This document shows positions 1 to 64,000 of a stretch of 64,000 nucleotides of DNA, piece after piece. The position numbers and the translations under genes were made by a program. Source of the stretch: Candidatus Eiseniibacteriota bacterium. Its GTDB lineage: Bacteria > Eisenbacteria > RBG-16-71-46 > CAVPCR01. Every line of letters starts with the position of its first letter. Position 1 is the first letter of the stretch. The stretch is taken from positions 576,001 through 640,000 of the forward strand of contig CAWGMA010000001.1 in NCBI GenBank assembly GCA_963823555.1, in the 5' to 3' direction. The notes under the pieces were generated by a model, which was given only the letters and a program-made list of their open reading frames with translations, was not told the origin of the DNA and did not search any database.

Positions 1-14
1 AGAAACGATCTCGC

Positions 15-1304
15 GTGCTGGCCAATGCGGTCGTCACCTCGGGCCTGGTTGCGCTCTTGACGGCGGTTGCTGGTTTCGTCCTCGCTGGCCCCCTGGTGGA
101 CGCCATGCGCGTACCGCCGGCCTTTCGCGCCGAAGCGATCTTCTGCTTCTACACCCTGATCGGCACCGTGCTCGTGAGCCAGGTTGCGACTCCCTTCCTG
201 GGGCTCCTCATGAGCGCCAACCGTTACGACCTGATCGACGTGATCCCGGCGGTCGGTCAGGTCCTCTATGCGGGCCTCGCCGTGGCTGCCTTTCGCTGGC
301 GTGGCCCCTCGCTCGAGCTGCTGGGTCTCTCGCATCTGGCCGCGCACACCCTGGCCATGGCGGTCCTCTCGAGTCTTGCACTCAAGCACCTGGGCGGGGC
401 TCGGCTCCGGGCCGGAGCGCTCGACTGGCAGGAGCTCAAGACCGTGCTCGGCTTCTCGGGAGAACTCCTCGTCATCAACGTGAGCGTTCTCCTCACGTAT
501 CAGACCGACAACATCGTCATCTCCCGCATGCTCGGAGTGGCGGCGGTCGCGCACTACACGGTGGCTTCGAGCCTGATCACGCGTTTCCGCCAGATCTCCT
601 ACGGGCTCTCGCGCACCTTCATGCCGGCAACGGCTGATCCCTCGACCACACCCGAGCGCCGGCGTGAACTCCACTTCCGCGGGACACGCTATTCGACTTT
701 GCTCGTCGCGGTCCTCGGCGCCGTGGCGGCCGGAGTGGCCGTTCCCTTCTACGAGCGCTGGCTCGGCCCCGATTACCGGGAGAGCGCCGGGATCTTCGTG
801 CTCCTGATCGTCGCCAATCTCTTCGCCATGAGTCAGTACGTGACCAACGCGGTCCTCACCGGGTTGCGTCACACCCGCCCGCTCATGGTGAGCGAGGTCC
901 TGGCCGCGCTCCTGAACCTAGCGCTCTCGATCGGGCTCGTGAGGGCCGGGTTCGGACTCGTCGGCGTAGCACTCGGCACGCTGGTGCCCATGGTCCTCAG
1001 GAACTCCTGGCTTGCGGTGCATGGCGCGCATGTCGTGGGCGCGCCGGTCTCCGCCTACGTGCGACGGATCTACCTGCCGTCGGCCGTGGTGTTCATCGTG
1101 ACCACGCTCGCTCTCGCCCTGGCGGCGCGGGGTGGGTGGTTCCCGAGCTGGCCTGCGCTCTTCGCCGCGGGCGCCATCGGGTTCGTCCTGGCCGCTGTCC
1201 TCGCCAATCGCCTGGTCCTCGACGATACGGACCGGTGCTTCATCCGAGGTGCGCTGGCGCGGGAGCGGGACCGGAGTTCGGGGCCGGGCGGAGCGGGATC
1301 GTGA
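15..1304 (+). CDS. Polysaccharide flippase (Wzx/MATE-like membrane protein), probably 5'-truncated by the window edge
   Basis: Multi-TM hydrophobic protein with 'QTDNIVISRMLGVAAVAHYTVA' and 'LNLALSIGLV..GFGLVGVALGT', typical of Wzx/MurJ-like exporters. Confidence 0.75.
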   Translation: MLANAVVTSGLVALLTAVAGFVLAGPLVDAMRVPPAFRAEAIFCFYTLIGTVLVSQVATPFLGLLMSANRYDLIDVIPAVGQVLYAGLAVAAFRWRGPSLELLGLSHLAAHTLAMAVLSSLALKHLGGARLRAGALDWQELKTVLGFSGELLVINVSVLLTYQTDNIVISRMLGVAAVAHYTVASSLITRFRQISYGLSRTFMPATADPSTTPERRRELHFRGTRYSTLLVAVLGAVAAGVAVPFYERWLGPDYRESAGIFVLLIVANLFAMSQYVTNAVLTGLRHTRPLMVSEVLAALLNLALSIGLVRAGFGLVGVALGTLVPMVLRNSWLAVHGAHVVGAPVSAYVRRIYLPSAVVFIVTTLALALAARGGWFPSWPALFAAGAIGFVLAAVLANRLVLDDTDRCFIRGALARERDRSSGPGGAGS

Positions 1305-2508
1305 GCATCACGGCGCCGGCCATGAGGATGGCGGCCACCCAGTAGGGCGCTCCGATGCCGACGTGCTCGAAGAGGTTCCCGCCAAGAATCGGTCCGAGGA
1401 CGCGGGCCAGGCTCGACAGCGACTGGCCGATGCCGAGCGTGCCTCCCTGCTCGTCCGCGGCCGCGTTACGCGACAGGAGCGACTGCAAGGTCGGCCCCAG
1501 GAGCCCGCTGCCGGCAGCGATCAGGATCAGCACGGGATAGAGAGATCCGATCTTCGCTGGCCAGGAGAAGAGAGCGAGACCGAGGGCCAGGAGGACGAGT
1601 CCCGTGCGTACCAGCCGGACCTCGCCGAAGCGGCGCGTCAGGCGCCCGATCAGGCCGCCCTGGATCAGGGCCGAGATCACCCCGATCACGAACAGCGCAG
1701 CCCCGGTAGCGCGCGCCGCCGCTCTCTGCGTCGAATGGTCGCCGATCGCGGGCAGCACCGGCGGTGGTGGCCCGAAGGCCGGTTGCTCGAGCGTGAAGCG
1801 ATGCTCGATATAGAGCGAGAAGGTGGATTCGAGCTGGGCGAAGGCGAAGGTGGCGAGGAAGAAGAGCGCGAGGATCACGCCCACGTTCGGCCGCTCGATG
1901 GCGATGAGGAAGGCGCGCACGTTGGCTCCAACCCCGCGCTGCCCGGCGGCGCTGACCTGGCGCGCGGCCGGCTCGGGGAGCATGATGGCGGCGAGGATGA
2001 GGTCGAGCCCGGTGAGCACAGCGGCCGCGACAGCGGGGAGTGGAATGGCGATGCCGCCCAGGAAGCCGCCGAGCGCCGGGCCGAAGACGAATCCGAGACC
2101 GAAGGCCATGCCCACCAGGCCCATGCCGCGGGCCCGCTCCTCCGGGCGCGTGACGTCGGCGATGTAGGCCTGAGCGGTGGGGATGTTGGCATTGCCTATG
2201 CCGGCGAGGATCCGTGCGGCGAACACGAGCGGCAGCGTGTCGGCGACGGCCAGGAGGGCGTAGCCGGCGGTCGAGACCGCGAGGCTCATCAGGATGATCG
2301 GGCGCCGCCCGATGCGATCGGAAAGTCGCCCCCACACCGGCGCGAAGAGGAACTGCATGAGTGAATAGGACGCCATGAGGAGGGTGATGACGGCGGGCGA
2401 GGCGCCGAATCGCTCGGCGAAGTAGGGGAGAATGGGGATGATGATCCCGAAGCCCAGGAGGTCGAGAAAGACGGTGAAGAAGATGATGAGGAGCGGTTTC
2501 GAGCGCAT
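1240..2508 (-). CDS. MFS transporter, TetA/DHA1-like
   Basis: 'FLDLLGFGIIIPILP', motif A 'GRLSDRIGRRP', 'AYIADVT', 'GFVFGPALGG'. Confidence 0.9.
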   Translation of the reverse strand: MRSKPLLIIFFTVFLDLLGFGIIIPILPYFAERFGASPAVITLLMASYSLMQFLFAPVWGRLSDRIGRRPIILMSLAVSTAGYALLAVADTLPLVFAARILAGIGNANIPTAQAYIADVTRPEERARGMGLVGMAFGLGFVFGPALGGFLGGIAIPLPAVAAAVLTGLDLILAAIMLPEPAARQVSAAGQRGVGANVRAFLIAIERPNVGVILALFFLATFAFAQLESTFSLYIEHRFTLEQPAFGPPPPVLPAIGDHSTQRAAARATGAALFVIGVISALIQGGLIGRLTRRFGEVRLVRTGLVLLALGLALFSWPAKIGSLYPVLILIAAGSGLLGPTLQSLLSRNAAADEQGGTLGIGQSLSSLARVLGPILGGNLFEHVGIGAPYWVAAILMAGAVMLTIPLRPAPNSGPAPAPAHLG

Positions 2509-2735
2509 GCAGTCTCCTGCCGCCGCCGCGCGCCGATCGCGCGGGCGACGGAACGTGCGATTGAACCGCAGTCGGCTGCTGCGCGCAAGGGCGGTGAGGC
2601 GTCGCTGCCCGGATAGATGGCATGACGCGGCTGCGGGAGGGCGATCAGGAGCGGCTGCCCGGATGGCGGCCGAGCCGCCCCCTCCCCGATCAGTCCCGGG
2701 GGCAGTATGCTAGGGAATGACGGAGGAGAGACCCC

Positions 2736-3725
2736 ATGCCGGCCAACCTGACCCCGCAGTACAAGGCGGCCGAGGAGCGCTATCGAGCCGCCACCGATCC
2801 CGAAGAGAAGCTCGCCGCGCTGCGCGAGATGCTGGCGGTGATGCCCAAGCACAAGGGCACCGAGAAGTTGCAGGGCGATCTCAAACAGCGGATCGCCAAG
2901 CTCACGCAGCAAGCGCAGAGTCGCGGTGGGGCGCGGCGAACCACGTTCGACCACGTCCCGCGTGAAGGAGCCGGGCAGGTCGTCCTGATCGGTCCACCGA
3001 ATGCGGGCAAGTCCTCGCTCCTGGGGGCGTTGACCCGCGCCGAGCCGGTGATCGCCCCCTATCCCTTCACCACCCACGTGCCGCAGCCGGGCATGATGCC
3101 GTTCGAAGATGTCATGGTCCAGCTGGTCGACACCCCGGCCCTCGCCGCCGAGCACACCCCGCCCTGGCTTCCCGGACTCGTGCGGTCCGCGGATCTGGCG
3201 CTCCTCGTCGTCGATCTGAGCTCGCCAGCCCTGCTCGAAGAGGTGGAATTCGCCCTCGATCGCATGGCTCAGTCCCGCGTGCACCTCCGCCCGCCCGGCG
3301 ATGGGAGCCCGCCGGAGGATCCCTCCGCCGAGGCCGTGCAGGCGGTGGTCGTCGGCACGCACGCCGAGCTCGAGGACGCCACGATGGGCCGGGATCTCCT
3401 TGGCGAGTTCCTTGCCGGGGGCCTGCCCTTCACCACCGTCTCCACCGTTGATCGCCGCGGGCTCGAGGAACTCCGGAGTCGGGTCTACGCCCTCCTCGAT
3501 GTCATCCGGGTCTACACGAAGGAGCCGGGTAAGCCGGCCGACCGGGAGCGGCCCTTCGTCCTCAAGCGCGGCTCTACCGTCGGGGACCTCGCGGCGTTGA
3601 TTCACAAGGATCTGGCCGCCAAGCTGCGCTTCGCGCGGGTCTGGGGCACCGCGACCTTCGACGGGCAGACCGTGCACCGCGACCACCCGCTCTCCGACCG
3701 GGATATCGTGGAGCTGCACGAATAG
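2736..3725 (+). CDS. DRG/Obg-family GTPase with C-terminal TGS domain
   Basis: G1 GPPNAGKS, G2 YPFTT, G3 DTP, 'PKHKGTEKL', TGS '[18 protein letters not shown]'; RBS GGAGG. Confidence 0.9.
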
Positions 3726-3744
3726 CGGCGTCTCAAATAAGTCG

Positions 3745-3773
3745 TTGCCTTTTGTAGGGTTATCTGCTATGGT
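3745..3773 (+). promoter_or_regulatory. sigma70-type promoter for the PKD gene
   Basis: TTGCCT-17nt-TATGGT with TG extended -10, in an AT-rich patch. Confidence 0.6.
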
Positions 3774-4028
3774 CTGCGGGTTACAGCGAGGGTGGCCTTC
3801 GTGGCTGCTCCGCAGCCCGTACCCGTCGCACCCGAGCCAAAGCCTGATCCAGCCGCCAGCGCCCCCCGCTCGGACCGCCATCCGTTCGAACCACCATCTC
3901 GCTGGTCTTTCGATTTCGCTTTGGCTGGCTTTCGGGAGCTCCCGCCAGGGATCCCTCGGTTGTCCCGCCTTGATTCTGTCTCCGGAAAGTCAACGACATA
4001 GTCAACGATGATCAGCCTGGGAGGCATC

Positions 4029-7000
4029 ATGAAGAGAGCTTGGGTATCGTGGCTCGTGGCCTTGAGTATCGGGTTCCTGGCCACCGCCGCGTTCGCAGCG
4101 GATGCGCCGCTGGAGAGCGACGGCCAAACCGCCCTCTTGCCCTTGACGCCCGTGATCGGTGTCGATCCGACCAGCCTCGACTTCGGCAAGGTCTGCGTCG
4201 GCCAGGGCGCGGAATTGACCATCAACCTCTTCAACGACGTAGCCGATCCGACAAGCGTACTCACCATCTCCGGCCTGCAGATTGCTCCGGGGGATTACAG
4301 CCTCGTGAGCCCGCCGCCGCTCCCGCTCACCATCCCCGGTGACGGCACGCAGGTTCCGGTCACCATCCGTTTCGCGCCGGCGAACCCGGGCCCCGTCGCG
4401 GGCACGTTCATCATCACCGCCGACGCGCCCGTGCTGCCGCCGAACCCGCTCATCGTCGACCTCGCCGGCACGGGCAATCGGCCGCCGGTCTGCAATGCTG
4501 GGGGACCCTACAGCGGGACCACCGGCCAGCCAGTCTCATTCAACGGCAGCGGTTCGAGCGATCCCGACGGGGATCCGATCACGTACGCATGGAACTTCGG
4601 TGATGGCGCGACCGGCTCGGGCGCGACCCCGACGCATACCTACGCGGCGGGCGGGGTCTACACCGTGACCCTCATCGTGACCGACAACTGCGGTGAGAGC
4701 TCGACCTGCGAGACGACGGCGGACATCAACACGCCGCCAGTCTGCGATGCCGACGGTCCGTACTCCGGCAACGTCGGCCAGCCGGTCTCGTTCGATGGCA
4801 CGGGCTCGAGCGACCCCGACGGGACGATCGCGTCGTACGCATGGAACTTCGGTGACGGCGCGACCGGTTCGGGTGCGACCCCGACGCATACCTATGCGGC
4901 GGGCGGGGTCTACACCGTGACCCTCACCGTGACCGACAACGACGGCGCGAGCTCGACCTGCGAGACCACGGCGAACATCAACACGCCGCCGGTCTGCGAT
5001 GCGGGCGGTCCCTACACCGGCACCACCGGCCAGCCGGTCTCGTTCGATGGCACGGGCTCGAGCGATCCGGACGGCACGATCGTGTCGTACAGCTGGAACT
5101 TCGGCGACGGCGCGACCGGTTCGGGTGCCACCCCGACGCATACCTACGCGGCCGGCGGGGTCTACGCCGTGACCCTCACCGTCACGGACAACGACGGCGC
5201 GAGCTCGACCTGCGAGACCACGGCGGACATCAACACGCCGCCGGTCTGCGACGCGGGCGGTCCTTACTCGGGCACGGCGGGCCAGCCGGTTACGTTCGAT
5301 GGCACGGGCTCGAGCGACCCCGACGGCACGATCGCGTCGTACAGCTGGGACTTCGGTGACGGCGCGACCGGTTCGGGTGCGACCCCGACGCATACCTACG
5401 CGGCCGGCGGTATCTACGCCGTGACCCTCACCGTCACGGACAACGACGGCGCGAGCTCGACCTGCGAGACCACGGCGGACATCAACACGCCGCCGGTGTG
5501 CGACGCGGGCGGTCCTTACTCGGGCACGGCGGGCCAGCCGGTTACGTTCGATGGCACGGGCTCGAGCGACCCCGACGGCACGATCGCGTCGTACAGCTGG
5601 GACTTCGGTGACGGCGCGACCGGTTCGGGTGCGACCCCGACGCATACCTACGCGGCGGGCGGTACCTACACCGTGACCCTCACCGTCACGGACAACGACG
5701 GCGCGAGCTCGACCTGCGAGACCACGGCCAACATCAACGCGCTTCCCATCTGCGATGCGGGCGGTCCGTACTCCGGTCTCGTCGGCCAGCCGGTCTCGTT
5801 CGACGGCACGGGTTCGAGCGATCCGGACGGCACGATCGTGTCGTACAGCTGGGACTTCGGTGACGGCGCGACCGGTTCGGGTGCGACCCCGACGCATACC
5901 TACGCGGCGACCGGCGTCTTCACTGTCACCCTGTGCGTGGTGGACGACGACGGCGCCGAGAGCTGCTGCACGACCACGGTCTCGATCGGCGAGCAGAACC
6001 TCCCGCCGATCTGCGATGCCGGCGGTCCGTACACGGGCACCATCAACCTGCCGCTTTCGTTCGACGGCACGGGCTCGAGCGATCCCGACGGCACGATCGT
6101 CTCGTACGACTGGGACTTCGGAGATGGCTCGACCGGTTCGGGCGCAACCCCGACCCACACCTACGCGGCGACCGGCGTCTTCACTGTCACCCTGTGCGTG
6201 ACGGATGACGGCGGCGAGCAGAGCTGCTGCACGACGACGGCCGACATCCAGCCCGAGCCCAACGAGCCGCCGATCTGCGACGCGGGCGGTCCGTATTCGG
6301 GGCTTGTCGGCCAGCCGGTGTCGTTCGACGGCACGGGCTCGAGCGATCCCGACGGCACCATCGTCTCGTACGAGTGGGACTTCGGGGACGGCTCGACCGG
6401 CTCGGGCGCAACCCCGACGCATACCTATGCGGCGGCGGGCACGTACACGGTCACCCTCTGCGTGACCGATGACGACAACGCCCGGAGCTGCTGTACGACC
6501 ACGGCGACGATCGAGGCCGAGAACCTGCCGCCGGTCTGCGATGCCGGAGGGCCGTACTCGGGTGATGCCGGGGCCTCGATCCAGTTCGACGGTTCCGGTT
6601 CGAGCGATCCCGATGGCACCATCGTCTCGTACGCCTGGGACTTCGGGGACGGCGGCACGGGAACGGGTGCCACCCCGACCCATGTCTACGCAGCCCCGGG
6701 TACCTATACCGTCGTCCTCTGTGTGACGGATGATGACGGGGCCCAGAGCTGCTGCACGACCCTCGCCGATGTGTTCCCGCCGTCGGCGGTCGAGATCTCG
6801 ACCTTCACGGCGAATAGCGAGGACGGGGTTGTGGTTCTCACATGGCGGACTGCGTTCGAGCAGGACAACGCGGGCTTCCATGTCGAGCGCGCGGCGGTCG
6901 GCAGCGCCGACTTCGCCCAGGTCAACGAGACCATGATCACGGGTAACGGTGACACGCCGGGTCAGTACTCGTACACCGATCGCACCGCCGAGGGTGGTGC

Positions 7001-7370
7001 CACGTACGATTACCGGTTGGTCGCGATCGATCTCTATGGTGCACGCGATGTCTTCGGACCGATCCAGGTCCAGGTCACGCTCGCCGCGCCGAAGGAGCTC
7101 GCACTCGGCCAGAACCGGCCGAATCCGTTCAATCCGACGACGACGATCACCTTCGCCCTGCCCGAGGCGGAGCGGGTGGCGCTGCGGATCTACGATGCGC
7201 AGGGTCAGCTGGTGCGTACCCTCGTCAACGGCGAGATGTCAGCCAGCGAGCATGCGGTGGAGTGGGATGGCAAGGACGACCGGGGCACCCAGGTCGGATC
7301 GGGCATCTACATCTACCGTCTCGAGCTGGGGTCGACGGTGCTCCAGAACAAGATGGTCCTGATGAAGTAG
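4029..7370 (+). CDS. Secreted surface protein: signal peptide, Ig-like (ASH/abnormal-spindle-like) domain, 9 tandem PKD domains, C-terminal FlgD-Ig/T9SS-CTD-like domain
   Basis: ATG 4029 after GGAGG; nine W(D/N)FGDG PKD motifs; C-terminus 'LGQNRPNPFNPTTTITFALP...IYDAQGQLVRTL...EWDGKD...SGIYIYRL'. Confidence 0.9.
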   Translation: MKRAWVSWLVALSIGFLATAAFAADAPLESDGQTALLPLTPVIGVDPTSLDFGKVCVGQGAELTINLFNDVADPTSVLTISGLQIAPGDYSLVSPPPLPLTIPGDGTQVPVTIRFAPANPGPVAGTFIITADAPVLPPNPLIVDLAGTGNRPPVCNAGGPYSGTTGQPVSFNGSGSSDPDGDPITYAWNFGDGATGSGATPTHTYAAGGVYTVTLIVTDNCGESSTCETTADINTPPVCDADGPYSGNVGQPVSFDGTGSSDPDGTIASYAWNFGDGATGSGATPTHTYAAGGVYTVTLTVTDNDGASSTCETTANINTPPVCDAGGPYTGTTGQPVSFDGTGSSDPDGTIVSYSWNFGDGATGSGATPTHTYAAGGVYAVTLTVTDNDGASSTCETTADINTPPVCDAGGPYSGTAGQPVTFDGTGSSDPDGTIASYSWDFGDGATGSGATPTHTYAAGGIYAVTLTVTDNDGASSTCETTADINTPPVCDAGGPYSGTAGQPVTFDGTGSSDPDGTIASYSWDFGDGATGSGATPTHTYAAGGTYTVTLTVTDNDGASSTCETTANINALPICDAGGPYSGLVGQPVSFDGTGSSDPDGTIVSYSWDFGDGATGSGATPTHTYAATGVFTVTLCVVDDDGAESCCTTTVSIGEQNLPPICDAGGPYTGTINLPLSFDGTGSSDPDGTIVSYDWDFGDGSTGSGATPTHTYAATGVFTVTLCVTDDGGEQSCCTTTADIQPEPNEPPICDAGGPYSGLVGQPVSFDGTGSSDPDGTIVSYEWDFGDGSTGSGATPTHTYAAAGTYTVTLCVTDDDNARSCCTTTATIEAENLPPVCDAGGPYSGDAGASIQFDGSGSSDPDGTIVSYAWDFGDGGTGTGATPTHVYAAPGTYTVVLCVTDDDGAQSCCTTLADVFPPSAVEISTFTANSEDGVVVLTWRTAFEQDNAGFHVERAAVGSADFAQVNETMITGNGDTPGQYSYTDRTAEGGATYDYRLVAIDLYGARDVFGPIQVQVTLAAPKELALGQNRPNPFNPTTTITFALPEAERVALRIYDAQGQLVRTLVNGEMSASEHAVEWDGKDDRGTQVGSGIYIYRLELGSTVLQNKMVLMK
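4476..6780 (+). repeat. Coding tandem repeat: 9 units of ~252-264 nt (PKD domains)
   Basis: Units start near 4476, 4728, 4980, 5232, 5484, 5736, 5997, 6261 and 6522; the first six are spaced exactly 252 nt apart. Confidence 0.9.
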
Positions 7371-7414
7371 TGAGGACCTGACGCATTCCCGCGCCAGAGA
7401 GCTGCGGGTGAACG

Positions 7415-7450
7415 GGGGGCGGCTGCCGAGAGGCAGCCGCCCCCTTGTTG
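7415..7450 (+). terminator. Intrinsic terminator after the PKD gene
   Basis: GGGGGCGGCTGCC-GAGA-GGCAGCCGCCCCC followed by TTGTTG. Confidence 0.75.
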
Positions 7451-7602
7451 TGCGCGCCGGAGAGGGCCGAGCTTTCCTTCCGCATCGCCTCCCGGGAGCG
7501 TAGAATCCCCGATCCGCGCCGCCTGCGGCCCCGGGGCGGGAGCGAGCATGGCCCGGGCGCGAGACATGGCCGGCGGGATCAGCGCGAGGAGGGCAAGAAC
7601 CG

Positions 7603-8757
7603 ATGAAGGTGGGACTGGTGGGGGCAGGTCTGCAGGGCACGGCCATCGCCTGGGATCTGGCGCAGCAAGAGGACGTCGAGAAGATCATCATCACCGATCT
7701 CGATGGTGCACGGGCGCACCGCGTGGCCGAGCTCGATCCTGGACGGCGCACCGAGGCGCGGGTGCTCGATGCCGCCAAGACCGCGGGCGTGGCCACCCTG
7801 GCCGAGGAGGTGGATGTCCTGGTCTCGGCCACTTACTATGGATTCAACCTGGAGCTTGGCCGAGCCGCCATCGCCGGCGGCGCGCACTTCTGTGATCTCG
7901 GCGGCAACAATGAGGTCGTCGACCGCGAACTCGCTCTCGACCGCGAAGCTCGGGCGGCCGGGGTCACCATCATTCCCGACTGCGGACTCGCTCCAGGGAT
8001 GGCGACCGTTCTCGGAGCGCTCGCGGTCGAGCGCCATCCTGCGCCCGAATCGCTCCACATCCGGGTCGGCGGACTCCCGCTGCGACCCAAGCCGCCGCTC
8101 GATTACAAGCTGGTCTTTGCCCCCGAAGGACTCATCAACGAGTACGTGGAGCCGGCTCGCGTACTGCGTGACGGGAGGATCGTCGAGGTCGAATCCCTGA
8201 GCGGGGTCGAGCGGGTGACCTTCCCCGGCTTCGGACCGCTCGAGGCCTTTCATACCTCGGGTGGATCCTCGACCCTGCCGAGCACGCTCGGGAGCAAGCT
8301 GCGCACGATCGAGTACAAGACCATCCGTTACCCCGGGCATTGCGAGCGGATGCGCTTTCTGCGGGACCTCGGGTTGATGGCCTCGACGCCCATCCATTCC
8401 TGGGAGCGCGGTCTCGCGGTCTCGCCGCGCGAGGTGCTCGAGGCGGTGCTGGCCGATCGCCTCCAGGATCCGGGGGAAGACGTCGTGCTGATGCGGATCG
8501 AAGCGGCAGGCCGGAGCGGCGGGCGCCTCTTGCGCCACGTCTTCGAGATGGTCGACCATGCCCATGCCGGAACCGGGCACACGGCCATGATGCGCACCAC
8601 CGGCTATCCGGCCGCGATCGTCGCCGAGATGCTCGGGCGGGGCGATATCGCGGTTCGCGGTGCCGTGCCCCAGGAAGAGGCGGTGCCGGGCGAGCTGTTC
8701 CTCGCCGCGCTCAAGGCGCGTGGCTTCGCCATCATCGAGCGAGAGGAGGTCGAGTGA
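7603..8757 (+). CDS. Saccharopine dehydrogenase family / lysine 6-dehydrogenase-like
   Basis: Rossmann GAGLQG, 'FCDLGGN', 'PDCGLAPG', 'YKTIRYPGH', 'TAMMRTTGYPA'. Confidence 0.85.
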   Translation: MKVGLVGAGLQGTAIAWDLAQQEDVEKIIITDLDGARAHRVAELDPGRRTEARVLDAAKTAGVATLAEEVDVLVSATYYGFNLELGRAAIAGGAHFCDLGGNNEVVDRELALDREARAAGVTIIPDCGLAPGMATVLGALAVERHPAPESLHIRVGGLPLRPKPPLDYKLVFAPEGLINEYVEPARVLRDGRIVEVESLSGVERVTFPGFGPLEAFHTSGGSSTLPSTLGSKLRTIEYKTIRYPGHCERMRFLRDLGLMASTPIHSWERGLAVSPREVLEAVLADRLQDPGEDVVLMRIEAAGRSGGRLLRHVFEMVDHAHAGTGHTAMMRTTGYPAAIVAEMLGRGDIAVRGAVPQEEAVPGELFLAALKARGFAIIEREEVE

Positions 8758-10715
8758 TGCGATCGGTGCCGGCCTGGATCCTGATCCTCACCCTGGTCCA
8801 GATCACGTCGGCGGGGGAAGTCCCCGCGGCCGGGGAGGCACCGGCCGCCGCGCTGCCCCCGATCGAACGCTTCCTCGAGATCCGGGGGCAAGCCGGCGGA
8901 GCCATCTCGCCGGACGGGGGCACGATCGCCTATCTCGATCGCGTGACCGGGGTGGCCGAGGCCTGGATGGTCCCGGCCACGGGCGGGTGGCCGGAGCAGC
9001 TCACCTTTTTCGGCGAGCGCGTGGCCTCGATCTCGTGGTCTCCCCATGACCGCCGGCATGTCGTCGTCGAGCGCGATCTGGCGGGCACCGAGCGCCGGCA
9101 GCTGTTCCTCATCGATCCCCAGGGCGGGATGCCGGTGCGCCTGACACATGACGATGGCAGCGTCTACGGTGTCGGCGGCTTCTCGCCCGACGGCCACACC
9201 ATGGCGCTTCGCACCAATCAACGCGATCCGGCCCATTTCGATGTGCATCTCCTCGACCTCGTGACGAGAGCATCGCGCCCCCTGGTCGAGCGGGACCAGT
9301 TCCTCTTTCCCGGGCGATTCTCTCCCGATGGCACAAAGCTCCTCGTCACGCGTGCCATCGGCCCGGATCAGAACCAGCTTCTCCTCGTCGATGTGGCGAC
9401 CGGGGAGGTGACCGCGCTCACGGCCGAGTCCCCGCCGGCCCGTCATTCGGCGCCGCACTGGGCGGCCGACGGGAAGTCGGTTCTGCTGCTCAGCGATCGG
9501 GGTCGGGACAACATGACGCTGGCCCGGCTCGACATCGCCACGCATGAGCTGCGTTTCTTGCGCCAGGATCGCATGGATGCGGAGACCATCGCCGTCTCGG
9601 CGAACGGGCGCTACCTCGCCCTCGTCCTCAACGTCAATGGTCTCTCCGAGGTGGTCCTGCTCGATCTCGGCCGGGGCGAGGCGCCGGTGCTCGAGTCGTC
9701 GCCGGACCTCCCGGTCGGAGTGATCCTCGGTCTCGACTGGACGCCTGACGGCTCCCGCCTGGCGGTGACGATGGCGACGAGCCGCAGTCCGGGCACCGTC
9801 TACGTCTATGACCGCGTGCGACGAGTGCTCACCCAGGTGACGCGGCCGGCCCTGGCCGGTGTCCAGCAGGAGATGATGGTCGACCCCACGGTCGTCAGCT
9901 ACCCCTCCTTCGACGGCCGCACGATCACCGGGCTTCTCTACCGCCCGCGCGAGCCGGCCTCGAACCCGCCACCCTGTGTCGTCCTCGCTCACGGCGGTCC
10001 GACCTCGCAGTCACGACCAGGGTTCAGCGCCATGACGCAGTATTTCACGAGCCGCGGGTGTGTTGTTTTCAAGCCGAACGTGCGCGGCTCGAGCGGATAC
10101 GGACGTGCGTTTCGTGCTCTCGACGATCGGGACAAGCGGGAGGACTCGGTCGCCGATCTGGAGCGCGGCGTGGTTCATCTGGCGCGCGCGGGGGAGATCG
10201 ATTCGACGCGGGTCGGAGTCTACGGTGCGAGCTACGGCGGATACGTGGTGCTGGCCGCGCTCACGCTCTATCCCCAGCGCTTCGCCTGCGGCGTCGATCA
10301 GGTCGGGATCGCCAACTTCGTGACCTTTCTCGAGAACACGGCTTCCTATCGCCGGCCGCACCGCGAGCTCGAGTACGGTTCGCTCGAGACCGACCGGGAG
10401 CTGCTCGAACGGCTGTCTCCGCTCGGACGTGTCGATCGGATCCGGGCTCCGCTCCTCGTCATCCATGGGGCGAACGACCCGCGCGTCCCGGTCGGCGAGG
10501 CCGAGCAGATCGTCGCGGCGCTGAAGGCGCGGGGACTGGCCGTCGAGTTCCTTCGCTTCGAGGATGAGGGCCATGGGGTGGCACGGCGCGAGAACCGGAT
10601 CCGGGCCTACGGTACGGTCGCCCGCTTCCTCTGCGCTCACCTGGGGCTTCCCGTCGACCCGCCGGCCGAGGCGCCCCCGAGCAAGAAGGATGAGGGGAGC
10701 GAAGGCGAGGAATGA
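8757..10715 (+). CDS. S9 family (acylaminoacyl/prolyl oligo)peptidase with beta-propeller, likely exported
   Basis: ATG overlapping the upstream TGA; HGGP, nucleophile GASYGG, 'NDPRV', 'DEGHG'. Confidence 0.9.
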   Translation: MRSVPAWILILTLVQITSAGEVPAAGEAPAAALPPIERFLEIRGQAGGAISPDGGTIAYLDRVTGVAEAWMVPATGGWPEQLTFFGERVASISWSPHDRRHVVVERDLAGTERRQLFLIDPQGGMPVRLTHDDGSVYGVGGFSPDGHTMALRTNQRDPAHFDVHLLDLVTRASRPLVERDQFLFPGRFSPDGTKLLVTRAIGPDQNQLLLVDVATGEVTALTAESPPARHSAPHWAADGKSVLLLSDRGRDNMTLARLDIATHELRFLRQDRMDAETIAVSANGRYLALVLNVNGLSEVVLLDLGRGEAPVLESSPDLPVGVILGLDWTPDGSRLAVTMATSRSPGTVYVYDRVRRVLTQVTRPALAGVQQEMMVDPTVVSYPSFDGRTITGLLYRPREPASNPPPCVVLAHGGPTSQSRPGFSAMTQYFTSRGCVVFKPNVRGSSGYGRAFRALDDRDKREDSVADLERGVVHLARAGEIDSTRVGVYGASYGGYVVLAALTLYPQRFACGVDQVGIANFVTFLENTASYRRPHRELEYGSLETDRELLERLSPLGRVDRIRAPLLVIHGANDPRVPVGEAEQIVAALKARGLAVEFLRFEDEGHGVARRENRIRAYGTVARFLCAHLGLPVDPPAEAPPSKKDEGSEGEE

Positions 10716-11458
10716 GGGCGAGGGGAAGGACAGCGCTCGTCACCGGTTCGACGCGGGGCATCGGGCGGGCCATCGCGGTCCGTCTGGCCAGCGATGGCTA
10801 TCGCGTCGTCGTGCACGGCCGGGACGGCGGGACGCCCACGCCCGATGTCCTCAGCTCCCTCTCCGGGAGCGGGCACGCCTTCGTGGCCGCCGACCTCGCT
10901 GCCGAGGATGCGCCGGAGCGTCTGTTCACCGCGGCCCTCGCTGCCGTCGGGCAACTCGATCTCCTGGTCAATAACGCAGGTATTTACGAAGAAGCGCCAT
11001 TTACCGCCGAGAGCCTCGAGACCTGGCGCCGGGCCTGGCGCCGGACGCTCCGGGTCAATCTCGATGCCGCCGCCGACCTCGCCTTCCTGGCCGCCGCCCA
11101 CATGCGCGGGCGCGGCGGGAAGATCGTCCAGATCGCGTCACGCGCCGCATTCCGGGGCGAGACCACATTCCCTGCCTACGGCGTGTCCAAGGCGGGAATG
11201 GTGAACCTCACCGTGTGCCTGGCGCGAGCGCTGGCCGGAGAGCGGATCTACGCCTACACCGTGGCTCCCGGCTGGACCGATACCGACATGGCCCGGGCGA
11301 GCATGACCGATGAAGCCGAGGTCATGAACCAGATCCCCTTCGGCCGGATGGCGACGCCGGAGGAAGTGGCCTCGGTGGTGGCCTTCCTGGCGCGGGATGA
11401 GGCCGACTACCTGACCGGCATCACGATCGATGTCAACGGGGCCTCCTACTTTCGCTAG
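10712..11458 (+). CDS. SDR family oxidoreductase
   Basis: TGSTRGIG, NNAG, YGVSK, 'VAPGWTDT'. Confidence 0.9.
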   Translation: MRARGRTALVTGSTRGIGRAIAVRLASDGYRVVVHGRDGGTPTPDVLSSLSGSGHAFVAADLAAEDAPERLFTAALAAVGQLDLLVNNAGIYEEAPFTAESLETWRRAWRRTLRVNLDAAADLAFLAAAHMRGRGGKIVQIASRAAFRGETTFPAYGVSKAGMVNLTVCLARALAGERIYAYTVAPGWTDTDMARASMTDEAEVMNQIPFGRMATPEEVASVVAFLARDEADYLTGITIDVNGASYFR

Positions 11459-11539
11459 GCCCATGTGCGCATCGCGCAGTACGCGGAGGGGATTGACAGT
11501 CGGAACCACGTCCGGCATGGTCCCCTGCTCATCGGTCGC

Positions 11540-11862
11540 GCCCGGCCCAGACCCCGCGGTCCAATTCGAGGATCCGTGATGATGTCCACCTCTGCTTCCC
11601 CGACACGATGACGGTGCGTACGATGCTCCGCGAGGGAGGCTATGACGGCGTCCTCATCAGCTTGGAGACCGACAAGCGGACGGAGTCCTGCTACGTCCCG
11701 GGCTCGACGAATCTGGTCCAGACCAGCGGCTGGTGGGATTACTACGGGCGCTATCGAACGACCTACGAGGAGGTCTCGACCCCGGGCTGCACCGAGACGA
11801 CGACGATCCGGGATCTCCGCACCGATATCTGGGCGGCGGCCCGTGCCAAGAGAGTCTTCTGA
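11540..11862 (+). pseudogene. Truncated remnant of a lipoprotein gene (DUF4136-like C-terminal half)
   Basis: 84-aa ORF 'GYDGVLISLETDKRTESCYVPG..WWDYYGRY..TYEEVSTPG..ETTTI..LRTDIW' has no signal peptide and ends abruptly; an out-of-frame 'QFED' fragment lies upstream. Confidence 0.4.
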
Positions 11863-11879
11863 GTCCGCCGTTGGCACCT

Positions 11880-12974
11880 GTGTCGGAATGCTCCGCGGAA
11901 GATCGCCGCCGAATGCGGCGATCGCTCTTGCGGTGGTATGCCCGTGCCGCGCGCGATCTGCCGTGGCGCCGCGAGTCGGATCCCTACCGGATCTGGGTCG
12001 CAGAGATCATGTTGCAGCAAACCCAGGTGGCGACGGTCGTGCCCTTCTACGAGCGGTTTCTCGCCCGCTTCCCAGAGCTCGAGGACCTGGCGTCGGCGGC
12101 CGAGGATGACGTTCTCGCGGCCTGGCAGGGGCTCGGCTACTATCGGCGGGCACGGCAGCTCAAGGCGGCCGCAGAGCTGGTCGTGGCACGCCATGGGGGA
12201 CGGTTTCCCGACGATCTCGATGCGGCCATGGCATTGCCCGGGGTCGGGGCCTACACCGCCGGCGCCGTGCTCTCGATCGCCTACGATCGGCCGCTCCCTG
12301 CCGTGGACGGAAATGCGGACCGAGTCCTGGCGCGGCTCCTGGGCGAGGATCGTCCCCTCGCGATGGCGACGGTCCGTTCGCGTCTCCGCGCCGCCGCCAT
12401 CGCGCTGGTCCCGGAGCAGGGCGCGGGCGACTGGACTCAGGCCCTGATGGAACTCGGAGCGCTCGTCTGCACGCCGTCCCGCCCGGTTTGCCCATCCTGC
12501 CCGGTCGCCGATTTCTGTGTCGCTCGAGCCCTGGGCCGCGTCGATGAAATCCCCGCGCCGAAGCGCAGGAAGTCCCCGCCGCGAGTCGAGGTGGCGGTGG
12601 CGATCGCGGTGAGCCGAGATGATCGCCTGGTCTACGTGCGACGCCCGAAGCGCGGCGTCCTGGCCGGGTTCCTCGAGTTCCCCAGCGCCGACGTGCCCCC
12701 GGGCGCCGATCCCCGTGCCACGCTGGCCCACGCCATCGCCGAGCACGGGGCCACCAGGATCGAGGTAGGGGAGATCCTGGCCCGGGCCGAGCACGTCATG
12801 TTCCATCGCCGGGCCCGCCTCACCGCGTACCGGGTGCGCGCGCGCTGGGTCCTCGATGGGCGAATCCTGGCCTTGACCCGATCGGCGGCCGCGGCGGCGC
12901 CGGTGACGACGGCCAGCCGCAAGCTACTGGCCCTCATCCCTCGCGGGCGCAAGGATCAGAGGGGGAGTCGGTGA
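11880..12974 (+). CDS. mutY: A/G-specific adenine glycosylase (start uncertain, 11880 or 11913)
   Basis: 'RDLPWR', 'EIMLQQTQV', 'WQGLGYYRRAR', HhH 'LPGVGAYTA', 4Fe-4S C-x6-C-x2-C-x5-C. Confidence 0.95.
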   Translation: MSECSAEDRRRMRRSLLRWYARAARDLPWRRESDPYRIWVAEIMLQQTQVATVVPFYERFLARFPELEDLASAAEDDVLAAWQGLGYYRRARQLKAAAELVVARHGGRFPDDLDAAMALPGVGAYTAGAVLSIAYDRPLPAVDGNADRVLARLLGEDRPLAMATVRSRLRAAAIALVPEQGAGDWTQALMELGALVCTPSRPVCPSCPVADFCVARALGRVDEIPAPKRRKSPPRVEVAVAIAVSRDDRLVYVRRPKRGVLAGFLEFPSADVPPGADPRATLAHAIAEHGATRIEVGEILARAEHVMFHRRARLTAYRVRARWVLDGRILALTRSAAAAAPVTTASRKLLALIPRGRKDQRGSR

Positions 12975-14305
12975 TGGGTGACATCGACAGGGAAGAGAGA
13001 GCCGCGCACCGCGTCGTCATTCTCGGCGGCGGTTTCGGTGGCCTGGCCGCAGCCCAGGCGCTGGCTCGCTCGGCGGTCGCGGTGACGCTGGTTGATCGGC
13101 GAAACTTCCACCTCTTCCAGCCTCTGCTCTACCAGGTGGCGACCGGCGCGCTGTCGCCAGGGGATATCGCCACTCCGCTGCGCGCGCTCCTTCGCCACCA
13201 GCGGAACGCCCGAGTCCTGCTCGCCGAAGCTGTCGATCTCGATGCCAGCGGCTGTCGGGTCCTCTTCTCCGATGGCGAGATCGGATACGACTCCCTCATC
13301 GTCGCCTGCGGGTCTCACCACCACTACTTCGGACACGCCGAGTGGGAGAAGCTCGCGCCGGGACTCAAGACCATCGAGGACGCAACCGAGATCCGCCGCC
13401 GCTTGCTCCTCGCGTTCGAGGCCGCCGAGCGGGAGCCGGACCCGGCACGGCGTGCCGAGTGGCTCACCTTCGTCATCGTCGGCGGCGGGCCGACGGGCGT
13501 CGAACTGGCGGGAGCACTCGCCGAGATCGCCCAGCACACGCTGCGCGAGGAGTTTCGCCGCAGCGATCCCCGAGCGGCCCGCATCCTGCTCGTCGAAGGG
13601 GACGACCGCCTGTTGCCGTCCTACCCGGCTGAGCTCTCCGGTCAAGCCGAGGCATCGCTCGCGCGGCTGGGAGTCGAGGTGCGCAGGCAGACGCTGGTAA
13701 CGGGGGTCGACCCGGCGCAGGTGGTGCTCAAGCGCGGGGAGGAGCATGAGGTCATCAGGGCTCGCACCGTGCTGTGGGGAGCCGGCGTGGCGGCCTCGGG
13801 ATTTGGGCGGGTGCTCGCCGAGCGAGCCGCGGCCGCTCTTGATCGCGGCGGTCGCGTTGTCGTCGGGCCGGATCTCACGGTGCCGGGGCATCCCGAGATC
13901 TTCGTTATCGGCGACCTGGCGAGCGCCGCCCCCGAGGGTGGGAATCCACTGCCGGGTGTCGCGCAGGTGGCCATCCAGGAGGGCCGGTACGTGGCCGAGG
14001 TGGTGCATGCCCGCGTGGGTGAGGCGCCGGCGCCGGCGCCTTTCCGCTACCGCGATCGCGGTAACATGGCGGTGATCGGGCGCGGTGCCGGGGTTGCCGA
14101 ACTGGGCCGCGTTCGCCTGCATGGATGGCTGGCCTGGCTGGCCTGGCTCTTCGTTCATCTCATGGCGCTTGTCGATTTCGAGAACCGGCTCCTGGTCTTC
14201 ATCCAGTGGGCCTGGAACTACTTCACCTGGAACCGCGGTGCCCGTCTGATCACGGGTGAAAGCCCCTTCCCGCTGCGGCAGAAGGGCGATGGAGGAAGCG
14301 ACTGA
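12974..14305 (+). CDS. ndh: Type II NADH:quinone oxidoreductase
   Basis: GGGFGG, 'FQPLLYQVAT', 'GGGPTGVELAG', 'AQVAIQEG'. Confidence 0.93.
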   Translation: MGDIDREERAAHRVVILGGGFGGLAAAQALARSAVAVTLVDRRNFHLFQPLLYQVATGALSPGDIATPLRALLRHQRNARVLLAEAVDLDASGCRVLFSDGEIGYDSLIVACGSHHHYFGHAEWEKLAPGLKTIEDATEIRRRLLLAFEAAEREPDPARRAEWLTFVIVGGGPTGVELAGALAEIAQHTLREEFRRSDPRAARILLVEGDDRLLPSYPAELSGQAEASLARLGVEVRRQTLVTGVDPAQVVLKRGEEHEVIRARTVLWGAGVAASGFGRVLAERAAAALDRGGRVVVGPDLTVPGHPEIFVIGDLASAAPEGGNPLPGVAQVAIQEGRYVAEVVHARVGEAPAPAPFRYRDRGNMAVIGRGAGVAELGRVRLHGWLAWLAWLFVHLMALVDFENRLLVFIQWAWNYFTWNRGARLITGESPFPLRQKGDGGSD

Positions 14306-15159
14306 TGCGTTGGCAATCCGGAAGACGCAGCCAGAATGTCGAAGATCGCCGCGGCATGGCGCCGCGGGCCATGGTGGGTGGCGGGCTGGGGCTCCTCCTC
14401 GTGATCCTGCTGGCCCTCATCTTTGGTGCCGACCCGCAATCCCTCCTCGAGCAGGTGGCCGTCCAGGAACCCGCCCCGGGGCTGGCGCCGAGCACGAGCC
14501 CCGGAGAAGACCCGATGGCCGATTTCATATCGGTGGTGCTCGGTGATACGGAGGATGTGTGGCGGGATCTCTTCGCCCGCCAGGGTTACGTCTATCGCGA
14601 GCCGACGCTCGTTCTCTTCACCGGCCAGGTGCAGTCCGCCTGCGGCTACGCCAGCGCCGCCGTCGGTCCCTTCTACTGCCCGTACGACGAGAAGTTGTAC
14701 ATCGACCTGCGCTTCTATCAAGATCTACGCGATCGCTTCCGTGCCCCCGGGGACTTTGCTCAGGCCTATGTCATCGCGCACGAGGTCGGCCATCATGTAC
14801 AGAATCTGCTCGGAATCTCCGAGCGGGTGCAGTCGGCCCGCGGCCGGGTGAGTGCGGAAGAAGCGAATCAGCTCTCGGTGAAGCTCGAATTGCAGGCCGA
14901 TTTCCTCGCCGGCGTGTGGGCTCATCACGCGCAGCGGGCGCGCAACATACTCGAAGCCGGCGACATCGAGGAGGGGCTCAGGGCGGCGAGCGCGATCGGC
15001 GACGATCGCTTGCAGATGCAGACACAAGGCTACGTGGTTCCGGAGTCCTTCACCCACGGCACGTCCGAGCAACGCGTCTACTGGTTCCGGCGCGGACTCG
15101 AGAGCGGCGACCTCCAGCAGGGCGACACCTTCAACGCCCCTGAGTTGAATCCGTCCTAG
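14305..15159 (+). CDS. YpfJ-like neutral zinc metallopeptidase
   Basis: 'SQNVEDRRG', 'GPFYCP', HEVGHH, 'ELQAD', 'FTHGTSEQR'. Confidence 0.92.
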   Translation: MRWQSGRRSQNVEDRRGMAPRAMVGGGLGLLLVILLALIFGADPQSLLEQVAVQEPAPGLAPSTSPGEDPMADFISVVLGDTEDVWRDLFARQGYVYREPTLVLFTGQVQSACGYASAAVGPFYCPYDEKLYIDLRFYQDLRDRFRAPGDFAQAYVIAHEVGHHVQNLLGISERVQSARGRVSAEEANQLSVKLELQADFLAGVWAHHAQRARNILEAGDIEEGLRAASAIGDDRLQMQTQGYVVPESFTHGTSEQRVYWFRRGLESGDLQQGDTFNAPELNPS

Positions 15160-15174
15160 ATCAATCCCGGCGCT

Positions 15175-16245
15175 CTACACGCTGAAGCGCACCGTCATCA
15201 CATCCCCGTCGGCAAGGACGTATTCCTTGCCCTCGAGGCGGAGGATGCCGCGCTTCTTGCACGCATCGAGCGACCCGCAGGCCATCAGGTGCTCGTAGCT
15301 CACCACCTCGGCGCGGATGAACCCGCGCTCGAGGTCGGAGTGGATCTCCCCGGCGGCGGCTTGCGCCACCGTCCCCGCTTCGATGGTCCACGCCCGCACG
15401 TCCTGATCGCCGATCGTGAAGAAGGAGATGAGGCCCAGGAGCCCGTAGCAAGCGTGGACCAGACGGTCGAGCGCCGATTCGGTGATCCCGAGGTCGGCGA
15501 GGAAGGCGGGGCGCTCCTCCTCCGGCAACGCGGCGATCTCCTCCTCGATCTTGGCGGCCACCAGGAGCGGAGGATCCTCGCCCCAGAGCTCGGCAATGCG
15601 CTCGGACTCGGGCATTCGATCCTCGCTGACGTTCACCAGACGCAGGAGCGGCTTCTGCGTGAGCAGCTGGAAACCGCCGAGCATGGTTCTCTCCTCGGGG
15701 GTCAGCTCGAGCCGGCGCAGCGGGGTGCTGTCGCCGAGCGCCACTTCACAGCGCTGGAGGAGCGCATCCTCGCGCTCGTCTTCGGGTCGTTTTCCCTTCT
15801 TCATCTGCCGGCCGAGGCGTTCACGGCGGCTTTCGACGATGACGAGATCGCCGACCAGCATCTCGGTCTCCATGAGCTCGGCGTCGGCGCGCCAGGCGCG
15901 CACCTGATCGGCGAGATCAGCGGGCTGGTCGGTGAAGCCCCCGATCACCTCGAGCAGGGCGCGCGAGTTCTTGATGTGGACGAGGATCGATCCCGGCACG
16001 CCGTGCCCGCGTTCGCGCCGCAAGTCCAGCCCCGGCACGTCGAGATACTCGATCGTCGCCGGCGTGCGCTTGGCGCGCGGATAGAGGGCGTGTAGGCGGT
16101 CGAGGCGTGGATCGGGAACGCGCACGACCGAGTGGGCGACCGGCCCCCCGCCGGCCGGCGGCGCGCCCGTGCCGGAGTAAGCGGCCAGGGTGCGGAATAA
16201 CGTCGTCTTTCCCGTCCACGGCAGGCCGATGATCGCGATCTGCAT
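15175..16245 (-). CDS. ychF: YchF-like Obg-family ATPase (divergent)
   Basis: GLPWTGKTT, 'VPDPRL', 'NVSE', 'EIHSDLERGFIRAEV', 'RLEGKEY..DGD'. Confidence 0.85.
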   Translation of the reverse strand: MQIAIIGLPWTGKTTLFRTLAAYSGTGAPPAGGGPVAHSVVRVPDPRLDRLHALYPRAKRTPATIEYLDVPGLDLRRERGHGVPGSILVHIKNSRALLEVIGGFTDQPADLADQVRAWRADAELMETEMLVGDLVIVESRRERLGRQMKKGKRPEDEREDALLQRCEVALGDSTPLRRLELTPEERTMLGGFQLLTQKPLLRLVNVSEDRMPESERIAELWGEDPPLLVAAKIEEEIAALPEEERPAFLADLGITESALDRLVHACYGLLGLISFFTIGDQDVRAWTIEAGTVAQAAAGEIHSDLERGFIRAEVVSYEHLMACGSLDACKKRGILRLEGKEYVLADGDVMTVRFSV

Positions 16246-16270
16246 GGCATCCCATCTTGAAGAGGCTTGC

Positions 16271-16299
16271 TTGACACCCCGAGGGCCCGATTCTAGCAT
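16271..16299 (+). promoter_or_regulatory. sigma70-type promoter for the LytS/LytTR operon
   Basis: TTGACA-17nt-TAGCAT. Confidence 0.65.
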
Positions 16300-16372
16300 C
16301 CGTGGCGGAGCGTCACGACCGTCCGGAAGCGGCGTCCAGCCAAGAAGTGGGTCCCGGTCTCCAGATCATTCC

Positions 16373-17731
16373 ATGCGCGAAGTCACTCTCACCGGCGATC
16401 AGTTCATCCTCGTCCTGGCCCTGGTCAAGCTGGGGGTGATGGCGAGCCTCACCAGCTTTCTGGTCCGATCGCGGCGTTTCGCCGGTGCGCTCTTCACCAG
16501 CCGGCGAACGGTGGGCACCCAGGCCATCATCGCCCTCTGGCTGGGTGTTCCCTTCATGCTGGGGAGCCTCCTCCGCGTGATCCTCAACTACCAGGCTCTC
16601 GACCTGAGTCTCGAGGGTGCGTACGTGGCCGGGCTCGTGGGCGGCATCCACCCCGGGCTCCTGGTCGGTGCCCTGGTCGGGGCGCCGGGTCTCGTCCGCG
16701 GGGAGTGGCTGGCGCTCCCGGCCATGGTCACGGTCGGCGCCGTCGGTGGCCTCGTGGGTCGCGGGCGGCTCCTGGGAGAATCGATCTGGGAGTTCTCGCC
16801 GATCCCGCCGCTCGATGTCTACCAGACGCTCCGCCGCGCGGTCACCGGCCACGGTCTCGACCCGCGGGGAATCCTCACCGGGACCGCCCTCGTCCTCTGC
16901 ATCGCCCGCGACTCGGTCAGCAGCCTGAAACCGAACTGGCTCTACAGCGTCCAGCCCGACCACGTCGGCACGCGGATCGCCGTGTGGGCCGGGGTACTCT
17001 CCGCCATCGGCATTGCCATCAAGGTCTTCAACTCGGAGCGCATGGAGACCAAGCTCGAGGACCAGGCGCGGCTCCTTGCCCAGGCGCGTTACGATGCCCT
17101 TCGCAGCCAGATCAATCCGCACTTCCTCTTCAACACGCTCAACTCGATCAGTTCATCGATCCGTACCAACTCGGATCGTGCGCGGGAGATGATCGTCAAG
17201 CTGTCGGCCATTCTCCGCAGAGCTCTCGAGCCTCACGAAGATCTGGTTCCCCTCCGGGACGAGCTCCAGTTCATCGATGACTATCTCGACATCGAGACCG
17301 TGCGCTTCGGTCCGCATATGCTGCGGGTCGTCAAGGAAATCGACCCGTCCTTGCTCGGGGTTCCGGTGCCATCGATGATGCTGCAACCGCTGGTCGAAAA
17401 CGCGATCAAACATGGCATAGCCGCCTCGCTCAAGGGTGGCACCATCCTGATTCGTGCCGAACGCCAGGATGGCCAGCTCCTCCTGACGATTGCCGATGAC
17501 GGGGTGGGGATGCCGATCGAACGCGCGTCGGAGGTCCTCACGCGAGGTATCGGCGTGCGCAACGTGAACGAGCGGCTGCGCGTGATGTACGGTCCGGACC
17601 ACGGTCTCGAGCTCACCAGTCGCCCCGGGTTGGGCACCGAGGTGCGCATTGCCATCCCGACCAGCGAAGCGGTCCAGGGGAGCGTACGTGGCGGCGAGCC
17701 GGCGAACGGATCCCCGATCCGAGCCCGTTGA
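16373..17731 (+). CDS. LytS-family membrane sensor histidine kinase
   Basis: N-terminal TMs; 'LRSQINPHFLFNTLN', 'QPLVENAIKHG', 'DDGVG', 'GIGVRNVNERL'. Confidence 0.92.
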   Translation: MREVTLTGDQFILVLALVKLGVMASLTSFLVRSRRFAGALFTSRRTVGTQAIIALWLGVPFMLGSLLRVILNYQALDLSLEGAYVAGLVGGIHPGLLVGALVGAPGLVRGEWLALPAMVTVGAVGGLVGRGRLLGESIWEFSPIPPLDVYQTLRRAVTGHGLDPRGILTGTALVLCIARDSVSSLKPNWLYSVQPDHVGTRIAVWAGVLSAIGIAIKVFNSERMETKLEDQARLLAQARYDALRSQINPHFLFNTLNSISSSIRTNSDRAREMIVKLSAILRRALEPHEDLVPLRDELQFIDDYLDIETVRFGPHMLRVVKEIDPSLLGVPVPSMMLQPLVENAIKHGIAASLKGGTILIRAERQDGQLLLTIADDGVGMPIERASEVLTRGIGVRNVNERLRVMYGPDHGLELTSRPGLGTEVRIAIPTSEAVQGSVRGGEPANGSPIRAR

Positions 17732-17754
17732 CTCCGGCCTACCAGGAGGTCTTC

Positions 17755-18564
17755 ATGCGCACGCGCAACGAAACGGCGGACACGACCCAACCCATCACCC
17801 GGCTGCGGGTCGTCGTTGTCGATGATGAGCCACTTGCCCGCGAGGAGCTCGTGCACCTCCTGGCCAGCTTTCCCGAGATCGAAGTGGTGGGCGAAGCGCA
17901 GAACGGTGTTGAGGCGGAGGCGCTCATCGAGCGCCTGCGGCCGCACATCGCCTTTCTCGACATCAAGATGCCGGGGGCCGACGGGTTCCAGGTGGTCAAG
18001 AACCTCGATCGCCGGCAGATCGCTCCCCAGATCATCTTCGTGACCGCCTACGATCAGTATGCCATCCGGGCCTTCGAGGTGAGCGCCACCGACTACCTCC
18101 TCAAGCCGGTCGAGAAGAAGCGGCTCAAGGCGGCCATCGAGAAGGTCAAGGGCCGCCTCGGTCAGGTCGATGCCGGCGCTCCCGATCTGGAAGCCCTGAT
18201 CGGGGTCCTCAGCCGGCGCGGCGAGCACTTGAAGCGGATCCCGGTGCGGCGCGGAGAACGGCTGGGGCTCATCGATTCCGAGTCCATCGTCTACGCCTAT
18301 ATCGCCGACGGCACGGTGTATGCCGTCACCCAGACGGCCAGTGAGGTGACCGGCTACCGGACGCTGGAAGAGCTGGAGGCCGATCTCGACCCGGATGTCT
18401 TCATCCGCGTGCATCGCAGCTATCTCGCCAACATCAACAAGGTCGTCGAGATCATTCCATGGTTCTCGGGCACCTACCGCTTGAAGACGGCCGACAAGAC
18501 CGGCACCGAGATCCCGCTGTCCCGGGCTCAGGCCAAGCGCCTGCGCCGTCTCCTCAAGTGGTGA
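17755..18564 (+). CDS. LytTR-family response regulator
   Basis: VDDEPLAR, 'LDIKMPG', 'FIRVHRSYLAN', 'IPLSR'; RBS AGGAGG. Confidence 0.93.
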   Translation: MRTRNETADTTQPITRLRVVVVDDEPLAREELVHLLASFPEIEVVGEAQNGVEAEALIERLRPHIAFLDIKMPGADGFQVVKNLDRRQIAPQIIFVTAYDQYAIRAFEVSATDYLLKPVEKKRLKAAIEKVKGRLGQVDAGAPDLEALIGVLSRRGEHLKRIPVRRGERLGLIDSESIVYAYIADGTVYAVTQTASEVTGYRTLEELEADLDPDVFIRVHRSYLANINKVVEIIPWFSGTYRLKTADKTGTEIPLSRAQAKRLRRLLKW

Positions 18565-18586
18565 GATCGGAGCCTGCCGGCCAAGC

Positions 18587-18620
18587 GAAAGGGCTCGCTG
18601 CTCGAGCAGCGAGCCCTTTC
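18587..18620. terminator. Perfect 34-bp palindrome; probable bidirectional terminator between convergent genes
   Basis: GAAAGGGCTCGCTGCTCGAGCAGCGAGCCCTTTC equals its own reverse complement. Confidence 0.75.
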
Positions 18621-18643
18621 TCGTTCCTGGGTTCGGCCTGACT

Positions 18644-19696
18644 CTACGGCATCACGTCGGGCAGGGTGGCCCGGTAGGGAACGAGCTGGAAGATCGCGCC
18701 GTCGGTATCCACTCCCTGGCCTGGAGGCTGCTGGGCGTTCAGCATGTCGGGTTCGATCGAGATCATTACCCGCTCGAGATCGAGCGGCTCGGGGAGTCCG
18801 TCGCCGTCCGAATCGCCGGGATTGACCGCACCCGTGAGGGTTGCATCGCCGACGATGTTGGGATTGAAGCGGGCGATGCTCAGGTACCGCGGCGGGGAGG
18901 TGTCGTCGTCAACGAACCAGGCCTGGTAGATGAGTCCCGGATCGGCTGGCGGCGAGCTGCGAGTGAAGTATGGCATACGCTGGAACTGGAGCTGGAACTC
19001 GCCGGTCGCGGCGTTGAGGAGCGCCTCTCCATCGAGGGTGCTGAAGTCACCGGCCTCGGGCGTGCCGACGTTAAGCGGCATGATGACCGTCACCGTCGTG
19101 TCCGCGACTGCGGGCAGATCGCCGTTCGAAACGAGGATGTGCGAGTAGCCCACGGTGTTGGGGTCCGGATCCGGATCCTGCTCGATGGCGAGGAGGAAGG
19201 TGACCCCGTCGGTGAAGTCGAGCGTGTCGGGCATCGGCTGGCCCTGGGCCAGCGGCATGCCCGTGGACAGGAGTTCGAAGCCCCCGGATCGCATGTAGGT
19301 GAATCGCGCCACCCCGGTCGGGAACTCCGGATCCTGATTGGTGGCTGGGATGCGGAAGCGCCCGGTGGAGATGTAGCCTCGCGACTCCCCGGTGTCGGGG
19401 TAGCTGATCCAGCCCTCGTAGGCCCACCCCAGCTGGCCCGAAGCCGGGCCCGTGAGCACGGGAAGGCCGGTCACGGCCACGGTGATCTGGTTGCCGCCAG
19501 GCTCGATCGTGAGATCGCCCGCGGCAACGAGGGCCGTTCGCGAATCGTAGACGACGGGGACCACCCGCTGATTCGCCGTCAGACGAGGGGGATCATCCAC
19601 ATCACAGGCGACGATGGCCAGGGCGAGGAGAGCGGCAAGTACCACGGCCGCCTGGATGGGCGGACGGCGGGGTGGCCGAGACGGGTCATGGCGCAT
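18644..19696 (-). CDS. Lipoprotein with two internally repeated beta domains (anti-sigma RskA-like surface domain family)
   Basis: Lipobox IVA-C; repeated 'YEGWI..STGRF..LAIEQD' / 'YQAWF..SIARF..ISIEPD'. The longer ORF to 20689 overlaps the PIG-L gene and is spurious. Confidence 0.6.
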   Translation of the reverse strand: MRHDPSRPPRRPPIQAAVVLAALLALAIVACDVDDPPRLTANQRVVPVVYDSRTALVAAGDLTIEPGGNQITVAVTGLPVLTGPASGQLGWAYEGWISYPDTGESRGYISTGRFRIPATNQDPEFPTGVARFTYMRSGGFELLSTGMPLAQGQPMPDTLDFTDGVTFLLAIEQDPDPDPNTVGYSHILVSNGDLPAVADTTVTVIMPLNVGTPEAGDFSTLDGEALLNAATGEFQLQFQRMPYFTRSSPPADPGLIYQAWFVDDDTSPPRYLSIARFNPNIVGDATLTGAVNPGDSDGDGLPEPLDLERVMISIEPDMLNAQQPPGQGVDTDGAIFQLVPYRATLPDVMP

Positions 19697-19754
19697 GATT
19701 GAAAACCCGTAGGGGAAGGTGAACATCGAGCACAGTAACATGTGGGAAGCTGGG

Positions 19755-19783
19755 AAGATAGGGGAGCGGAGCCGAGTTGTCAA
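19755..19783 (-). promoter_or_regulatory. sigma70-type promoter for the lipoprotein gene
   Basis: Minus strand TTGACA-17nt-TATCTT. Confidence 0.6.
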
Positions 19784-19960
19784 GGCGTGCCCGGTCGCCC
19801 CCCGCGGCCGGTTGAGCACCGGGGCGGGTAGGGGGTAAACTCCGCCCGGTCTTGAGCCTTCCCCCCGCAGCGGCGCTGGTTGTCCCGCCGCCCCCATTCG
19901 CGTCCTCAGTTGACCGCGGCCGCGCCATCCTCGCCGGGCGGGCGGCGCCGAGGTGATCTC

Positions 19961-20752
19961 ATGTCCAGGTCCCGACGATCCAATCCGGGAAACCGCCTCA
20001 CAGGCAAGCGGCTGGTCGCCGTTTTCGCCCACCCCGATGACGAGACCTTCGGCCCCGGGGGCACCTTCGCGCGCTATGCGGCTGCCGGGGTCGAGATGCA
20101 TCTCGTCTGCGGCACGCGAGGGGAGGCTGGATCGATCGGACACTCGCGATCCTATGGTCCCGAGCTTCTCGGGCGGATCCGGCAAGCGGAGCTGGAGGCC
20201 GCAGCCGAGGTCCTCGGTTTCCGCGGGTTGACCTTTCTCGGTTACCAGGACGGGCGAGTGTCGGCGGTGGACAAGGAACGCGGCATGGCCGATGTCTACC
20301 GCGTGCTCCAGGCGGTCCAACCCCACGTTGTCGTGGCCTTCCACCCCACCGGGATCTCCGGGCATGTCGATCATCAGACCATGACCGCGTTCGCCACGGC
20401 GGCGGTGGAGCGACTGTGGACCGAGGGAACAGGGGATCCGGATGACCACCGCACGGACCTCCAGCTGCATTACTACACGATTCCGGCCTCCGTGGTGCGC
20501 CAGATCCAGTTCCGCGAGATGCCTCTCGTGCCGGATGAGGACATCACGATCGAGCTCGACACGGCGGCGTTCGCCGAGGTCAAGCGTCGCGCCATCTTCT
20601 GCCACAAGACTCAGCTCGCCTTTTACGAGCGTCTGAGGAGCGTGCCCGGCCCGGATGGGCGGTTCGCGATCGAACGCTACGTGACGCACCGGGCGGCGCC
20701 GCGCGCCCGGCGCGGGACCGATCTCTTCGCTGCCAACGGGCGTCCAGGTTAG
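19961..20752 (+). CDS. PIG-L family deacetylase (MshB/BshB-like)
   Basis: AHPDDE, 'TRGEAG', 'SGHVDH', 'HKTQ'. Confidence 0.9.
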   Translation: MSRSRRSNPGNRLTGKRLVAVFAHPDDETFGPGGTFARYAAAGVEMHLVCGTRGEAGSIGHSRSYGPELLGRIRQAELEAAAEVLGFRGLTFLGYQDGRVSAVDKERGMADVYRVLQAVQPHVVVAFHPTGISGHVDHQTMTAFATAAVERLWTEGTGDPDDHRTDLQLHYYTIPASVVRQIQFREMPLVPDEDITIELDTAAFAEVKRRAIFCHKTQLAFYERLRSVPGPDGRFAIERYVTHRAAPRARRGTDLFAANGRPG

Positions 20753-20797
20753 CCGTGTCCCCCACGGGAGCGCGCGCGGATGGGGCCGCGGCTGCGA

Positions 20798-22733
20798 TCA
20801 GGCTTCCTCCTCCGGCTCGTGATCAGGCTCCTCCCACGCGCTTGCATCCGAGGCCGGGTGGAAGAAGTCATGGATCTCCCGGGCCGCGCCGCGTCCGATT
20901 CCGGGCACCTGGGCGAGCTCCTCGACCGATGCCTCCTTCACCGCAGCGAGCGAGCCGAGCGTGGTCAGGAGGGCGCTCCGCCGCCGGGGACCGATTCCGG
21001 GAATGGCCTCGAGCTTGGAGAGCGTCAGACTCCGCCGCTTGAGTTGCCGCTGATACGTGATGGCAAAGCGGTGCGCCTCGTCTCGGATGCGAACCAGAAA
21101 GTGATTCTCGGGTGAATCCTGGCGCAGAACGATCGGTTCATCACGGTCGGCCGTGTAGACGCGTTCCTCCGTTCGGATCGCGGCCGGAGCCCGGTCGCTC
21201 CCGCCGAGCGCCGGGCGCCGCTTTCGCCGGGACTTGGCTAGCCCGATGACATCGATATCGACCACGTTGTGCTCGGCCATCACTTCGCGCACCCGGTCGA
21301 GCTGGCCCTTGCCACCATCGATGATGAGGAGATCGGGTAATGATCCTTCTTTGATCCCCCGCTCGAGGCGACGGGAGAGCACCTCGGCGAGGGCGCCGAA
21401 GTCATCTCCCGGCTGCGCCGATCGCACGCGATAGCGCCGGTAGCGGTCCTTGTCGGCCACACCCCCGACAAAGGTCACGCGCGAACCCACTGTCTCCCGG
21501 CCCCCGAGGTGCGAGATGTCATAACATTCGATGACCTCGGGTGTGCTGTTCAGGGTGAGTTTCTCGCGTAGCGACTCGAGGAGCTCCGCGTGGCGATCGC
21601 GCTCGGCGCGGCTCGTGACCAGCGCCTGGGCCGCGTTCCGGTTCGCGATCTCGACCTGGGCTCGCTTGTCCCCTCGCTTGGGGACCCGGATGCGAACGGC
21701 ATGTCCCGACTTCTCCCCGAGCCACTCGCCGAGCACCGATTCATCCTCGATCTCGACCGGCACCAGGATCTCGGACGGGACCATCTTCTCGCCATCATAG
21801 AACTGCACGAGAAAGCTCGATAGGAGTTCGCCCACCGGCATCAGGGCGCGGAACCGGTGGGCCGTCGAGTGCGCCAGCTTGCCCTCGCGAAAGAAGAGCG
21901 TCTGGATCGCCAACTCACCGCCTTCCCAGTGGTAGCCGAAGACGTCACGGTCGTAGCTTTCTCCGGTCACCTCGGTGTGCTGCCGCTCGACGGTGAGTTC
22001 GATGGCGCCCATGCGATCGCGGAGCTCGGCCGCCTCCTCGAAGCGTCGCGCTGCTGCGGCCTCCTGCATCCGGCGCCGCAGCTCCTCGAGCACCGAGCGG
22101 TTGCGACCGCGCATGAACTGAATGAGCCCCTCGACATAGCTCCGGTAGATGTCTTCGCCCACGATGGTCGACGCAAGGAGCGGAACACATCCGGATGTCG
22201 TAGTAGACGCAAGGACGATTTCGATTGGCTAGAGTGTGATCTGTGCACAACCGGAGCGGGAAGACCCGCTGCAGGGCCCTGATCGTCGCACGCAGCTTGT
22301 CGGCCGAGGAGTAGGGTCCGAAGTAGAGGGCACCGTCGTCCTTCGCCCCCCGCGTCACCAGGGCCCGTGGCCAGCGGTGATCGACGTTGATCTTGAGGAT
22401 GACGTAGGATTTGTCGTCTCGCAGCCGCACGTTGAATCGCGGCTTCGCCTTCTTGATCAGGTTGTTCTCGAGGAGGAGCGCGTCCTTCTCGGTCGTGGTG
22501 ACCAGGTACTCGATATCGACCACGCGGTCGACGAGGAACTCGACCTGATAGCGCCCGTCGCCGGTGGTGCGGAAGTACGAGCGCACGCGGCTATGGAGGT
22601 CCTTGGCCTTGCCGATGTAGAGGACCTCGCCGGTGCTGTCGCGCATGAGGTAGACCCCGGGTGAGCGCGGGGCCTGGTCGAGACGCTCGGCCAGGCGGGG
22701 AGTGATCGGGATCGGGAGGTCGTGTTCCGTCAT
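20798..22733 (-). pseudogene. uvrC: Excinuclease ABC subunit C split by a frameshift near 22163-22166 (pseudogene or sequence error)
   Basis: 5' ORF has GIY-YIG (GVY..YIGKA) and a Cys cluster ending CSAPCVD; the sequence continues in another frame with UVR, RNase H-like (ECYDISH, IDGGKGQ, RDEAHRFA) and HhH domains. Confidence 0.9.
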
Positions 22734-22894
22734 GGCTTCGGCGGTTGCTTCCGCGCGGGTAGCGCCTTAAGATCCTCATCTCATGATGTGCTCGCGTCGC
22801 GCCAGGTCGAACCTGGCCCTCGCTTGAAGCATAGACCACCGGTCGCTCCGGCGTCGCGCTGGAGCACGATCCCCCCGCCGAGACCTCAAGTGCC

Positions 22895-23716
22895 ATGGAA
22901 GTGATGATCGGTTCCACGCGCCTCGACCTCGTCGAGGGCGATCTGACCGCGCTCCCTGCGGATGCCATCATCAACCCCGCGAATGCGGAGCTCCAGCTCG
23001 GCGCGGGGGTCGCCGGCGCGATCCGGCAGCGGGGCGGCCCGGCAATCCAAGCGGAGTGCGCCGCTCTGGCGCCGATCGCCGTGGGGCAGGCGGTCCTGAC
23101 CGGTGGGGGCGCGCTCCCCGCGCGGCACGTGATCCATGCGGTGGGGCCGCGCTGGGGGGAAGGCGACGAGGACGAGAAGCTCGCCCGGGCGACCCGGGCG
23201 AGTCTCACCCTGGCCGAGGAGCGCGGGCTCGGCTGGGTGGCGTTTCCAGCCCTCTCCACCGGTGTGTTCGGATTCCCCATCGACCGGTGTGCCGCGATCA
23301 TGCTGGGAACGGTGATTGCCTTCCTGCTTCCCGGGAGCCACCTCCGGCGCGTGACCTTCAGCCTGTGGGGAGCCGAGGCCTATCAGGTCTTTGCAGCCGA
23401 ACTGGCCCGGCACGACCTGGGCGGCGGAAATCGCCTCCCACCCGGGCCAGAAGCCGCGGAGGCCGGGAGCATCGTTGTCGAGCTGCTTCTCTTCGCCGTA
23501 CTGCGCGATGCCATCGGCACGGACCGCGTGCGCCTCACTCTCCCCGCGCCAGCCACGGCCGGTGATGCCCTGGCCGCCGTCGTGGCGCGTCATCCGGCAG
23601 TGGCGCAGCACCAGCCGAGCCTCCGGCTCGCGGTCAATTGCGAGTACGCGGACCCGGGCCGAGAGCTCGCAACCGGGGATGAAGTGGCGCTCATTCCCCC
23701 TACGTGTGGCGGATGA
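22895..23716 (+). CDS. Macrodomain fused to a C-terminal MoaD/ThiS sulfur-carrier domain
   Basis: Macro: 'GDLT..DAIINPAN..GAGVAGAI..VIHAVGP..FPALSTGVFGFP'; MoaD: 'LLFAVLRD..AVNCEY..GDEVALIPPTCGG*'. Confidence 0.88.
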   Translation: MEVMIGSTRLDLVEGDLTALPADAIINPANAELQLGAGVAGAIRQRGGPAIQAECAALAPIAVGQAVLTGGGALPARHVIHAVGPRWGEGDEDEKLARATRASLTLAEERGLGWVAFPALSTGVFGFPIDRCAAIMLGTVIAFLLPGSHLRRVTFSLWGAEAYQVFAAELARHDLGGGNRLPPGPEAAEAGSIVVELLLFAVLRDAIGTDRVRLTLPAPATAGDALAAVVARHPAVAQHQPSLRLAVNCEYADPGRELATGDEVALIPPTCGG

Positions 23717-24144
23717 CGCCGGTCTCGCCGCCGCGTGTCGCGCTGTCCGCGACGACGATCGACGCGGCCCAGGTGGCGGGCCTCGTCGCCGGTAGCGGCG
23801 CCGGGGGCCTGGTCCTCTTCATCGGGACCGTGCGTGACGAGAACCGCGGGCGGGCCGTCATCCGTCTCGTCTACGAGGCCTACGCGCCGATGGCGATCAA
23901 GGTCATCGAGAGGGTCGCAGCCGAAGCCCGCGACCGATTTGCCGTTCTCGATGTCGCCGTACACCATCGCACGGGTGAGCTGGCCCTGGGCGACGTGGCC
24001 GTGGTGGTCGCGGTGGCTGCGGTGCATCGTGCGGAGGCCTTCGTTGCCTGCAAGTATGTGATCGATGAGCTCAAGACGCGGGCGCCGATCTGGAAGAAGG
24101 AGATCTACCGGGACGGTGAATCGTGGTTGAGTCACGGTCCCTAG
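23713..24144 (+). CDS. moaE: Molybdopterin synthase catalytic subunit
   Basis: 'FIGTVRD', 'LVYEAYAPMA', 'HRTGEL', 'IDELKTRAPIWKKE'; ATGA overlap with the upstream gene. Confidence 0.93.
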   Translation: MTPVSPPRVALSATTIDAAQVAGLVAGSGAGGLVLFIGTVRDENRGRAVIRLVYEAYAPMAIKVIERVAAEARDRFAVLDVAVHHRTGELALGDVAVVVAVAAVHRAEAFVACKYVIDELKTRAPIWKKEIYRDGESWLSHGP

Positions 24145-24187
24145 CGCATGGTGGGTGGATGGTCCCGGACGGACGAAGGGGAATCGG

Positions 24188-25003
24188 ATGATGGCGGCAG
24201 ATCATGCTGCGCTCGAGGCTCGACGGCGCGTGGCTACGGCGGCCGCCCTCGAGGCCGGTCGCGCTTTGCGGCAGTACTTCGGCAAGCCTCTCGAATCGCG
24301 CCTCAAGCAGGGTGGGTCCATGGTCTCCGCGGCCGATCACGCCGCGGAGGACATCCTGCGCGAGTGGGTCGCCAGGGAGTTCCCCGGGGATTCGATCCTG
24401 GCCGAGGAAGGCGGGTTCGTGCCGGGAGACCAGACCTGGTGCTGGACGCTGGATGGTCTCGATGGAACGCAGAATTTCCTGGCGGGGATTCCGCTCTTCG
24501 CCGTTGCCTTGGCGGTGCTCATGGAGCGCTCGCCCGCCGTGGCCGTGATCCACGATCCGGTGCGGCAGGTCAGCTACACGGCGCACAGGGGGGGTGGGGC
24601 ATGGTGCGAGGATGATCCCATCAGGGTCAACCCCCGCCCCCTCGATCCATCATCGTTGATTGCCGTGAGGCATCGCTTCCTCCGGCGCGAGGCCGATCGA
24701 ATCTACGATGCCCTGCCGTCGAGGAAGTTCCGCAGTCTGGGTAGCATGTCGATCGAACTCGCCTACACCGCCAGCGGTGCGCTCGCCGGACTGGTGGCCA
24801 ACAGGCCGCACCTGTGGGACATCGCCCCCGGCGTGCTCCTCATCGAGGAAGGAGGAGGCTCGGCCCTGAGTTTCGACGGCAGCACCATCTTCCCTCTTGG
24901 CCACGAGCCTGGCAACGAGCCCGACCGCCGCTACAGGATTGCTGCCGGGAACCCGACGGTCGTCACCGAGCTGGTGGCGCACCTGCGCGACCTGCCCTTG
25001 TAG
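24188..25003 (+). CDS. Inositol monophosphatase (SuhB/CysQ-like) family protein
   Basis: 'LAEEG', 'WTLDGLDGTQNF', 'RSLGS', 'WDIAPG'. Confidence 0.85.
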   Translation: MMAADHAALEARRRVATAAALEAGRALRQYFGKPLESRLKQGGSMVSAADHAAEDILREWVAREFPGDSILAEEGGFVPGDQTWCWTLDGLDGTQNFLAGIPLFAVALAVLMERSPAVAVIHDPVRQVSYTAHRGGGAWCEDDPIRVNPRPLDPSSLIAVRHRFLRREADRIYDALPSRKFRSLGSMSIELAYTASGALAGLVANRPHLWDIAPGVLLIEEGGGSALSFDGSTIFPLGHEPGNEPDRRYRIAAGNPTVVTELVAHLRDLPL

Positions 25004-25066
25004 GTCCGGCAAGCGGTTCCCAGGCCTGCCGGCGTGCCGTTGTCGTCGTCGCGTGGTCGCCAGGAT

Positions 25067-25372
25067 CTAGTAGCTACTTCCGCCGTAACCGCCGCGTCCA
25101 CGGCCGCCGCCACCACCGCCGCCCTCACGCGGTCTCGCCTCGTTGACCGTCAGAGCCCGGCCCTTCATCTCCATGCCGTTCAGCGCCGAGATGGCCGCCT
25201 GGGCCTCTTCGTCCGAGCCCATCTCGACGAAGCCGAATCCCTTGGAACGACCCGTCTCCCGATCCACGATTACCTGTGCCGACTGCACAGCCCCGTGTGC
25301 CGCGAACATCTGCGCGAGATCATCATCGCTGACATTGTATGGCAAGTTGCCGACGTAAACCCTGTTACCCAT
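25067..25372 (-). CDS. Single-RRM RNA-binding protein with Gly/Arg-rich tail
   Basis: RNP2 VYVGNL, RNP1 KGFGFVEM, tail GGGGGGGRGRGGYGG. Confidence 0.93.
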   Translation of the reverse strand: MGNRVYVGNLPYNVSDDDLAQMFAAHGAVQSAQVIVDRETGRSKGFGFVEMGSDEEAQAAISALNGMEMKGRALTVNEARPREGGGGGGGRGRGGYGGSSY

Positions 25373-25519
25373 GCGTTTCGTAGCTCCTGAACCATTGAGA
25401 GTGCCGGCCAAGCCATCGCCCCTCGTGGGTCCCGACTGTGGACGGCGGGGAAGAACCCGCAACATGCAGCAGATCGGCGTGAAGAATGCGGTCGTTGCCA
25501 GCGCGGGTTCAAAACAAGA

Positions 25520-26629
25520 TCAGAATGTGGAGTCTAGAGCCCTTTCCTCGCCTGAAGATTCCGCGTCGCCACTTGGACTTCCCTGCGTGGCGGCGGAATC
25601 CGGGTCCTCTGGATCGCGGTCGCCTTCCGGCGCGGCATCCAGCCCTTCGGGGGCTGAAACCCCGGCTTCGTCCGCGGGGGGAGGCGATGGTTGTGGTTGC
25701 CCATCGATCTCGCCCACCGGGAGAGCCTCCAGAACCATCGTCTGGCCGCTCGTCACCATGCACCATTCGATCTCGGCCGGCTCTTCAAGGATCTCCTCCA
25801 CGCCGAGCGCCATGGTGCATAGATTGCGGATGGCCGGGTCCTTGAGCACGACCGAGTTCCGGCGGTTCTTGGGCACCGGCACGATGCCGCTTGCCGAGAC
25901 CATGATGTCCTTGGTGACGATCCGCTTGTAGCGCAAAGCCATCGTCCGCCGGTCGACATGGTAGATGTCCGGGGTCGCCTGCGCCGCCGAGCCTTGACCC
26001 ATGCCCCAGAAAGCAGTGATGACCAGCCGATCCCGGTCGCCCGTGCCGGGATCCGCGGTGAAGATGGTGCCCGAGGACACCGGGTGCACCATGACTTGAA
26101 TGAGCACCGCAGGGCGCAACCGGGCATGATCGACCCCGGCGCGCTGTGCCGCCGTGATCACCGACGGCTGCCAGATCGAAGCCCACACGTCGCGCACGGC
26201 CTGGAAGAGATCTTTCTCTCCAAGCACATTGAGATGCGGCTCGGCATGTCCGGAGACTGGACTCCGCATGAGATCGTCGCAGGCCAAGGAAAGGCGTACG
26301 ACCACGCGGGGACGCTGGCCCAGCGTGCGGTAGACGGTCGACAGGCTGAACGCTACCTCGGCGGGAATCGCCGCTTCGAGGATGCGGGCATGGATGGTCT
26401 CGGCGGTGGAGAGGACATCGGGACCTTCAGGCAGGGCATGGAAGGCCGTGACGGCGTCCCCGATTCCGGAGTCCTTGAGGAAGGCGTCGTAGGCAAGAGC
26501 CTTGAGGCAGAAGCCCTTCGGTACTGGAACGCCACGGGCGAGAACCTCACCGAGAAGCGCCCCCTTGCCGCCGGCCTGGCTCACCTTGGCACGGTTAATG
26601 TCTTCCAGGCCAACAACATATTCATCCAT
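25520..26629 (-). CDS. Stand-alone PEP synthase/PPDK N-terminal ATP-grasp-like domain with degenerate motifs and an acidic tail
   Basis: 'GGKGALLG..GVPVPKGF', 'VLIQVMV..SGTIFT.DP.TG', 'EIEW'; no His-swivel or PEP-binding domain. Confidence 0.75.
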   Translation of the reverse strand: MDEYVVGLEDINRAKVSQAGGKGALLGEVLARGVPVPKGFCLKALAYDAFLKDSGIGDAVTAFHALPEGPDVLSTAETIHARILEAAIPAEVAFSLSTVYRTLGQRPRVVVRLSLACDDLMRSPVSGHAEPHLNVLGEKDLFQAVRDVWASIWQPSVITAAQRAGVDHARLRPAVLIQVMVHPVSSGTIFTADPGTGDRDRLVITAFWGMGQGSAAQATPDIYHVDRRTMALRYKRIVTKDIMVSASGIVPVPKNRRNSVVLKDPAIRNLCTMALGVEEILEEPAEIEWCMVTSGQTMVLEALPVGEIDGQPQPSPPPADEAGVSAPEGLDAAPEGDRDPEDPDSAATQGSPSGDAESSGEERALDSTF

Positions 26630-26671
26630 GCAGTCTCGCCCTCCACCAACCCGAGATCGAAGAAGGCTACC

Positions 26672-26700
26672 ATTAAACGAGCACAGCCGGGACCTGTAAA
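26672..26700 (-). promoter_or_regulatory. Candidate sigma70 promoter
   Basis: Minus strand TTTACA-17nt-TTTAAT. Confidence 0.45.
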
Positions 26701-27102
26701 GGGGAAAACCGGCCTGAGCGCACCGAATCGCCGGTGCATCCACCAATCTGGTATGGGCTTGGGAATGCCGCCGAACCCTGCAGAGGAGCTGGCCGGAACG
26801 TCGGCGGGAGCCTGGCGGCCGGGCGGGAACCCTCGTTCTCGTAGGGTCTCCTTTTCGGACTACCGGGCCTTGTGATAGCGTTCTCCGATGGCAGGTGGCG
26901 GGGCAGGCGCGTCCGACGTCCCTGGCCCTCGGCTTTCCGGACCGATTACCTATCTATAATAACTCCAGTGACTTAAGCCCGAGTGGCAGTTGCCGCGGGC
27001 GGTCCTGGGATACCCTCAGCTCGCGACGGCTCGTCACGGTCATGAGTCCGGCGCGGTCGCCGGCTCCCGGCGGGGCCGGGAGGATGACGGGGAGGTTGCA
27101 TC

Positions 27103-29193
<2,091 letters not shown>

Positions 29194-29225
29194 GGACGGT
29201 GTGCGGGGACCGTTAAGGAGCGGCG

Positions 29226-29984
29226 ATGTCAGGCCATTCGAAGTGGAGCCAGATCAAGCGCAAGAAAGGCAAGGCCGACCAGGAGCGGGGGCGGCTCTTC
29301 GGCAGGCTCATCCGTGAAATCACCATCGCTGCGCGCGATGGCGGTGGCGATCCCGATGGCAACGCGCGGCTGCGTGCCGCCATCCAGACCGCCAAGGCCA
29401 ATGCCATGCCTGCGGCCAACATCGAGCGAGCGATCAAGAAGGGCACGGGCGAACTCGAGGGTGAGAGCTACGAAGAGTTCAGCTACGAGGGATACGCTCC
29501 TGGTGGCGTTGCGCTGATGATCGACGTTCTCACCGACAACAAGAATCGGACCACCTCTGAGATTCGCCATCTGCTCTCACGCGCCGGTGGCAATCTCGGT
29601 GAATCGGGATGTGTGGCCTTTCTGTTCGCCGACCGTGGTTCGATTCAAGTTGACCGCAAGGTATGCGATGAAGAGACGATCCTCGAGGTGGCAGCGGAGG
29701 CCGGAGCTCTCGATGTCAACATCGAGATGGAGGAGACCTTCGAGGTATTGACCGAGCCGAACGCCCTGCATCAGGTTGCCCGCTATCTCGAGCAGAAATC
29801 GATCCCGCATCACGATGTGCGCCGGGTTCGCATGCCGACGACCACCGTGCCTCTGGACCGCGAATCCGCCGGCAAGGTGCTCAAGCTCCTCGACCTGCTC
29901 GAGGATCATGATGACGTGCAGAACGTCTGGTCCAACTTCGACATTCCGGACGATGTCATGTCCAGCCTGACCTCGGCGGCCTGA
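29226..29984 (+). CDS. yebC: YebC/PmpR family protein
   Basis: MSGHSKWSQIKRKK, 'YEGYAPGG', 'TDNKNRT'. Confidence 0.95.
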   Translation: MSGHSKWSQIKRKKGKADQERGRLFGRLIREITIAARDGGGDPDGNARLRAAIQTAKANAMPAANIERAIKKGTGELEGESYEEFSYEGYAPGGVALMIDVLTDNKNRTTSEIRHLLSRAGGNLGESGCVAFLFADRGSIQVDRKVCDEETILEVAAEAGALDVNIEMEETFEVLTEPNALHQVARYLEQKSIPHHDVRRVRMPTTTVPLDRESAGKVLKLLDLLEDHDDVQNVWSNFDIPDDVMSSLTSAA

Positions 29985-30005
29985 GATCCGACCGATGGGT
30001 GCCTC

Positions 30006-30533
30006 GTGGTGATCCTCGGGATCGATCCCGGCGCCGCCGCGACGGGCTACGGCTTTCTCGTCGGGGATGCCAACGCGTGGCACTATCTCGATTCCGGCGT
30101 CATTCGCCCACCTGCTCGAGTGCCGCTTGCCGATCGACTGCTTGCCCTCGACCAGGCGCTGCGCCAGCTCGTCGATCGCCACGCCCCGGATGAGGTGGCC
30201 GTCGAGAGCTTGTTCCATGCCCGGAGCCCGCGCACGGCCATCGTCCTCGGCCATGCCCGCGGCGTCGTGCTCCTGGCGGCGGCCAGCCGCGGCGCGGGGG
30301 TGGCCGAATACGCGCCGCGCGAGATCAAGATGGCGGTGACCGGCCTCGGCGCCGCCTCCAAGGAGCAGGTACGGGCGATGGTGCGCCGCTTGGTAACGAC
30401 CCCGCCGAGACTGGCGCTGGACGCCGCCGATGCCCTGGCGGTAGCCCTCTGTCACGCGCAGCGGCGGCAGATCCAGGCCACGCTGGCCCGAGCGGTTCCC
30501 GGCGGCGCGGGCTCTTCCCGGGGGCGGCGATGA
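30006..30533 (+). CDS. ruvC: Holliday junction resolvase
   Basis: LGIDPG, 'VAVESLF', 'LGHARG', 'DAADALAVA'. Confidence 0.95.
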   Translation: MVILGIDPGAAATGYGFLVGDANAWHYLDSGVIRPPARVPLADRLLALDQALRQLVDRHAPDEVAVESLFHARSPRTAIVLGHARGVVLLAAASRGAGVAEYAPREIKMAVTGLGAASKEQVRAMVRRLVTTPPRLALDAADALAVALCHAQRRQIQATLARAVPGGAGSSRGRR

Positions 30534-31138
30534 TCGCGCGAGTGGCGGGAAACCTCGTCGAGAAGCTGCCGACCCAGGTCCTGGTCGATGTCGGGGGAGT
30601 GGGTTACGAGATCGCGATCCCCGTTTCCACGTTCCAGCGCCTACCCGAGCCTGGAAGCCGGGTCGTGCTGCTCACCCACCTCGTCATGCGCGAGGATGCA
30701 GCCCTTCTCTTCGGGTTCGGCACGGCCGAGGAGCGCGAGCTGTTTCGGATGCTCATCACCGTGTCGGGGATAGGTCCCAAGACCGCGCTCGCCATCCTCT
30801 CCGGAATCGAGCTCGGTCGTCTGCGCAACGCGATCACCAGCGCTGAGGTCGACGTCTTGCGTGCGATCCCCGGGATCGGGAAGAAGACGGCCGAGCGCCT
30901 CGTCGTCGACCTTCGTGACCGCCTGCCAGCGGCCGGGGCCGAGGAGTCGGCCGCGGCGCATGCCGCCCGCGCTCTCGGATGCCCCCCTGAAATGTACCGC
31001 GACGCGGTAGCCGCCATGGTCTCGCTCGGCTACAGCGCCTCCGCCGCCCAGGCGGCGGCGAAGCGGGTGCTCGCCGCAGCCGAGGAACCGCTTGCGCTCG
31101 ATGAGCTCGTGAAGCGCGCGCTCGCGGCGGCGCGCTGA
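30530..31138 (+). CDS. ruvA: Holliday junction branch migration protein
   Basis: 'GVGYE', 'VSGIGPKTAL', 'IPGIGKKTAERL', 'LGYS'. Confidence 0.95.
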   Translation: MIARVAGNLVEKLPTQVLVDVGGVGYEIAIPVSTFQRLPEPGSRVVLLTHLVMREDAALLFGFGTAEERELFRMLITVSGIGPKTALAILSGIELGRLRNAITSAEVDVLRAIPGIGKKTAERLVVDLRDRLPAAGAEESAAAHAARALGCPPEMYRDAVAAMVSLGYSASAAQAAAKRVLAAAEEPLALDELVKRALAAAR

Positions 31139-31141
31139 TCC

Positions 31142-31170
31142 TTGACACTCGCCCCGCGCCTGCCTAGTCT
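31142..31170 (+). promoter_or_regulatory. sigma70-type promoter for the GWxTD operon
   Basis: TTGACA-17nt-TAGTCT; the ORF-track TTG start is this -35 box. Confidence 0.65.
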
Positions 31171-31210
31171 GCCCGCAGCCGATCCCGGGCCCGTCTTCCG
31201 GATTGCACCC

Positions 31211-32518
31211 ATGAGGCCGAACTTCCTCCTACTAGCTCTCATGTTCGCCGTGGTCGCCGCTTGCACCGGCGGGTGCGGCTCGAGTGGGCCGCCTGCTCCC
31301 CCGCCCGGTCTGACCGACATGCCGACCCGGTCCGACGCGCCGCCGGCCTTCTACGTCGATACCACCTCCCTGGTCGCCGACGAATCCTCGACCGGGGTTC
31401 GCGTCACCGTCTCCGCGCCCCTCAATCAGCTGCCGTTCACCAAGCGTCAGGGTGGGGGCTACGAGGCCGAGTTCGAGATGTCGGCCATCTTCTATGACAA
31501 GAACGCGGAGCAGGTGACGGGCGACGTCTGGCGCTACAAGACGACCGCCGAGCACTATCGTGAGACCACATCCAGCCGCAAGAGCTACACCGCCACTGCT
31601 GACTTCGCTCTGGAACCGGGTGAGTACACGCTGGTCGTTCATGTCTCGGCGGTCGGCGGCTCCGGCGGCTCGTCGGCGACACGCGTCGTCTACGTGAGCC
31701 CCCTCTCCAGCCAGGGCGTGCAGGTCTCGGCCATCGAGATCGGGTCATGCGCGGATTCCCTCTCCGGGGTGGCCGGTCCGGATGCCACCGCCTTCACGGC
31801 CAGTCTGACCCGTCGCTTCGGCGACCCGCTCCCTCACGTTTGCGCCCGCGGCGAGGTCTTCGCGCGGGGCGCAGGGGCCGGGGAGGCGGTGATCCTCACC
31901 ATGGAGACCATCGACCGCAGCGGGCAGGGCCATTCGACCACCGTTGACACGCTGATCGTGGTGGGCACCCGAACGGCGTTCTTGATCCCGATGCCGGTGG
32001 AGAGTCTCGGCCCCGGCACCTATGTGCTCGAGCTGACGGCGGCATACCGCGGCGAGAACGCAACCTCATCGCGGGAGTTCGAGATCGACGCGAGTCGGAT
32101 CGACATCGAGCGCAATTACGATGATTATGTCGAGCTGGTGCGCTACTACCTCGGCGAGGAGGCCGAGGAACTGCGCGGCGCGCCGCCGGGAGAGCGGCGT
32201 GCCCGCTGGGATGCCTTCTGGAAGGAGAGGGATCCCGATCCCGGCACTCCGGAGAACGAGCGCCTCGACGAGTTCATTTCCCGGATCCGAGTTGCGGCTG
32301 ATCGTTTCCCGGAACGCGGCAAGCCGGGTTGGGATACCGACCGTGGCAAGGTCTACATCCGGTATGGCGATCCCGAGGACATCGAGCAGGTGCCTGCCGG
32401 CTTCAACGCACCGGCCTATGAGATCTGGCGCTACACGAGCCGCAATCTGACCTTTGTCTTCGCCGACACCGGCGGGTTCGGCGAATACATCCTGGTCCAG
32501 CCATCCAGTCCATTCTAG
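31211..32518 (+). CDS. GWxTD domain-containing lipoprotein
   Basis: Signal peptide/lipobox 'VVAAC'; 'FWKERDPDPGTPENE', 'GWDTDRGKVYIRYG'. Confidence 0.88.
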   Translation: MRPNFLLLALMFAVVAACTGGCGSSGPPAPPPGLTDMPTRSDAPPAFYVDTTSLVADESSTGVRVTVSAPLNQLPFTKRQGGGYEAEFEMSAIFYDKNAEQVTGDVWRYKTTAEHYRETTSSRKSYTATADFALEPGEYTLVVHVSAVGGSGGSSATRVVYVSPLSSQGVQVSAIEIGSCADSLSGVAGPDATAFTASLTRRFGDPLPHVCARGEVFARGAGAGEAVILTMETIDRSGQGHSTTVDTLIVVGTRTAFLIPMPVESLGPGTYVLELTAAYRGENATSSREFEIDASRIDIERNYDDYVELVRYYLGEEAEELRGAPPGERRARWDAFWKERDPDPGTPENERLDEFISRIRVAADRFPERGKPGWDTDRGKVYIRYGDPEDIEQVPAGFNAPAYEIWRYTSRNLTFVFADTGGFGEYILVQPSSPF

Positions 32519-32521
32519 CCG

Positions 32522-33445
32522 GTGACAGGTGCCATGGCCCGCCACCCCGAGCCCCCAGCTGCCGTGGTCGTGACACCGCTGGCCCATCTGCACGCCAAGC
32601 CCGATCATCGCGCCGAACTCAAGAGCCAGCGTCTCGGCGGGGAGCTGGTGCGCCTCATCGAGCGCCACGGCTCCTGGTGGCTAGTGGCGGCCTGGGATGG
32701 CTACCGTGGATGGGTGCGCGACTGGTCGCTGGCGATCTTGAGCCCGGCCGAGGCCCGGGATTGGGCCCATGCGGCCCAGGCCTGTGCCTGGGGTCACGCC
32801 GTCAAGTTGCGCGTCGCCCCCGACTCCGGTGCGCCGGCCCGCCTGCTCTTGCCCTGGGGAGCCCGAGTCGCGCCGCTCGCCAGGCTCGACCACGGGGGGG
32901 AATCCTGGGTCCGGGTTCGCCATCCGGAGGGATGGATCGGCTACATGCGCGCTCCGGAGATCGGCCCACGATGGGAACGGGAGTCCGGACGGCTCCGCTC
33001 CGGGCTCCGAGCCGCCGCGCTCGCTCGTGCCCAATGCGGTGTCAGCTACCTGTGGGGAGGGGCTTCGAGCTGGGGATTCGATTGCTCCGGGCTCGTGCAG
33101 TGGGCATTCGCCCTCGCAGGCCGCGCCCTGCCGCGCGACGCAGCAGACCAGATTCGCGTGGCTCGTCCCCTGGGCTTGAGAGAGACGGCAGAGGCCGGGG
33201 ATCTTCTCTTCTTCGGTCGTGAGGGCGCTGTGAACCACGTCGCCATCTTCACCGCCCCGCCGCGGTTCGTGCATGCCTATGGCCGCGTCGAGGAAGCCCA
33301 GCTCTCCGGCCCGGGTACCGATGCTCGTCCCGAACTGCGCGCGATCTGCCTCGGCGCCTTCCGGCTGGGTGATGACACCCCCCGATCCTCCGGCCCTGCT
33401 CCTCGGTCCCGACCCGACTCCCGATCGTCTCGCGCGCGCCGATAA
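32522..33445 (+). CDS. NlpC/P60 peptidase with SH3-like domains (YkfC-like)
   Basis: 'YLWGG..GFDCSGL', 'LPRDA..Q', 'HVAI', 'FVHA'. Confidence 0.88.
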   Translation: MTGAMARHPEPPAAVVVTPLAHLHAKPDHRAELKSQRLGGELVRLIERHGSWWLVAAWDGYRGWVRDWSLAILSPAEARDWAHAAQACAWGHAVKLRVAPDSGAPARLLLPWGARVAPLARLDHGGESWVRVRHPEGWIGYMRAPEIGPRWERESGRLRSGLRAAALARAQCGVSYLWGGASSWGFDCSGLVQWAFALAGRALPRDAADQIRVARPLGLRETAEAGDLLFFGREGAVNHVAIFTAPPRFVHAYGRVEEAQLSGPGTDARPELRAICLGAFRLGDDTPRSSGPAPRSRPDSRSSRARR

Positions 33446-33524
33446 CGAGACGGGGGAGATCCGCCCGCGGTCCGCGTCCGGGCGGCCGCTCACGGCTGCT
33501 CGGCCCGACTTGCCAAGAGCCCGC

Positions 33525-34766
33525 ATGTACTACTACTTCTTCTTTGTCCCCATCGGGACCGATGTCACCTGCCGGCGCCGGAGCCTGGTCACGCCGCTCC
33601 TGGTCCTGGCCAACATCGGCGCCTACCTCGTGGCCGAGGTGATCCTGGGCGATCCCCGGATCACCTATGCCCTGGCCTGGAAGCCATCGGCTCCCACGCT
33701 CGTGTCAGCGCTCACCGCCTGTTTCCTTCATGCCGGGCCACTGCACCTCGCCGGGAACATGCTCTACCTGTTGCTGCTGGGGCCGGCCGTCGAGGACCGG
33801 CTCGGGCGCGGGCGGTTTCTCGTCATGTATCTCATGTCCGGCGTGCTGGCGATGGTCGTCCAGGCGGCCGTCGTGCTCACGATCGCGCCTTCCTTCGCGG
33901 ACTATCCGGTGGTGGGCGCATCGGGCGCGGTGGCGGGTGTGGTCGGTGCCCTCCTTGTCCGGCTGCCTCATGCCCGTGTTCGTGTTGCCTCGGCCACGCT
34001 CATGCTCCTGCACGGCGTGAACAAGGTCGGGGTGCGCCATCTGCCGGTTCCCGTGGCCGTCGCCGCCTGGATGATTCTCCAGCTGGCCTATGGTCTCTTC
34101 TCGCCAAGCGGTCACACTGCCTATTGGTCCCACCTTGGCGGCCTCCTGGCAGGAGGGGCGCTGGCCGTGGCGGGAGGCGCGCTCAGAGCGGGGCGATACG
34201 AGCGGCGGCTTGCTCGAGCCGGGCGCTACATGGAGGGCGGTGGTTGGTTCCAGGCCTGCGGCGAGTATGAGTCGGCGCTCCGTCTCACCAGGGATCGCGA
34301 CCCGGCCGTGCTCTCGGCCTACGCCCGAGCGCTGGTCGCGGCGAAGAGGCGGGGACGGGCGATTCGTCTCTACCGGGATGCCGTGCACGGGGAGCTGAAG
34401 AGGGGGCGGATGGCGGCGGCCACGGCTCTCTATCAGGAGCTCGAGCGCCTGCTCCCGGCTGCTGGCCTCCATGCCGGCGACCAGCTCAAGATGGCTCGCG
34501 GCCTACGGATGGAGGGCGAATTCGAGACGAGCGCCCAGGCGCTCCTGGACTTCGCGGAGTCGGCGGAGGACCCGGCCCAGGCCGAGATGGCACGCCTTCT
34601 GGCCGCGGAGATCCTCCAGCAGCTCCTGGGTGACCAGGAGGCGGCAGGTGCGATCTACCGCGACATCGATCCGCGCTCGCTATCCCCGCGCTGGGCGGAG
34701 TGCCTGGCTCTGCGCCGGGCCAGAGGATTCACGAGCCGCCGCTCTCCAGAAGGAAATGCCGCCTGA
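33525..34766 (+). CDS. Rhomboid intramembrane protease with C-terminal helical/TPR-like region
   Basis: 'FLHAG..HLAGNM', GASG, 'HLGG'. Confidence 0.88.
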   Translation: MYYYFFFVPIGTDVTCRRRSLVTPLLVLANIGAYLVAEVILGDPRITYALAWKPSAPTLVSALTACFLHAGPLHLAGNMLYLLLLGPAVEDRLGRGRFLVMYLMSGVLAMVVQAAVVLTIAPSFADYPVVGASGAVAGVVGALLVRLPHARVRVASATLMLLHGVNKVGVRHLPVPVAVAAWMILQLAYGLFSPSGHTAYWSHLGGLLAGGALAVAGGALRAGRYERRLARAGRYMEGGGWFQACGEYESALRLTRDRDPAVLSAYARALVAAKRRGRAIRLYRDAVHGELKRGRMAAATALYQELERLLPAAGLHAGDQLKMARGLRMEGEFETSAQALLDFAESAEDPAQAEMARLLAAEILQQLLGDQEAAGAIYRDIDPRSLSPRWAECLALRRARGFTSRRSPEGNAA

Positions 34767-34798
34767 TTCCGCCTCCCGTTCCGGCGGCGATCCTGGAC

Positions 34799-35344
34799 CT
34801 AGATGCAACCGCTCGCAAAGACCTGCTGCGTCCGCGTGTCCTTGTCGAAGAGGTGCACGCGGCTCTCGACCGTCTGCTCGAACATGATGCGCGTGAAGCA
34901 GGGCGAGAGCAGCTTGGCTTCCTTGCTGGTGGTGTTCTCAGCCAGGATCAGCGCCTTGGGAACGAGCTTGTGCGAGGGGTCGACGAACCAGATGGCGACT
35001 GTCTCCTTGCCGGTGAAGTTGATGTGCTGCTTGAAGTCGTACTGGCCCACCGCGTCGGTCAGGACCTCGCGGCACATCATGCCGTCGACAAACAGCTTGA
35101 CCTGGATCCCGGCCAGCGGCTTCTCGGTGCGATCAAGCACGGTTCCGAGGACTTGGGTCTCGCCTTTCATGACCGGGAGAAGGCCGTGCGGTACATCCCG
35201 CTGCGGCTTGAGCGTGTCATCAGGAGGACGGGTGTCCGTTGTGGCTGGCCCAGGCAGGGTGTCGGCCGGTGCCAAGAGCACGCCGATGGCGAGGGTGAGG
35301 ATGAGAAGAGCAGGGAACCGGCCGGAAAGCCGAACAGATCGCAT
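34799..35344 (-). CDS. Secreted hypothetical protein with carboxypeptidase-regulatory-like beta-sandwich
   Basis: Hydrophobic signal peptide; 'VLGTVLDRTEKPLAGIQVKL..TDAVGQY'. Confidence 0.6.
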   Translation of the reverse strand: MRSVRLSGRFPALLILTLAIGVLLAPADTLPGPATTDTRPPDDTLKPQRDVPHGLLPVMKGETQVLGTVLDRTEKPLAGIQVKLFVDGMMCREVLTDAVGQYDFKQHINFTGKETVAIWFVDPSHKLVPKALILAENTTSKEAKLLSPCFTRIMFEQTVESRVHLFDKDTRTQQVFASGCI

Positions 35345-35430
35345 GGTGCGCTGGGTGCGATGGGCGCAAGCGGCTAACTCAAGGCGTTTCATGGTGAACA
35401 CCTCCGCGTGAGCACTCGGGGCCCGATCGG

Positions 35431-35460
35431 AGGCTAGCACCGGGGTCTCGGAAGTGTCAA
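35431..35460 (-). promoter_or_regulatory. sigma70-type promoter
   Basis: Minus strand TTGACA-18nt-TAGCCT with TG extension. Confidence 0.5.
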
Positions 35461-35652
35461 ACCCGCCTCGGGACGTGCTTCGTGTTCGCCCGGGCGTCGC
35501 GAGGAGAGTCTCCCCGCCGTCGACCCCCTCCGGATGACGGGTCCAGGTCCGGGGTGGGGAAGGCCTGGCCAGCTGTGCGAAAATGAGCCGCCAGATTTTG
35601 AGCCGGCGGGTCCTATCGAGGGGTTTCCCGCGGTTTGCGGCCGTGAAGCTGC

Positions 35653-35681
35653 TTGCAAAGGCCGGGCCCCTCTGGTAGCTT
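35653..35681 (+). promoter_or_regulatory. sigma70-type promoter for the mre operon
   Basis: TTGCAA-17nt-TAGCTT with TG extension. Confidence 0.55.
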
Positions 35682-35978
35682 GCAACTCGGCTTTATCCTT
35701 GGACTTGCTGGATGGTCCGAGCGCTCGTCGCCGGCGCGGGATGGCCGTCCACGCGAGCGGTACGGCAGATCTGCCAGTGGAATGGAGGTTGCTCGGCCCG
35801 ATGAGCAGGGGTCGGGATCCAGGCTCCGATCTCCGTTCTCTCGTCCTCGTCGGTAGGCCGGTTTTCCTCCGCCTCGCGGCCAGGAGGTCCTTCCACGCCG
35901 CCATGGACGGGCGCCAGGAACTCTCCTCTAGCCGGGTGTGGAGTGCCTCGTGCGCTCCACGCTCGCACCGGGAGCACC

Positions 35979-37013
35979 ATGTTCAGCTATCTGATGGGCT
36001 TCCTTTCGAACGACGTCGCCATCGATCTGGGTACGGCCAACACTCTCGTCTACGTGCAGGGGAAGGGCATCGTACTCAACGAGCCATCGGTCGTCGCTGT
36101 CGAGAAGGCGACGGGCAAGGTGATCGCTGTCGGGCATGCTGCCAAGGCGATGCTCGGCCGCACTCCGGACAAGATCGACGCTGTCCGTCCATTGCGTGAC
36201 GGCGTCATCGCCGATTTCGAGAAGACCGAGGATCTCCTCTCGTCATTCATCCAGCGCGTCCAGCGTCGCAAGTTCCTCGTTCGCCCGCGCGTCATCATCT
36301 GCGTGCCGTCGGGCATCACCGAGGTCGAAAAGCGTGCTGTGCGTGACTCCGCAGAGCATGCCGGCGCGCGCGAAGTGCTGCTCGTGGCCGAGCCCATAGC
36401 GGCCGCCATCGGTGTCGGACTCCCCGTTTCGAAGCCGACCGGCAACATGGTGATCGACATCGGCGGCGGTACGACCGAGATCGCGGTCATGGCGCTCAAC
36501 GACATCGTGCACCACGAGTCGATCCGTGTCGGCGGGGACGAGATGGATGAGGCCCTCGTTCAGTATATGAAGAAGGCCTACAACATGCTCATCGGTGACC
36601 AGACCGCCGAGTACATCAAGATCAAGGTGGGGTCGGCGTTCAAAATCGGTGAGGAGCAGGAGCTGGAGATCAAGGGACGCGACCTGATCGCCGGCATCCC
36701 GAAGACCATGAAGATCTCGTCAGCCGAGGTGCGTGAAGCTCTCCTCGAACCGACCAACTCAATCGTCGATGCGGTCAAGCGCTCTCTCGAGCGGACTCCG
36801 CCGGAGCTGGCTTCCGACATCGTCGACAAAGGCATCGTGATGACCGGAGGCGGCTCGCTGTTGCGCGGGCTCGACGCCCTCCTGCGCGAGCACACCAACC
36901 TGCCCGTGACGGTGGCCGAGGATCCGCTGCTGTGCGTTGTTCTTGGCAGCGGCAAGATTCTCGAAGACCTCGAGACGTACGAAAAGGTGGTGATGAACAC
37001 CACCGAGGACTGA
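35979..37013 (+). CDS. mreB: Rod shape-determining protein MreB
   Basis: IDLGTANT, DIGGGT, TGGG. Confidence 0.97.
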   Translation: MFSYLMGFLSNDVAIDLGTANTLVYVQGKGIVLNEPSVVAVEKATGKVIAVGHAAKAMLGRTPDKIDAVRPLRDGVIADFEKTEDLLSSFIQRVQRRKFLVRPRVIICVPSGITEVEKRAVRDSAEHAGAREVLLVAEPIAAAIGVGLPVSKPTGNMVIDIGGGTTEIAVMALNDIVHHESIRVGGDEMDEALVQYMKKAYNMLIGDQTAEYIKIKVGSAFKIGEEQELEIKGRDLIAGIPKTMKISSAEVREALLEPTNSIVDAVKRSLERTPPELASDIVDKGIVMTGGGSLLRGLDALLREHTNLPVTVAEDPLLCVVLGSGKILEDLETYEKVVMNTTED

Positions 37014-37057
37014 TCCCGGAGATTGGGCGCGGGACGGACCCTGGCGCCAACCTGTCC

Positions 37058-38047
37058 ATGGAGAGAAGCCCTGAATCGCGGAGCCGAGCCGGCCTCCTCG
37101 ACCGCCGCGGAGAGCTCGCGGTCGTGTTTTGCCTCTCCACGCTCGCCATCGTGCTCATGCTCTTCAGCGACTCGACCCAGGCGCAAATCGCGCGCCACGT
37201 CGAGGACTTCGTCCTCAGCCCGTTCCGGACAGTGGATCGCGGCTACCGGCACATGGTCGCTGCGTTCACTTCGAATCAGCATCTCGAGCAGGAGCTGGCG
37301 GCCGCCAAGATCGAACTGGCCCAGACGGCGGAGATGCGACGTGAGAACGCGCGCTTGCGGGCGATGCTCGGCTTCCAGGCCCGCGAAGGGATCGAGCTCA
37401 TCGGTTGCGAGGTGCTGGCCGAGGGCGCGGGACGGCTGGGAGGGACGATCGTCCTCCTCAACCGCGGCTACGACCAGGGCATCCGCACCGGGCAGCCGCT
37501 CGCGGGCCGCGAGGGTCTGGCCGGCAAGGTGGTCGAGGTTCGCCCCGAGCGCTCGCATGCCATCCTGCTCAATCATCCCGATTGCGCCGTGGCGGTGCGC
37601 ATCGAGCGGAGCCGCGTGGCCGGTATCATCGAGTGGTCGCCAGGAGCGTTCGGCGCGCTCAAGCTCCGCAACATCTCCTATCTGGCCGATGTCAAGGTGG
37701 GCGATCTGGTGATCTCTTCGGGCCTGGGTGGGGTGTTCCCGGAAGGCATCCCCGTGGGCCGGATCACCAAGGTGAGCCCGGATGACACGGGTCTCGTCCT
37801 CGACATCACCGTCAAGCCGGCCGTCGATTTCAGCGCTTTGGAAGAAGTCTTTGCGATGGAGAAAGCGGCACGATCGCCGGACTCGGCCGGCCTCAGCGAT
37901 TCCGCGCCGGAAGTCGGAGTCGCGGGGGACCCACGGACGGAGAATCTCGGGCGCAGCGAGGAACGCCTGCCCGGGCCGCTCAACTCAGTTCGTCCGGCCC
38001 CCGCCACGCCTCCGGCGGAGGACGGCGGCCTCATAGGTTCGCGATGA
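37058..38047 (+). CDS. mreC: Rod shape-determining protein MreC
   Basis: TM plus coiled coil 'ENARLRAML', 'SSGLGGVFPEGIPVG'; synteny. Confidence 0.92.
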   Translation: MERSPESRSRAGLLDRRGELAVVFCLSTLAIVLMLFSDSTQAQIARHVEDFVLSPFRTVDRGYRHMVAAFTSNQHLEQELAAAKIELAQTAEMRRENARLRAMLGFQAREGIELIGCEVLAEGAGRLGGTIVLLNRGYDQGIRTGQPLAGREGLAGKVVEVRPERSHAILLNHPDCAVAVRIERSRVAGIIEWSPGAFGALKLRNISYLADVKVGDLVISSGLGGVFPEGIPVGRITKVSPDDTGLVLDITVKPAVDFSALEEVFAMEKAARSPDSAGLSDSAPEVGVAGDPRTENLGRSEERLPGPLNSVRPAPATPPAEDGGLIGSR

Positions 38048-38598
38048 ACGCCCGCCGCCCGGTCGACCATGCGCTGTGGCGCCGATCCTCCCTCGTGCTC
38101 GCCGGCTTCGTGCTAGCCGCTCTGGCGCTCGAGACCTCGGTCACCTTCCGGCTGGCAGCCTTCGGCATCGAGCCCAACCTCCTGCTGGCTCTGACCTACT
38201 ACTTCGCCCGCTACCAGGGGGCGGTGCCGGGCGCCGTGCTCGGATTCCTCGTGGGTCTCCTCGAGGATCTCTCGGCGCCCCAGGACCTCGGGGTCCATGC
38301 TCTGGCCAAGTGCCTGGTCGGCTTCGCCATCGGCAAGCTCTGGGCTGAACAACGGATCTTCAAGGACAATCTGCGGGCCCAGACTCTCACCCTGTTCCTG
38401 GCGGGCGTGGGCCACGATCTCGTCGTCTTCACCTTCATCTCCCGTGCTGATGCCCTGCAGTTCCTGTCGCTCTTCTTCCGCGTCGGCTTGCCCACGGCGA
38501 TCTACACGGCCATCTTCTGCCCTCTCCTCGTGACCGCCTGGAGCTGGCTGCGCGCGAAGGGGCCTCGGCTTCATGAACGGATCTTCCGCATCAACTAG
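38044..38598 (+). CDS. mreD: Rod shape-determining protein MreD
   Basis: Hydrophobic; 'PNLLL..GFLVGLLED'; synteny. Confidence 0.88.
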   Translation: MNARRPVDHALWRRSSLVLAGFVLAALALETSVTFRLAAFGIEPNLLLALTYYFARYQGAVPGAVLGFLVGLLEDLSAPQDLGVHALAKCLVGFAIGKLWAEQRIFKDNLRAQTLTLFLAGVGHDLVVFTFISRADALQFLSLFFRVGLPTAIYTAIFCPLLVTAWSWLRAKGPRLHERIFRIN

Positions 38599-40504
38599 AG
38601 GAGGCCGCGGCGCGGGGGGCGAGCCGGCCCGCGCTTCGGCGGCGCGCGCTCGCTGGGCCTACCAGGTGATGGCGATCGCCTTCATGATCCTCATCGTGCG
38701 CCTCCTCTACCTGCAGTGGGTGGATCACACACGGCTGCGGGAGCTGGCCAAGGAGAACGTCCTTCGCGAGGAAGTGCTGCCGGCCATCCGTGGTGTCGTT
38801 CGCGATCGCCAGGGGCGTACGCTCATCGACTCCGAGCCTTCATCCTCGGTCGCCGTCGATCCCTTCGACCGAGCCTTTCGCGAGGAAGGCGTGCTCGACC
38901 GGACGCTGTCGCGACTGGCCGAGATCATCGGCGTCGATCCGGAGCTGATGGCCGAGAAGATCGCCAGCGAAAGGGGCCGTTCCTATCTGCCTGTCCACGT
39001 CAAGCGCAACATCGATCAGGTAACCGTGGCCTATATCGAAGAGCATCGAGAGCTGCTCCCAGGGGTGTCGATCGTGATCGAGCCCCGACGCCGTTACGTG
39101 CATGGGAAGGCGGCGGCTCACCTCCTGGGCTACGTCGGCGAGATCGCGGACAAGGAGGTGGGTGTGACGGTCGAGGAGGCAATGGCCCCCGCTGCCGGCC
39201 GTGGACTGGATGAGCGGCACGGGTCCGCCGGCTTCATCGGCCGCCGCTACCAGCGCGGCGATCTCATCGGGCGCTCCGGCGTCGAGGCCACTTTCGAGGA
39301 ACACCTCTGCGGATTGAACGGAGTGCGCTTGATCGAGGTGAATGCTCTCGGCCGGCGCGTGGACGAGCTCATGCCGCTCAGCGGATTCGCCAAGGTGCGG
39401 CCCCCGGTGGCCGGCGCGGAGGCGGTGCTCACGCTCGACCTCGACCTGCAGCTGGCGGCCGAGGCGGCGTTCCCGGATTCGTTGATCGGCGCCCTCGTGG
39501 TTCTCGACCCGCGCACCGGTGGTGTGCTGGCCGCTGTGAGTCGACCGGCCTTCGATCCCAACGAATTCTCCGCCGGGCTGTCCGGCAAGGCATGGCAGGA
39601 GCTCGAGAGCAATCCAGCGCACCCGCTGCTCAATCGGGCCTTTCGCTCGGCGTATCCGCCCGGCTCGGTGTTCAAGGTCGTGACGGGTTCGGCGGTGCTC
39701 GACCGCAATGCGGTCGGCCCCCATGAGTATCTCAAGAGCTGCGTTGGCGGATATCAGTTTGGCACGCGCTTCTTCCGCTGCCATCATGTGCACGGTCCGG
39801 TTGTCTTCAGCGAGGCGATGATGGTGTCGTGCGACACGTACTTCTACCAAGCCGGGCTGCGCGTGGGCATCGACCATCTGGCCGACTACGCGCGGCGTTT
39901 CGGTCTTGGACAGCCGACCGGGATCGAGCTCAGCGAACGGTCGGGCTTCTTCCCGGATACGGCCTGGTATGATCGCCGTTTCGGCAAGGGCAAATGGAGC
40001 AAGGGGCTTCTTCTCAATCTCTCGATCGGCCAGGGCGAGATCCTGACCACGCCGCTCCAGCTGGCCGTGCTGATGAGCGCGATCAGCACGGGGAACGTCG
40101 CCGTGCCGCACGTGATGCAGAGCCTCGATGGCCGGCCGTTGCCCGTGCCCGAGCCACGGCCGCTGGAGCTCGCACCGGCTGTGCGCTCACGGGTCGTGGA
40201 AGCCCTGGAGCGCGTGGTGATGGACGAGAGAGGCACCGGCAAGCGCGCCCGGGTGCCGGGCGTGCGCGTGGCCGGCAAGACGGGGACCGCGCAGAATCCG
40301 CACGGGGAAGATCATGCCGTGTTCGCCGCCTTCGCTCCGGTCGAAGATCCACAGATCGCAGTCGCGATCATCATCGAGAACGTGGGCCATGGCGGCGAAT
40401 TCGCCGCCCCGGTGGCGGGGCAGATCCTTCGCGCCTACTTTGGGCGGGGCGGCGGCGAGCTGGCGGCCGGAGGCATGGCGCCGTCCGCGACCGAGGCCGA
40501 CTGA
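38573..40504 (+). CDS. mrdA: Penicillin-binding protein 2
   Basis: SVFK, SCD and KTGTAQ motifs. Confidence 0.95.
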   Translation: MNGSSASTRGGRGAGGEPARASAARARWAYQVMAIAFMILIVRLLYLQWVDHTRLRELAKENVLREEVLPAIRGVVRDRQGRTLIDSEPSSSVAVDPFDRAFREEGVLDRTLSRLAEIIGVDPELMAEKIASERGRSYLPVHVKRNIDQVTVAYIEEHRELLPGVSIVIEPRRRYVHGKAAAHLLGYVGEIADKEVGVTVEEAMAPAAGRGLDERHGSAGFIGRRYQRGDLIGRSGVEATFEEHLCGLNGVRLIEVNALGRRVDELMPLSGFAKVRPPVAGAEAVLTLDLDLQLAAEAAFPDSLIGALVVLDPRTGGVLAAVSRPAFDPNEFSAGLSGKAWQELESNPAHPLLNRAFRSAYPPGSVFKVVTGSAVLDRNAVGPHEYLKSCVGGYQFGTRFFRCHHVHGPVVFSEAMMVSCDTYFYQAGLRVGIDHLADYARRFGLGQPTGIELSERSGFFPDTAWYDRRFGKGKWSKGLLLNLSIGQGEILTTPLQLAVLMSAISTGNVAVPHVMQSLDGRPLPVPEPRPLELAPAVRSRVVEALERVVMDERGTGKRARVPGVRVAGKTGTAQNPHGEDHAVFAAFAPVEDPQIAVAIIIENVGHGGEFAAPVAGQILRAYFGRGGGELAAGGMAPSATEAD

Positions 40505-40514
40505 TGGGTGACGG

Positions 40515-41765
40515 ATGACCGGGCGCGGGGCCAGAGGGCTGTTCTCGGGATCGCAGCTCGCGGTGCTCGTCTCCGCGATCCTGCTCTCCGCGTTCGGGAT
40601 CCTCCTCATCTACTCGGCGGCAACTGGCTCGCGCTTCGCGGCGATCACCAATCATCATCAGCGTCAGCTGTTGTGGCTCGGGCTCGGGATCATCGCCATG
40701 GCCGGCGCCGTGACGATTCCCTTCACCATCTACGAGGGACTGCGCACCTACGTGGGCTGGGCCATATCGATCCTGCTCCTCGCGCTCGTGCCGCTGATCG
40801 GAGAGACCAGCCTCGGAGCTCAGCGCTGGCTGGACATCGGCGGCATCCGCTTTCAGCCGTCCGAGGTCGCCAAGCTGACGACGGTGGTTGTTCTGGCCTA
40901 CTATCTCTCGCGCCGCCGTCGCGACCTGATGAGCGTCCGCAGCTTGATCCTGCCCTGCATGCTCGTGCTGTTGCCGCTGGCCTTGATCCTGAAGCAGCCC
41001 GATTTGGGAACGGCGCTCTCGTTTCCCTTCATTCTCTTCTCCATGCTGTATTGGGCGGGGCTGCCGTTCTCCTATCTGGCGCTCCTGGTGTCTCCGGTCT
41101 TGAGCCTTCTGGCCGCTTTCTCCGCTGCCACCTGGGGCATCTTCGCCGTGGCCTTCGTGGTCACGCTGTACTACTCCTTGACGCGCTATCGCTTGCGCTG
41201 GGCTCCGGTGATCGCGCTGTGTTGCATCAACCTGGCGGTCGGGGTGGCCACGCCGCAGATCTGGGGCTCCATGAAGGAGTACCAGCGTGATCGGATCACG
41301 GCCTTTCTCAACCCGGGGCATGATCGCTTCGGCTCCGGGTACCAGATCATCCAATCCGAGATTGCCATCGGGTCGGGGGGGCTTTTCGGTCAGGGTTATC
41401 TGCAGGGTACGCAGAAGAACTTCCAGTTCCTGCCCGAGAAGCACACCGACTTCGTGTTCTCCGTGGTAGGCGAGGAGTTCGGGTTCACCGGATGCCTCCT
41501 CGTCGTCGTCCTCTATTTCGTGCTCTTCAGCGGAGTGATCGGCATCGCCAAGAGCGCGCGCAGTCGGTTTGCCAGCCTGATCGCCTTTGGCATCGGCGCG
41601 CCGTTGTTCTTCCACGTCGTCGTCAATATCGCGATGACCATCGGATTCGCGCCGGTGGCTGGGCTCCCCCTGCCGTTTCTTTCCTACGGTGGGACCGCCC
41701 TTCTCATGAACTTGGTCGGGCTCGGGATGGTGATCGGAATCGGGATCAGGCGCCACGAGTACTAG
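40515..41765 (+). CDS. rodA: SEDS peptidoglycan glycosyltransferase RodA
   Basis: 'GAQRW', 'QPSE', 'QPDLGT', 'LPEKHTDF', 'PFLSYGG'. Confidence 0.95.
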   Translation: MTGRGARGLFSGSQLAVLVSAILLSAFGILLIYSAATGSRFAAITNHHQRQLLWLGLGIIAMAGAVTIPFTIYEGLRTYVGWAISILLLALVPLIGETSLGAQRWLDIGGIRFQPSEVAKLTTVVVLAYYLSRRRRDLMSVRSLILPCMLVLLPLALILKQPDLGTALSFPFILFSMLYWAGLPFSYLALLVSPVLSLLAAFSAATWGIFAVAFVVTLYYSLTRYRLRWAPVIALCCINLAVGVATPQIWGSMKEYQRDRITAFLNPGHDRFGSGYQIIQSEIAIGSGGLFGQGYLQGTQKNFQFLPEKHTDFVFSVVGEEFGFTGCLLVVVLYFVLFSGVIGIAKSARSRFASLIAFGIGAPLFFHVVVNIAMTIGFAPVAGLPLPFLSYGGTALLMNLVGLGMVIGIGIRRHEY

Positions 41766-41815
41766 ACACTACGGTGGGGAGCTCCCGAGAGGGGTGCCAG
41801 GAAGAAGATGACAGC

Positions 41816-42628
41816 GTGATTCCAACTCTTCTCAAGATCGGGCCGCTCGAAATCCACAGCTACGGATTGATGCTGGCGATCGCCTTCATCGTCGGCATGC
41901 AACTCGCTCTGGCCGAGTCGCGTCGCCGCGGGCTTGATGAGGCGCGGCTGGCGACGCTCTGCCTGTGGATTCTCGTGGCCTCGGTTGGCGGAGCCCGCCT
42001 CATGTACATCGCAAGCCACCCCGACGCCTACGCGGGGCGGTGGCTCGATGCCCTCAAGCTGTGGGAAGGGGGCCTCACCATGTACGGCGGCTTCGTGGCC
42101 GCCCTTCTCGTCTCGCTCATCTACCTGCGCCAGAACAACATGCAGGTGGCGGAGGTCTTCGATGCCTTCAGCCCGGCCATTGCGCTGGGCTCCGGAATCA
42201 CGCGACTCGGGTGTTTCCTGAACGGTTGCTGCTTCGGCCACCCCTGTTCCTTGCCATGGGGCGTGACCTTCGATCCCGATTCATTCGCGGGACGTGTCTA
42301 TCCGGGGATCCCGCTCCATCCGACCCAGCTCTATCTGGCCCTGGCCGGATTCATGAGCTTCGCTTTGCTGTGGGCGCTGCGCGGGCGTCTCAAGCGTCCC
42401 GGTCAGCTGTTCTTCGTGTTTCTCCTCCTCGAATCGGGTTCGCGGTTCGTTGTCGACTTCTTCCGCCACTACGAGCCCGGTGGTGAGTCGGTCGCCGTGC
42501 TGGGCGCACATCTGAGCCTGACCCAGGTCCTCTGCCTCGTGCTGATCGTGGTCGCGATCTTCGGGCTCGCGCGCATGGCGGGCCCGCGACTGCCGGCCGC
42601 CAGCGCCGGCAGCGGGGGCGGGAGGTAG
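41816..42628 (+). CDS. lgt: Prolipoprotein diacylglyceryl transferase
   Basis: 'HSYG', 'GARL', 'WEGGL', 'RLGCFLNG', 'HPTQLY'. Confidence 0.93.
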   Translation: MIPTLLKIGPLEIHSYGLMLAIAFIVGMQLALAESRRRGLDEARLATLCLWILVASVGGARLMYIASHPDAYAGRWLDALKLWEGGLTMYGGFVAALLVSLIYLRQNNMQVAEVFDAFSPAIALGSGITRLGCFLNGCCFGHPCSLPWGVTFDPDSFAGRVYPGIPLHPTQLYLALAGFMSFALLWALRGRLKRPGQLFFVFLLLESGSRFVVDFFRHYEPGGESVAVLGAHLSLTQVLCLVLIVVAIFGLARMAGPRLPAASAGSGGGR

Positions 42629-42629
42629 C

Positions 42630-43520
42630 GTGACGAGCACGCCGGGCGAAGCTCGGGGATCGGGAGCCATCGCCGGCGACACCGCCGTGACCGGGATCAT
42701 TGGACGACCCGTGGCCCACAGCCTCTCGCCGGCGCTACAGAATGCCGCCTTCGCCGCGCTCGGCCTCAACTGGGTCTATATCGCCCTGGACGTCGATCCA
42801 GAAGAACTCGTCCCGGCGCTTCGCGGTGTGCGCGCCCTGGGCTTCAGGGGCTTGAACGTGACGGCGCCGCACAAGGTAGCGGCGGCCATGCTGGTCGACC
42901 GCCTGGATGGAACGGCGGCCGCGCTCGGGCTCGTCAATACCATCGTCTTCACCCGCGGCGAGGCGGTCGGCCATTCCACCGACGGCGTCGGGTTTGTGGC
43001 TGCGTGCAAGGACCACGGCGTCGAGATCGAGCCCGGCCTGAGGGCCGTCGTGGTGGGGGCGGGTGGAGCCGGTATGAGCATCAGCCATGCCTTGCTCGAA
43101 CGCGGGGCGCACGTGGTCCTTGCCAACCGGGACGCGCGACGGCTCTCTCAAGCGGCCGATCGTCTGGTACCGCTGGCAAGCGAGTCGGCGCTGGCAACCG
43201 TCCCGCTTGCAGATCGGCAGTTTCGCGAGGAGCTGTCGCACGCCGACCTCCTCGTCAACGCAACCGCAGATCCTCTTCCGTCCGCCATCGAGATCGAGCG
43301 GCTGCCCCGATCCGCGCGCGTCACCGATCTCGCCTATCGCGTGCCGGCTGCGAGCCTGGTGCCTTCGGCTCGGAGCCGTGGCCTCCAGGCCTGGGACGGC
43401 CTCGGCATGCTCGTCCATCAGGGGGCTCTCAGCTTCACCCTGTGGACCGGCCATGATCCGCCGCTGGCCGCCATGGCCCGTGCGGTCGGTTACACGGGGG
43501 GACCATCTCCCATCTCATGA
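42630..43520 (+). CDS. aroE: Shikimate dehydrogenase
   Basis: HSLSP, 'NVTAPHK', 'VNT', GAGG, 'GLGMLVHQG'. Confidence 0.9.
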   Translation: MTSTPGEARGSGAIAGDTAVTGIIGRPVAHSLSPALQNAAFAALGLNWVYIALDVDPEELVPALRGVRALGFRGLNVTAPHKVAAAMLVDRLDGTAAALGLVNTIVFTRGEAVGHSTDGVGFVAACKDHGVEIEPGLRAVVVGAGGAGMSISHALLERGAHVVLANRDARRLSQAADRLVPLASESALATVPLADRQFREELSHADLLVNATADPLPSAIEIERLPRSARVTDLAYRVPAASLVPSARSRGLQAWDGLGMLVHQGALSFTLWTGHDPPLAAMARAVGYTGGPSPIS

Positions 43521-43623
43521 CTCCGGTGCCGGCGGCGGAGTACTGACACCGTGTCTTGCGACTTTGGACCAAGGGCATTATCCTCATATGGTCGCCCGAG
43601 CCTCCCACCCACAGAGGTGCACC

Positions 43624-45240
43624 ATGGTCCGCCCCGCGGGACTCCCGGTTTTTCCCTGCCGTCATGACCTGAAAGTTCTCGTCCGCCATCTCCCCCTCGT
43701 GGTTGGCGTCGGGCTTCTCCTCGCAGTCCTCGTTCCCGGAGCCGCCACCGCTGATACGCAGGTCACTGGCGATATCCCGGCTGACGCCACCTGGACCGTG
43801 GCCGGTTCGCCCTACATCGTGGTCGGCAATGTCCGGGTGCTGCCCGGGGTGACGCTCACCATCCGCCCGGGAGTCCAGGTGAAGCTCGACCCCGGGCAGT
43901 CGCTGGTGGTCGACACCGGTGCGCTCCTGGCTCAGGGCACGCCCGATTCGACCATCGTCTTCAAACGCAACCAGGCCGGCCGTTGGGGTGTGATTGCCGG
44001 TTATGATGCCGATCTCACCTTCCGCCACTGCCGCCTCGAGTGGAGCTCATCCGTACCCATCATGTACAACACGGATCATGACGGTATGATCTCCAATGCC
44101 GCCGGCGGCGACACCATCATCGAGGACTGCGTGCTCTCCAACGCGGGCCGTGACGCCACCGAGTTCCAGGGTGGAAGTGTGGTCTTTCGCCGCAACCTGG
44201 TCCAGCACACCTACCGGCAGGGCTTCAACAGCTGGGATCACTGCAACTCGACTGTCGAGGACTGCCGGGTGGTGGATTGCTTCGACGACGCCTACAGCAT
44301 CACCACGGTGAACGCAAACGAGCTCGTCTTCCGCAACAACGTCGCGATCGATGTCGGCGATGACGGTCTCGACATCGATCATTTCGGCGCCCAGGAGCGG
44401 ATCAGCGGCTTCCAGGTCTACCACTGCAACGACAAGGGGATCTCGACCAGCCAGCTCTCGGTTTCGGTCACGGTCGAGAACTCGGTCGTGGCCGATGCCA
44501 ATGAGGGCTTCACCGCGACCGATGACTCGCGATTGAACCTGTACAACTGCGTTGCCTACAACTGCAATCGTGGGTTCGCCTCCTACGAGAGGAACCCGGG
44601 ATACGGCGGCGGCCGCCTCACCATCCGCAACTCGATCGCGTGGAACACGGTGACTCCGGTCTATCTCGACTCCCTGTCGTTTGCCGATGTCTGGTACTCG
44701 ATCCTCGATACGCCAGCGCCCTATCCCGGACTCGGGAACAAGAACGCGGATCCCGGATTCGTGAACGCGGACCAATTCGTCTTCTCCCTGGCTCCCGATT
44801 CCCCGGCCATCGACGCCGGCCTCTCCACCGGGATGCCGCCATTGGACATCCTCGGCAACCCACGCGTCGACGTGCCCTGGGTGCCGGACATGGGCGGGGG
44901 CGCGGTCACCTACTACGACATCGGGGCCTACGAGTTCGTGTCGCTGGCGGCCCCGGTCGCAGACGCGCCCGGCGCTTCCCGATTCCAGCTCAGGGCTGCG
45001 CCGACCCCGGCATCGGGACCGGTGGCGATCGCATTCGACCTGCCCCGAGCCGGCCAGGTCGAGGTCCAGATCTACGACGCGACGGGCCGCGCCATCGAGC
45101 GCCTGCACCGGGGGCCGCTCGCAGCGGGGCAGCACGAGCTCACATGGCTCGGCGCCGGGCATGCCCCCCGCGGGGTCTACTTCGTCCGGCTCACGGCGGG
45201 CGGCGACGAAGCGGTCGAGAAGATCGTGCGCACCCGTTAG
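43624..45240 (+). CDS. Secreted right-handed beta-helix protein with C-terminal FlgD-Ig/T9SS-CTD-like domain (start uncertain)
   Basis: 'WTVAGSPY', parallel beta-helix repeats, 'DPGF..SPAIDAG', 'DIGAYE', CTD 'IYDATGRAI..GVYFVRL'. Confidence 0.8.
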   Translation: MVRPAGLPVFPCRHDLKVLVRHLPLVVGVGLLLAVLVPGAATADTQVTGDIPADATWTVAGSPYIVVGNVRVLPGVTLTIRPGVQVKLDPGQSLVVDTGALLAQGTPDSTIVFKRNQAGRWGVIAGYDADLTFRHCRLEWSSSVPIMYNTDHDGMISNAAGGDTIIEDCVLSNAGRDATEFQGGSVVFRRNLVQHTYRQGFNSWDHCNSTVEDCRVVDCFDDAYSITTVNANELVFRNNVAIDVGDDGLDIDHFGAQERISGFQVYHCNDKGISTSQLSVSVTVENSVVADANEGFTATDDSRLNLYNCVAYNCNRGFASYERNPGYGGGRLTIRNSIAWNTVTPVYLDSLSFADVWYSILDTPAPYPGLGNKNADPGFVNADQFVFSLAPDSPAIDAGLSTGMPPLDILGNPRVDVPWVPDMGGGAVTYYDIGAYEFVSLAAPVADAPGASRFQLRAAPTPASGPVAIAFDLPRAGQVEVQIYDATGRAIERLHRGPLAAGQHELTWLGAGHAPRGVYFVRLTAGGDEAVEKIVRTR

Positions 45241-45312
45241 CCCTGGCGAGGAGGCAGCTGAAGCACCGGGTCTGCGAGCGTTCGGCGCGGAGCTTGCATA
45301 TCGCTGCATCCG

Positions 45313-46050
45313 ATGAATCGAGCTCTCGGGGCGGTCCGCGCCGCGGCGACCGTGCTTCTGGATCTCCTGCTGCCGCGCGTCTGCGTGTCCTGCGGTCGTG
45401 GCCTGGGCGGTGCCTCCGGCTCCGCCAGCGATCCTCCGCTCTGTGCATCATGCCTGGCGCATCTCGAGCTTGCCGAGCCGTTTGTCCTCCGCGATCTGCA
45501 AGTTCACGCGCTGTTCCGGCATGCGGGTCCGGCGCGAGATCTCATTCACGTGCTCAAGTACCACGGCCGGCGCGACGTGGCGCGATTCCTGGCCGCTCGC
45601 ATGGCCGAGAACGGCGCCCTTCTTGCGAAGCTATCATCCGATCTCGCTCCGCTCCTGGTACCGGTACCGCTTCACGGGCGCCGCGAGCGTGCTCGCGGCT
45701 ACAACCAGTCCGCCCTCGTGGCGCATGCCCTGGCGGCGCGTTTCCCGGCGATGGTGGTGGCATCGTTGATCGTCCGCCAGCGCTCGACCCGATCGCAGAC
45801 CACCCTCCATCGCGCCAGGCGGGCGGCGAACGTGGCCGGCGCCTTCGCTCCGCTGCCGCTCGGGAGGCGAGCAGGCCCCCGGGATCTGGCCACCCGCCCC
45901 GTGTTCCTCGTCGACGACGTCGTCACCACCGGTGCCACGCTCGTCGCGGCGGCCGACGCTCTGTCCTCGATCACGCGAGCACCGATCGTGGCCCTGGTTG
46001 CCGCCCGGGCGGACGGGGGTGGGGATGACGTGGACGCCAAGTCATCTTGA
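45313..46050 (+). CDS. comF: ComF family protein (zinc ribbon + PRTase)
   Basis: CxxC..CxxC, 'VPVPLH..RGYNQS', 'LVDDVVTTGAT'. Confidence 0.9.
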   Translation: MNRALGAVRAAATVLLDLLLPRVCVSCGRGLGGASGSASDPPLCASCLAHLELAEPFVLRDLQVHALFRHAGPARDLIHVLKYHGRRDVARFLAARMAENGALLAKLSSDLAPLLVPVPLHGRRERARGYNQSALVAHALAARFPAMVVASLIVRQRSTRSQTTLHRARRAANVAGAFAPLPLGRRAGPRDLATRPVFLVDDVVTTGATLVAAADALSSITRAPIVALVAARADGGGDDVDAKSS

Positions 46051-46075
46051 CATTCCTTCTTGGCTCCACTAACTT
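46047..46075 (+). promoter_or_regulatory. sigma70 promoter predicting a leaderless dapL transcript
   Basis: TTGACA-17nt-TAACTT ending 7 nt before ATG 46082; no SD sequence. Confidence 0.6.
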
Positions 46076-46081
46076 CCGTTC

Positions 46082-47263
46082 ATGCTTGATTTTAAACCTG
46101 CCGACCGGCTCGCCATGTTGCCGCCCTACCTGTTCGCGGAGATCGATCGCAAGAAGGATCGCCGCCGGGCCAGGGGACTCGATGTGATCGATCTGGGGGT
46201 GGGGGACCCCGACCTGCCAACGCCTCCGGGGATTCTCGAGCGTGTCGCCCGAGAAGCCATGGACCCGGCCCACCATCGCTACCCGCCATCGCAGGGAATC
46301 GGCGCCTTCCGTGAGGCTGTGGGCGCGTGGTATTCCCGACGCCATCAGGTGATCCTGGATCCCGACACCGAGATCACGAACCTCATCGGCTCCAAGGAAG
46401 GCATCGGGCATGTCTCTCTTGCCCTCGTCAATCCGGGAGAGGAGGTGTGGATCCCCGATCCCGGTTACCCCGTCTACCTCTCGGGCACCATCTTCGCGGC
46501 CGGCGCGCCGCGCTTCATGCCGCTGCGCGCCGAGAACGGCTTTCTTCCCGATCTCGACGCGCTCGAGGCCAACGGCGTCGATCGCGGGCGGCTCATCTTC
46601 ATCAACTACCCGAACAATCCGACCGGCGCCGTCGCCCCGCGCGACTTCTACGCGCGCCTGGTTGATCTCGCACACCGCCACCACCTGCTCATCGTGGCCG
46701 ATGCCGCTTACATGGAGCTGGCGGACGAGCCGGCGCCTTCCATCCTCGAGGTGGAAGGTGCCAAGGACGTCGCGATCGAGATCGGATCGTTCTCGAAGAC
46801 ATTCAACATGACCGGATGGCGCATGGGCTGGGCCGCCGGGAATGCGACGGCCATCAAGGCGCTGGTCGCCCTCAAGTCGAACCTCGATTCGGGGTCGCCG
46901 GGAGCGATCCAGATGGCGGCTGTCCACGGCTTCTCGCTGATCGAGGAGCACCTTCCGGCTTTGCTTCGGGTCTATGCCGAGCGCCGGGAGGCCGCGCTCG
47001 CCGGACTCCGCGAGCTCGGGATCGACGTCTTCCCGCCCGGAGGGACCTTCTACGTCTGGGCCCGCGTGCCCGCGGACATGCGCTCGGTGGAGTTCGCCGG
47101 CCGGGTTCTCGACTCGACCGGGGTGGTGGTGACCCCGGGTGTGGGGTTCGGATCCCAGGGAGAGGGCTGGTTCCGGATCGCCCTCTGCTCGGACGTGGCC
47201 CAGGTGCGGGCCGCCATGACGCGGCTCGCGGAGGCCGGACTGTGGGCGCGATCCGTCTCCTGA
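46082..47263 (+). CDS. dapL: LL-diaminopimelate aminotransferase (class I PLP)
   Basis: 'LPPYLFAEID', 'GSKEGI', 'NYPNNPTGA', 'SFSKTFNMTGWR'. Confidence 0.8.
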   Translation: MLDFKPADRLAMLPPYLFAEIDRKKDRRRARGLDVIDLGVGDPDLPTPPGILERVAREAMDPAHHRYPPSQGIGAFREAVGAWYSRRHQVILDPDTEITNLIGSKEGIGHVSLALVNPGEEVWIPDPGYPVYLSGTIFAAGAPRFMPLRAENGFLPDLDALEANGVDRGRLIFINYPNNPTGAVAPRDFYARLVDLAHRHHLLIVADAAYMELADEPAPSILEVEGAKDVAIEIGSFSKTFNMTGWRMGWAAGNATAIKALVALKSNLDSGSPGAIQMAAVHGFSLIEEHLPALLRVYAERREAALAGLRELGIDVFPPGGTFYVWARVPADMRSVEFAGRVLDSTGVVVTPGVGFGSQGEGWFRIALCSDVAQVRAAMTRLAEAGLWARSVS

Positions 47264-47643
47264 GCGTCCCCTTTTTCGGCCACCACGGGGTCAGCCGGGC
47301 CGAGCGGGAGGCCGGGACCCTCCTCGAGCTGGACGTGGAGCTCGATCTGGATCTGGAGCCGGCAGCGGCTTCCGATGATGTTCGAGACACGGTAAACTAT
47401 ATGGACGTCCACGAGGAGGTCCGGGGCATTGTCCGGGACGAGCGCTTCAACCTCCTCGAGTCCCTGGCCGCTACCATCGCCGATCAGCTGATCACCCGGT
47501 TCTCCGCCCGGCGAGTGACGGTGCGCATCCGCAAGGTCAACTTGCCGCTCTCCGGTGGGCGAATCGAGGTGGAGCTCACCCGCGAGGCCAAGGCCCGCGG
47601 GCGGACGGCCAGACGTAACATCAAACGAGGCTCGGGAAATTGA
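47242..47643 (+). CDS. folB: Dihydroneopterin aldolase
   Basis: 'FFGHHGV..ERE.G', 'SDDVRDTVNY', 'FNLLESLA'. Confidence 0.88.
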   Translation: MGAIRLLSVPFFGHHGVSRAEREAGTLLELDVELDLDLEPAAASDDVRDTVNYMDVHEEVRGIVRDERFNLLESLAATIADQLITRFSARRVTVRIRKVNLPLSGGRIEVELTREAKARGRTARRNIKRGSGN

Positions 47644-48137
47644 CTTCGGTCTTCATCTCCATGGGGTCCAATCTGGGTGACCGTGTCGAGATGCTCCGGC
47701 GCGGGCTCGATGAGCTCGACCAGCTCAACGATACTCAGGTTGTTCGCCTTTCCTCCATCTACGATACGGAGCCGGTGGGAGAGGTGGACCAGCCACGTTT
47801 CCTGAACGCCGTCGTCATGATCGAGACCGAGCTCGAGCCGCAGGTCCTCTTGTGGAATCTGCTCCTCATCGAGCGCAGACTCGGGCGCGTGCGCACCAGG
47901 CGCTGGGGTCCCCGCCCGATCGATCTCGACATCCTCCTCTACGGTGACGACGTGATCGACGAAGAGGGTCTCGTTGTTCCCCACCCCCTGCTCCAGGAGC
48001 GGGCCTTTGTTCTCGTTCCCCTGGCCGAACTCGCCGCGGATCTCGATCATCCCTCGCTGGGACTCACCATAGCTGAGCTGCGCGACCGCCTCCCCACCGA
48101 ACACGGCGTCCGCCGGCGCGGGCGGCTGTCCATCTAG
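47640..48137 (+). CDS. folK: HPPK
   Basis: GSNLGD, 'FLNAV', 'RWGPRPIDLDIL', 'PHP'. Confidence 0.95.
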   Translation: MTSVFISMGSNLGDRVEMLRRGLDELDQLNDTQVVRLSSIYDTEPVGEVDQPRFLNAVVMIETELEPQVLLWNLLLIERRLGRVRTRRWGPRPIDLDILLYGDDVIDEEGLVVPHPLLQERAFVLVPLAELAADLDHPSLGLTIAELRDRLPTEHGVRRRGRLSI

Positions 48138-48152
48138 GGGCGGGGGGGGAAG

Positions 48153-48830
48153 GTGGCCGAGGATCAGGTCGCCAACCAGGACGCGAGTCCGCTGCTGAGC
48201 GGTCACATTGCCATCGAAGGCGTCATCGGCGCTGGAAAGACCACGCTGGCCGCGCGGCTCGCTGCCCGCCACGGGGTGGAGCCGGTCCTCGAAGCAGTCG
48301 AGGAAAATCCGTTCCTCAAGTCGTTCTATCGGGACCGCCAGCGCTTCGCCTTCCAGACGCAGCTCTTCTTCCTCCTGTCCCGGCATGCCCAGCAAGTCGA
48401 GCTGAAGCAGCCGGATCTCTTCCGCGAGATCGTGGTCTGTGATTATATCTTCCAGAAGGATCGCATCTTCGCCAACTTGACTCTCTCCGATCACGAGCTG
48501 AACCTGTACAACCGGGTGGCTGGCATCCTCGAGCGCGAGGTGCCGGTGCCGGACAAGGTGGTCTACCTCCAGCATCCGGTCGAGACCCTGCTCGATCGCA
48601 TTCGTGATCGCGGACGTCCTTTCGAGCGCCGCATCGATCGCGACTACATCCGGACGCTCAACGATGCCTACAATCACTTCTTCTTTCACTACGAACTGGC
48701 TCCGGTCCTGATCGTCAACTCGACGCGCGTCGACTTCGACGCTCGTGAGGATGATCTCGAGGACTTGATCCGGGAAATCAAGAGGCACCGCCATGGGATC
48801 GCCTACTACTCGCCAGGCGGCAACACGTAG
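48153..48830 (+). CDS. Deoxynucleoside kinase
   Basis: 'IEGVIGAGKTT', 'ENPFL', 'RGRPFE'. Confidence 0.92.
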   Translation: MAEDQVANQDASPLLSGHIAIEGVIGAGKTTLAARLAARHGVEPVLEAVEENPFLKSFYRDRQRFAFQTQLFFLLSRHAQQVELKQPDLFREIVVCDYIFQKDRIFANLTLSDHELNLYNRVAGILEREVPVPDKVVYLQHPVETLLDRIRDRGRPFERRIDRDYIRTLNDAYNHFFFHYELAPVLIVNSTRVDFDAREDDLEDLIREIKRHRHGIAYYSPGGNT

Positions 48831-49707
48831 GAAGGGGGTTGGGGCGGGTCCTCGCCACGAGGCTCCCGCCGCCGAGGCCCCGACCCGCCCCGCCGCCGGT
48901 CCCGTCGCCCGGCGCGTGACGATCGAGGATCTCAGGAAGAAGAAGCAGCACGGTGAGCCGATCGTGATGGTCACCGCCTATGACACGCCCACGGCCCGCA
49001 TCGTCGATCATGCGGGGGTGGATGTGATTCTCGTCGGGGATTCCCTCGGCATGGTGGTCCTGGGCCACGAAACGACGCTCCAGGTCACCATGGAAGACAT
49101 GGTCCGACATACAGCGGCGGCATCCCGGGCCCGGCCCCGCGCTCTCCTCGTGGCCGACATGCCCTTCCTCTCTTTCCAGGTGAGTCCGGAGCGTGCCGTC
49201 GAGAACGCCGGCCGGCTCGTGCGCGAGGGCGGGGCCGACATGGTGAAGCTCGAGGGAGGCCGCGTGGTCCTGCCCGCGGTGGAGGCCATCACCAGGGCTT
49301 CGATCCCGGTCATGGGCCACCTCGGGCTCACTCCCCAGTCCATCCTCCGTTTCGGCGGCTACCGTGTGCAGGGACGGGGCGCCGACGCCGAGGCCGCGAT
49401 CCTCGATGATGCCCGTGCCCTCGTCGATGCGGGAGTGTTCCTGATCGTGCTCGAGGGGATACCCGAATCTCTGGGCCGCAAGATCACCGCGGCGGTACCT
49501 GTCCCCACCATCGGCATCGGCGCCGGCCCCGGCACCAACGGTCAGGTCCTGGTGCTGCACGATCTCGCCGGTATCTCCGAGGCCCCGCTGCCGCGGTTCG
49601 TCAAGCGGTACGGCGAGGTCGGGGAGGCGCTCCTCAAGGCGGTGGAGGGCTTTGCCGCCGAGGTCCGGCGGGGAGACTACCCGGCGCCGGCCCACTCGTA
49701 TGAGTAA
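48793..49707 (+). CDS. panB: 3-methyl-2-oxobutanoate hydroxymethyltransferase
   Basis: 'TAYD', 'LVGDSLGM', 'VKLEGG', 'HLGLTPQS'. Confidence 0.96.
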   Translation: MGSPTTRQAATRRKGVGAGPRHEAPAAEAPTRPAAGPVARRVTIEDLRKKKQHGEPIVMVTAYDTPTARIVDHAGVDVILVGDSLGMVVLGHETTLQVTMEDMVRHTAAASRARPRALLVADMPFLSFQVSPERAVENAGRLVREGGADMVKLEGGRVVLPAVEAITRASIPVMGHLGLTPQSILRFGGYRVQGRGADAEAAILDDARALVDAGVFLIVLEGIPESLGRKITAAVPVPTIGIGAGPGTNGQVLVLHDLAGISEAPLPRFVKRYGEVGEALLKAVEGFAAEVRRGDYPAPAHSYE

Positions 49708-49750
49708 GGCCGATCGCCGGGCACGGGCCGGGAGACAGCGCGAGCATTCG

Positions 49751-50632
49751 ATGCAGGCGATCCGGGATCCGGCGGCGATGCGCGCCCTGTCGCGGCGGCT
49801 TCGGAGCCGCGGCCACAGGCTGGCGTTCGTCCCCACGATGGGCTACCTCCATCGCGGGCATGTGTCCCTCCTCCGCCGGGCGCGCGAGCTCGGGGATCGG
49901 GTCGTGCTCTCGATCTTCGTCAATCCGCTCCAGTTCGGCCCGCGCGAGGACCTCGCCGCCTACCCCCGGGACGAGCGTCGCGATCTGGCCATCGCCCGGA
50001 GGGCCGGGGTCGACCTGGTCTACATCCCGGATACCCGGGCCATGTATCCGCCAGGCTTTCGCACCGAAGTCACCGTGCCTGATCTCGCTCGCCGGATGTG
50101 CGGTGCTTCCCGGCCGGGCCATTTCCAGGGGGTCTCGACGGTCGTCCTCAAGCTCCTCCATCAGGTCGAGCCGGATCTGCTTCTTCTCGGGCAGAAGGAC
50201 GCTCAGCAAGCCATCGTCATCGGGCGCATGATCCGGGACCTGGATGTGCCGGTCCGTCTCGTTGTCGGCCCCACGGTGCGCGAGCCGGACGGGCTGGCCA
50301 TGAGCTCCCGGAACACCTACCTGACGCCGGAGGAGAGGGCGCAGGCCCCGGCGATCTATGCCGCCCTCCGGGCCGGGGTGGCCGCCCTCGGCGCCGGCGA
50401 GCGCCGGACCCGGGTCGTCCGCCGCGTGATCGCAGCTCGCCTGGGCCAGGCCCCGCTCCTCCGGCCCGAATACGTCGTCCTGGTTGACTTGATCGATCTC
50501 CTTGAGCATGATCACGTTCCGCCCGAAGTCCTGATCGCGGTCGCCGCCCGTCTGGGACGGGCCCGACTGATCGACAACGTGATCGTCCGCATCGGCCGCA
50601 GTCGCCGCCGCGGACCGAATCCCACCCGGTAG
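49751..50632 (+). CDS. panC: Pantoate--beta-alanine ligase
   Basis: 'VPTMGYLHRGH', 'FVNPLQF', 'GQKDAQQ', 'AMSSRN', 'RLIDN'. Confidence 0.96.
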   Translation: MQAIRDPAAMRALSRRLRSRGHRLAFVPTMGYLHRGHVSLLRRARELGDRVVLSIFVNPLQFGPREDLAAYPRDERRDLAIARRAGVDLVYIPDTRAMYPPGFRTEVTVPDLARRMCGASRPGHFQGVSTVVLKLLHQVEPDLLLLGQKDAQQAIVIGRMIRDLDVPVRLVVGPTVREPDGLAMSSRNTYLTPEERAQAPAIYAALRAGVAALGAGERRTRVVRRVIAARLGQAPLLRPEYVVLVDLIDLLEHDHVPPEVLIAVAARLGRARLIDNVIVRIGRSRRRGPNPTR

Positions 50633-50640
50633 GAGGGTTC

Positions 50641-51558
50641 ATGCCGGCTCGTGCGCTCACCGTCATCTTGGCCGCCGGGGAGGGGAAGCGGATGCACTCC
50701 ATTCTCCCCAAGGTGCTCCACCGGGTCGGCCGCCGTCCGCTGATCGAGCACCTGGTCCAAGCCTCGCTCAAATCCGGCCTGGGCCGGGTGATCGTGGTTG
50801 TCGGCCATCGCCGCGACATGGTGATCGAGGCCCTGGCCGATTATCCGATCGAATACGTCGTGCAGGCCGATCAGCACGGCACCGGTCACGCCCTCCAGAT
50901 CGTGGTGGAAAGCGTGGGCAGCTACGACGGCAGCTGCCTCGTCCTGCCCGGGGATGCGCCCTTTCTCCGGCCCGAGAACATGCGCCGGCTCGTCGAGTTC
51001 CATGAAGAGGGTGACTACGCCGCCACTCTTTTCACCGCAGAGATTCCCGATCCAACCGGTTACGGACGAGTCGTGCGCGATGCCAGTGGCGATGTGGCGC
51101 GCATCGTCGAACACGGTGACGCCTCGCCGGAAGAGCTCGAGATCCACGAGATCAACTCCAGCGTCTACGTCTTCGACTACAGGAAGCTCCGCGAGGTCCT
51201 GACTCAGCTGCGCGGTGAGAACCATCAGGGCGAGCTCTATCTCACGGACACGATTGACTACCTGCGCCGTTCCGGCAGTCGCGTCGGGGCGATCAAGGCC
51301 GAGGATCCGATCGAGGTCATGGGCATCAATGACCATGTGCAGCTCCGCGAGGCCGATCACATCTATCGCGAGCGGCAGCCACCCGAGCCGCCGAAGAAGG
51401 CGCGCCCGCAAGTCAGCTTCGACGAGGACGAAGACGAAGAGGAAATGGAGTTCATGCCCGGCATGGGGGCCGGTGGGGCGAACGGGACTGAAGCTCACCC
51501 CGGACAGAGCGATGGAGTGAGCGAGGCCGAAGAGTCGTCCTCGTCACGCGAGCCCTAG
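50641..51558 (+). CDS. GlmU-like nucleotidyltransferase (uridyltransferase domain only) with acidic tail
   Basis: 'LAAGEGKRM..PKVLH', 'GTGHA', 'GYGRV', 'ELYLTD'; no hexapeptide domain. Confidence 0.88.
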   Translation: MPARALTVILAAGEGKRMHSILPKVLHRVGRRPLIEHLVQASLKSGLGRVIVVVGHRRDMVIEALADYPIEYVVQADQHGTGHALQIVVESVGSYDGSCLVLPGDAPFLRPENMRRLVEFHEEGDYAATLFTAEIPDPTGYGRVVRDASGDVARIVEHGDASPEELEIHEINSSVYVFDYRKLREVLTQLRGENHQGELYLTDTIDYLRRSGSRVGAIKAEDPIEVMGINDHVQLREADHIYRERQPPEPPKKARPQVSFDEDEDEEEMEFMPGMGAGGANGTEAHPGQSDGVSEAEESSSSREP

Positions 51559-51604
51559 GCGAGGGTGCGGCCACGGCTGTTCCGAGTGACAGGAAGGCAG
51601 GACC

Positions 51605-52129
51605 GTGCAACGTCTCTGGGCCGGCTGGCGCATGAGCTACATCGAGTCGGCACGCACAGGAGAGAGCGGCTGCATCTTCTGCACCAAGCCGGCGGTGGGG
51701 AATGACGAGCAGGAACTCCTGCTCGAGCGCGGGCGGACGTGTTTCACCATGCTGAACGCATTTCCCTACAACACGGGTCATCTCATGGTGGCGCCCCTGC
51801 GGCATGTCGATTCCTTTTCTGGACTCGACGATGATGAGCGCGTCGATCTCCTGACTCTCGTCGGGCGCGCCGAGGAGATCCTGCGCCGGGAATATCGCCC
51901 TCAGGGGTTCAACATGGGAGTCAATCTGGGAGAGGCGGCTGGAGCCGGCGTGCTCGGGCACCTGCACGTTCACGTGGTCCCGCGCTGGAGCGGAGACACC
52001 AACTTCATGGCCGCGATCGGCGAGGCCAGGGTTCTTCCTGAGGCTCTGGGGAGAACCTTCGAAAGGCTGCGCCAGGCGTTGGCGGATCTGGGGCCGGCCG
52101 GCTCATGGCCACCTCCGGTGTCGCCATGA
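51605..52129 (+). CDS. HIT family hydrolase (Ap4A phosphorylase-like)
   Basis: 'LWAGWRMSYI', CIFC, HLHVH, 'PRWSGDTNF'. Confidence 0.92.
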   Translation: MQRLWAGWRMSYIESARTGESGCIFCTKPAVGNDEQELLLERGRTCFTMLNAFPYNTGHLMVAPLRHVDSFSGLDDDERVDLLTLVGRAEEILRREYRPQGFNMGVNLGEAAGAGVLGHLHVHVVPRWSGDTNFMAAIGEARVLPEALGRTFERLRQALADLGPAGSWPPPVSP

Positions 52130-52719
52130 GCAGGCGGCGACGCGGCCGGAGCGAGAGGCCAGTTCGCGAGGCCGTCCTCGATGCCACGATCGTGACTTTG
52201 AGCATGGTCGTTGGGCTGCTCCTCGTATCCACATTGTGGCGAGGGCTGACGGCGGGTCACAAGGAGCCGAGGAGCGGCATCGATCACCACCAAGCCGCTG
52301 TCGGGGCGACGAGCGAAGACGGTGGCCACCCGGGACCCGCCCGCGGCGCCGCCGCGGCGGACCTCGCCGCTGGCGCGGGCCAGGGCCTTTCGGCTCGCAG
52401 CGTCCCGGAACAGCCGATCCGAGTGCAGGTCCTGAACGGCTGTGGTGTGAATGGAGCCGGCCGCAAGATGACCTCGGTCCTCCGGCAGATGGCCGGGATC
52501 GATGTCGTCGAGATCGGCAACGCGGACACCATGGACTTCGAGGAAACGGTGGTCGTGGATCGGGTTGGGGATGGGGTGGTGGCGCGAGCCGTGGCCCGGG
52601 CGATTGGAGACCCGCCCATCGTTCTGCAGCGCAAAGCGGGGCTTTCCCACGCGGTGACGGTCATCGTGGGGTATGACGGAGGCCGGTGGAAGGGAACCCT
52701 GGCCGGCCAGGTGCCCTGA
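52126..52719 (+). CDS. LytR C-terminal domain membrane protein
   Basis: One TM, then 'VQVLNGCGVNGAG', 'GNAD', 'VTVIVGYD'. Confidence 0.82.
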   Translation: MSRRRRGRSERPVREAVLDATIVTLSMVVGLLLVSTLWRGLTAGHKEPRSGIDHHQAAVGATSEDGGHPGPARGAAAADLAAGAGQGLSARSVPEQPIRVQVLNGCGVNGAGRKMTSVLRQMAGIDVVEIGNADTMDFEETVVVDRVGDGVVARAVARAIGDPPIVLQRKAGLSHAVTVIVGYDGGRWKGTLAGQVP

Positions 52720-52752
52720 CCCCGCCACGTCGGGATCGGGCAAGGAGGGGGC

Positions 52753-53019
52753 TTGGCGACGCGCAAGATCCGCTTCGGTCTCTTGGCTTTGATCCTGTTC
52801 CTCGGATTGCTGACGGGATCGGCGGTCGGCAAGATGCTCGGCGTGATCCTGCCCGAAGGGGCGGTGCGGAGCTTCTTTGTCGAAGGTTTCAACTACGTCT
52901 TCGGCCCCCACACCATCAACTTCATCGTCTTCACGGTCACGATTGGATTCACGATCGACGTGAACGTGGTCGGCGTGCTCGGCGTCATCGTCCTCGCCCA
53001 GCTCCTGCGCTGGTACTGA
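52753..53019 (+). CDS. Small membrane protein (DUF4321-like)
   Basis: TTG after AGGAGG; TM-loop-beta hairpin-TM pattern. Confidence 0.65.
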   Translation: MATRKIRFGLLALILFLGLLTGSAVGKMLGVILPEGAVRSFFVEGFNYVFGPHTINFIVFTVTIGFTIDVNVVGVLGVIVLAQLLRWY

Positions 53020-53096
53020 GACGAAGGACCGGATGGTTGGTGACCCGCCCGGCGCGATGAGTGGGGATGCGGCAGGCGGCCTCGCCCGGGAGCGCC

Positions 53097-53125
53097 TTGC
53101 CTCGCCCCCCGGGGGCTGCTAGGCT
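53097..53125 (+). promoter_or_regulatory. sigma70-type promoter for tatA
   Basis: TTGCCT-17nt-TAGGCT with TG extension. Confidence 0.5.
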
Positions 53126-53182
53126 CGCATTCGTGGCGGGCAAGATCTGCCCGCCGCCACGGGTCAGGAGAGCTTGAAGGCC

Positions 53183-53392
53183 ATGGGCAGTATCGGTACG
53201 CAAGAACTCATTATCATCCTAGTCATCGTTCTCCTCCTGTTCGGAGCCAAGCGGATCCCCGAAATCGCTCGCTCCATGGGGCATGGCATTCGCGAGTTCA
53301 AGAAGGCGACTCGGGAGATCACCGACGAGGTCAATTCGTCGGTCTCGGGGAAGGACGACGACAAGGACAAGCCGACGCGCCCATCCTCCTAG
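53183..53392 (+). CDS. tatA: Twin-arginine translocase TatA/E
   Basis: 'ELIIILVIVLLLFGAKRIPE..GIREFKK'. Confidence 0.93.
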   Translation: MGSIGTQELIIILVIVLLLFGAKRIPEIARSMGHGIREFKKATREITDEVNSSVSGKDDDKDKPTRPSS

Positions 53393-53482
53393 CGCGCTCG
53401 AGCGAGGTAACGGAAGAGTCCCGCAGTGGCGCGCTCCACGACGCGCTGGCGCGGCGCCCGCTTTTTCTTCCGCAGCAGGAAA

Positions 53483-55282
53483 CTAGAAGAAGCGCGAGCG
53501 CCGGTCTTCGATGTCCGATCGACTTCTCATGTCGGCAAGCCAGGCCTCCAGCACCCCGTTCTGGCGCTCGCGTTCGAGGATCTGGCGAGCGGTCTGCCGC
53601 TGGCGATCGCGGTCGGCAGGTTCGGGAGGGAACAGCGAGTCGGCACGGACGACGAAGAAGCCCTTGTCGGTCTCGATGAGATCGGAGATCGCGCCGACTG
53701 ACAGGGCGAAGCTCTTGCCGATGAGCTCCGGATCGGCGCCTACCTCCCCGAAGTAACCCTTGCGCGCGAACTTGTTCGAGTCCCTGACCTCGAGAGTCTC
53801 GGCGCGGGCCGCGGCTTCCAGGGCCCCGGCGGCCTTGACCGCAGCGATCACCCGTTCAGCCTTGGTGCGCGCCAGCTCGTGCTGGCGGGAGCGGAGAACC
53901 TCGCGATCGACGCGCGTCCGGACCTCATCGAACGGGAGTGTCTCCGCCGGGCGCCGGTCCTCCACCTGGAAGATGACGAAGTCGTTCTCGGTCTCGATCG
54001 GAGTGCCCACCGCGCCCTTTGGGTGCTGGAAGGCCCACTCGACCGCCTCGCGCGCTCCGGTCAGGAGCGGGCTGAAGGAGTTGCGCTCGAAGAGGGCAGT
54101 GGTATCGGCCTCGACTCCGGCGCTGGCGGCGGCCGCCGCCATGCCGTGGCGCTTGGCCTGGTCGACGAGGGTGCGCGCCTCGCCGCGCAGTTCGGTAAGG
54201 GTCTCGGCTCCAGGCGTGATGCGCTGCTCGATGGTGGCAAAACGGCGGGCCGGCTCTCCCCCGATGACCGAGTCGGCAGTCACCTGGACGAGGATCACCC
54301 GGTTTGCGATCCGGATTGGCTCCGAGACCTGGCCCAGGGCGAGCGCGAAGACCTGATCGGCGAGCTCGGGTTCGACCTCGCGCTTCTGCATGTAGCGGCC
54401 GCGATCGCCGCCCTGCGCCGCGAAGGCGTCCTGGGAGAAGCTCTCGGCGATGCCAGCAAAGGTCACATCCCCGGCCCGGATCGTCGAGATGAACCCGCGC
54501 ACATCCTCGAGCACCTCGTTCTCGTCGGTTTCGCTCGGGGTCTTGGGAAGTCGTACCACGACGAGCTGGGCCCGCTCACCGACCTTGAAATCCTCCGGGT
54601 GGGCTTCGTAGTAGGCCCGAGCCTCCGCGTCGCTGATCTCGGTCGAGGACGCCGGGAAATTGCGGGGGTCGATCCAGAGGAAGCTCGCCCGCATGTTTTC
54701 GTAACGGTCACGGACGAACGCGTCGACGTCCCCCTCGGAGACCTTGGCCGCCGAGAGCACGGCGCGTTCGAGCTTCGACATGGGGAGCTGGAGGCGAGTC
54801 AGCTCCTCATACCAGGTGAACATCTCAGGGGTCCGGCGGAGGGCTTCCTGGTAGACTGCGACGTTGATCTGACCCGTGGCCGTGTCGATGAAAGCGGGAT
54901 TCTGGCGCAGCTCATCCGGCGGGTTCTGGCGCACCCAGAACACCACCTCGTCGTCGGAGAGCGGGAGAGCTCTCTTGGCAGCGGCCTGGCTCACCAGGAT
55001 CTCATCGATCATCTGCTGCCAGGTCTGGTCGGCGACCCGGCGCTCGTCCTCGAGGGTCGGTTCGCGGTCACCCCGGGCGCGCAGAGCCTGCAGGTTGGCC
55101 GTGAGTCGCCGCTGGTAGGTCTGGTAGGGGATCTCCTGGCCGTTCACCCAGCCGACGGCGCCGGCGGTTCCCTGCTTGCCGAATTGCAGGTCCGCGCCCC
55201 AGACCAGGATGATGAAACCAACAAAGGCGATGACGACGAACCAGAGGATGATGCGGGTGTTGTTACGCAGGGTTTGCAGCAT
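53483..55282 (-). CDS. PpiD/SurA-like membrane-anchored parvulin chaperone
   Basis: N-terminal TM, SurA_N, parvulin 'FAGIAESFSQD..GGDRG'. Confidence 0.85.
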   Translation of the reverse strand: MLQTLRNNTRIILWFVVIAFVGFIILVWGADLQFGKQGTAGAVGWVNGQEIPYQTYQRRLTANLQALRARGDREPTLEDERRVADQTWQQMIDEILVSQAAAKRALPLSDDEVVFWVRQNPPDELRQNPAFIDTATGQINVAVYQEALRRTPEMFTWYEELTRLQLPMSKLERAVLSAAKVSEGDVDAFVRDRYENMRASFLWIDPRNFPASSTEISDAEARAYYEAHPEDFKVGERAQLVVVRLPKTPSETDENEVLEDVRGFISTIRAGDVTFAGIAESFSQDAFAAQGGDRGRYMQKREVEPELADQVFALALGQVSEPIRIANRVILVQVTADSVIGGEPARRFATIEQRITPGAETLTELRGEARTLVDQAKRHGMAAAAASAGVEADTTALFERNSFSPLLTGAREAVEWAFQHPKGAVGTPIETENDFVIFQVEDRRPAETLPFDEVRTRVDREVLRSRQHELARTKAERVIAAVKAAGALEAAARAETLEVRDSNKFARKGYFGEVGADPELIGKSFALSVGAISDLIETDKGFFVVRADSLFPPEPADRDRQRQTARQILERERQNGVLEAWLADMRSRSDIEDRRSRFF

Positions 55283-55527
55283 GAGTTCGATCTTCCTGGG
55301 CGCGAGCCTGGGGGACGGTGCCTACGGCTCGCATCGCTAAGGGACGAGGCCACCTCGGATCCCGTCCGCGGCGCGCAGCGCGGGCGGGCGAAGGACCAAA
55401 GATTGAACCATAGGGCCGGCTCTGATTCAAGGCCGGGCTCGACCCTCCCGGCCCCGGGGACTCGTCCCGGTGCGGGGTCGGTGGCGAGGCGCCGGGTCTT
55501 CCGGTTCGCCGGCGCGACCGGCTCTCC

Positions 55528-55556
55528 TTGACGCACCAGGGTCCCGTTTCTAGACT
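55528..55556 (+). promoter_or_regulatory. sigma70-type promoter for the CNNM pair
   Basis: TTGACG-17nt-TAGACT. Confidence 0.6.
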
Positions 55557-55631
55557 TCGCGCGCCTCCGGCCGCCGAGCTGGGAGCCGCAGATGCGACCT
55601 GACTCCTGGAGAAGGAGGTTGCTCCGGCACC

Positions 55632-56966
55632 ATGGGCTTCGAGACGACGCTCGTCCTGCTAGTCAGCCTCCTCGTGCTGTCGGCGTTCCTCTCTGCGTCT
55701 GAAACCGCCCTCTTCAGCCTGAACCGCATTCAGATCAGGCGCTTGCAGGGCTCCCGCCACCGTCGCGACCGCGCCGTGGTCCGCCTGCTGGAGCACCCCG
55801 CCGATCTCCTGTCGGCGATCCTCGTGGCCAATACGCTGGTCAACGTGGCCTTCACGGCGCTCATCACCGACTTCCTCCTCGATCGACTGGGACTGGAACC
55901 GCAGCAGGCGGCCGTCCAGGCGGCGGTCGTGGCCACGATCCTCATCATCTTCTTCGGGGAGATCACGCCGAAGACGGTGGCGATCCGCGGGGCCGAGGTG
56001 ATCGCTCCCCGCGTGGCCGGTCCGCTGCAGGTGATCAGTCTGGTGCTCCGCCCGGTCGTTCTCGTGCTGTCACGCCTTGCCTACGCCGCACTCCGGCCCT
56101 TCGGTATTCGCGGCGCGTTCACCGGCCTGAGGGGACTCACCCAGGCCGAGCTCCGCACCCTCTTCGAAGAGGTGGGAGAGGATCAGGTCCTGAGCCGGGC
56201 CGAGCGCGAGATTGCAGCCCGCATCTTCGAGTTCTCGGCCACCAGGGCGGCCGAGGTCATGACTCCACGAGTCGATATCCGGAGCGCCGACCGTCGCGTC
56301 AGCCGTCAAGCCCTGGCCGAGGTGATCAGGACCTCACGCCATGCGCGAATTCCCATCTCCGAAGGCTCCATCGATCACATTGTCGGTTTCGTGAGCGCCA
56401 AGGAGTACCTCCTCGATCCGGGCGCCGGGCTTGATGAGCTCCTGAAGCCCGTGCTCTTCGTCCCGGAGACCAAGCCGGCCAACGAGATATTCCACGAAAT
56501 CCAGCGCCGGCGGATCGGCATGGTCGTGGTGGTCGACGAGTACGGCCATACCGTTGGCATCATCACCAAGGAGGATCTGGTCGAGGAGATCGTCGGCGAG
56601 ATCTACGACGAATACGAGTCCGAGTCCGAACCCATCGTGAAGGTGGGTCCGGATCGCTATCGGGTGAGCGGGCGGGCCGCCGTCGACGAGCTGGAGGCAC
56701 GCTTCGGCGTGTCATTCGATACCGAGGCAGTCACTTTGAACGGTCTCCTGGCCGACTATCTGGGCGGCATCCCGCGCCCCGGGGAGCGCCTGGAGGACCA
56801 TGGGTTGCGCTTCATCGTGCTCGAAGTGCGCCGCCACCGCGTCCACCGCTGCGAGATCCAGCGCTTGAGCCCGGGGGGTGAAGAGGAAGGCAGTGCAGGC
56901 CGTTCCGGTGCCGGCACGCGAGCAACGAGAGACGCAGGCGCCGGGCGGAGGCGGGGGCCACGATGA
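55632..56966 (+). CDS. CNNM(DUF21)-CBS-CorC hemolysin-family protein
   Basis: 'SASETA', 'GEITPK', 'VMTPR', '[19 protein letters not shown]'. Confidence 0.92.
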
Positions 56967-58240
56967 GTTCCGAGCTCCTGGCCTGGATGTTCGTTGCCGC
57001 CACGGTGGTCGCTGCCGCCTTCTTCAACGGAGCCGAGATGGGGCTCATCTCGGTCAACCGACTCAGGTTGCGTCAGGCTGCCGAGCGCGGGAGCGGCACT
57101 GCCCTCGTCCTTCGCCGCCTCCTCGATCGCCAGGAGGCCGTGCTCACCACCTGTCTCCTCGGCATCAACTTCTTCACCGTGTCGGGAGCCGCGGTGGCCA
57201 CCTCGCTGCTCGAGCACCGGATGGGCGACGCCGGGGCGCTGCTGGCGACGATTCTCATGACCGTGGCCCACGTCATCTTCGCCGAGATCATGCCCAAGGC
57301 CCTCTTTCGCCAGCTCGCCGACCAGCTCATGCTCCTTGCAGCGCCCATCCTTCGTCTGGTTCTGCTTCTCGCTTCCCCGCTCGTCGGCGCTATCACGGCG
57401 GCCTACCGCCTCTTTCTGCCTGGCCCCCGGAGTCTCTTCGTGAGCCGGGAAGAGCTGCTCGTGCTCGTTCGCGAGGCAACCCAGGAAGCGGGGTCCCGCT
57501 TTCGGGAGCGGAAGATGCTCGAGTCCGTCTTCGACTTCTCGGAGACGGTGGCCCGCGAGGTCATGATTCCCCTCTCGGATGTGGTCGCCATCGATGAACA
57601 GGCGCCCCGCCAGGCCTTTCTCGATCTTGTCCGCCGGCACGGGCACACCCGGATCCCGGTCTATCGCCAGCGCCCCGACCGGATCGCGGGTTTCGTCAAC
57701 GTTTTCGATCTCCTGGTCGACCAGGCCCCGCAGCCCCGGGTGGCCGACTACCGCCGCGACATCCCGATCTTCCCCGATTCCAAGCGCATCGATCGCTTGC
57801 TCCGGGATCTGCAGGCCCGGCGGGCGTCCATGGCCGCGGTCGTGAACGAGTTCGGAATGGTGATCGGGATCGTCACCGTCGAGGACATCATCGAGGAGAT
57901 CATGGGCGAGCTCACCGACGAGCACGAGGAGGCCGCGCCCCGGATCCGCCGCGTCGCTCCGGATGCCTACCTGGTGGATGCGCGTACCGATGTCGATGAC
58001 CTGAACCAGGAGCTAGGGCTGGCCCTGCCCAAGGAGCGCTACGACACCTTGGGCGGGCTTCTCTTGAAGCGCTTTGGTCGCGTCCCGCGCCCCGGGGAGT
58101 CGGTGCGCTTCCGTGGCGTGCGGCTCCGTGTCGAGGAGGCTGACGACTATGCCGTGCGCTGGGTGCGACTGTCCCGCTCCGGACGGGATCAGGAAACGCG
58201 TGGAAAGGGCATTGTCGAGGCGGGACCGGGTGCGAGTTGA
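56963..58240 (+). CDS. Second CNNM-CBS-CorC protein
   Basis: 'NGAEMG', 'AEIMPK', 'VNEFG..EDIIEEIMGE', 'TLGG'. Confidence 0.92.
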   Translation: MSSELLAWMFVAATVVAAAFFNGAEMGLISVNRLRLRQAAERGSGTALVLRRLLDRQEAVLTTCLLGINFFTVSGAAVATSLLEHRMGDAGALLATILMTVAHVIFAEIMPKALFRQLADQLMLLAAPILRLVLLLASPLVGAITAAYRLFLPGPRSLFVSREELLVLVREATQEAGSRFRERKMLESVFDFSETVAREVMIPLSDVVAIDEQAPRQAFLDLVRRHGHTRIPVYRQRPDRIAGFVNVFDLLVDQAPQPRVADYRRDIPIFPDSKRIDRLLRDLQARRASMAAVVNEFGMVIGIVTVEDIIEEIMGELTDEHEEAAPRIRRVAPDAYLVDARTDVDDLNQELGLALPKERYDTLGGLLLKRFGRVPRPGESVRFRGVRLRVEEADDYAVRWVRLSRSGRDQETRGKGIVEAGPGAS

Positions 58241-58260
58241 CGAGTCTTGTGCATTCTCCG

Positions 58261-58290
58261 TTGACAAGTTGAAATCAACATCGCTATTTT
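58261..58290 (+). promoter_or_regulatory. sigma70-type promoter with a palindrome in the spacer
   Basis: TTGACA-18nt-TATTTT; GTTGA-AA-TCAAC at 58268-58279. Confidence 0.55.
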
Positions 58291-58381
58291 GGCCGCGTGC
58301 AACGAGTCGCATCGCTCGCACGATGCGAGCGCGGCTCGAGCCGCCCGCCGGCGGCCCCGGTTTACGAGGTGACATCCCGGA

Positions 58382-59482
58382 ATGGCCGAATCGAGCCCGA
58401 CACTCGACACGCTGCGCTTCGCGGACACCATCCTCGACAGTCTCGATCATGGCGTGCTGGCTATCGATGCGGAGAACCGCATCGTGTTCGTCAACCGTAT
58501 CGCCGAGGGCATCCTGAGCCTGACCCGGGAGGAACTCTGCGGCGCGGTGCTTGCCGACGTGCTCCGGACCCCGCGGAACTCACGGTGGCTGGTCTACGAT
58601 CCGGAGCGGGTCTCGACCGAGGAGTTCCACCGGGTGCGCCGAGTGAAGGACGGGAATCGGATCATCCTCCGCTCCCGCACCATTCCCTTGCGCGATGCCG
58701 AGGGAGTGGTGTTGGGCACGGCCGCCCTCTTCACGGAGGCGGCCGACGAGGATGAGGTCCTGCACACCGATCGCGACCGGCTGATCTCCCTGGGAGAGCT
58801 CTCGGCCTCGGTTGCCCACGAGATCCGGAATCCCCTGACCGGTATCCGCACAACCGTGCAGTTCGTCCAGTCGAAGCTCGAGGCGGGGGATCCCCGGCGC
58901 GAGGACCTGGATGATGTCATCAGCGAGCTCGATCGCATCGACCAGATCATCACGGACCTCCTCTTGTTCGCCCGCCCCAAGCCGGTGCGCTCGGCGCCGA
59001 TGGACATGAACCCGCTCGTGGGCAAGGTCCTGGACAGCCTGGCGGGCCGGTTCGAGGAGAGCAACATCGTCGTCAAGCGCATCTTCGCCGAGGACCTGCC
59101 CCCGGTGCTCGGCGACTCCGATCTGATGAGTCAGGTCTTCTTCAATCTGGTATCGAATGCCATCGAGGCCATGCAGCCCGGAGGGGGTGAGCTCAAGGTG
59201 ACGACCACGGTGCGGCGGAGTCCCTCTGGCAAGCAGCGGCTCAATGTGTTCGTCTCGGACACGGGCTGCGGCATTCCTGAAAAGCACATAGAGGAGATCT
59301 TCGCCCCGTTCTTCACCACCCGCTCGATGGGTACCGGGCTCGGGCTGTCCATTTCCTTGCAGATCGTCCGCGCCCACTCGGGCAGCATCGCCCCCCGCAA
59401 CCGGCGCAATGGCGGGGCCACGTTCCGAGTGAGCCTCCCGGCCCTCGGGGCCGGGGAGCCACCGGGAGGTGTAGAGGAGTGA
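58382..59482 (+). CDS. Cytoplasmic PAS-domain histidine kinase (NtrB/AtoS-like)
   Basis: PAS; H-box AHEIRNPL; 'NAIEA', 'DTGCG', 'FFTT..GTGLGL'; no TM. Confidence 0.93.
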   Translation: MAESSPTLDTLRFADTILDSLDHGVLAIDAENRIVFVNRIAEGILSLTREELCGAVLADVLRTPRNSRWLVYDPERVSTEEFHRVRRVKDGNRIILRSRTIPLRDAEGVVLGTAALFTEAADEDEVLHTDRDRLISLGELSASVAHEIRNPLTGIRTTVQFVQSKLEAGDPRREDLDDVISELDRIDQIITDLLLFARPKPVRSAPMDMNPLVGKVLDSLAGRFEESNIVVKRIFAEDLPPVLGDSDLMSQVFFNLVSNAIEAMQPGGGELKVTTTVRRSPSGKQRLNVFVSDTGCGIPEKHIEEIFAPFFTTRSMGTGLGLSISLQIVRAHSGSIAPRNRRNGGATFRVSLPALGAGEPPGGVEE

Positions 59483-60849
59483 AGCACTCGATCCTGGTGG
59501 TGGATGACGAGAGGTCGGTCCGGACCTCGCTCAATCGGGCCCTGTCCGATGCCGGCTTCGATGTCCAGACCGTGGATTCGGTGGCCGCCGGCCGCGCGGT
59601 CCTCCTCAATTCACCGCCCGAGGTGGTGATCTCCGATCTGCGCCTCCCCGACGGGACCGGGCTCGAGATCCTGCAAGAGGCGAGGCGGCTGAACCGCGGT
59701 ATCCAGACCATCCTGATCACGGCTTACGGGGATATCCACCAGGCGGTGGAGGCGATGAAGGCGGGGGCGGGTGACTTCCTGAAGAAGCCCTATGAGCTGG
59801 AGGAGCTTCTCCTCGCTGTGCGATCAGCGGTCCGCAACCTGGAGCGCGAGACCCAGCTCGACGGCTTCCGTCGCCGTGCCCTGGAGCGCCATCATGCCGA
59901 CCAGATGATCGGCCGGTGCCCGGCCATGCAGGAGATCGCCCGGCTCATCGAGAAGGTGTCGCATTCCGAGGCGACCTCCGTGCTCATCACCGGAGAGTCC
60001 GGAACCGGGAAGGAGCTGGTTGCCAGGGCCCTCCACTACGGCAGCGCCAGAGCTCCCTATCCCCTGCAGGAGGTGAACTGCTCGAGCTTCCAGGAGGCGC
60101 TTCTCGAGAACGAGCTCTTCGGGCACGAACGGGGGGCCTTCACCGATGCCCGGGAGGCCAAGAAGGGGCTGGTCGAGCTCTGTGACAAGGGCACCCTCTT
60201 TCTCGATGAAGTGGGGGAGATGCCGCTCTCGACTCAGGCCAAGCTCCTGCGTTTCATCGACCAGAAGACATTCAAGCGCGTGGGAGGCGTCCAGGATATC
60301 GTGGTGGATATCCGGATCGTCGCTGCCACGAACAAGGATCTGGATGACGCCGTCGCCGAAGGTTCCTTCCGGGAGGACCTCTACTATCGCCTCAAGGTCA
60401 TCTCGATCCATATGCCGCCGCTCCGCGATCGCGGCGAGGATATCCTGATCCTGGCCGAGCATTTCCTTGCTCAGTATAGTCGCAAGTTCCGGAAGCACTT
60501 CCGCCAGATATCTGATGCTGCTTCCAAGATCCTCCTGGCCTATTCATGGCCGGGGAACGTCCGGGAGCTCAAGAACGTGCTCGAGCGCGCGGTCCTCCTG
60601 GAGGATGGCGTTGAGCTCACCCCGGACCTCCTCCCGCCCGAGGTCACGCGCTGCGTCAAGGCCAACGGCTCCGGCCGCCTGCAGAGCCTCGCCGAGGTGG
60701 AAGAGAGCCATGTGCTCTCCGTTCTCGAGTCGACGGGATGGAACAAGTCGCGTGCCGCCCGCGTGCTCGGTATCTCGCGTCAAGGACTCCTCGACCGCTT
60801 GAAGCGCATGAAGGTCGAGGCAATCGAGCATGGCGCCGAGCGCGCTTGA
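59479..60849 (+). CDS. sigma54-dependent response regulator (NtrC/AtoC-like)
   Basis: REC, GESGTGKE, GAFTDA, 'REDLYYRL', 'WPGNVREL', Fis HTH. Confidence 0.95.
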   Translation: MKHSILVVDDERSVRTSLNRALSDAGFDVQTVDSVAAGRAVLLNSPPEVVISDLRLPDGTGLEILQEARRLNRGIQTILITAYGDIHQAVEAMKAGAGDFLKKPYELEELLLAVRSAVRNLERETQLDGFRRRALERHHADQMIGRCPAMQEIARLIEKVSHSEATSVLITGESGTGKELVARALHYGSARAPYPLQEVNCSSFQEALLENELFGHERGAFTDAREAKKGLVELCDKGTLFLDEVGEMPLSTQAKLLRFIDQKTFKRVGGVQDIVVDIRIVAATNKDLDDAVAEGSFREDLYYRLKVISIHMPPLRDRGEDILILAEHFLAQYSRKFRKHFRQISDAASKILLAYSWPGNVRELKNVLERAVLLEDGVELTPDLLPPEVTRCVKANGSGRLQSLAEVEESHVLSVLESTGWNKSRAARVLGISRQGLLDRLKRMKVEAIEHGAERA

Positions 60850-60994
60850 TCCATCTGCACGCTGCTCGACATCAATTACTACGGTTCGCGAACATCGATC
60901 GCTTCATGCGCCTCTCCTGATTGAGTACAACCATGCAAAGTGTGTGCACTCTGTCCATTAACTTGGCGGCTGGAGCGCTTCGCCATGGTCGGTT

Positions 60995-61007
60995 CAATCC
61001 ATTGATA
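60995..61007. promoter_or_regulatory. IHF consensus site
   Basis: CAATCCATTGATA matches YAANNNNTTGATW exactly; in a lower-GC intergenic region. Confidence 0.45.
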
Positions 61008-61197
61008 GGCAACGTGTTGCAGGCAATCGGCCGCAATCTCATATGGAGCTATCAAGAAACTGGGCAAAAAGGGTGGTTTGGAAGTGCCTTCTATGATGTA
61101 GAAGAGGTCGCTGGCGAGGGCCGGACGGTCAGCTCAATTCTATGCTGCTCTTCACGATACACGGGGCAGTGCGCTACCACGCCGTGAATTCGTGAAT

Positions 61198-61213
61198 TGG
61201 TACGCGGGTTGCA
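61198..61213 (+). promoter_or_regulatory. sigma54 (-24/-12) promoter
   Basis: TGGTACGCGGGTTGCA = GG-N10-GC, close to TGGCAC-N5-TTGCA. Confidence 0.75.
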
Positions 61214-61255
61214 TCTGTGACAGGCGAGGTGAGACCCGCTATGGAGGTCCTGGTC

Positions 61256-61630
61256 TTGTCAAAGAGCGTGCTGATCGTCGACGACGAGCGCCTCATTGCG
61301 CGTACGTTGTCCAGTGCGCTCATGGAGGCAGGATTCGATACGCGGGTCGCTTCGAGCGCCGAGACGGCCGAGAAGCAGCTCTTCAACGCCGATTCGGAGT
61401 TCGATCTGATCATCATCGACAACCGGTTGCCGAAGGGAAGTGGGCTCGGTCTCCTCAAGAAGCTGAAGGCGGGTAATGTCGATGTCAAAGTCATCCTCAT
61501 GACTGCCTACGACAGCCCGGAGACCAAGGCCGAAGCCAGGCGGCTGGGAGTCCAACGTTACATCACCAAGCCATTCGATCTCGGGGCGATGATCACTGAG
61601 GTCGAGACCTTGGTCGGTCCGGCGCGCTGA
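61256..61630 (+). CDS. Single-domain response regulator (CheY/Spo0F-like)
   Basis: VDDE, phospho-Asp 'IIDNRLP', 'MTAY', KPF; TTG after GGAGG. Confidence 0.9.
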   Translation: MSKSVLIVDDERLIARTLSSALMEAGFDTRVASSAETAEKQLFNADSEFDLIIIDNRLPKGSGLGLLKKLKAGNVDVKVILMTAYDSPETKAEARRLGVQRYITKPFDLGAMITEVETLVGPAR

Positions 61631-61684
61631 GCGCCAGGGTTCGTGCCCGGGTCAGAGACTGGTCTCTCACAGGGGGTAAACGGA

Positions 61685-62149
61685 ATGGCGGCTCGTAAGA
61701 AGGCCACGCGCAAGAAGGCCACGCGCAAGAAGGCCACGCGCAAGAAGGTTACGCGCAAGGCTGTGCGCAAGAAGGCAGTGCGCCGGAAGGTTGCGCGCAA
61801 GGCTGTGCGCAAGAAGGCAGTGCGTCGGAAGGTTGCGCGCAAGGCTGTGCGCAAGAAGGCCACCCGCAAGAAGGTTGCGCGCAAGGCTGTGCGCAAGAAG
61901 GCCACCCGGAAGGCAGTGCGCCGGAAGGTTGCGCGCAAGGCTGTGCGCAAGAAGGCCACCCGGAAGGCAGTGCGCCGGAAGGTTGCGCGCAAGGCTGTGC
62001 GCAAGAAGGCCACCCGGAAGGCAGTGCGCCGGAAGGTTGCCCGCAAGGCAATCGCCAAGAAGGCCACGCGCAAGAAGGCCACGCGCAAGAAGGCCACTCG
62101 CAAGAAGAAGGAACTGGCAGCCGAGCTTCCTTCGATCTTCACCATGTAG
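61685..62149 (+). CDS. Histone H1/Hc2-like basic repetitive DNA-binding protein
   Basis: 154 aa, over half K/R, built from KKATR/KAVR/RKVAR units including ~3x 54-nt tandem repeats. Confidence 0.8.
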   Translation: MAARKKATRKKATRKKATRKKVTRKAVRKKAVRRKVARKAVRKKAVRRKVARKAVRKKATRKKVARKAVRKKATRKAVRRKVARKAVRKKATRKAVRRKVARKAVRKKATRKAVRRKVARKAIAKKATRKKATRKKATRKKKELAAELPSIFTM

Positions 62150-62175
62150 GTCGGACGTTCGGGGCACGTCCTGAG

Positions 62176-62220
62176 GGGCGGTCCAGACCGGTGATCCCGG
62201 ACTGGGCCGCCCTCTCTTTG
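62176..62220 (+). terminator. Intrinsic terminator after the histone-like gene
   Basis: GGGCGGTCCAG...CTGGGCCGCCC then TCTCTTTG. Confidence 0.65.
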
Positions 62221-62283
62221 TGGAACCAGTTTGATGGAGCCGGGAGGTGGTTGCGGGGATGGCAGCGGACCGGCCGCTGCAGG

Positions 62284-62838
62284 TCAGCGGCTGGTCTCTG
62301 TCGTGTCGTCCTCGGCACCATGGAAACGCAGGCCGAAGGCGATGTAGTCGAAGTCGTACTCGCTCGGCAGCGTGTAGCGGGCTTCGGTGTAGAGGTCGAC
62401 TTTGCTCCCATGGATGAGGCGTGCTCCGACGAATGCATGCCACTTGAGAGCACCCCGGGAGTCCGTGAGGACATCGCCGAAGTCGCCGAGGCTGCTCCAG
62501 GAGCCGACAACGTGAGCGCCAGGGCCGGTAGCCAGCCATGGGCTGAAGGCCCCGCCTTCGAAACCAGGGATGACGAAGCGCAGCAGCAGATAGGTGGACA
62601 ACGCCACGTTTGCCACATTGTCGCGGTAGGCGAAGTGGCCCTCGACGCGCGCGGGAAAGTCGAGATGGTAGCTGGGCGGGACGTTCCTGATCGGCAGGGC
62701 GACTTCGTACCCGCCCATAACCTCCCAGTCATAGAACCCCCGAGTGGCGGCCCCGGCGGCGAGCACATCGGCTGAGGCGGGCGAGGCGCCGGCGAGACCG
62801 ATGGCGAGCCCCACCAGGGTGATCGACCTGCGGAACAT
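62284..62838 (-). CDS. Small outer-membrane beta-barrel-like protein
   Basis: Signal peptide (ASA|D); amphipathic strands 'SPWLATGPG', 'LYTEARY', 'IAFGLRF'. Confidence 0.65.
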   Translation of the reverse strand: MFRRSITLVGLAIGLAGASPASADVLAAGAATRGFYDWEVMGGYEVALPIRNVPPSYHLDFPARVEGHFAYRDNVANVALSTYLLLRFVIPGFEGGAFSPWLATGPGAHVVGSWSSLGDFGDVLTDSRGALKWHAFVGARLIHGSKVDLYTEARYTLPSEYDFDYIAFGLRFHGAEDDTTETSR

Positions 62839-62872
62839 GGGGCCGCGCTTTTCACGCCGCCCGGTCATCATC

Positions 62873-63430
62873 TCAGTCGACACGGAGATCGCCCTCGCTC
62901 TCGAGGTCTCCCGCGAGGAAGTAGGCCCGATAGCTCCCCGGCGGCACGCCATCGAGCAGCCAGGGGACGTTCACTTCTCGATCCACTTCGGCAGCGTAGT
63001 TCTCGAGGAGGCGGGCCACGATGAGACCGCGGTCGTTGACGATCGCGAGGTTGACGCTCGGCCGACGCACGTCGAGACGGAACGTGATGACGATTTCTCT
63101 CGTCCCCGGGGGGGCCGGGTTCGGACAGGCGCTGATGGCGAGTCCGGCGGGGGGCGGTACGGCGGAGGCACCCCTTTCGGGTCCTTCTTCAGGAGAGGAC
63201 CTGCCGAGGGGACCCGCACACGGGGCCGGCCAGGCGTTTTCCCGGTCGTAGGAAAAGAAGGGACCTGGGTCGACGAGAGTCACGTCCTCATCGCATCCCG
63301 CGATCATGAGAAGCGTGCAGAGGGTCGCGGTGAGGAGGACCAGGGCCGGCCATCGGGGGGCGGAAACACGCGCCTGTCGATCCGCCAGAGGCGACTCGTC
63401 ACCACAGCGGTATCGCGTGGTCGATGTCAA
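62873..63430 (-). CDS. Lipoprotein with a FlgD-Ig/CTD-like domain
   Basis: TTG after GAGGAG; lipobox IAG-C; 'ACPNPA..ITFRL..LAIVNDRGLIVARL..W..PGSYRAYF'. Confidence 0.6.
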   Translation of the reverse strand: MTSTTRYRCGDESPLADRQARVSAPRWPALVLLTATLCTLLMIAGCDEDVTLVDPGPFFSYDRENAWPAPCAGPLGRSSPEEGPERGASAVPPPAGLAISACPNPAPPGTREIVITFRLDVRRPSVNLAIVNDRGLIVARLLENYAAEVDREVNVPWLLDGVPPGSYRAYFLAGDLESEGDLRVD

Positions 63431-63552
63431 AGCGCACTCCTCGTGGGGGAAGGACGCTAGGTCGTCGGCGCGGGGAGCTGACCACGAGCGGTAGGCAAGC
63501 GGGAACGTGACCAAGATGCGCTCGTCTAGCCCAGCGAGAACGGCGTTTCCAC

Positions 63553-63685
63553 AAAGAAAGTTCCCCGCCGAACATCGTTCTTTACGCCGGGGAGCACCCC
63601 TAACCTCGATGTCTTGCGACTCGTAACTTAGGTTGGGCGTCGGACGCGTAAATCTCAAATGCGGCAGGGAACTCCGCTTCGCTGA
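63553..63685 (-). ncRNA. Unassigned structured RNA (~115-nt rod hairpin with GCAA tetraloop and U-rich tail)
   Basis: Nested helices 63662-73/63559-70, 63646-52/63581-87, 63630-40/63596-606 and GUC-GCAA-GAC at 63611-20; promoter directly upstream. Confidence 0.6.
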
Positions 63686-63691
63686 TCTCTC

Positions 63692-63720
63692 AAGCTAGCA
63701 GAGCCCCCAGGGGGCGTCAA
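63692..63720 (-). promoter_or_regulatory. sigma70-type promoter for the structured RNA/lipoprotein unit
   Basis: Minus strand TTGACG-17nt-TAGCTT with TG extension. Confidence 0.65.
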
Positions 63721-63952
63721 ACGGAAATCTGCTGTCCACGTTGCGGCCGAACAGGGCCTGACTCATGAACTTAGGGGAGGTCATCGACTGCCGGGGACGA
63801 CCTTGCCGCCCGCGCCATCCGGTGGCTCTCGCCCCAGGCTCCCGCCTCCCATGAGGTGGAGGGAGCGCGGCCGGCGGGCCATCTTCCACGGTGTACAATC
63901 TTCGGGTTCTACGAGCCCGTTCGTATCACCTCGCCTCCGACGATAGGTCACC

Positions 63953-64000
63953 ATGGATCTCTTCGAAACCGAACCTGAGTTGCCGGGCGATGCCCGCCCA
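63953..64000 (+). CDS. 5' end of a gene cut by the window edge, possibly RarA/MgsA
   Basis: MDLFETEPELPGDARP resembles the 'MDLF...PLA' N-termini of RarA; only 16 codons visible. Confidence 0.35.
   Translation, partial: MDLFETEPELPGDARP

Follow-up and report, generated by a model that had tools for sequence, protein, structure and literature searches.

Does an open reading frame that joins a macrodomain to a MoaD-type sulfur carrier directly ahead of moaE represent a natural protein and, if so, what does an ADP-ribose module do on a subunit of molybdopterin (MPT) synthase? The frame lies in a 64 000 nucleotide stretch of a Candidatus Eiseniibacteriota genome (hereafter the window), and the genome carrying it (G000, 92.5% complete) comprises four contigs totalling 4.6 Mb, which suggests a long-read assembly.

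The fused gene and the molybdenum-cofactor pathway

A single open frame of 273 codons (22895–23716, forward strand) encodes a protein of 273 amino acids that ends in PPTCGG immediately before the stop codon. Pfam places a Macro domain (PF01661) at residues 26–136 (124.8 bits, cut-off 22) and a ThiS domain (PF02597) at residues 198–273 (44.5 bits, cut-off 22.5), and the macrodomain motifs NPAN, GAGV and STGVFG are all present in the protein. No in-frame ATG, GTG or TTG occurs between codons 23351 and 23528, and the linker has no stop codon in any frame. Frame, Pfam matches and codon scan therefore confirm the preliminary description of the locus, i.e. one uninterrupted frame comprising a macrodomain, a linker free of ATG and a beta-grasp domain ending in PPTCGG, with an ATGA overlap with moaE. 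The AlphaFold model, built on an alignment of eight sequences, displays two confident domains (mean pLDDT 85, pTM 0.62) and predicts disorder in the linker (pLDDT < 50 at residues 176–187). A promoter and terminator scan found nothing. The features are collected in Table 1.

Table 1. Features of the macrodomain–moaD–moaE locus, with positions in the window.
Feature	Position	Strand	Remarks
Macrodomain	22895..23419	+	Residues 1–175; Af1521/TTHA0132-like; D16, N27, N30, G36-A37-G38-V39-A40, H81, STGVFGF 121–127
Linker	23420..23470	+	About residues 176–192 (17 residues); Gly/Pro/Ala-rich; predicted disordered; without start or stop codon
MoaD-type beta-grasp domain	23471..23716	+	Residues 193–273; C-terminal Cys-Gly-Gly free
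moaE, molybdopterin synthase large subunit	23713..24144	+	PF02391, 128.4 bits; ATGA overlap with the fusion stop; single copy in the genome
Inositol-monophosphatase-family gene	24188..25003	+	3′ of moaE in G000, G001, G004 and L088–L090; in G003 660 nt further
uvrC	20798..22733	−	Divergent from the fusion gene or locus in 5/5 genomes of the order; two frames here, break near 22160–22200

The uvrC break lies just past the CSAPCV motif; since uvrC is continuous at that point in both the same-genus genome G001 and the same-family genome G002, it is probably an assembly indel. On the other side of uvrC, the frame at 19880–20752 (reverse strand), which adjoins uvrC in G001 also, matched no family in the Pfam scan; its AHPDDE and GHVDH motifs look PIG-L/BshB-like to us. 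The inositol-monophosphatase-family (IMPase) gene, which stands beside moaE in most of the order, has as its best NCBIfam match a bifunctional FBPase/IMPase model (120 bits, cut-off 264). Further along, the window encodes a PPDK_N (PEP/pyruvate-binding) domain on its own, in a protein that has an acidic tail (25520–26746, reverse strand) and, after ruvC/ruvA-like genes, a lipoprotein-like frame (31142–32518, reverse strand) with a GWDTDRG motif that we take to be of the GWxTD type.

The free terminal Gly-Gly of MoaD is adenylated and thiocarboxylated, in many bacteria by a rhodanese-fused E1 enzyme, as reported in PMC4326299 and PMC3227635. The MoaD profile matched the MPT-synthase small subunits of human (5MPO_A) and Escherichia coli (1FM0_D) first and SAMP1 structures after them, and the terminal Gly-Gly is invariant in all 12 aligned sequences. 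Three ThiS-family genes are present in G000, and the fusion is the only one linked to moaE: the second (66 amino acids) lies next to genes that, from their translations, we take to be thiG- and thiE-like, and the third (87 amino acids with a free Gly-Gly; L097, G000:C2:302077-303577) lies directly behind an unrelated gene of 407 amino acids. The product of moaE keeps the invariant MoaE core, and the genome elsewhere encodes one MoaC, one MoeA, four loci with PF00384, three with PF02738 and one ThiF+Rhodanese protein scoring above the NF006444 and NF004281 (MoeB) cut-offs. This sole E1-rhodanese (L098, G000:C1:2137881-2139059), encoded tail to tail with a gene that looks thiC-like from its translation, would need to be shared by the three ThiS-family proteins. 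Because its Gly-Gly end is free, it is the sole moaE-linked MoaD and the pathway genes are present, the fusion is very likely the source of the MPT-synthase small subunit in this organism.

The protein fits every MoaD feature tested save the TIGR01682 cut-off (57.4 bits against 66.15; 67.0 for the orthologue in G004, a genome of another family of the order). With E. coli 1FM0 and human MOCS2A/B (5MPO) it shares the beta-grasp carrier, the free Gly-Gly, the coupling to moaE and a genome that holds an E1-rhodanese and the pathway; it differs in the 190 residues of macrodomain and linker in front and in its tail, which reads PPTCGG where the solved MPT-synthase structures in the alignment have PPVTGG, PPISGG or PPVSGG. 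Of the 37 moaE loci detected across 61 genomes of the class, 30 were compared: all four with a macrodomain neighbour end in CGG, against none of the other 26 (23 SGG, one GGG, one QGG and one without Gly-Gly).

Ten of these 30 loci (set L122–L151) encode linear MoaD–MoaE fusions with an internal Gly-Gly, which would need a protease. MoaX and such linear fusions, as described in PMC4326299, likewise hold MoaD within a longer chain; their Gly-Gly lies inside the chain and has to be released by cleavage, whereas that of the macrodomain–MoaD protein is terminal. The latter is not a MoaX-type fusion, as the stop codon follows the Gly-Gly and moaE lies in another frame.

Distribution and history of the fusion

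The search across genomes for the Macro+ThiS architecture, suggested in the preliminary description, found the fusion in further protein clusters: among the best 120 of 1906 matches, seven other clusters at 90% identity combine PF01661 with PF02597 (56–64% identity in this listing and 52–64% over all the searches, covering 97–100% of the query). When the search was directed at the junction and, separately, at the MoaD clade, these seven clusters came up again, joined by P0146. Fused clusters total nine, one of them with a decayed macrodomain, and the idea that relatives always keep the genes separate thus fails. Full-length fused members number three in the P0005 cluster and two in the P0009 cluster, some of them from other assemblies. 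With seven other clusters carrying both domains, two of which have these extra members, the fusion is a natural architecture and more than a chance or private error.

The macrodomain clade comprises 20 clusters, eight fused and 12 unfused (among the same best 120 of 1906 matches), some of the unfused ones lying on short contigs with their neighbours out of sight. The same locus occurs in five genomes of the order, with uvrC divergent, then moaD, moaE and usually the IMPase gene; the state of the fusion varies among them. In G001 the macrodomain and moaD are separate genes with an ATGA overlap, as in the metagenome locus L089, and in G002 they are separate and about 80 nt apart. In G003 (same order, 99% complete) moaD directly follows uvrC and is followed by moaE, the macrodomain being absent from the locus. 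G004 has a macrodomain–MoaD fusion with a decayed macrodomain (P0175, labelled 'MoaD/ThiS family protein' in the database), in a four-member cluster shared with P0146.

Beyond the order, the two domains are adjacent in none of the 21 class genomes that hold both, and none of 46 more distant macrodomain loci shows either moaD or moaE in flanks of up to 6 kb. A search of genome contigs for related loci found no fusion among the 53 loci listed, a set dominated by generic macrodomains. The pattern IPP[TVIAM]CGG-stop occurs in four of 206 class genomes, all within the order, and a DNA pattern of the tail hit three metagenome loci, one split and two ended by contig edges. Of the best 150 of 38 132 matches from a profile scan covering 1.84 billion representatives, one, P0005, is full-length, and the other 149 (mostly multi-macro proteins of eukaryote type) include none with a MoaD domain; the ESM Atlas search returned solely stand-alone macrodomain clusters, at 0.78. 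Within the reach of these searches the fusion is confined to one order and optional there. JGI automatic annotation gives some members both functions; the architecture is visible in databases, yet as far as our searches go it has not been studied within the literature covered.

Linkers vary from about five (P0002 and P0004) to 30 residues among the fusions and have no common sequence. In the macrodomain tree the seven other intact fusions group together with support (97/96), leaving the window's protein outside, and in the tree of both domains the latter groups with the split forms of G001, G002 and L089 (99/97), the other fusions falling into two groups outside. A single clade of fusions was not rejected by the AU test, either on the macrodomain alone (p 0.33) or on both domains (p 0.145; 11 rows, with G004 and nine macrodomain-only proteins left out). 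Since fused forms stand on several separate branches, the fusion is old or recurrent: either an old fusion was split more than once or the neighbours fused three or four times. Linker lengths and sequences are compatible with both histories, and under either the fusion state changed several times within one order. Three macrodomain-only members of the P0010 cluster, each of 206 amino acids, have a Gly/Pro tail that resembles the linker of the window's protein and terminate in GGGG; they may represent an intermediate, arising by read-through, between the split and the fused state.

The macrodomain half

The only PF01661 match in G000 is the macrodomain of the fusion. Residues D16, N27, N30, G36, G38, V39, H81 and the STG motif are invariant in all eight intact fusions, G126 of the phosphate loop being replaced by Arg in two of the eight. 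By Foldseek the domain matches OiMacroD (E 3e-18, rmsd 1.5 Å) and lies about 1.5 Å from solved macrodomains. The MacroD signature is Nx(6)GG[VLI]D, which includes the catalytic Asp, according to PMC8120803; here the sequence reads N30-x6-AGVA, with Asp at that position in none of the 20 clade members, and the second signature, G[VIA][YF]G, is present as G123-V-F-G126. All PRK00431 equivalog models score below cut-off. Canonical MacroD/YmdB identity is ruled out by the Ala at the catalytic Asp position and by these equivalog scores. Thus, the macrodomain that had been called intact is so in its fold and most of its binding motifs, whereas the GG[VLI]D part of the MacroD signature is not kept.

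The domain does agree with the Asp-less type represented by Af1521 and TTHA0132, as A40, N27, N30 and the glycine loops are kept in the alignment to 2DX6. TTHA0132, the best bacterial PDB match (E 1.7e-31), has the same GAGVAGAI loop, and both it and Af1521 have Ala at the catalytic Asp position; both are stand-alone proteins, whereas the macrodomain clade described here is marked by an AFLxPGSHL loop and adjoins moaD. Af1521 is reported to be active despite Ala for Asp, and the D40A and G37V variants of OiMacroD to lose 75–86% of their efficiency rather than all of it (PMC5413906). Given the motifs kept, the activity of Af1521 with the same Ala and the partial activity of the OiMacroD variants, the fusion's macrodomain is likely to bind ADP-ribose and to have modest hydrolase activity. 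The single sirtuin of G000, a CobB-type NAD-dependent deacylase encoded on another contig, is a plausible source of O-acetyl-ADP-ribose, and the genome also holds a DraG-like gene.

The loop after helix 5 (AFLxPGSHL) is specific to this clade and nearly invariant in its 20 members: A142, F143, P146, G147, S148 and H149 are 90–100% conserved there and found in only 0–6% of 99 outgroup macrodomains, except G147 (29%).

The G004 fusion (L031:2902-3615; four database members) ends in PPVCGG, and Pfam detects ThiS only. Its NAAN, HAVGP and STGVFG motifs are lost, so that every ADP-ribose-binding motif is gone, and the N-terminal half of the macrodomain is poorly predicted even from an alignment that includes intact macrodomains. 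The C-terminal half still matches the clade (hhalign 96.9%; Foldseek E about 1e-3 over 83–88 columns); in the clade-specific helix–loop 14 of 29 residues (129–157) are kept, against one of 13 in the phosphate loop, and four of the six loop residues listed above remain. Two intact macrodomains are encoded elsewhere in the G004 genome. The split forms, the loss in G003 and this fused domain without ligand motifs together indicate that ADP-ribose binding is not required for this MoaD.

What the macrodomain may do for MoaD

The explanation we favour, and consider probable, is that of a natural fusion within a conserved macrodomain–moaD–moaE operon, acting as an ordinary MPT-synthase small subunit to which the macrodomain is attached as a separate housekeeping passenger. 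By analogy with the MoaD/MoeB/MoaE pathway, the sole E1-rhodanese would adenylate Gly273 and convert it to a thiocarboxylate, and two fusion chains would dock on a MoaE dimer and pass the sulfur to cPMP; cleavage would be unnecessary because the Gly-Gly already ends the chain. The macrodomain would bind ADP-ribose and probably hydrolyse O-acetyl-ADP-ribose, such as the CobB-type sirtuin would yield, or ADP-ribose in acyl linkage, at a slow rate and without involving MoaD. With the extra domain at the N-terminus and a flexible linker in between, the working end of MoaD would stay unobstructed, which would explain why the fusion persists. This accords with a macrodomain that is a separate neighbour of moaD in G001, G002 and L089, absent in G003 and decayed yet still fused in G004, with the lack of linkage in the 21 class genomes outside the order and at the 46 distant loci, with variable, unshared linkers and a two-domain model with a disordered linker, and with the type of sirtuin and the pathway genes present. 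It sits less easily with a macrodomain–moaD linkage kept in all five loci with visible neighbours, fused or not, with fused forms on separate branches, with a CGG tail found, among the 30 moaE loci compared, only beside a macrodomain, and with a dead domain in G004 that stays fused and keeps its helix–loop.

Carriers fused to the C-terminus of another protein with their end free are known, namely AOR–MoaD of Azoarcus and sulfite reductase–ThiS of actinobacteria (PMC1779556). There the connection to the carrier is plain, the partner being a molybdenum/tungsten or sulfur enzyme, whereas the partner of the present MoaD is an ADP-ribose module. A term search found macrodomains unmentioned in the main texts of surveys of ubiquitin-like and archaeal fusions (PMC1779556, PMC2948915 and PMC11237513), 'macro' and 'ADP' both being absent from that of PMC1779556. 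The literature searched, which took in neither subscription journals nor the supplements to PMC1779556 (either could list the architecture), holds no description of a macrodomain–MoaD fusion, and the preliminary description knew of no characterisation; the architecture is apparently undescribed. While the fusion itself is real, the two roles offered for it in the preliminary description fared less well: an obligatory gate is unlikely and conjugation found no positive evidence beyond the Gly-Gly and the E1, as set out below.

It is possible, though in our judgement unlikely, that the macrodomain is dedicated to MoaD and MoaE, gating sulfur transfer through ADP-ribose/NAD turnover, unblocking the tail by removing ADP-ribose from its unusual Cys or from the carboxylate of the Gly, or serving as a structural adaptor through the clade-specific loop after helix 5. 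Such coupling would account for a macrodomain–moaD linkage kept across fused and split forms, for the CGG tail that tracks the macrodomain neighbour (4/4 against 0/26 moaE loci), for the loop conserved in 20 clade members and partly surviving in G004 (4/6 residues), and for binding residues invariant in the eight intact fusions. However, the linked forms are all members of a single order, and the CGG and loop evidence therefore amounts to about one independent contrast (for the tail, G003), and the conserved loop may reflect only shared ancestry or folding. Moreover, G003 has no macrodomain at the locus, that of G004 is predicted to be unable to bind ADP-ribose, and G126 is an Arg in two of the eight fusions. 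An obligatory ADP-ribose/NAD gate on sulfur transfer, in particular, is unlikely in view of the 12 unfused clusters, the split genes of the nearest genomes, the motif-less G004 fusion and the macrodomain-free G003 locus. A conceptual precedent for coupling is the macrodomain–SirTM–GcvH-L system as presented in PMC4518038, where a Zn-macrodomain is likewise encoded with a small cofactor-carrier protein; here, no sirtuin, transferase or lipoate ligase gene was seen in the operon. The fusion does not belong to that system: the single sirtuin is of the deacylase type and lies on another contig, and the protein-ADP-ribose hydrolase model NF003163 scores 84 for the fusion's macrodomain (cut-off 272).

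A more specific and still more doubtful proposal is an ADP-ribose checkpoint on the ubiquitin-like sulfur carrier, whereby the macrodomain would dock on MPT synthase via its loop and read or remove ADP-ribose at the Cys-Gly-Gly end, tying cofactor synthesis to NAD and DNA-damage status, the latter element being based on the divergent orientation of the operon and uvrC.

We regard as very unlikely the use of the fusion as a ubiquitin-like modifier, in which the E1 would activate the Gly-Gly and the whole macrodomain–MoaD chain would be joined to target lysines, delivering an ADP-ribose reader or eraser in the manner of SAMP1 or TtuB. The free Gly-Gly, the E1 in the genome and the SAMP1 structures matched by the MoaD profile are in keeping with such a use, as is the dual sulfur-carrier and modifier role of SAMPs discussed in PMC2948915. 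Against this, JAB/Prok-JAB proteases (PF01398, PF14464) gave no matches in G000 at its 92.5% completeness, the SAMP1 and SAMP E1 models score below cut-off (31.7 bits against 60 and 348.5 against 450, respectively), among solved structures the sequence matches MPT-synthase small subunits best, the gene is coupled to moaE, and split relatives could not deliver a macrodomain by conjugation.

Hardly any probability attaches to an assembly error at the join in G000, whereby the organism would have two genes like its nearest relatives and the architecture would be real elsewhere regardless. The nearest genomes do carry split genes, the window's protein groups with split forms and is the only member of its cluster (P0001), and comparison of G000 with 21 stretches of G001 gave at most 11 frameshift candidates in 220 conserved genes (82 658 aligned residues), at least two of the 11 rows being one break in the neighbouring uvrC counted from both strands. 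The resulting rate, about one per 25 kb, predicts an error in only some 0.3% of cases for the 69 nt linker stretch. Furthermore, although 348 of 552 single-base edits of the linker unfuse the gene, none yields both an early macrodomain stop and a MoaD start within the linker; an early stop with the MoaD frame open results from five insertions, which depend on a TTG within the last helix of the macrodomain, and none of them extends a base run. The linker is also seven codons longer than the macrodomain/moaD junction of G001, and dissimilar to it. A chance-fusion control in G000 returned six of 101 neighbour pairs, mostly shadow frames (one pair inspected), and was set aside.

Equally improbable is the separate production of macrodomain and MoaD from this one gene, either by cleavage of a precursor within the linker or by re-initiation at a non-canonical codon. 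Although the linker is exposed and disordered in the model and split relatives show that the halves work apart, the junction has no Gly-Gly or other conserved site, is down to about five residues in P0002 and P0004 and, unlike in MoaX (PMC4326299), need not be cut to free the Gly-Gly.

In the most likely reading, that of an ordinary MoaD with a passenger, the locus contributes a single, so far undescribed, domain architecture and shows that MoaD can accommodate a sizeable partner at its N-terminus. Were the macrodomain coupled to MoaD and MoaE, this would be the first link, within the literature searched, of ADP-ribose metabolism to a bacterial ubiquitin-like sulfur carrier. Crosstalk between ADP-ribose and ubiquitin is known in animal cells, and the checkpoint, if true, would be its bacterial parallel. 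Within the order, the fused, split, decayed and lost states form a small natural series in which to study how neighbouring genes of an operon join and separate.

Follow-up and report, generated by a model that had tools for sequence, protein, structure and literature searches.

Genes and signals of the cassette

The window analysed here, a stretch of 64,000 nucleotides from a genome of Candidatus Eisenbacteria (G000), contains a cassette that runs from a histidine kinase through an NtrC-type activator, enhancers and a sigma54 box to a lone receiver gene, a Lys-rich open reading frame (ORF) and a terminator. Its features are as follows, with the evidence for each in brackets.

58261..58290, + strand: sigma70-type promoter of the kinase-activator operon, TTGACA-18-TATTTT (1 found against 0.8 expected, weak alone)
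58382..59482, + strand: PAS-HisKA-HATPase histidine kinase, soluble, AtoS/NtrB-like (Pfam hits, orthologues)
59479..60849, + strand: sigma54 enhancer-binding activator, REC-AAA+-Fis-type HTH, GAFTDA loop (Pfam hits, orthologues)
60952..60968, no strand: upstream enhancer palindrome, predicted activator site, TGTCAA-N5-TTGACA (conservation)
60995..61007, - strand: exact IHF consensus site between the two enhancers (motif match)
61050..61066, no strand: downstream enhancer palindrome, predicted activator site (conservation)
61198..61212, + strand: sigma54 -24/-12 promoter, GG-N10-GC, predicted start near 61224 (conservation, rpoN)
61256..61630, + strand: lone receiver protein, predicted competitor for the kinase (Pfam hit, orthologues)
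61685..62149, + strand: Lys/Arg/Ala repeat protein of 154 aa, a histone-H1-tail-like polycation (ORF, composition, orthologues)
62153..62171, + strand: 3' tail hairpin with conserved GGCACGTCC motif, candidate RNA-pairing segment (folding, motif)
62173..62216, + strand: terminator-like hairpin closing the transcript (folding)

The original prediction described a soluble PAS kinase and an NtrC-type activator with a GAFTDA loop, and both descriptions hold. A membrane domain is absent among the Pfam hits of the kinase, and the activator carries a receiver, an AAA+ sigma54-interaction domain with a GAFTGA-type loop and a helix-turn-helix (HTH_8 at residues 403-443), which places it in the sigma54 enhancer-binding class. 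The loop reads GAFTDA, GAYTDA or GAFTGA in 49 of the 51 orthologues in which it is readable, and the recognition helix reads SRQ[GS]L in 44 of 48 orthologues read. A check for rpoN, proposed with the prediction, was run, and the gene was found in the window genome (456 bits against a cut-off of 277). The -35 element and spacing of the kinase promoter are identical upstream of the kinase in two other genomes (G001 and G003). Autoregulation of the kinase by its own enhancer was rejected, as sites were seen upstream of the kinase in only 2 of the loci examined. The PAS domain is poorly conserved and has no invariant cofactor-ligand residues; the PAS domains of WalK, CitA and DcuS match it weakly, and the ESM Atlas placed the kinase in generic kinase clusters.

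The cassette shares with NtrB/NtrC and AtoS/AtoC a soluble PAS kinase, a REC-AAA+-HTH activator, upstream palindromic enhancers, an IHF-type site and a -24/-12 promoter adjoining the regulators. However, it falls below all the NCBIfam equivalog cut-offs listed (AtoS, 274 against 646 bits; AtoC, 442 against 714; NtrC, 407 against 559), it has its own enhancer sequence, and in place of metabolic genes its output consists of a lone receiver and a polycation.

The intergenic region had been singled out for its lower GC content, which is indeed 50-55% against about 65% in the surroundings. It contains a palindrome that is new here and was overlooked earlier, the putative enhancer TGTCAA-N5-TTGACA. 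Modelled with a 5-nt spacer (a version with a 4-nt spacer drifted), it occurs 106 times across 48 promoters, compared with 2.9 times after shuffling. The exact IHF consensus reported at 60995 is present, on the minus strand, but a match arises in 10 of 100 window shuffles and is thus not above chance alone. Few promoters keep its exact form (4 of 48), whereas its CAA-N4-TTR core is kept within the enhancer interval in 26 of 48 promoters against 1.3 when shuffled; four HU/IHF genes are present in the window genome. The possibility that this site is a third enhancer was discarded (its spacing is 4 nt), as was an SOS-box-like pattern in the promoter, which is not conserved. Two sigma54 matches are found in 47 of 100 window shuffles and are likewise not above chance alone; the predicted GG-N10-GC promoter counts as real because it is conserved among the loci described below.

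Conservation across the phylum

The cassette is a phylum-wide trait of Candidatus Eisenbacteria, an uncultured phylum, as the suggestion of a probably uncultured lineage had anticipated. An orthologue of the kinase is present in 185 of 201 genomes of the phylum, nearly always in single copy. Among 47 orthologous loci, a basic ORF lies 3' of the activator in 44, the sigma54 box is present in 44 and at least two enhancers are present in 38. The corresponding numbers were 1, 5 and 0 for 52 control loci with non-orthologous activators, and 0, 1 and 0 for 14 loci of the activator's own paralogues. With the matrices trained on the first locus set and then fixed, held-out loci gave the basic ORF in 24 of 24, the sigma54 box in 19 of 24 and the enhancers in 19 of 24; related genomes in these sets are non-independent samples. 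Orthologous loci, held-out loci and controls agree on the proposed synteny of activator, sigma54 box and histone-like gene. The view of a self-contained sigma54 switch with a basic protein as its conserved output is supported by this synteny, the enhancers and rpoN, and also by the loss of the receiver in one family and by the RNA contigs described below.

Across the window genome, an enhancer pair and a sigma54 box occur together at the cassette locus only; a search there for a wider regulon found no further such combination. Among the best 120 matches, the named minority were all Eisenbacteria except one. A two-component switch wired in this way over a histone-like polycation was not found in the literature searched.

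The receiver, the polycation and their transcript

The lone receiver was found downstream of the sigma54 box, as predicted. Its start is most likely TTG at 61256, a position conserved in 28 of 28 loci, with an in-frame ATG also at 61241. GTG or TTG starts are used by 27 of 28 receivers and ATG by 44 of 50 polycations. The phosphoacceptor Asp, together with the Thr and Lys, is invariant in 30 of 30 orthologues, and among the 31 receiver domains of the genome the lone receiver is sister to that of the activator (support 95/87); in helix-1 contact residues it is similar to the activator's receiver, tied with two other receivers. The receiver is plausibly a feedback element, in line with the proposed role as phosphate sink or feedback. 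A precedent for a receiver-only feedback inhibitor is Osp acting on CckA in Rhodobacter, where, in the available part of PMC9430884, a lone receiver gene is likewise controlled by its own two-component system; compared with what is described there, the cassette receiver keeps its phosphoacceptor, belongs to a sigma54-type system and is an inhibitor by prediction. The receiver is absent in family f10, so that the promoter leads directly to a 22-aa peptide, and in 20 promoters without a receiver the sigma54 box lies 105-164 nt before the peptide.

The K/R-repeat protein of the original prediction stands as described, with 46 Lys, 34 Arg and 2 acidic residues among its 154. Orthologous basic ORFs range from 13 to 227 aa and have strong ribosome-binding sites. 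In 13 copies of a 22-mer, 13 Lys codons are invariant and amino-acid changes involve only Ala, Gly and Val, pointing to coding constraint. The window protein has a charge pattern with a period of 4-5, three basic residues in 22 of 27 pentamers, and 1% Pro. Against the Pfam HC2 profile (PF07382, cut-off 40) it scores 18.2 bits and the 227-aa form 32.7, with no match for three shorter forms; matches in the ESM Atlas were weak. A 37-aa peptide query matched nothing in five genomes that hold such peptides, and was discarded as insensitive. The short polycation forms are below the usual gene-calling limits, so that most annotations miss the trait.

The protein resembles Hc2, BpH1, Hq1 and ScvA in its short basic repeats, evenly spread charge, few acidic residues and strong length variation. 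It differs from them in lying under the HC2 cut-off and in having forms down to 13 residues. According to PMC2848022, Hc2 is a succession of pentamers, each with two basic residues and three small ones, whereas most pentamers of the window protein have three basic residues. Like AlgP and PhaF of Pseudomonas, it has disordered, H1-tail-like basic repeats, but without their N-terminal folded domain and KPAA repeats.

In four genomes of family f12, the whole switch has been deleted and the peptide kept; the switch is dispensable in these four, and in the 3 with readable upstream DNA the peptide now lies behind the promoter of the kinase. Reading the short peptides as attenuators or leader peptides was rejected, as the downstream genes vary (uvrA, galE-like, rarA or a convergent gene, recognised by eye).

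RNA contigs matched the window with 0 mismatches at 61247-61700 and 61262-61700 (two studies) and at 61417-61670 (a third study). The starts at 61247 and 61262 lie 23-38 nt past the predicted sigma54 start, a weak hint of transcription from this box. This evidence consists of contigs only, from runs chosen for holding part of the stretch and without a paired DNA run; in these three runs, the kinase and activator gave no contig of at least 95% identity, which is not evidence of silence. At the place of the predicted terminator lie two hairpins, 62153-62216 (z -2.9), which a plain terminator scan did not call. A long hairpin of varying sequence lies 3' of the ORF in the 45 tails folded, and the gene after the cassette is convergent.

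Function of the switch

The best reading of the cassette is a signal-tuned, self-limiting supply of a generic polycation that condenses nucleic acids. We put the probability at about 0.5 that the conserved cassette works from kinase to activator, and through two enhancers and a sigma54 promoter to a receiver and a DNA-condensing or DNA-shielding polycation. We suggest that: a housekeeping-type promoter makes the kinase and activator; a cytoplasmic signal may activate the kinase, which likely phosphorylates the adjoining activator; the activator would bind the palindromes, placed by their conservation 115-250 bp upstream, and an IHF-type bend would help it open the sigma54 promoter; the receiver and polycation would come from one transcript, with weak receiver starts and a strong polycation start, as the sequence and the bridging contigs suggest; the receiver may then drain phosphate from, or block, the same kinase, yielding a self-limiting pulse; and the polycation would work by charge rather than fold, because lengths from 13 to 227 residues have all been kept. 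Its target would be DNA first and probably RNA too, judging from Hc2, H1 tails and AlgP. The expected effect is a reversible adjustment of nucleoid state, and a spore-like form would not be required.

A developmental switch that yields dormant or dispersal cells with condensed nucleoids, like the elementary bodies of Chlamydia or the small cell variants of Coxiella, is possible if unlikely. It would fit a dedicated, phylum-wide switch with a single protein output whose sizes span ScvA-like peptides to Hc2-like proteins, Hq1 and ScvA being enriched in the small cell variant (PMC4766238, available part). A FliA/WhiG sigma factor is present in 187 of 201 genomes and flagellin in 69 of 201, flagellin not being found in G000, where sigma28 lies in a sister cassette of kinase, activator, weak sigma54 box, lone receiver and sigma28, an arrangement present in 11 of the 20 loci retrieved to look for it. 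However, sigma28 lies in the flagellar operon of flagellated families (genes recognised by eye) and so may be a flagellar relic, and just 1 of 50 leaders of the basic ORF has a match to a sigma28-type consensus. The transcript was found in RNA runs of three studies, and no imaged cell of the phylum was found among the titles and abstract openings searched. A basic repeat protein alone does not mean dormancy, since f12 genomes keep the peptide behind the kinase promoter after losing the switch and in Bordetella an Hc2-like protein is produced during exponential growth (PMC2848022).

The parallel drawn with Chlamydia survives in outline, as both have a sigma54 two-component pair (CtcB/CtcC, compared by description), a Lys-rich repeat protein of variable size and, where flagellin is missing from the genome, a sigma factor of the FliA type. 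It is looser in the wiring: in Chlamydia a sigma54 promoter is lacking at hctB, which is instead a bound target of sigma28, and CtcC is devoid of a DNA-binding domain (PMC7482065, PMC12282069), whereas the cassette activator has a helix-turn-helix and the basic gene lies directly under the sigma54 box. It is doubtful that two sister sigma54 cassettes, one giving the polycation and a 3' small RNA pairing with lexA mRNA or a family of 6S-like RNAs, the other a non-flagellar sigma28, together convert cells to a chromatin-condensed resting or dispersal form.

The same regulation might serve a polycation that acts mainly on another polyanion, either mRNA and ribosomes, damping or activating translation, or polyphosphate granules; we regard this as improbable. 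Peptides of 13-22 aa may be short for bridging DNA. Hc2 is a better RNA binder than Hc1 and a repressor of translation (PMC2848022), the KPAA repeats of PhaF bind mRNA (PMC12818456) and AlgP spaces polyphosphate granules (PMC9239181). However, with Pro so scarce the repeats are not of the KPAA type, a granule-targeting or oligomerising domain is not attached, and while a PPK2 gene is present, PPK1 was not found in G000 (92.5% complete).

It is quite improbable that the cassette works mainly, or even in part, through its 3' RNA tail, which would then be a 3'-UTR small RNA accompanied by the short ORF. The GGCACGTCC motif occurs in 29 of 45 tails, and complements match by lineage: one of 11 nt lies in a paralogous small RNA encoded at another locus (G000, G001 and G004) and one of 14-15 nt in a neighbouring small RNA (family f9), while in f10 three of four genomes have 10-12 complementary nt at the 5' end of lexA and the fourth has a G-U pair there. 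The neighbouring RNA differs from the canonical 6S of the genome, and Rfam gave no match for it or for the cassette. The motif is missing, however, in 16 of the 45 tails, including that of G001, whereas all have the basic ORF. The pairing partner differs among families, with no partner RNA found in f10; lexA of the window genome matches just 6 nt, and 18 of 20 further f10 matches fetched fall outside both such RNAs and lexA leaders.

Chance neighbourhood, the basic ORF being a spurious repeat or being transcribed without the activator, is most improbable and already largely refuted by the orthologous-locus controls and held-out test: activators can serve distant promoters, and the IHF and sigma54 motifs of a single window are within chance, but the synteny and enhancer spacing, the lack of a hairpin terminator in most spacers between receiver and basic ORF, and the RNA contigs that bridge the two speak against it.

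The cassette is a first concrete, testable regulatory trait for an uncultured and widespread phylum, and a two-component system that has a bare histone-H1-tail-like polycation as its conserved output, directly under sigma54. Its natural series, from 13 to 227 residues, with or without the receiver and with or without the switch, is a ready-made experiment on the smallest amount of polycation able to reshape a bacterial nucleoid and on the contribution of a feedback receiver. If the programme of two sister cassettes were true, it would parallel the chlamydial cycle in free-living cells and with other wiring, and protamine-sized peptides of 13-22 residues would do the packing. Should the cassette prove to mark a resting form, it would account for how these organisms persist in soils and sediments and provide a transcript to use as a marker.

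The cassette and its occurrence in the phylum

All the parts named in the original prediction were found in the window, where the cassette is arranged as follows:

58382-59482: gene for a PAS-HisKA-HATPase kinase
59479-60849: gene for a REC-AAA+-HTH activator, overlapping the kinase gene
60952-60968 and 61050-61066: palindromic enhancer sites (predicted)
60995-61007, minus strand: exact IHF consensus
61198-61212: GG-N10-GC box, the predicted sigma54 promoter
3' of this box and 5' of the basic ORF: gene for a lone receiver
next: 154-aa ORF, 52% Lys+Arg, composed of 15- to 54-nt repeats
after the 154-aa ORF: two hairpins

The gap between the activator and receiver genes is lower in GC. IHF, sigma54 and sigma28 sites were sought by their consensus motifs; the IHF motif also appeared in 10 of 100 shuffles and the sigma54 motif in 47, which is within chance for a single window. 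The rpoN gene, whose presence was to be confirmed, was found in the genome holding the window (G000), as were four HU/IHF genes.

The predicted arrangement recurs at orthologous loci. The synteny set of 52 comprised 34 relatives' loci and 23 from an activator search, less four duplicates and two cut by contig ends, plus the window; the 47 that extend 900 nt or more downstream were scored, the ORF being searched within 1.2 kb and the sigma54 box accepted at 11 bits or more. A Lys-rich ORF was present in 44, the box in 44 and at least two enhancer sites in 38. The three missing loci carry other DNA inserted 3' of the activator, and in two of these the promoter and receiver lie 2.2-2.3 kb further along. 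When the same test was applied to negative controls, 57 non-orthologous activator loci (52 long enough) yielded one ORF, five boxes and no case of two or more enhancers, and 14 paralogues within G000 yielded none, one and none, respectively. Because the matrices had been derived from the first set, 30 held-out loci were fetched, of which two were too short and four were duplicates; the remaining 24, including three previously unseen families, contained the basic ORF in 24, the box in 19, at least one enhancer in 23, at least two in 19 and the receiver in 21. As related genomes are not independent, these counts are tallies rather than tests.

Among the matches listed, the activator's best named ones (48-63% identity) belong to bacteria titled Ca. 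Eisenbacteria or unnamed, and those in other phyla show 40-46% identity. Of the 201 genomes of the phylum, 185 (G000 among them) yielded a kinase match at E<=1e-60, nearly always a single one. Five of the 16 misses were inspected: the cassette is absent from four genomes of family f12, and the fifth (G054, locus L415) has the entire cassette with a frameshift splitting the kinase gene, due either to sequencing error or to decay. Near the cassette in several families, and at 62284-63340 (minus strand) in the window, are genes for two unannotated, exported-looking proteins without a Pfam match.

Regulatory region, receiver and transcript

Across 48 promoters the palindrome TGTCAA-N5-TTGACA was counted 106 times, versus 2.9 in shuffles (four other promoters were skipped, the receiver pattern failing there). 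Two or three copies lie at fixed distances, 115-250 bp 5' of the box, and the recognition helix of the activator is conserved. The exact IHF consensus is present in 4 of the 48 promoters; its core lies between the enhancers in 26, where it sometimes overlaps the margin of one, and 13 have it close to the promoter (shuffles, about 1 in either case). As only the cassette's own pair, out of four enhancer pairs across G000, is followed by a sigma54 box, the regulon of this activator looks like a single operon, judging from the sequence. A second enhancer-like palindrome pair (G000:C4:419191-419302) sits where another sigma54 activator gene ends; the box downstream of it is weak.

The phosphorylation-site Asp, Thr and Lys are invariant in 30/30 lone receivers. 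Among the 31 receiver domains of G000, the lone receiver clusters with that of the activator (support 95/87) and also with a second lone receiver; the helix-1 profiles of lone and activator receivers are alike, the window's score being tied with two others. Receivers start with GTG or TTG in 27 of 28 cases and basic ORFs with ATG in 44 of 50. Expression of a receiver from the system's own target promoter would fit negative feedback, for which Osp provides a receiver-type precedent (PMC9430884).

Two RNA runs from different studies (X1 and X2) each contain one contig matching the window without mismatches; the match begins at 61247 in one run and at 61262 in the other, and both extend to 61700, at the beginning of the basic gene, where the comparison stretch ended. 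A third run (X6) has one contig at 61417-61670, and a fourth (X9) has relatives' contigs over the same part. No contig of at least 95% identity to the kinase or activator was present in X1, X2 or X6, and none covered 60774-61241 in the runs compared. The contigs, which cannot reveal start, strand or level and come from runs picked because they contain part of the stretch, give a weak hint consistent with the predicted start near 61224 and with a shared receiver-polycation transcript.

Of 45 transcript tails, 29 carry the motif GGCACGTCC ahead of the terminator. A conserved, rod-shaped RNA roughly 125 nt long (63553-63681, minus strand), with its own sigma70-type promoter and no Rfam match, is present in 23 of 41 genomes, often directly after the cassette; its closing stem resembles that of the 6S RNA of G000. 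Its paralogues in G000 are:

C1:925017-925163, minus strand: loop complementary to the cassette 3' tail
about C1:1496410-1496510, minus strand: sigma54-type box upstream, shared with G005 and G032

The tail complement has 11 nt in the G000 paralogue (one of seven such 11-mers elsewhere in the genome) and is kept in two relatives, G001 and G004, though the G001 tail is without the motif. In family f9 the rod-shaped RNA itself holds a 14-15-nt complement, and in f10 the 5' end of lexA carries one. Since the partners vary by family, pairing of the tail as an added post-transcriptional layer is a lead, drawn from complementarity, and not a shown mechanism. A TGCAC-N4-GTGCA palindrome overlapping the lexA promoter in many families (L381-L410) is a candidate SOS box of the phylum.

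The basic protein and the question of dormancy

Complete basic ORFs encode 13 to 227 residues (n=45), with 56% Lys+Arg and 0.4% acidic residues, and have strong ribosome-binding sites. In a 22-mer present in 13 copies, no Lys codon varies and substitutions are limited to Ala, Gly and Val. In f10, the receiver is absent and the box lies 105-164 nt 5' of the peptide (20 promoters, e.g. MAAKKKAAKKKATKKKAAKKKK); therefore, the peptide is the conserved product. The window protein falls below the Pfam HC2 cut-off. Elsewhere in G000, a second Lys/Ala-rich repeat ORF (C1:2298562-2299335, minus strand) lies without a sigma54 box between a tRNA-like sequence and a peroxiredoxin-like gene, and C1:1494660-1495163 (minus strand) holds an HU/IHF gene followed by a 31-aa basic ORF reminiscent of the small ribosomal peptide bS22.

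The cassette had been read as a sigma54 switch inducing nucleoid compaction or a dormant form. The wiring to the basic ORF is very likely, and several findings speak against a simple dormancy switch. In four f12 genomes (G014, G021, G027 and G032; L412, L411, L413 and L414), which retain rpoN, the syntenic site has lost the genes for kinase, activator and receiver together with the enhancers and the box, and still encodes a 17-18-aa peptide; where upstream DNA is available (three genomes), the peptide is preceded by the promoter sequence found ahead of the G037 kinase gene. Hence the peptide has a use even where the switch is missing, and growing cells presumably tolerate it, provided that the kinase-type promoter is not itself regulated. 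Also against dormancy, BpH1 is expressed in exponential growth and dispensable (PMC2848022). In favour of it, Hq1 and ScvA are markers of the Coxiella small cell variant (PMC4766238).

The proposed Chlamydia parallel is looser than first suggested. In the available text of PMC7482065, hctB has no sigma54 promoter and CtcC no DNA-binding domain, and hctB is bound by sigma28 (PMC12282069), whereas the basic ORF here follows a predicted sigma54 box; a sigma28-type pattern precedes it in 1 of 50 loci. On the side of a resting form, FliA/WhiG exceeds the cut-off in 187 of 201 genomes and flagellin is found in 69, with none in the 41 f9 genomes and none found in G000. Since the sigma factor lies inside the flagellar operon in flagellated families (genes recognised by eye), it may be a flagellar relic. 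In G000 it comes after a sister cassette (C1:1158026-1165665: PAS kinase, activator, weak sigma54 box, lone receiver, FliA/WhiG, GGDEF protein and receiver-kinase hybrid); of 20 other fetched loci, 10 have a kinase and an activator ahead of the sigma factor gene and one more has the end of an activator there. Sigma28-type patterns before a bactofilin-like gene (C2:403103, minus strand) and a 106-aa ORF of unknown function (C1:1486227, minus strand) mark candidate targets of this non-flagellar sigma28.

Such repeats can also serve polyphosphate, as in AlgP (PMC9239181), or mRNA, as in PhaF (PMC12818456); PPK1 was searched for in G000 and not found, and PPK2 is present. We put the probability of the wiring from activator through enhancers and sigma54 box to the polycation at about 0.9. 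Given this wiring, the polycation probably acts chiefly on the nucleoid, a true resting form accounting for a smaller share of that reading. No description of the cassette was found in the accessible portions of the literature on Eisenbacteria and on histone-like or lysine-rich proteins with sigma54, RpoN or NtrC. The cassette is an apparently undescribed, phylum-wide combination of known parts.

Follow-up and report, generated by a model that had tools for sequence, protein, structure and literature searches.

Gene Context, Fold, and Promoter of the RNA Locus

Close to the end of the window, a term used here for the entire 64-kb stretch of DNA analyzed, the minus strand encodes a short 6S-like RNA of about 132 nt (63552..63683, minus strand), delimited by its fold (z −3.28), by family models, and by a 6S model of the clade. 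The start of the RNA was predicted at 63686-63683, and the locus is situated between rarA/galE and histone-like/response-regulator genes. On the upstream side, the divergent rarA/mgsA gene begins (63953..64000, plus strand) and leaves the window (ORF L001:7954-9363; MgsA_C, E 1.4e-64). On the downstream side, a predicted lipoprotein gene (62873..63433, minus strand; an ORF without Pfam match at E 0.1) is followed by an OMP-like gene (62284-62952, minus strand; also without Pfam match), both labels having been read off the sequence with no library hit behind them. Beyond these two genes, a convergent histone-like gene and then a response-regulator gene are located. The histone-like gene (61643-62149, plus strand), which lies downstream of a two-component cluster, encodes a Lys/Arg-rich repetitive protein with a weak HC2 match (E 0.003) and is conserved beside the RNA locus across the class. 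The lipoprotein and OMP-like pair (62284-63433, minus strand) is also conserved; some families carry it behind the RNA, and others lack it.

Folding of the minus strand yielded an irregular rod of −55.2 kcal/mol at the z-score given above, and none of 200 shuffled sequences was as stable, whereas the plus strand of the same locus reached a z-score of −1.09, with 31 of 200 shuffles being as good. The first-pass annotation of this DNA, which had proposed a structure acting at the RNA level on the minus strand, is supported by this difference, and all sequence features listed in it, including the U-rich tail, were found in place on that strand. Its estimate of ~115 nt has to be corrected, because the conserved RNA extends from AGCGAAGCGG (63683) to about 63552.

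At its 5′ end, the RNA features a conserved leader, AGCGAAGC (63676..63683, minus strand), which is partly paired with the U-rich tail and mostly paired according to base-pair probabilities; it is near-invariant among the first 12 homologs and more variable in other families. The leader is followed by the 5′ strand of the terminal (closing) helix with the core GUUCCCUGCC (63662..63675, minus strand), which is common to 6S RNA in the model alignments, and the 3′ strand with the core GCGGGGAAC (63557..63570, minus strand) was deduced from the fold as well as from the family and 6S models. Within this helix, AGUUCCCUGCCG (63673-63662) pairs with CGGCGGGGAACU (63570-63559). Further inward, the middle-helix strand UUUACGC (63646..63652, minus strand) pairs with GCGUAAA (63587-63581) in the predicted fold, and the pairing ACGCCCAACCU/AGGUUAGGGGU is likewise present on the minus strand. 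The strand GACGCCC(AAC) (63635..63641, minus strand), whose register was taken from the family model alignment, pairs with 63600-63592, and this helix probably corresponds to the bubble-closing helix GAGCC(AAC) of 6S RNA. In place of the 6S central bubble and apical arm, there is an apex of about 35 nt (63601..63634, minus strand), which is mostly paired according to base-pair probabilities and capped by GUC-GCAA-GAC (63620-63611), in agreement with the earlier statement that this copy contains no large open bubble. The GNRA loop described for the cap is indeed present here, and a GAAA loop occurs in a genome of the same genus, but it is not a family-wide feature. The U-rich 3′ tail (63552..63559, minus strand), which is pyrimidine-rich in the homologs, likely marks the 3′ end; a terminator scan of the locus gave no hits and thus no classical terminator.

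Upstream of the RNA, a sigma70-type promoter is represented by the −35 hexamer TTGACG (63715..63720, minus strand), which is kept in genome G001 where the spacer changes, and, 17 nt past it, by the extended −10 element TG-c-TAGCTT (63692..63700, minus strand; hexamer 63697-63692, TG 63700-63699). A TA at matching spacing was also found upstream of the short RNAs in homologs. The proposal that the RNA possesses its own promoter stands as far as the hexamers, the 17-nt spacer, and the conservation in the family are concerned; a strict promoter scan, however, left it below threshold, the −10 hexamer fitting the consensus at only 3 of 6 positions. The promoter was accepted because of its conservation in the family and not on the basis of the strict scan. 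Of 51 family loci, 50 contain TTGAC in the 60 nt preceding the RNA, compared to 4.5% of background windows, even though the promoter lies outside the covariance models described below.

An attenuating leader of the lipoprotein and OMP-like genes had also been considered in the first-pass annotation. Such genes follow the RNA on the same strand in 20 of the 51 loci, representing several families, and no terminator was called in between, so that read-through is possible. However, convergent genes follow directly in 17 loci, where the neighbor is a response-regulator gene, mostly accompanied by a histone-like gene, and where no lipoprotein/OMP operon exists; ten loci lie in unrelated contexts, and four are cut by contig ends. 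Moreover, the fold ends about 120 nt ahead of the first likely start codon. Because the downstream context differs across the 51 loci, the RNA is considered to stand alone, and a cis-acting leader or attenuator is regarded as very improbable. In family f16, a second conserved hairpin was observed just 3′ of the RNA (L021:1618-1663 and the matching place in L022), which is possibly the terminator of the convergent gene.

Distribution and Covariation of the RNA Family

A blastn search over 61 genomes yielded matches in seven of them, representing the RNA's own genome, five true homologs, and one chance hit. Applying a 17-nt pattern to all 206 genomes of the class gave matches in 40 genomes, and among the 30 loci listed, 12 were recognized as true members on inspection. 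The covariance model R2, built from nine of these first members with the window RNA left out, matched 72 of 151 genomes and scored the window RNA with 49.7 bits. The broader model R3, built from 51 matches including the window RNA and excluding any 6S RNA, assigned 63.8 bits to the window RNA and, with 23 candidates scored per genome, matched 87 of the 151 sampled genomes of the class at up to three places each. At the same number of candidates, its recovery was patchy by family, with 19/59 in f10 and 0/7 in f8. The designation as an orphan has to be abandoned in view of this distribution and of the paralogs residing in the RNA's own genome.

The phylum was sampled by one single class, and named records with high-scoring members are titled Ca. 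Eisenbacteria. A pattern scan outside the class returned at least 121 stretches, of which 26 scored above 49 bits and were labeled as Eisenbacteria (21), 'uncultured bacterium' (3), or another phylum (2), the latter two occupying the same contig places as class members. The remaining stretches stayed below 30 bits, a level that is forced by the pattern itself, and in one other phylum, 100 additional genomes contained no family match. A scan of viral sequences resulted in 34 matches, the best of which (34.6 bits) was read as part of a phage coding sequence with a different fold and was rejected.

The members measured are between 119 and 151 nt long. When 37 members were aligned by fitting them to the model, 85.9% of the cells pair, and both-side changes occur at 28 of the 40 pairs in this structure-fitted alignment. 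The covariation score of 0.350, compared to 0.176 for shuffled and at most 0.152 for slid alignments, exceeds the value of each of the 500 shuffles and of every slid control, being somewhat overstated because the alignment was fitted to the structure. In the terminal helix, 8 of the 13 pairs are invariant among the 37 homologs; the sequences of the middle helices differ across the family, with covariation; and the bubble-closing-type helix containing the GACGCCC strand features both-side changes at five of six pairs, with its CC/GG pairs kept in 34 and 37 of 37 members. An alignment-free arm-swap test (n = 35) was partly supportive, and this on average only: own arms reached −23.4 kcal/mol versus −17.6 kcal/mol for cross pairs, and the own arm was the best partner in 7 of the 35 cases. 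With RNAalifold applied to MAFFT alignments, hardly anything except the terminal helix was recovered, owing to misalignment of the middle stems. A two-hairpin alternative fold of the apex is possible in nine sequences and is not established family-wide. The apical motif GCGGG occurs in most members and is degraded in the window RNA's own clade.

A DNA-level repeat, a palindrome, or a chance structure could be suspected, given that the ends form an inverted repeat and that the antisense strand also folds better than shuffles on average (mean z −2.1). However, the sense fold was better in 42 of the 51 loci (mean z −3.8), a U-G pair is conserved in 37 of 37 members, the promoter is oriented in 50 of 51 loci, and synteny is conserved. 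A multi-copy repeat, also considered earlier, was not observed, the window RNA being single-copy in its 4.6-Mb genome according to blastn. An explanation of this kind is already largely excluded. The element is a real, conserved RNA gene, from which a discrete RNA is probably transcribed.

Homology to 6S RNA

For the window as a whole and for a 700-nt region of it, the Rfam comparison suggested in the first-pass annotation yielded no family above the cut-off, and the window RNA had no RF00013 match either at the gathering cut-off (46.4 bits) or at E up to 10. Among 19 loci of other members, none exceeded the cut-off, the best value (26 bits) being obtained for one paralog of type C. An HMM derived from the 6S alignment did not find the window RNA in its genome, whether the arm columns were included or left out, and gave no score for 7 of the first 12 homologs, the window RNA among these.

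The relationship became apparent with R1, a covariance model built from 23 normal 6S RNAs of the class only. This model recognized each of the 12 first homologs from end to end on the right strand with 12.4-31.4 bits, the best of 14 non-member loci reaching 12.6 bits; the E-values of the covariance models are rough. In two of the R1 alignments, 74 model positions representing the apical arm are replaced by 6-7 nt, and the closing stem is kept along with the 5′ bubble strand and the 3′ bubble hairpin. Within the 64-kb window, the window RNA was the top match (20.1 bits; next 13.4), with only the terminal ~24 and ~26 positions aligned. Several divergent short-RNA members were missed by R1 at E 0.05, and a genome-wide R1 search, in which 150 of 2874 candidates were scored and the window RNA was absent from the matches, was uninformative. 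In the reciprocal direction, R3 recognized 18 of the 24 normal 6S RNAs over their whole length (12.4-26.6 bits), the top alignments carrying an 84-nt insertion at the apex. All 21 R3 matches at E ≤ 0.3 in the 95 kb searched fell on 6S RNAs or short paralogs, and no unrelated DNA scored; a reciprocal search with R2 matched no 6S RNA. The suggestion of a reduced 6S-like RNA is supported by these reciprocal matches with the normal 6S RNAs of the clade.

Regarding architecture, the duplex arms measure 32-35 and 33-36 nt in the short RNAs versus 35-39 and 33-40 nt in 6S RNA, whereas the stretch between the bubble-closing strands comprises 28-35 nt in 35 type A homologs versus 94-111 nt in the 23 normal 6S RNAs. 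On visual inspection, the members have the terminal UUCCCUGCC/GGCGGGGAA stem in common with the 6S RNA of the clade, often also a CGUGA/CACG helix, and, in one family, UUGAGCC...AGGUU. In the R3 alignment, the GCGGG motif falls at the base of the apical arm of 6S RNA. The terminal-stem motif was not found in this genome's SRP RNA or tmRNA. Joint significance of the inner 6S motifs was reached by 13 of the 35 type A homologs and by none of the 3 sequences from the window RNA's own clade. Where 6S RNA has its large single-stranded central bubble, most type A members feature a weakly paired, pyrimidine-rich apex, and the apex of the window RNA is predicted to be mostly paired.

Taken together, the window RNA is very probably homologous to 6S RNA, and a retained ability to bind RNA polymerase is less probable than the homology. 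On present evidence, the window RNA would descend from 6S RNA and work like it.

The usual 6S locus lies after zapA and before ymdB/ygfA-type genes, and in this genome, with the neighbor names recognized from translations, this place holds a normal 6S RNA (G000:C1:1385085-1385273; 88 bits with Rfam). A clear normal 6S RNA was also identified in 11 of the 12 first genomes, nine of them over the Rfam cut-off and two by R1. Because of this co-occurrence, the short RNA is regarded as an addition and not as a replacement. It resembles 6S/SsrS RNA (RF00013) in the terminal stem sequence, in the CGUGA/CACG helix of many short members, in the rod fold, in duplex length, and in having the bubble-closing helix and the 5′ bubble strand in register. 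Differences are that the short RNAs are about 125-132 nt long, lack the apical (−35-like) arm, and feature a conserved 5′ leader, and that the window RNA is encoded at another locus, lies below the Rfam cut-off, and exists in addition to the normal 6S RNA. As noted in the first-pass annotation, it is shorter than typical 6S RNA, the canonical length being described as about 180-200 nt (PMC11077062, PMC8876501). The window RNA is not to be filed as a canonical 6S RNA, since it fails in RF00013 score, length, apical arm, and locus.

Other small RNAs were also compared. The small SRP RNA (RF00169) is similar in size and rod shape, and an SRP54-type gene is the divergent neighbor in one short-RNA family (f9, scanned for L086), a normal SRP RNA being located elsewhere in 5 of 5 f9 genomes examined. 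The window RNA differs in having neither the helix-8 motif nor an Rfam match (RF00169, RF01854), and a normal SRP RNA is present elsewhere in its own genome, which confirms the earlier rejection of an SRP assignment. Concerning a bacterial Y RNA, the Ro60/Rsr gene (TROVE, PF05731) was not found in the RNA's own genome, which is 92.5% complete.

Paralogs in the Genome

Searching the RNA's own genome for the paired terminal motif returned exactly three places, all of them short RNAs; the filter demanded a leading G, which left out the normal 6S RNA. The second paralog (type B; G000:C1:925015-925165) is located behind the sigma70-type promoter TTGACA-17-TAGCTT and carries the apex GCGGACGUGCC. 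The third (type C; G000:C1:1496404-1496522, L249) belongs to a group of RNAs of about 100-120 nt that also includes L253, L255, L256, L258, L261-L263, L066, and L067 and that features the most 6S-like closing stem, with up to 33.7 bits in R1. The sigma54 consensus GGCA-N6-TTGC was used for the type C promoters; a motif of this type was detected upstream in 8 of the 10 members examined and TTGAC in none of the 10, the sigma54-type figure being a raw count. The type B locus (L120, L248) is convergent with a lipid A acyltransferase gene and was also observed in G001 and G004, and in other families, type B is located near UDP-glucose dehydrogenase and FAA hydrolase genes. Further short rods possessing the same terminal stem and other apex sequences (L252, L254, L257, and L118, together with L260, L268, and L269) suggest more than three paralog types. 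The ybbR gene adjoins the rods L252 and L118.

The apical motif differs by paralog type (GCGGGY, GCGGACGUGCC, and GGGCUGAUCC). That each type combines its own apical motif with its own promoter class would be expected of separate regulators, and it could be argued that the members are trans-acting sRNAs on a 6S-derived or merely 6S-like rod, the apical motif, mostly GCGGG, pairing with target RNAs or binding an unrelated protein. However, GCGGG may have been inherited, given its alignment to the base of the 6S apical arm, it is degraded in the clade of the window RNA itself, and the 5′ leader is mostly paired. A trans-acting sRNA is accordingly deemed quite unlikely, though less remote than the leader discussed above.

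Proposed Function of the Short RNAs

This analysis established the gene with its promoter motif and fold, the family to which it belongs, the 6S homology, and the missing arm, and the functional proposal builds upon them. 6S RNA has been described to mimic an open promoter, the apical arm being −35-like and the 3′ bubble strand −10-like, and the helix beside the bubble to contact the beta and beta′ subunits; synthesis of the product RNA unwinds this helix and frees the enzyme (PMC8876501). Engineered B. subtilis 6S-1 RNA without the −35 region is reported in the same source to bind in vitro about 10-fold more weakly, to make product RNA, and to be released (PMC8876501). By analogy with this arm-less 6S-1 RNA, a decoy function appears to be the most likely one for the short RNAs. 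We therefore favor, with moderate confidence, the reading that the window RNA is a promoter-bearing 6S paralog of ~132 nt without the −35-mimicking arm, acting as a likely weaker, possibly sigma-relaxed decoy of RNA polymerase.

If the window RNA is transcribed as a discrete molecule, the polymerase would grip its ~35-bp closing duplex as downstream DNA and treat the apex as an opened promoter. A short product RNA with the predicted start GUUGG would be copied from the strand after GCCC and would unzip the inner helix, by which the enzyme would be released. The predicted product RNA of the genome's normal 6S RNA also begins with GUUGG, and in a constrained refold with the template strand blocked, the freed 3′ strand was predicted to form a small hairpin. 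Without the −35 arm, the contact to sigma70 region 4.2 would be lost and the affinity lowered, and holoenzymes carrying other sigma factors might be bound. Region 4.2 of sigma70 is reportedly required for 6S RNA binding in E. coli, and a relaxed sigma specificity would be expected for this reason.

The terminal stem complicates this proposal, being dispensable for polymerase binding in E. coli 6S RNA (PMC8876501), so that the terminal-only R1 alignment of the window RNA counts against a decoy. The short RNAs could instead be 6S descendants that do not bind RNA polymerase and in which the terminal stem serves as a handle for another factor acting on 6S RNA, such as a nuclease or an RNA-binding protein, which would be titrated or recruited. 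The dispensability of this stem would fit such a role, as would its being the best-conserved and most 6S-like part of the RNA, where the eight pairs invariant in 37 members, rather than covarying, may point to recognition by a protein; inner 6S motifs are weak and absent in the window RNA's clade. On the other hand, the whole length of the closing duplex and the bubble-closing helix are kept in the 6S register, and the 5′ bubble strand can be aligned with its 6S counterpart, neither of which would be needed for a terminal handle alone. A shared handle is considered unlikely, yet it ranks above the trans-acting sRNA.

Extending the decoy proposal to all paralogs, Eisenbacteria might possess a panel of natural arm-less 6S RNAs of at least three types serving as decoys for different polymerase forms, since the arm that ties 6S RNA to sigma70 region 4.2 has been lost, and this would represent an RNA-based control of sigma-factor competition. 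We regard this extension as tentative and rather doubtful. The same reserve applies to its details, according to which each type would have its own apex and promoter class, one of them sigma54-driven, and would target alternative-sigma holoenzymes or the core enzyme. The RNA's own genome contains 20 matches to sigma70-family region 2.

Comparison with Known 6S-Type RNAs

B. subtilis 6S-2 RNA is a full-length molecule with both arms. It is similar in being a paralog beside the main 6S RNA, B. subtilis having been described to carry two 6S paralogs (PMC8876501), and it differs in that an Eisenbacteria genome may contain as many as three paralogs without the arm, one type being located behind a sigma54-type promoter. 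The engineered RNAs 6S78 and 6S82cp also lack the −35 region and are described to bind the sigmaA holoenzyme, to template product RNA, and to be released (PMC8876501). They were made in the laboratory, measure 78-82 nt, and have both arms shortened, whereas the closing stem is complete in the natural RNA. The short RNAs resemble a naturally occurring form of the arm-less 6S-1 construct. Ms1 and CoRP of Actinobacteria are likewise structured and distinct from canonical 6S RNA, Ms1 being described to bind the core enzyme and CoRP the core and the holoenzyme (PMC11077062), whereas binding is only predicted here. Homology of the short RNAs points to 6S RNA itself, and Rfam scans, by which Ms1 and CoRP were compared, gave no match.

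6S RNA is described, and searched for, as a conserved two-armed RNA of ~180 nt (PMC11077062). The known additional 6S-type RNAs comprise second copies of full length, such as B. subtilis 6S-2, as well as Ms1 and CoRP, which are separate RNAs (PMC11077062). In the passages of PMC4227106 covered here, a doubtful Aquificales assembly is reported to contain two 6S candidates, and short forms are not mentioned. A search of open-access main texts turned up no account of arm-less 6S paralogs occurring in nature or of Eisenbacteria ncRNAs. By analogy, the short RNAs are likely to supplement the normal 6S RNA as additional, weaker decoys of RNA polymerase. A natural family that occurs across the sampled Eisenbacteria, drops the −35 arm, and escapes Rfam implies that similar RNAs may be missed elsewhere. 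Its members provide natural variants for asking whether a 6S-type RNA can target non-housekeeping holoenzymes and why the sequence of the 6S terminal stem is conserved despite being dispensable for polymerase binding in E. coli. In addition, the presence of a sigma54-type promoter in one type of paralog suggests that sigma54 signaling and polymerase sequestration are directly linked.

Full-length relatives were encountered as well. In the genomes G082, G046, G050, and G084, full-length 6S RNAs (L272-L275) were detected with 74-88 bits by the clade model; two of the four genomes were also searched with Rfam RF00013, which gave no match. Divergent full-length 6S-like RNAs were also observed at L065:651-835 (G007) and L064:673-847 (G004), the copy in G007 being present in addition to a normal 6S RNA.
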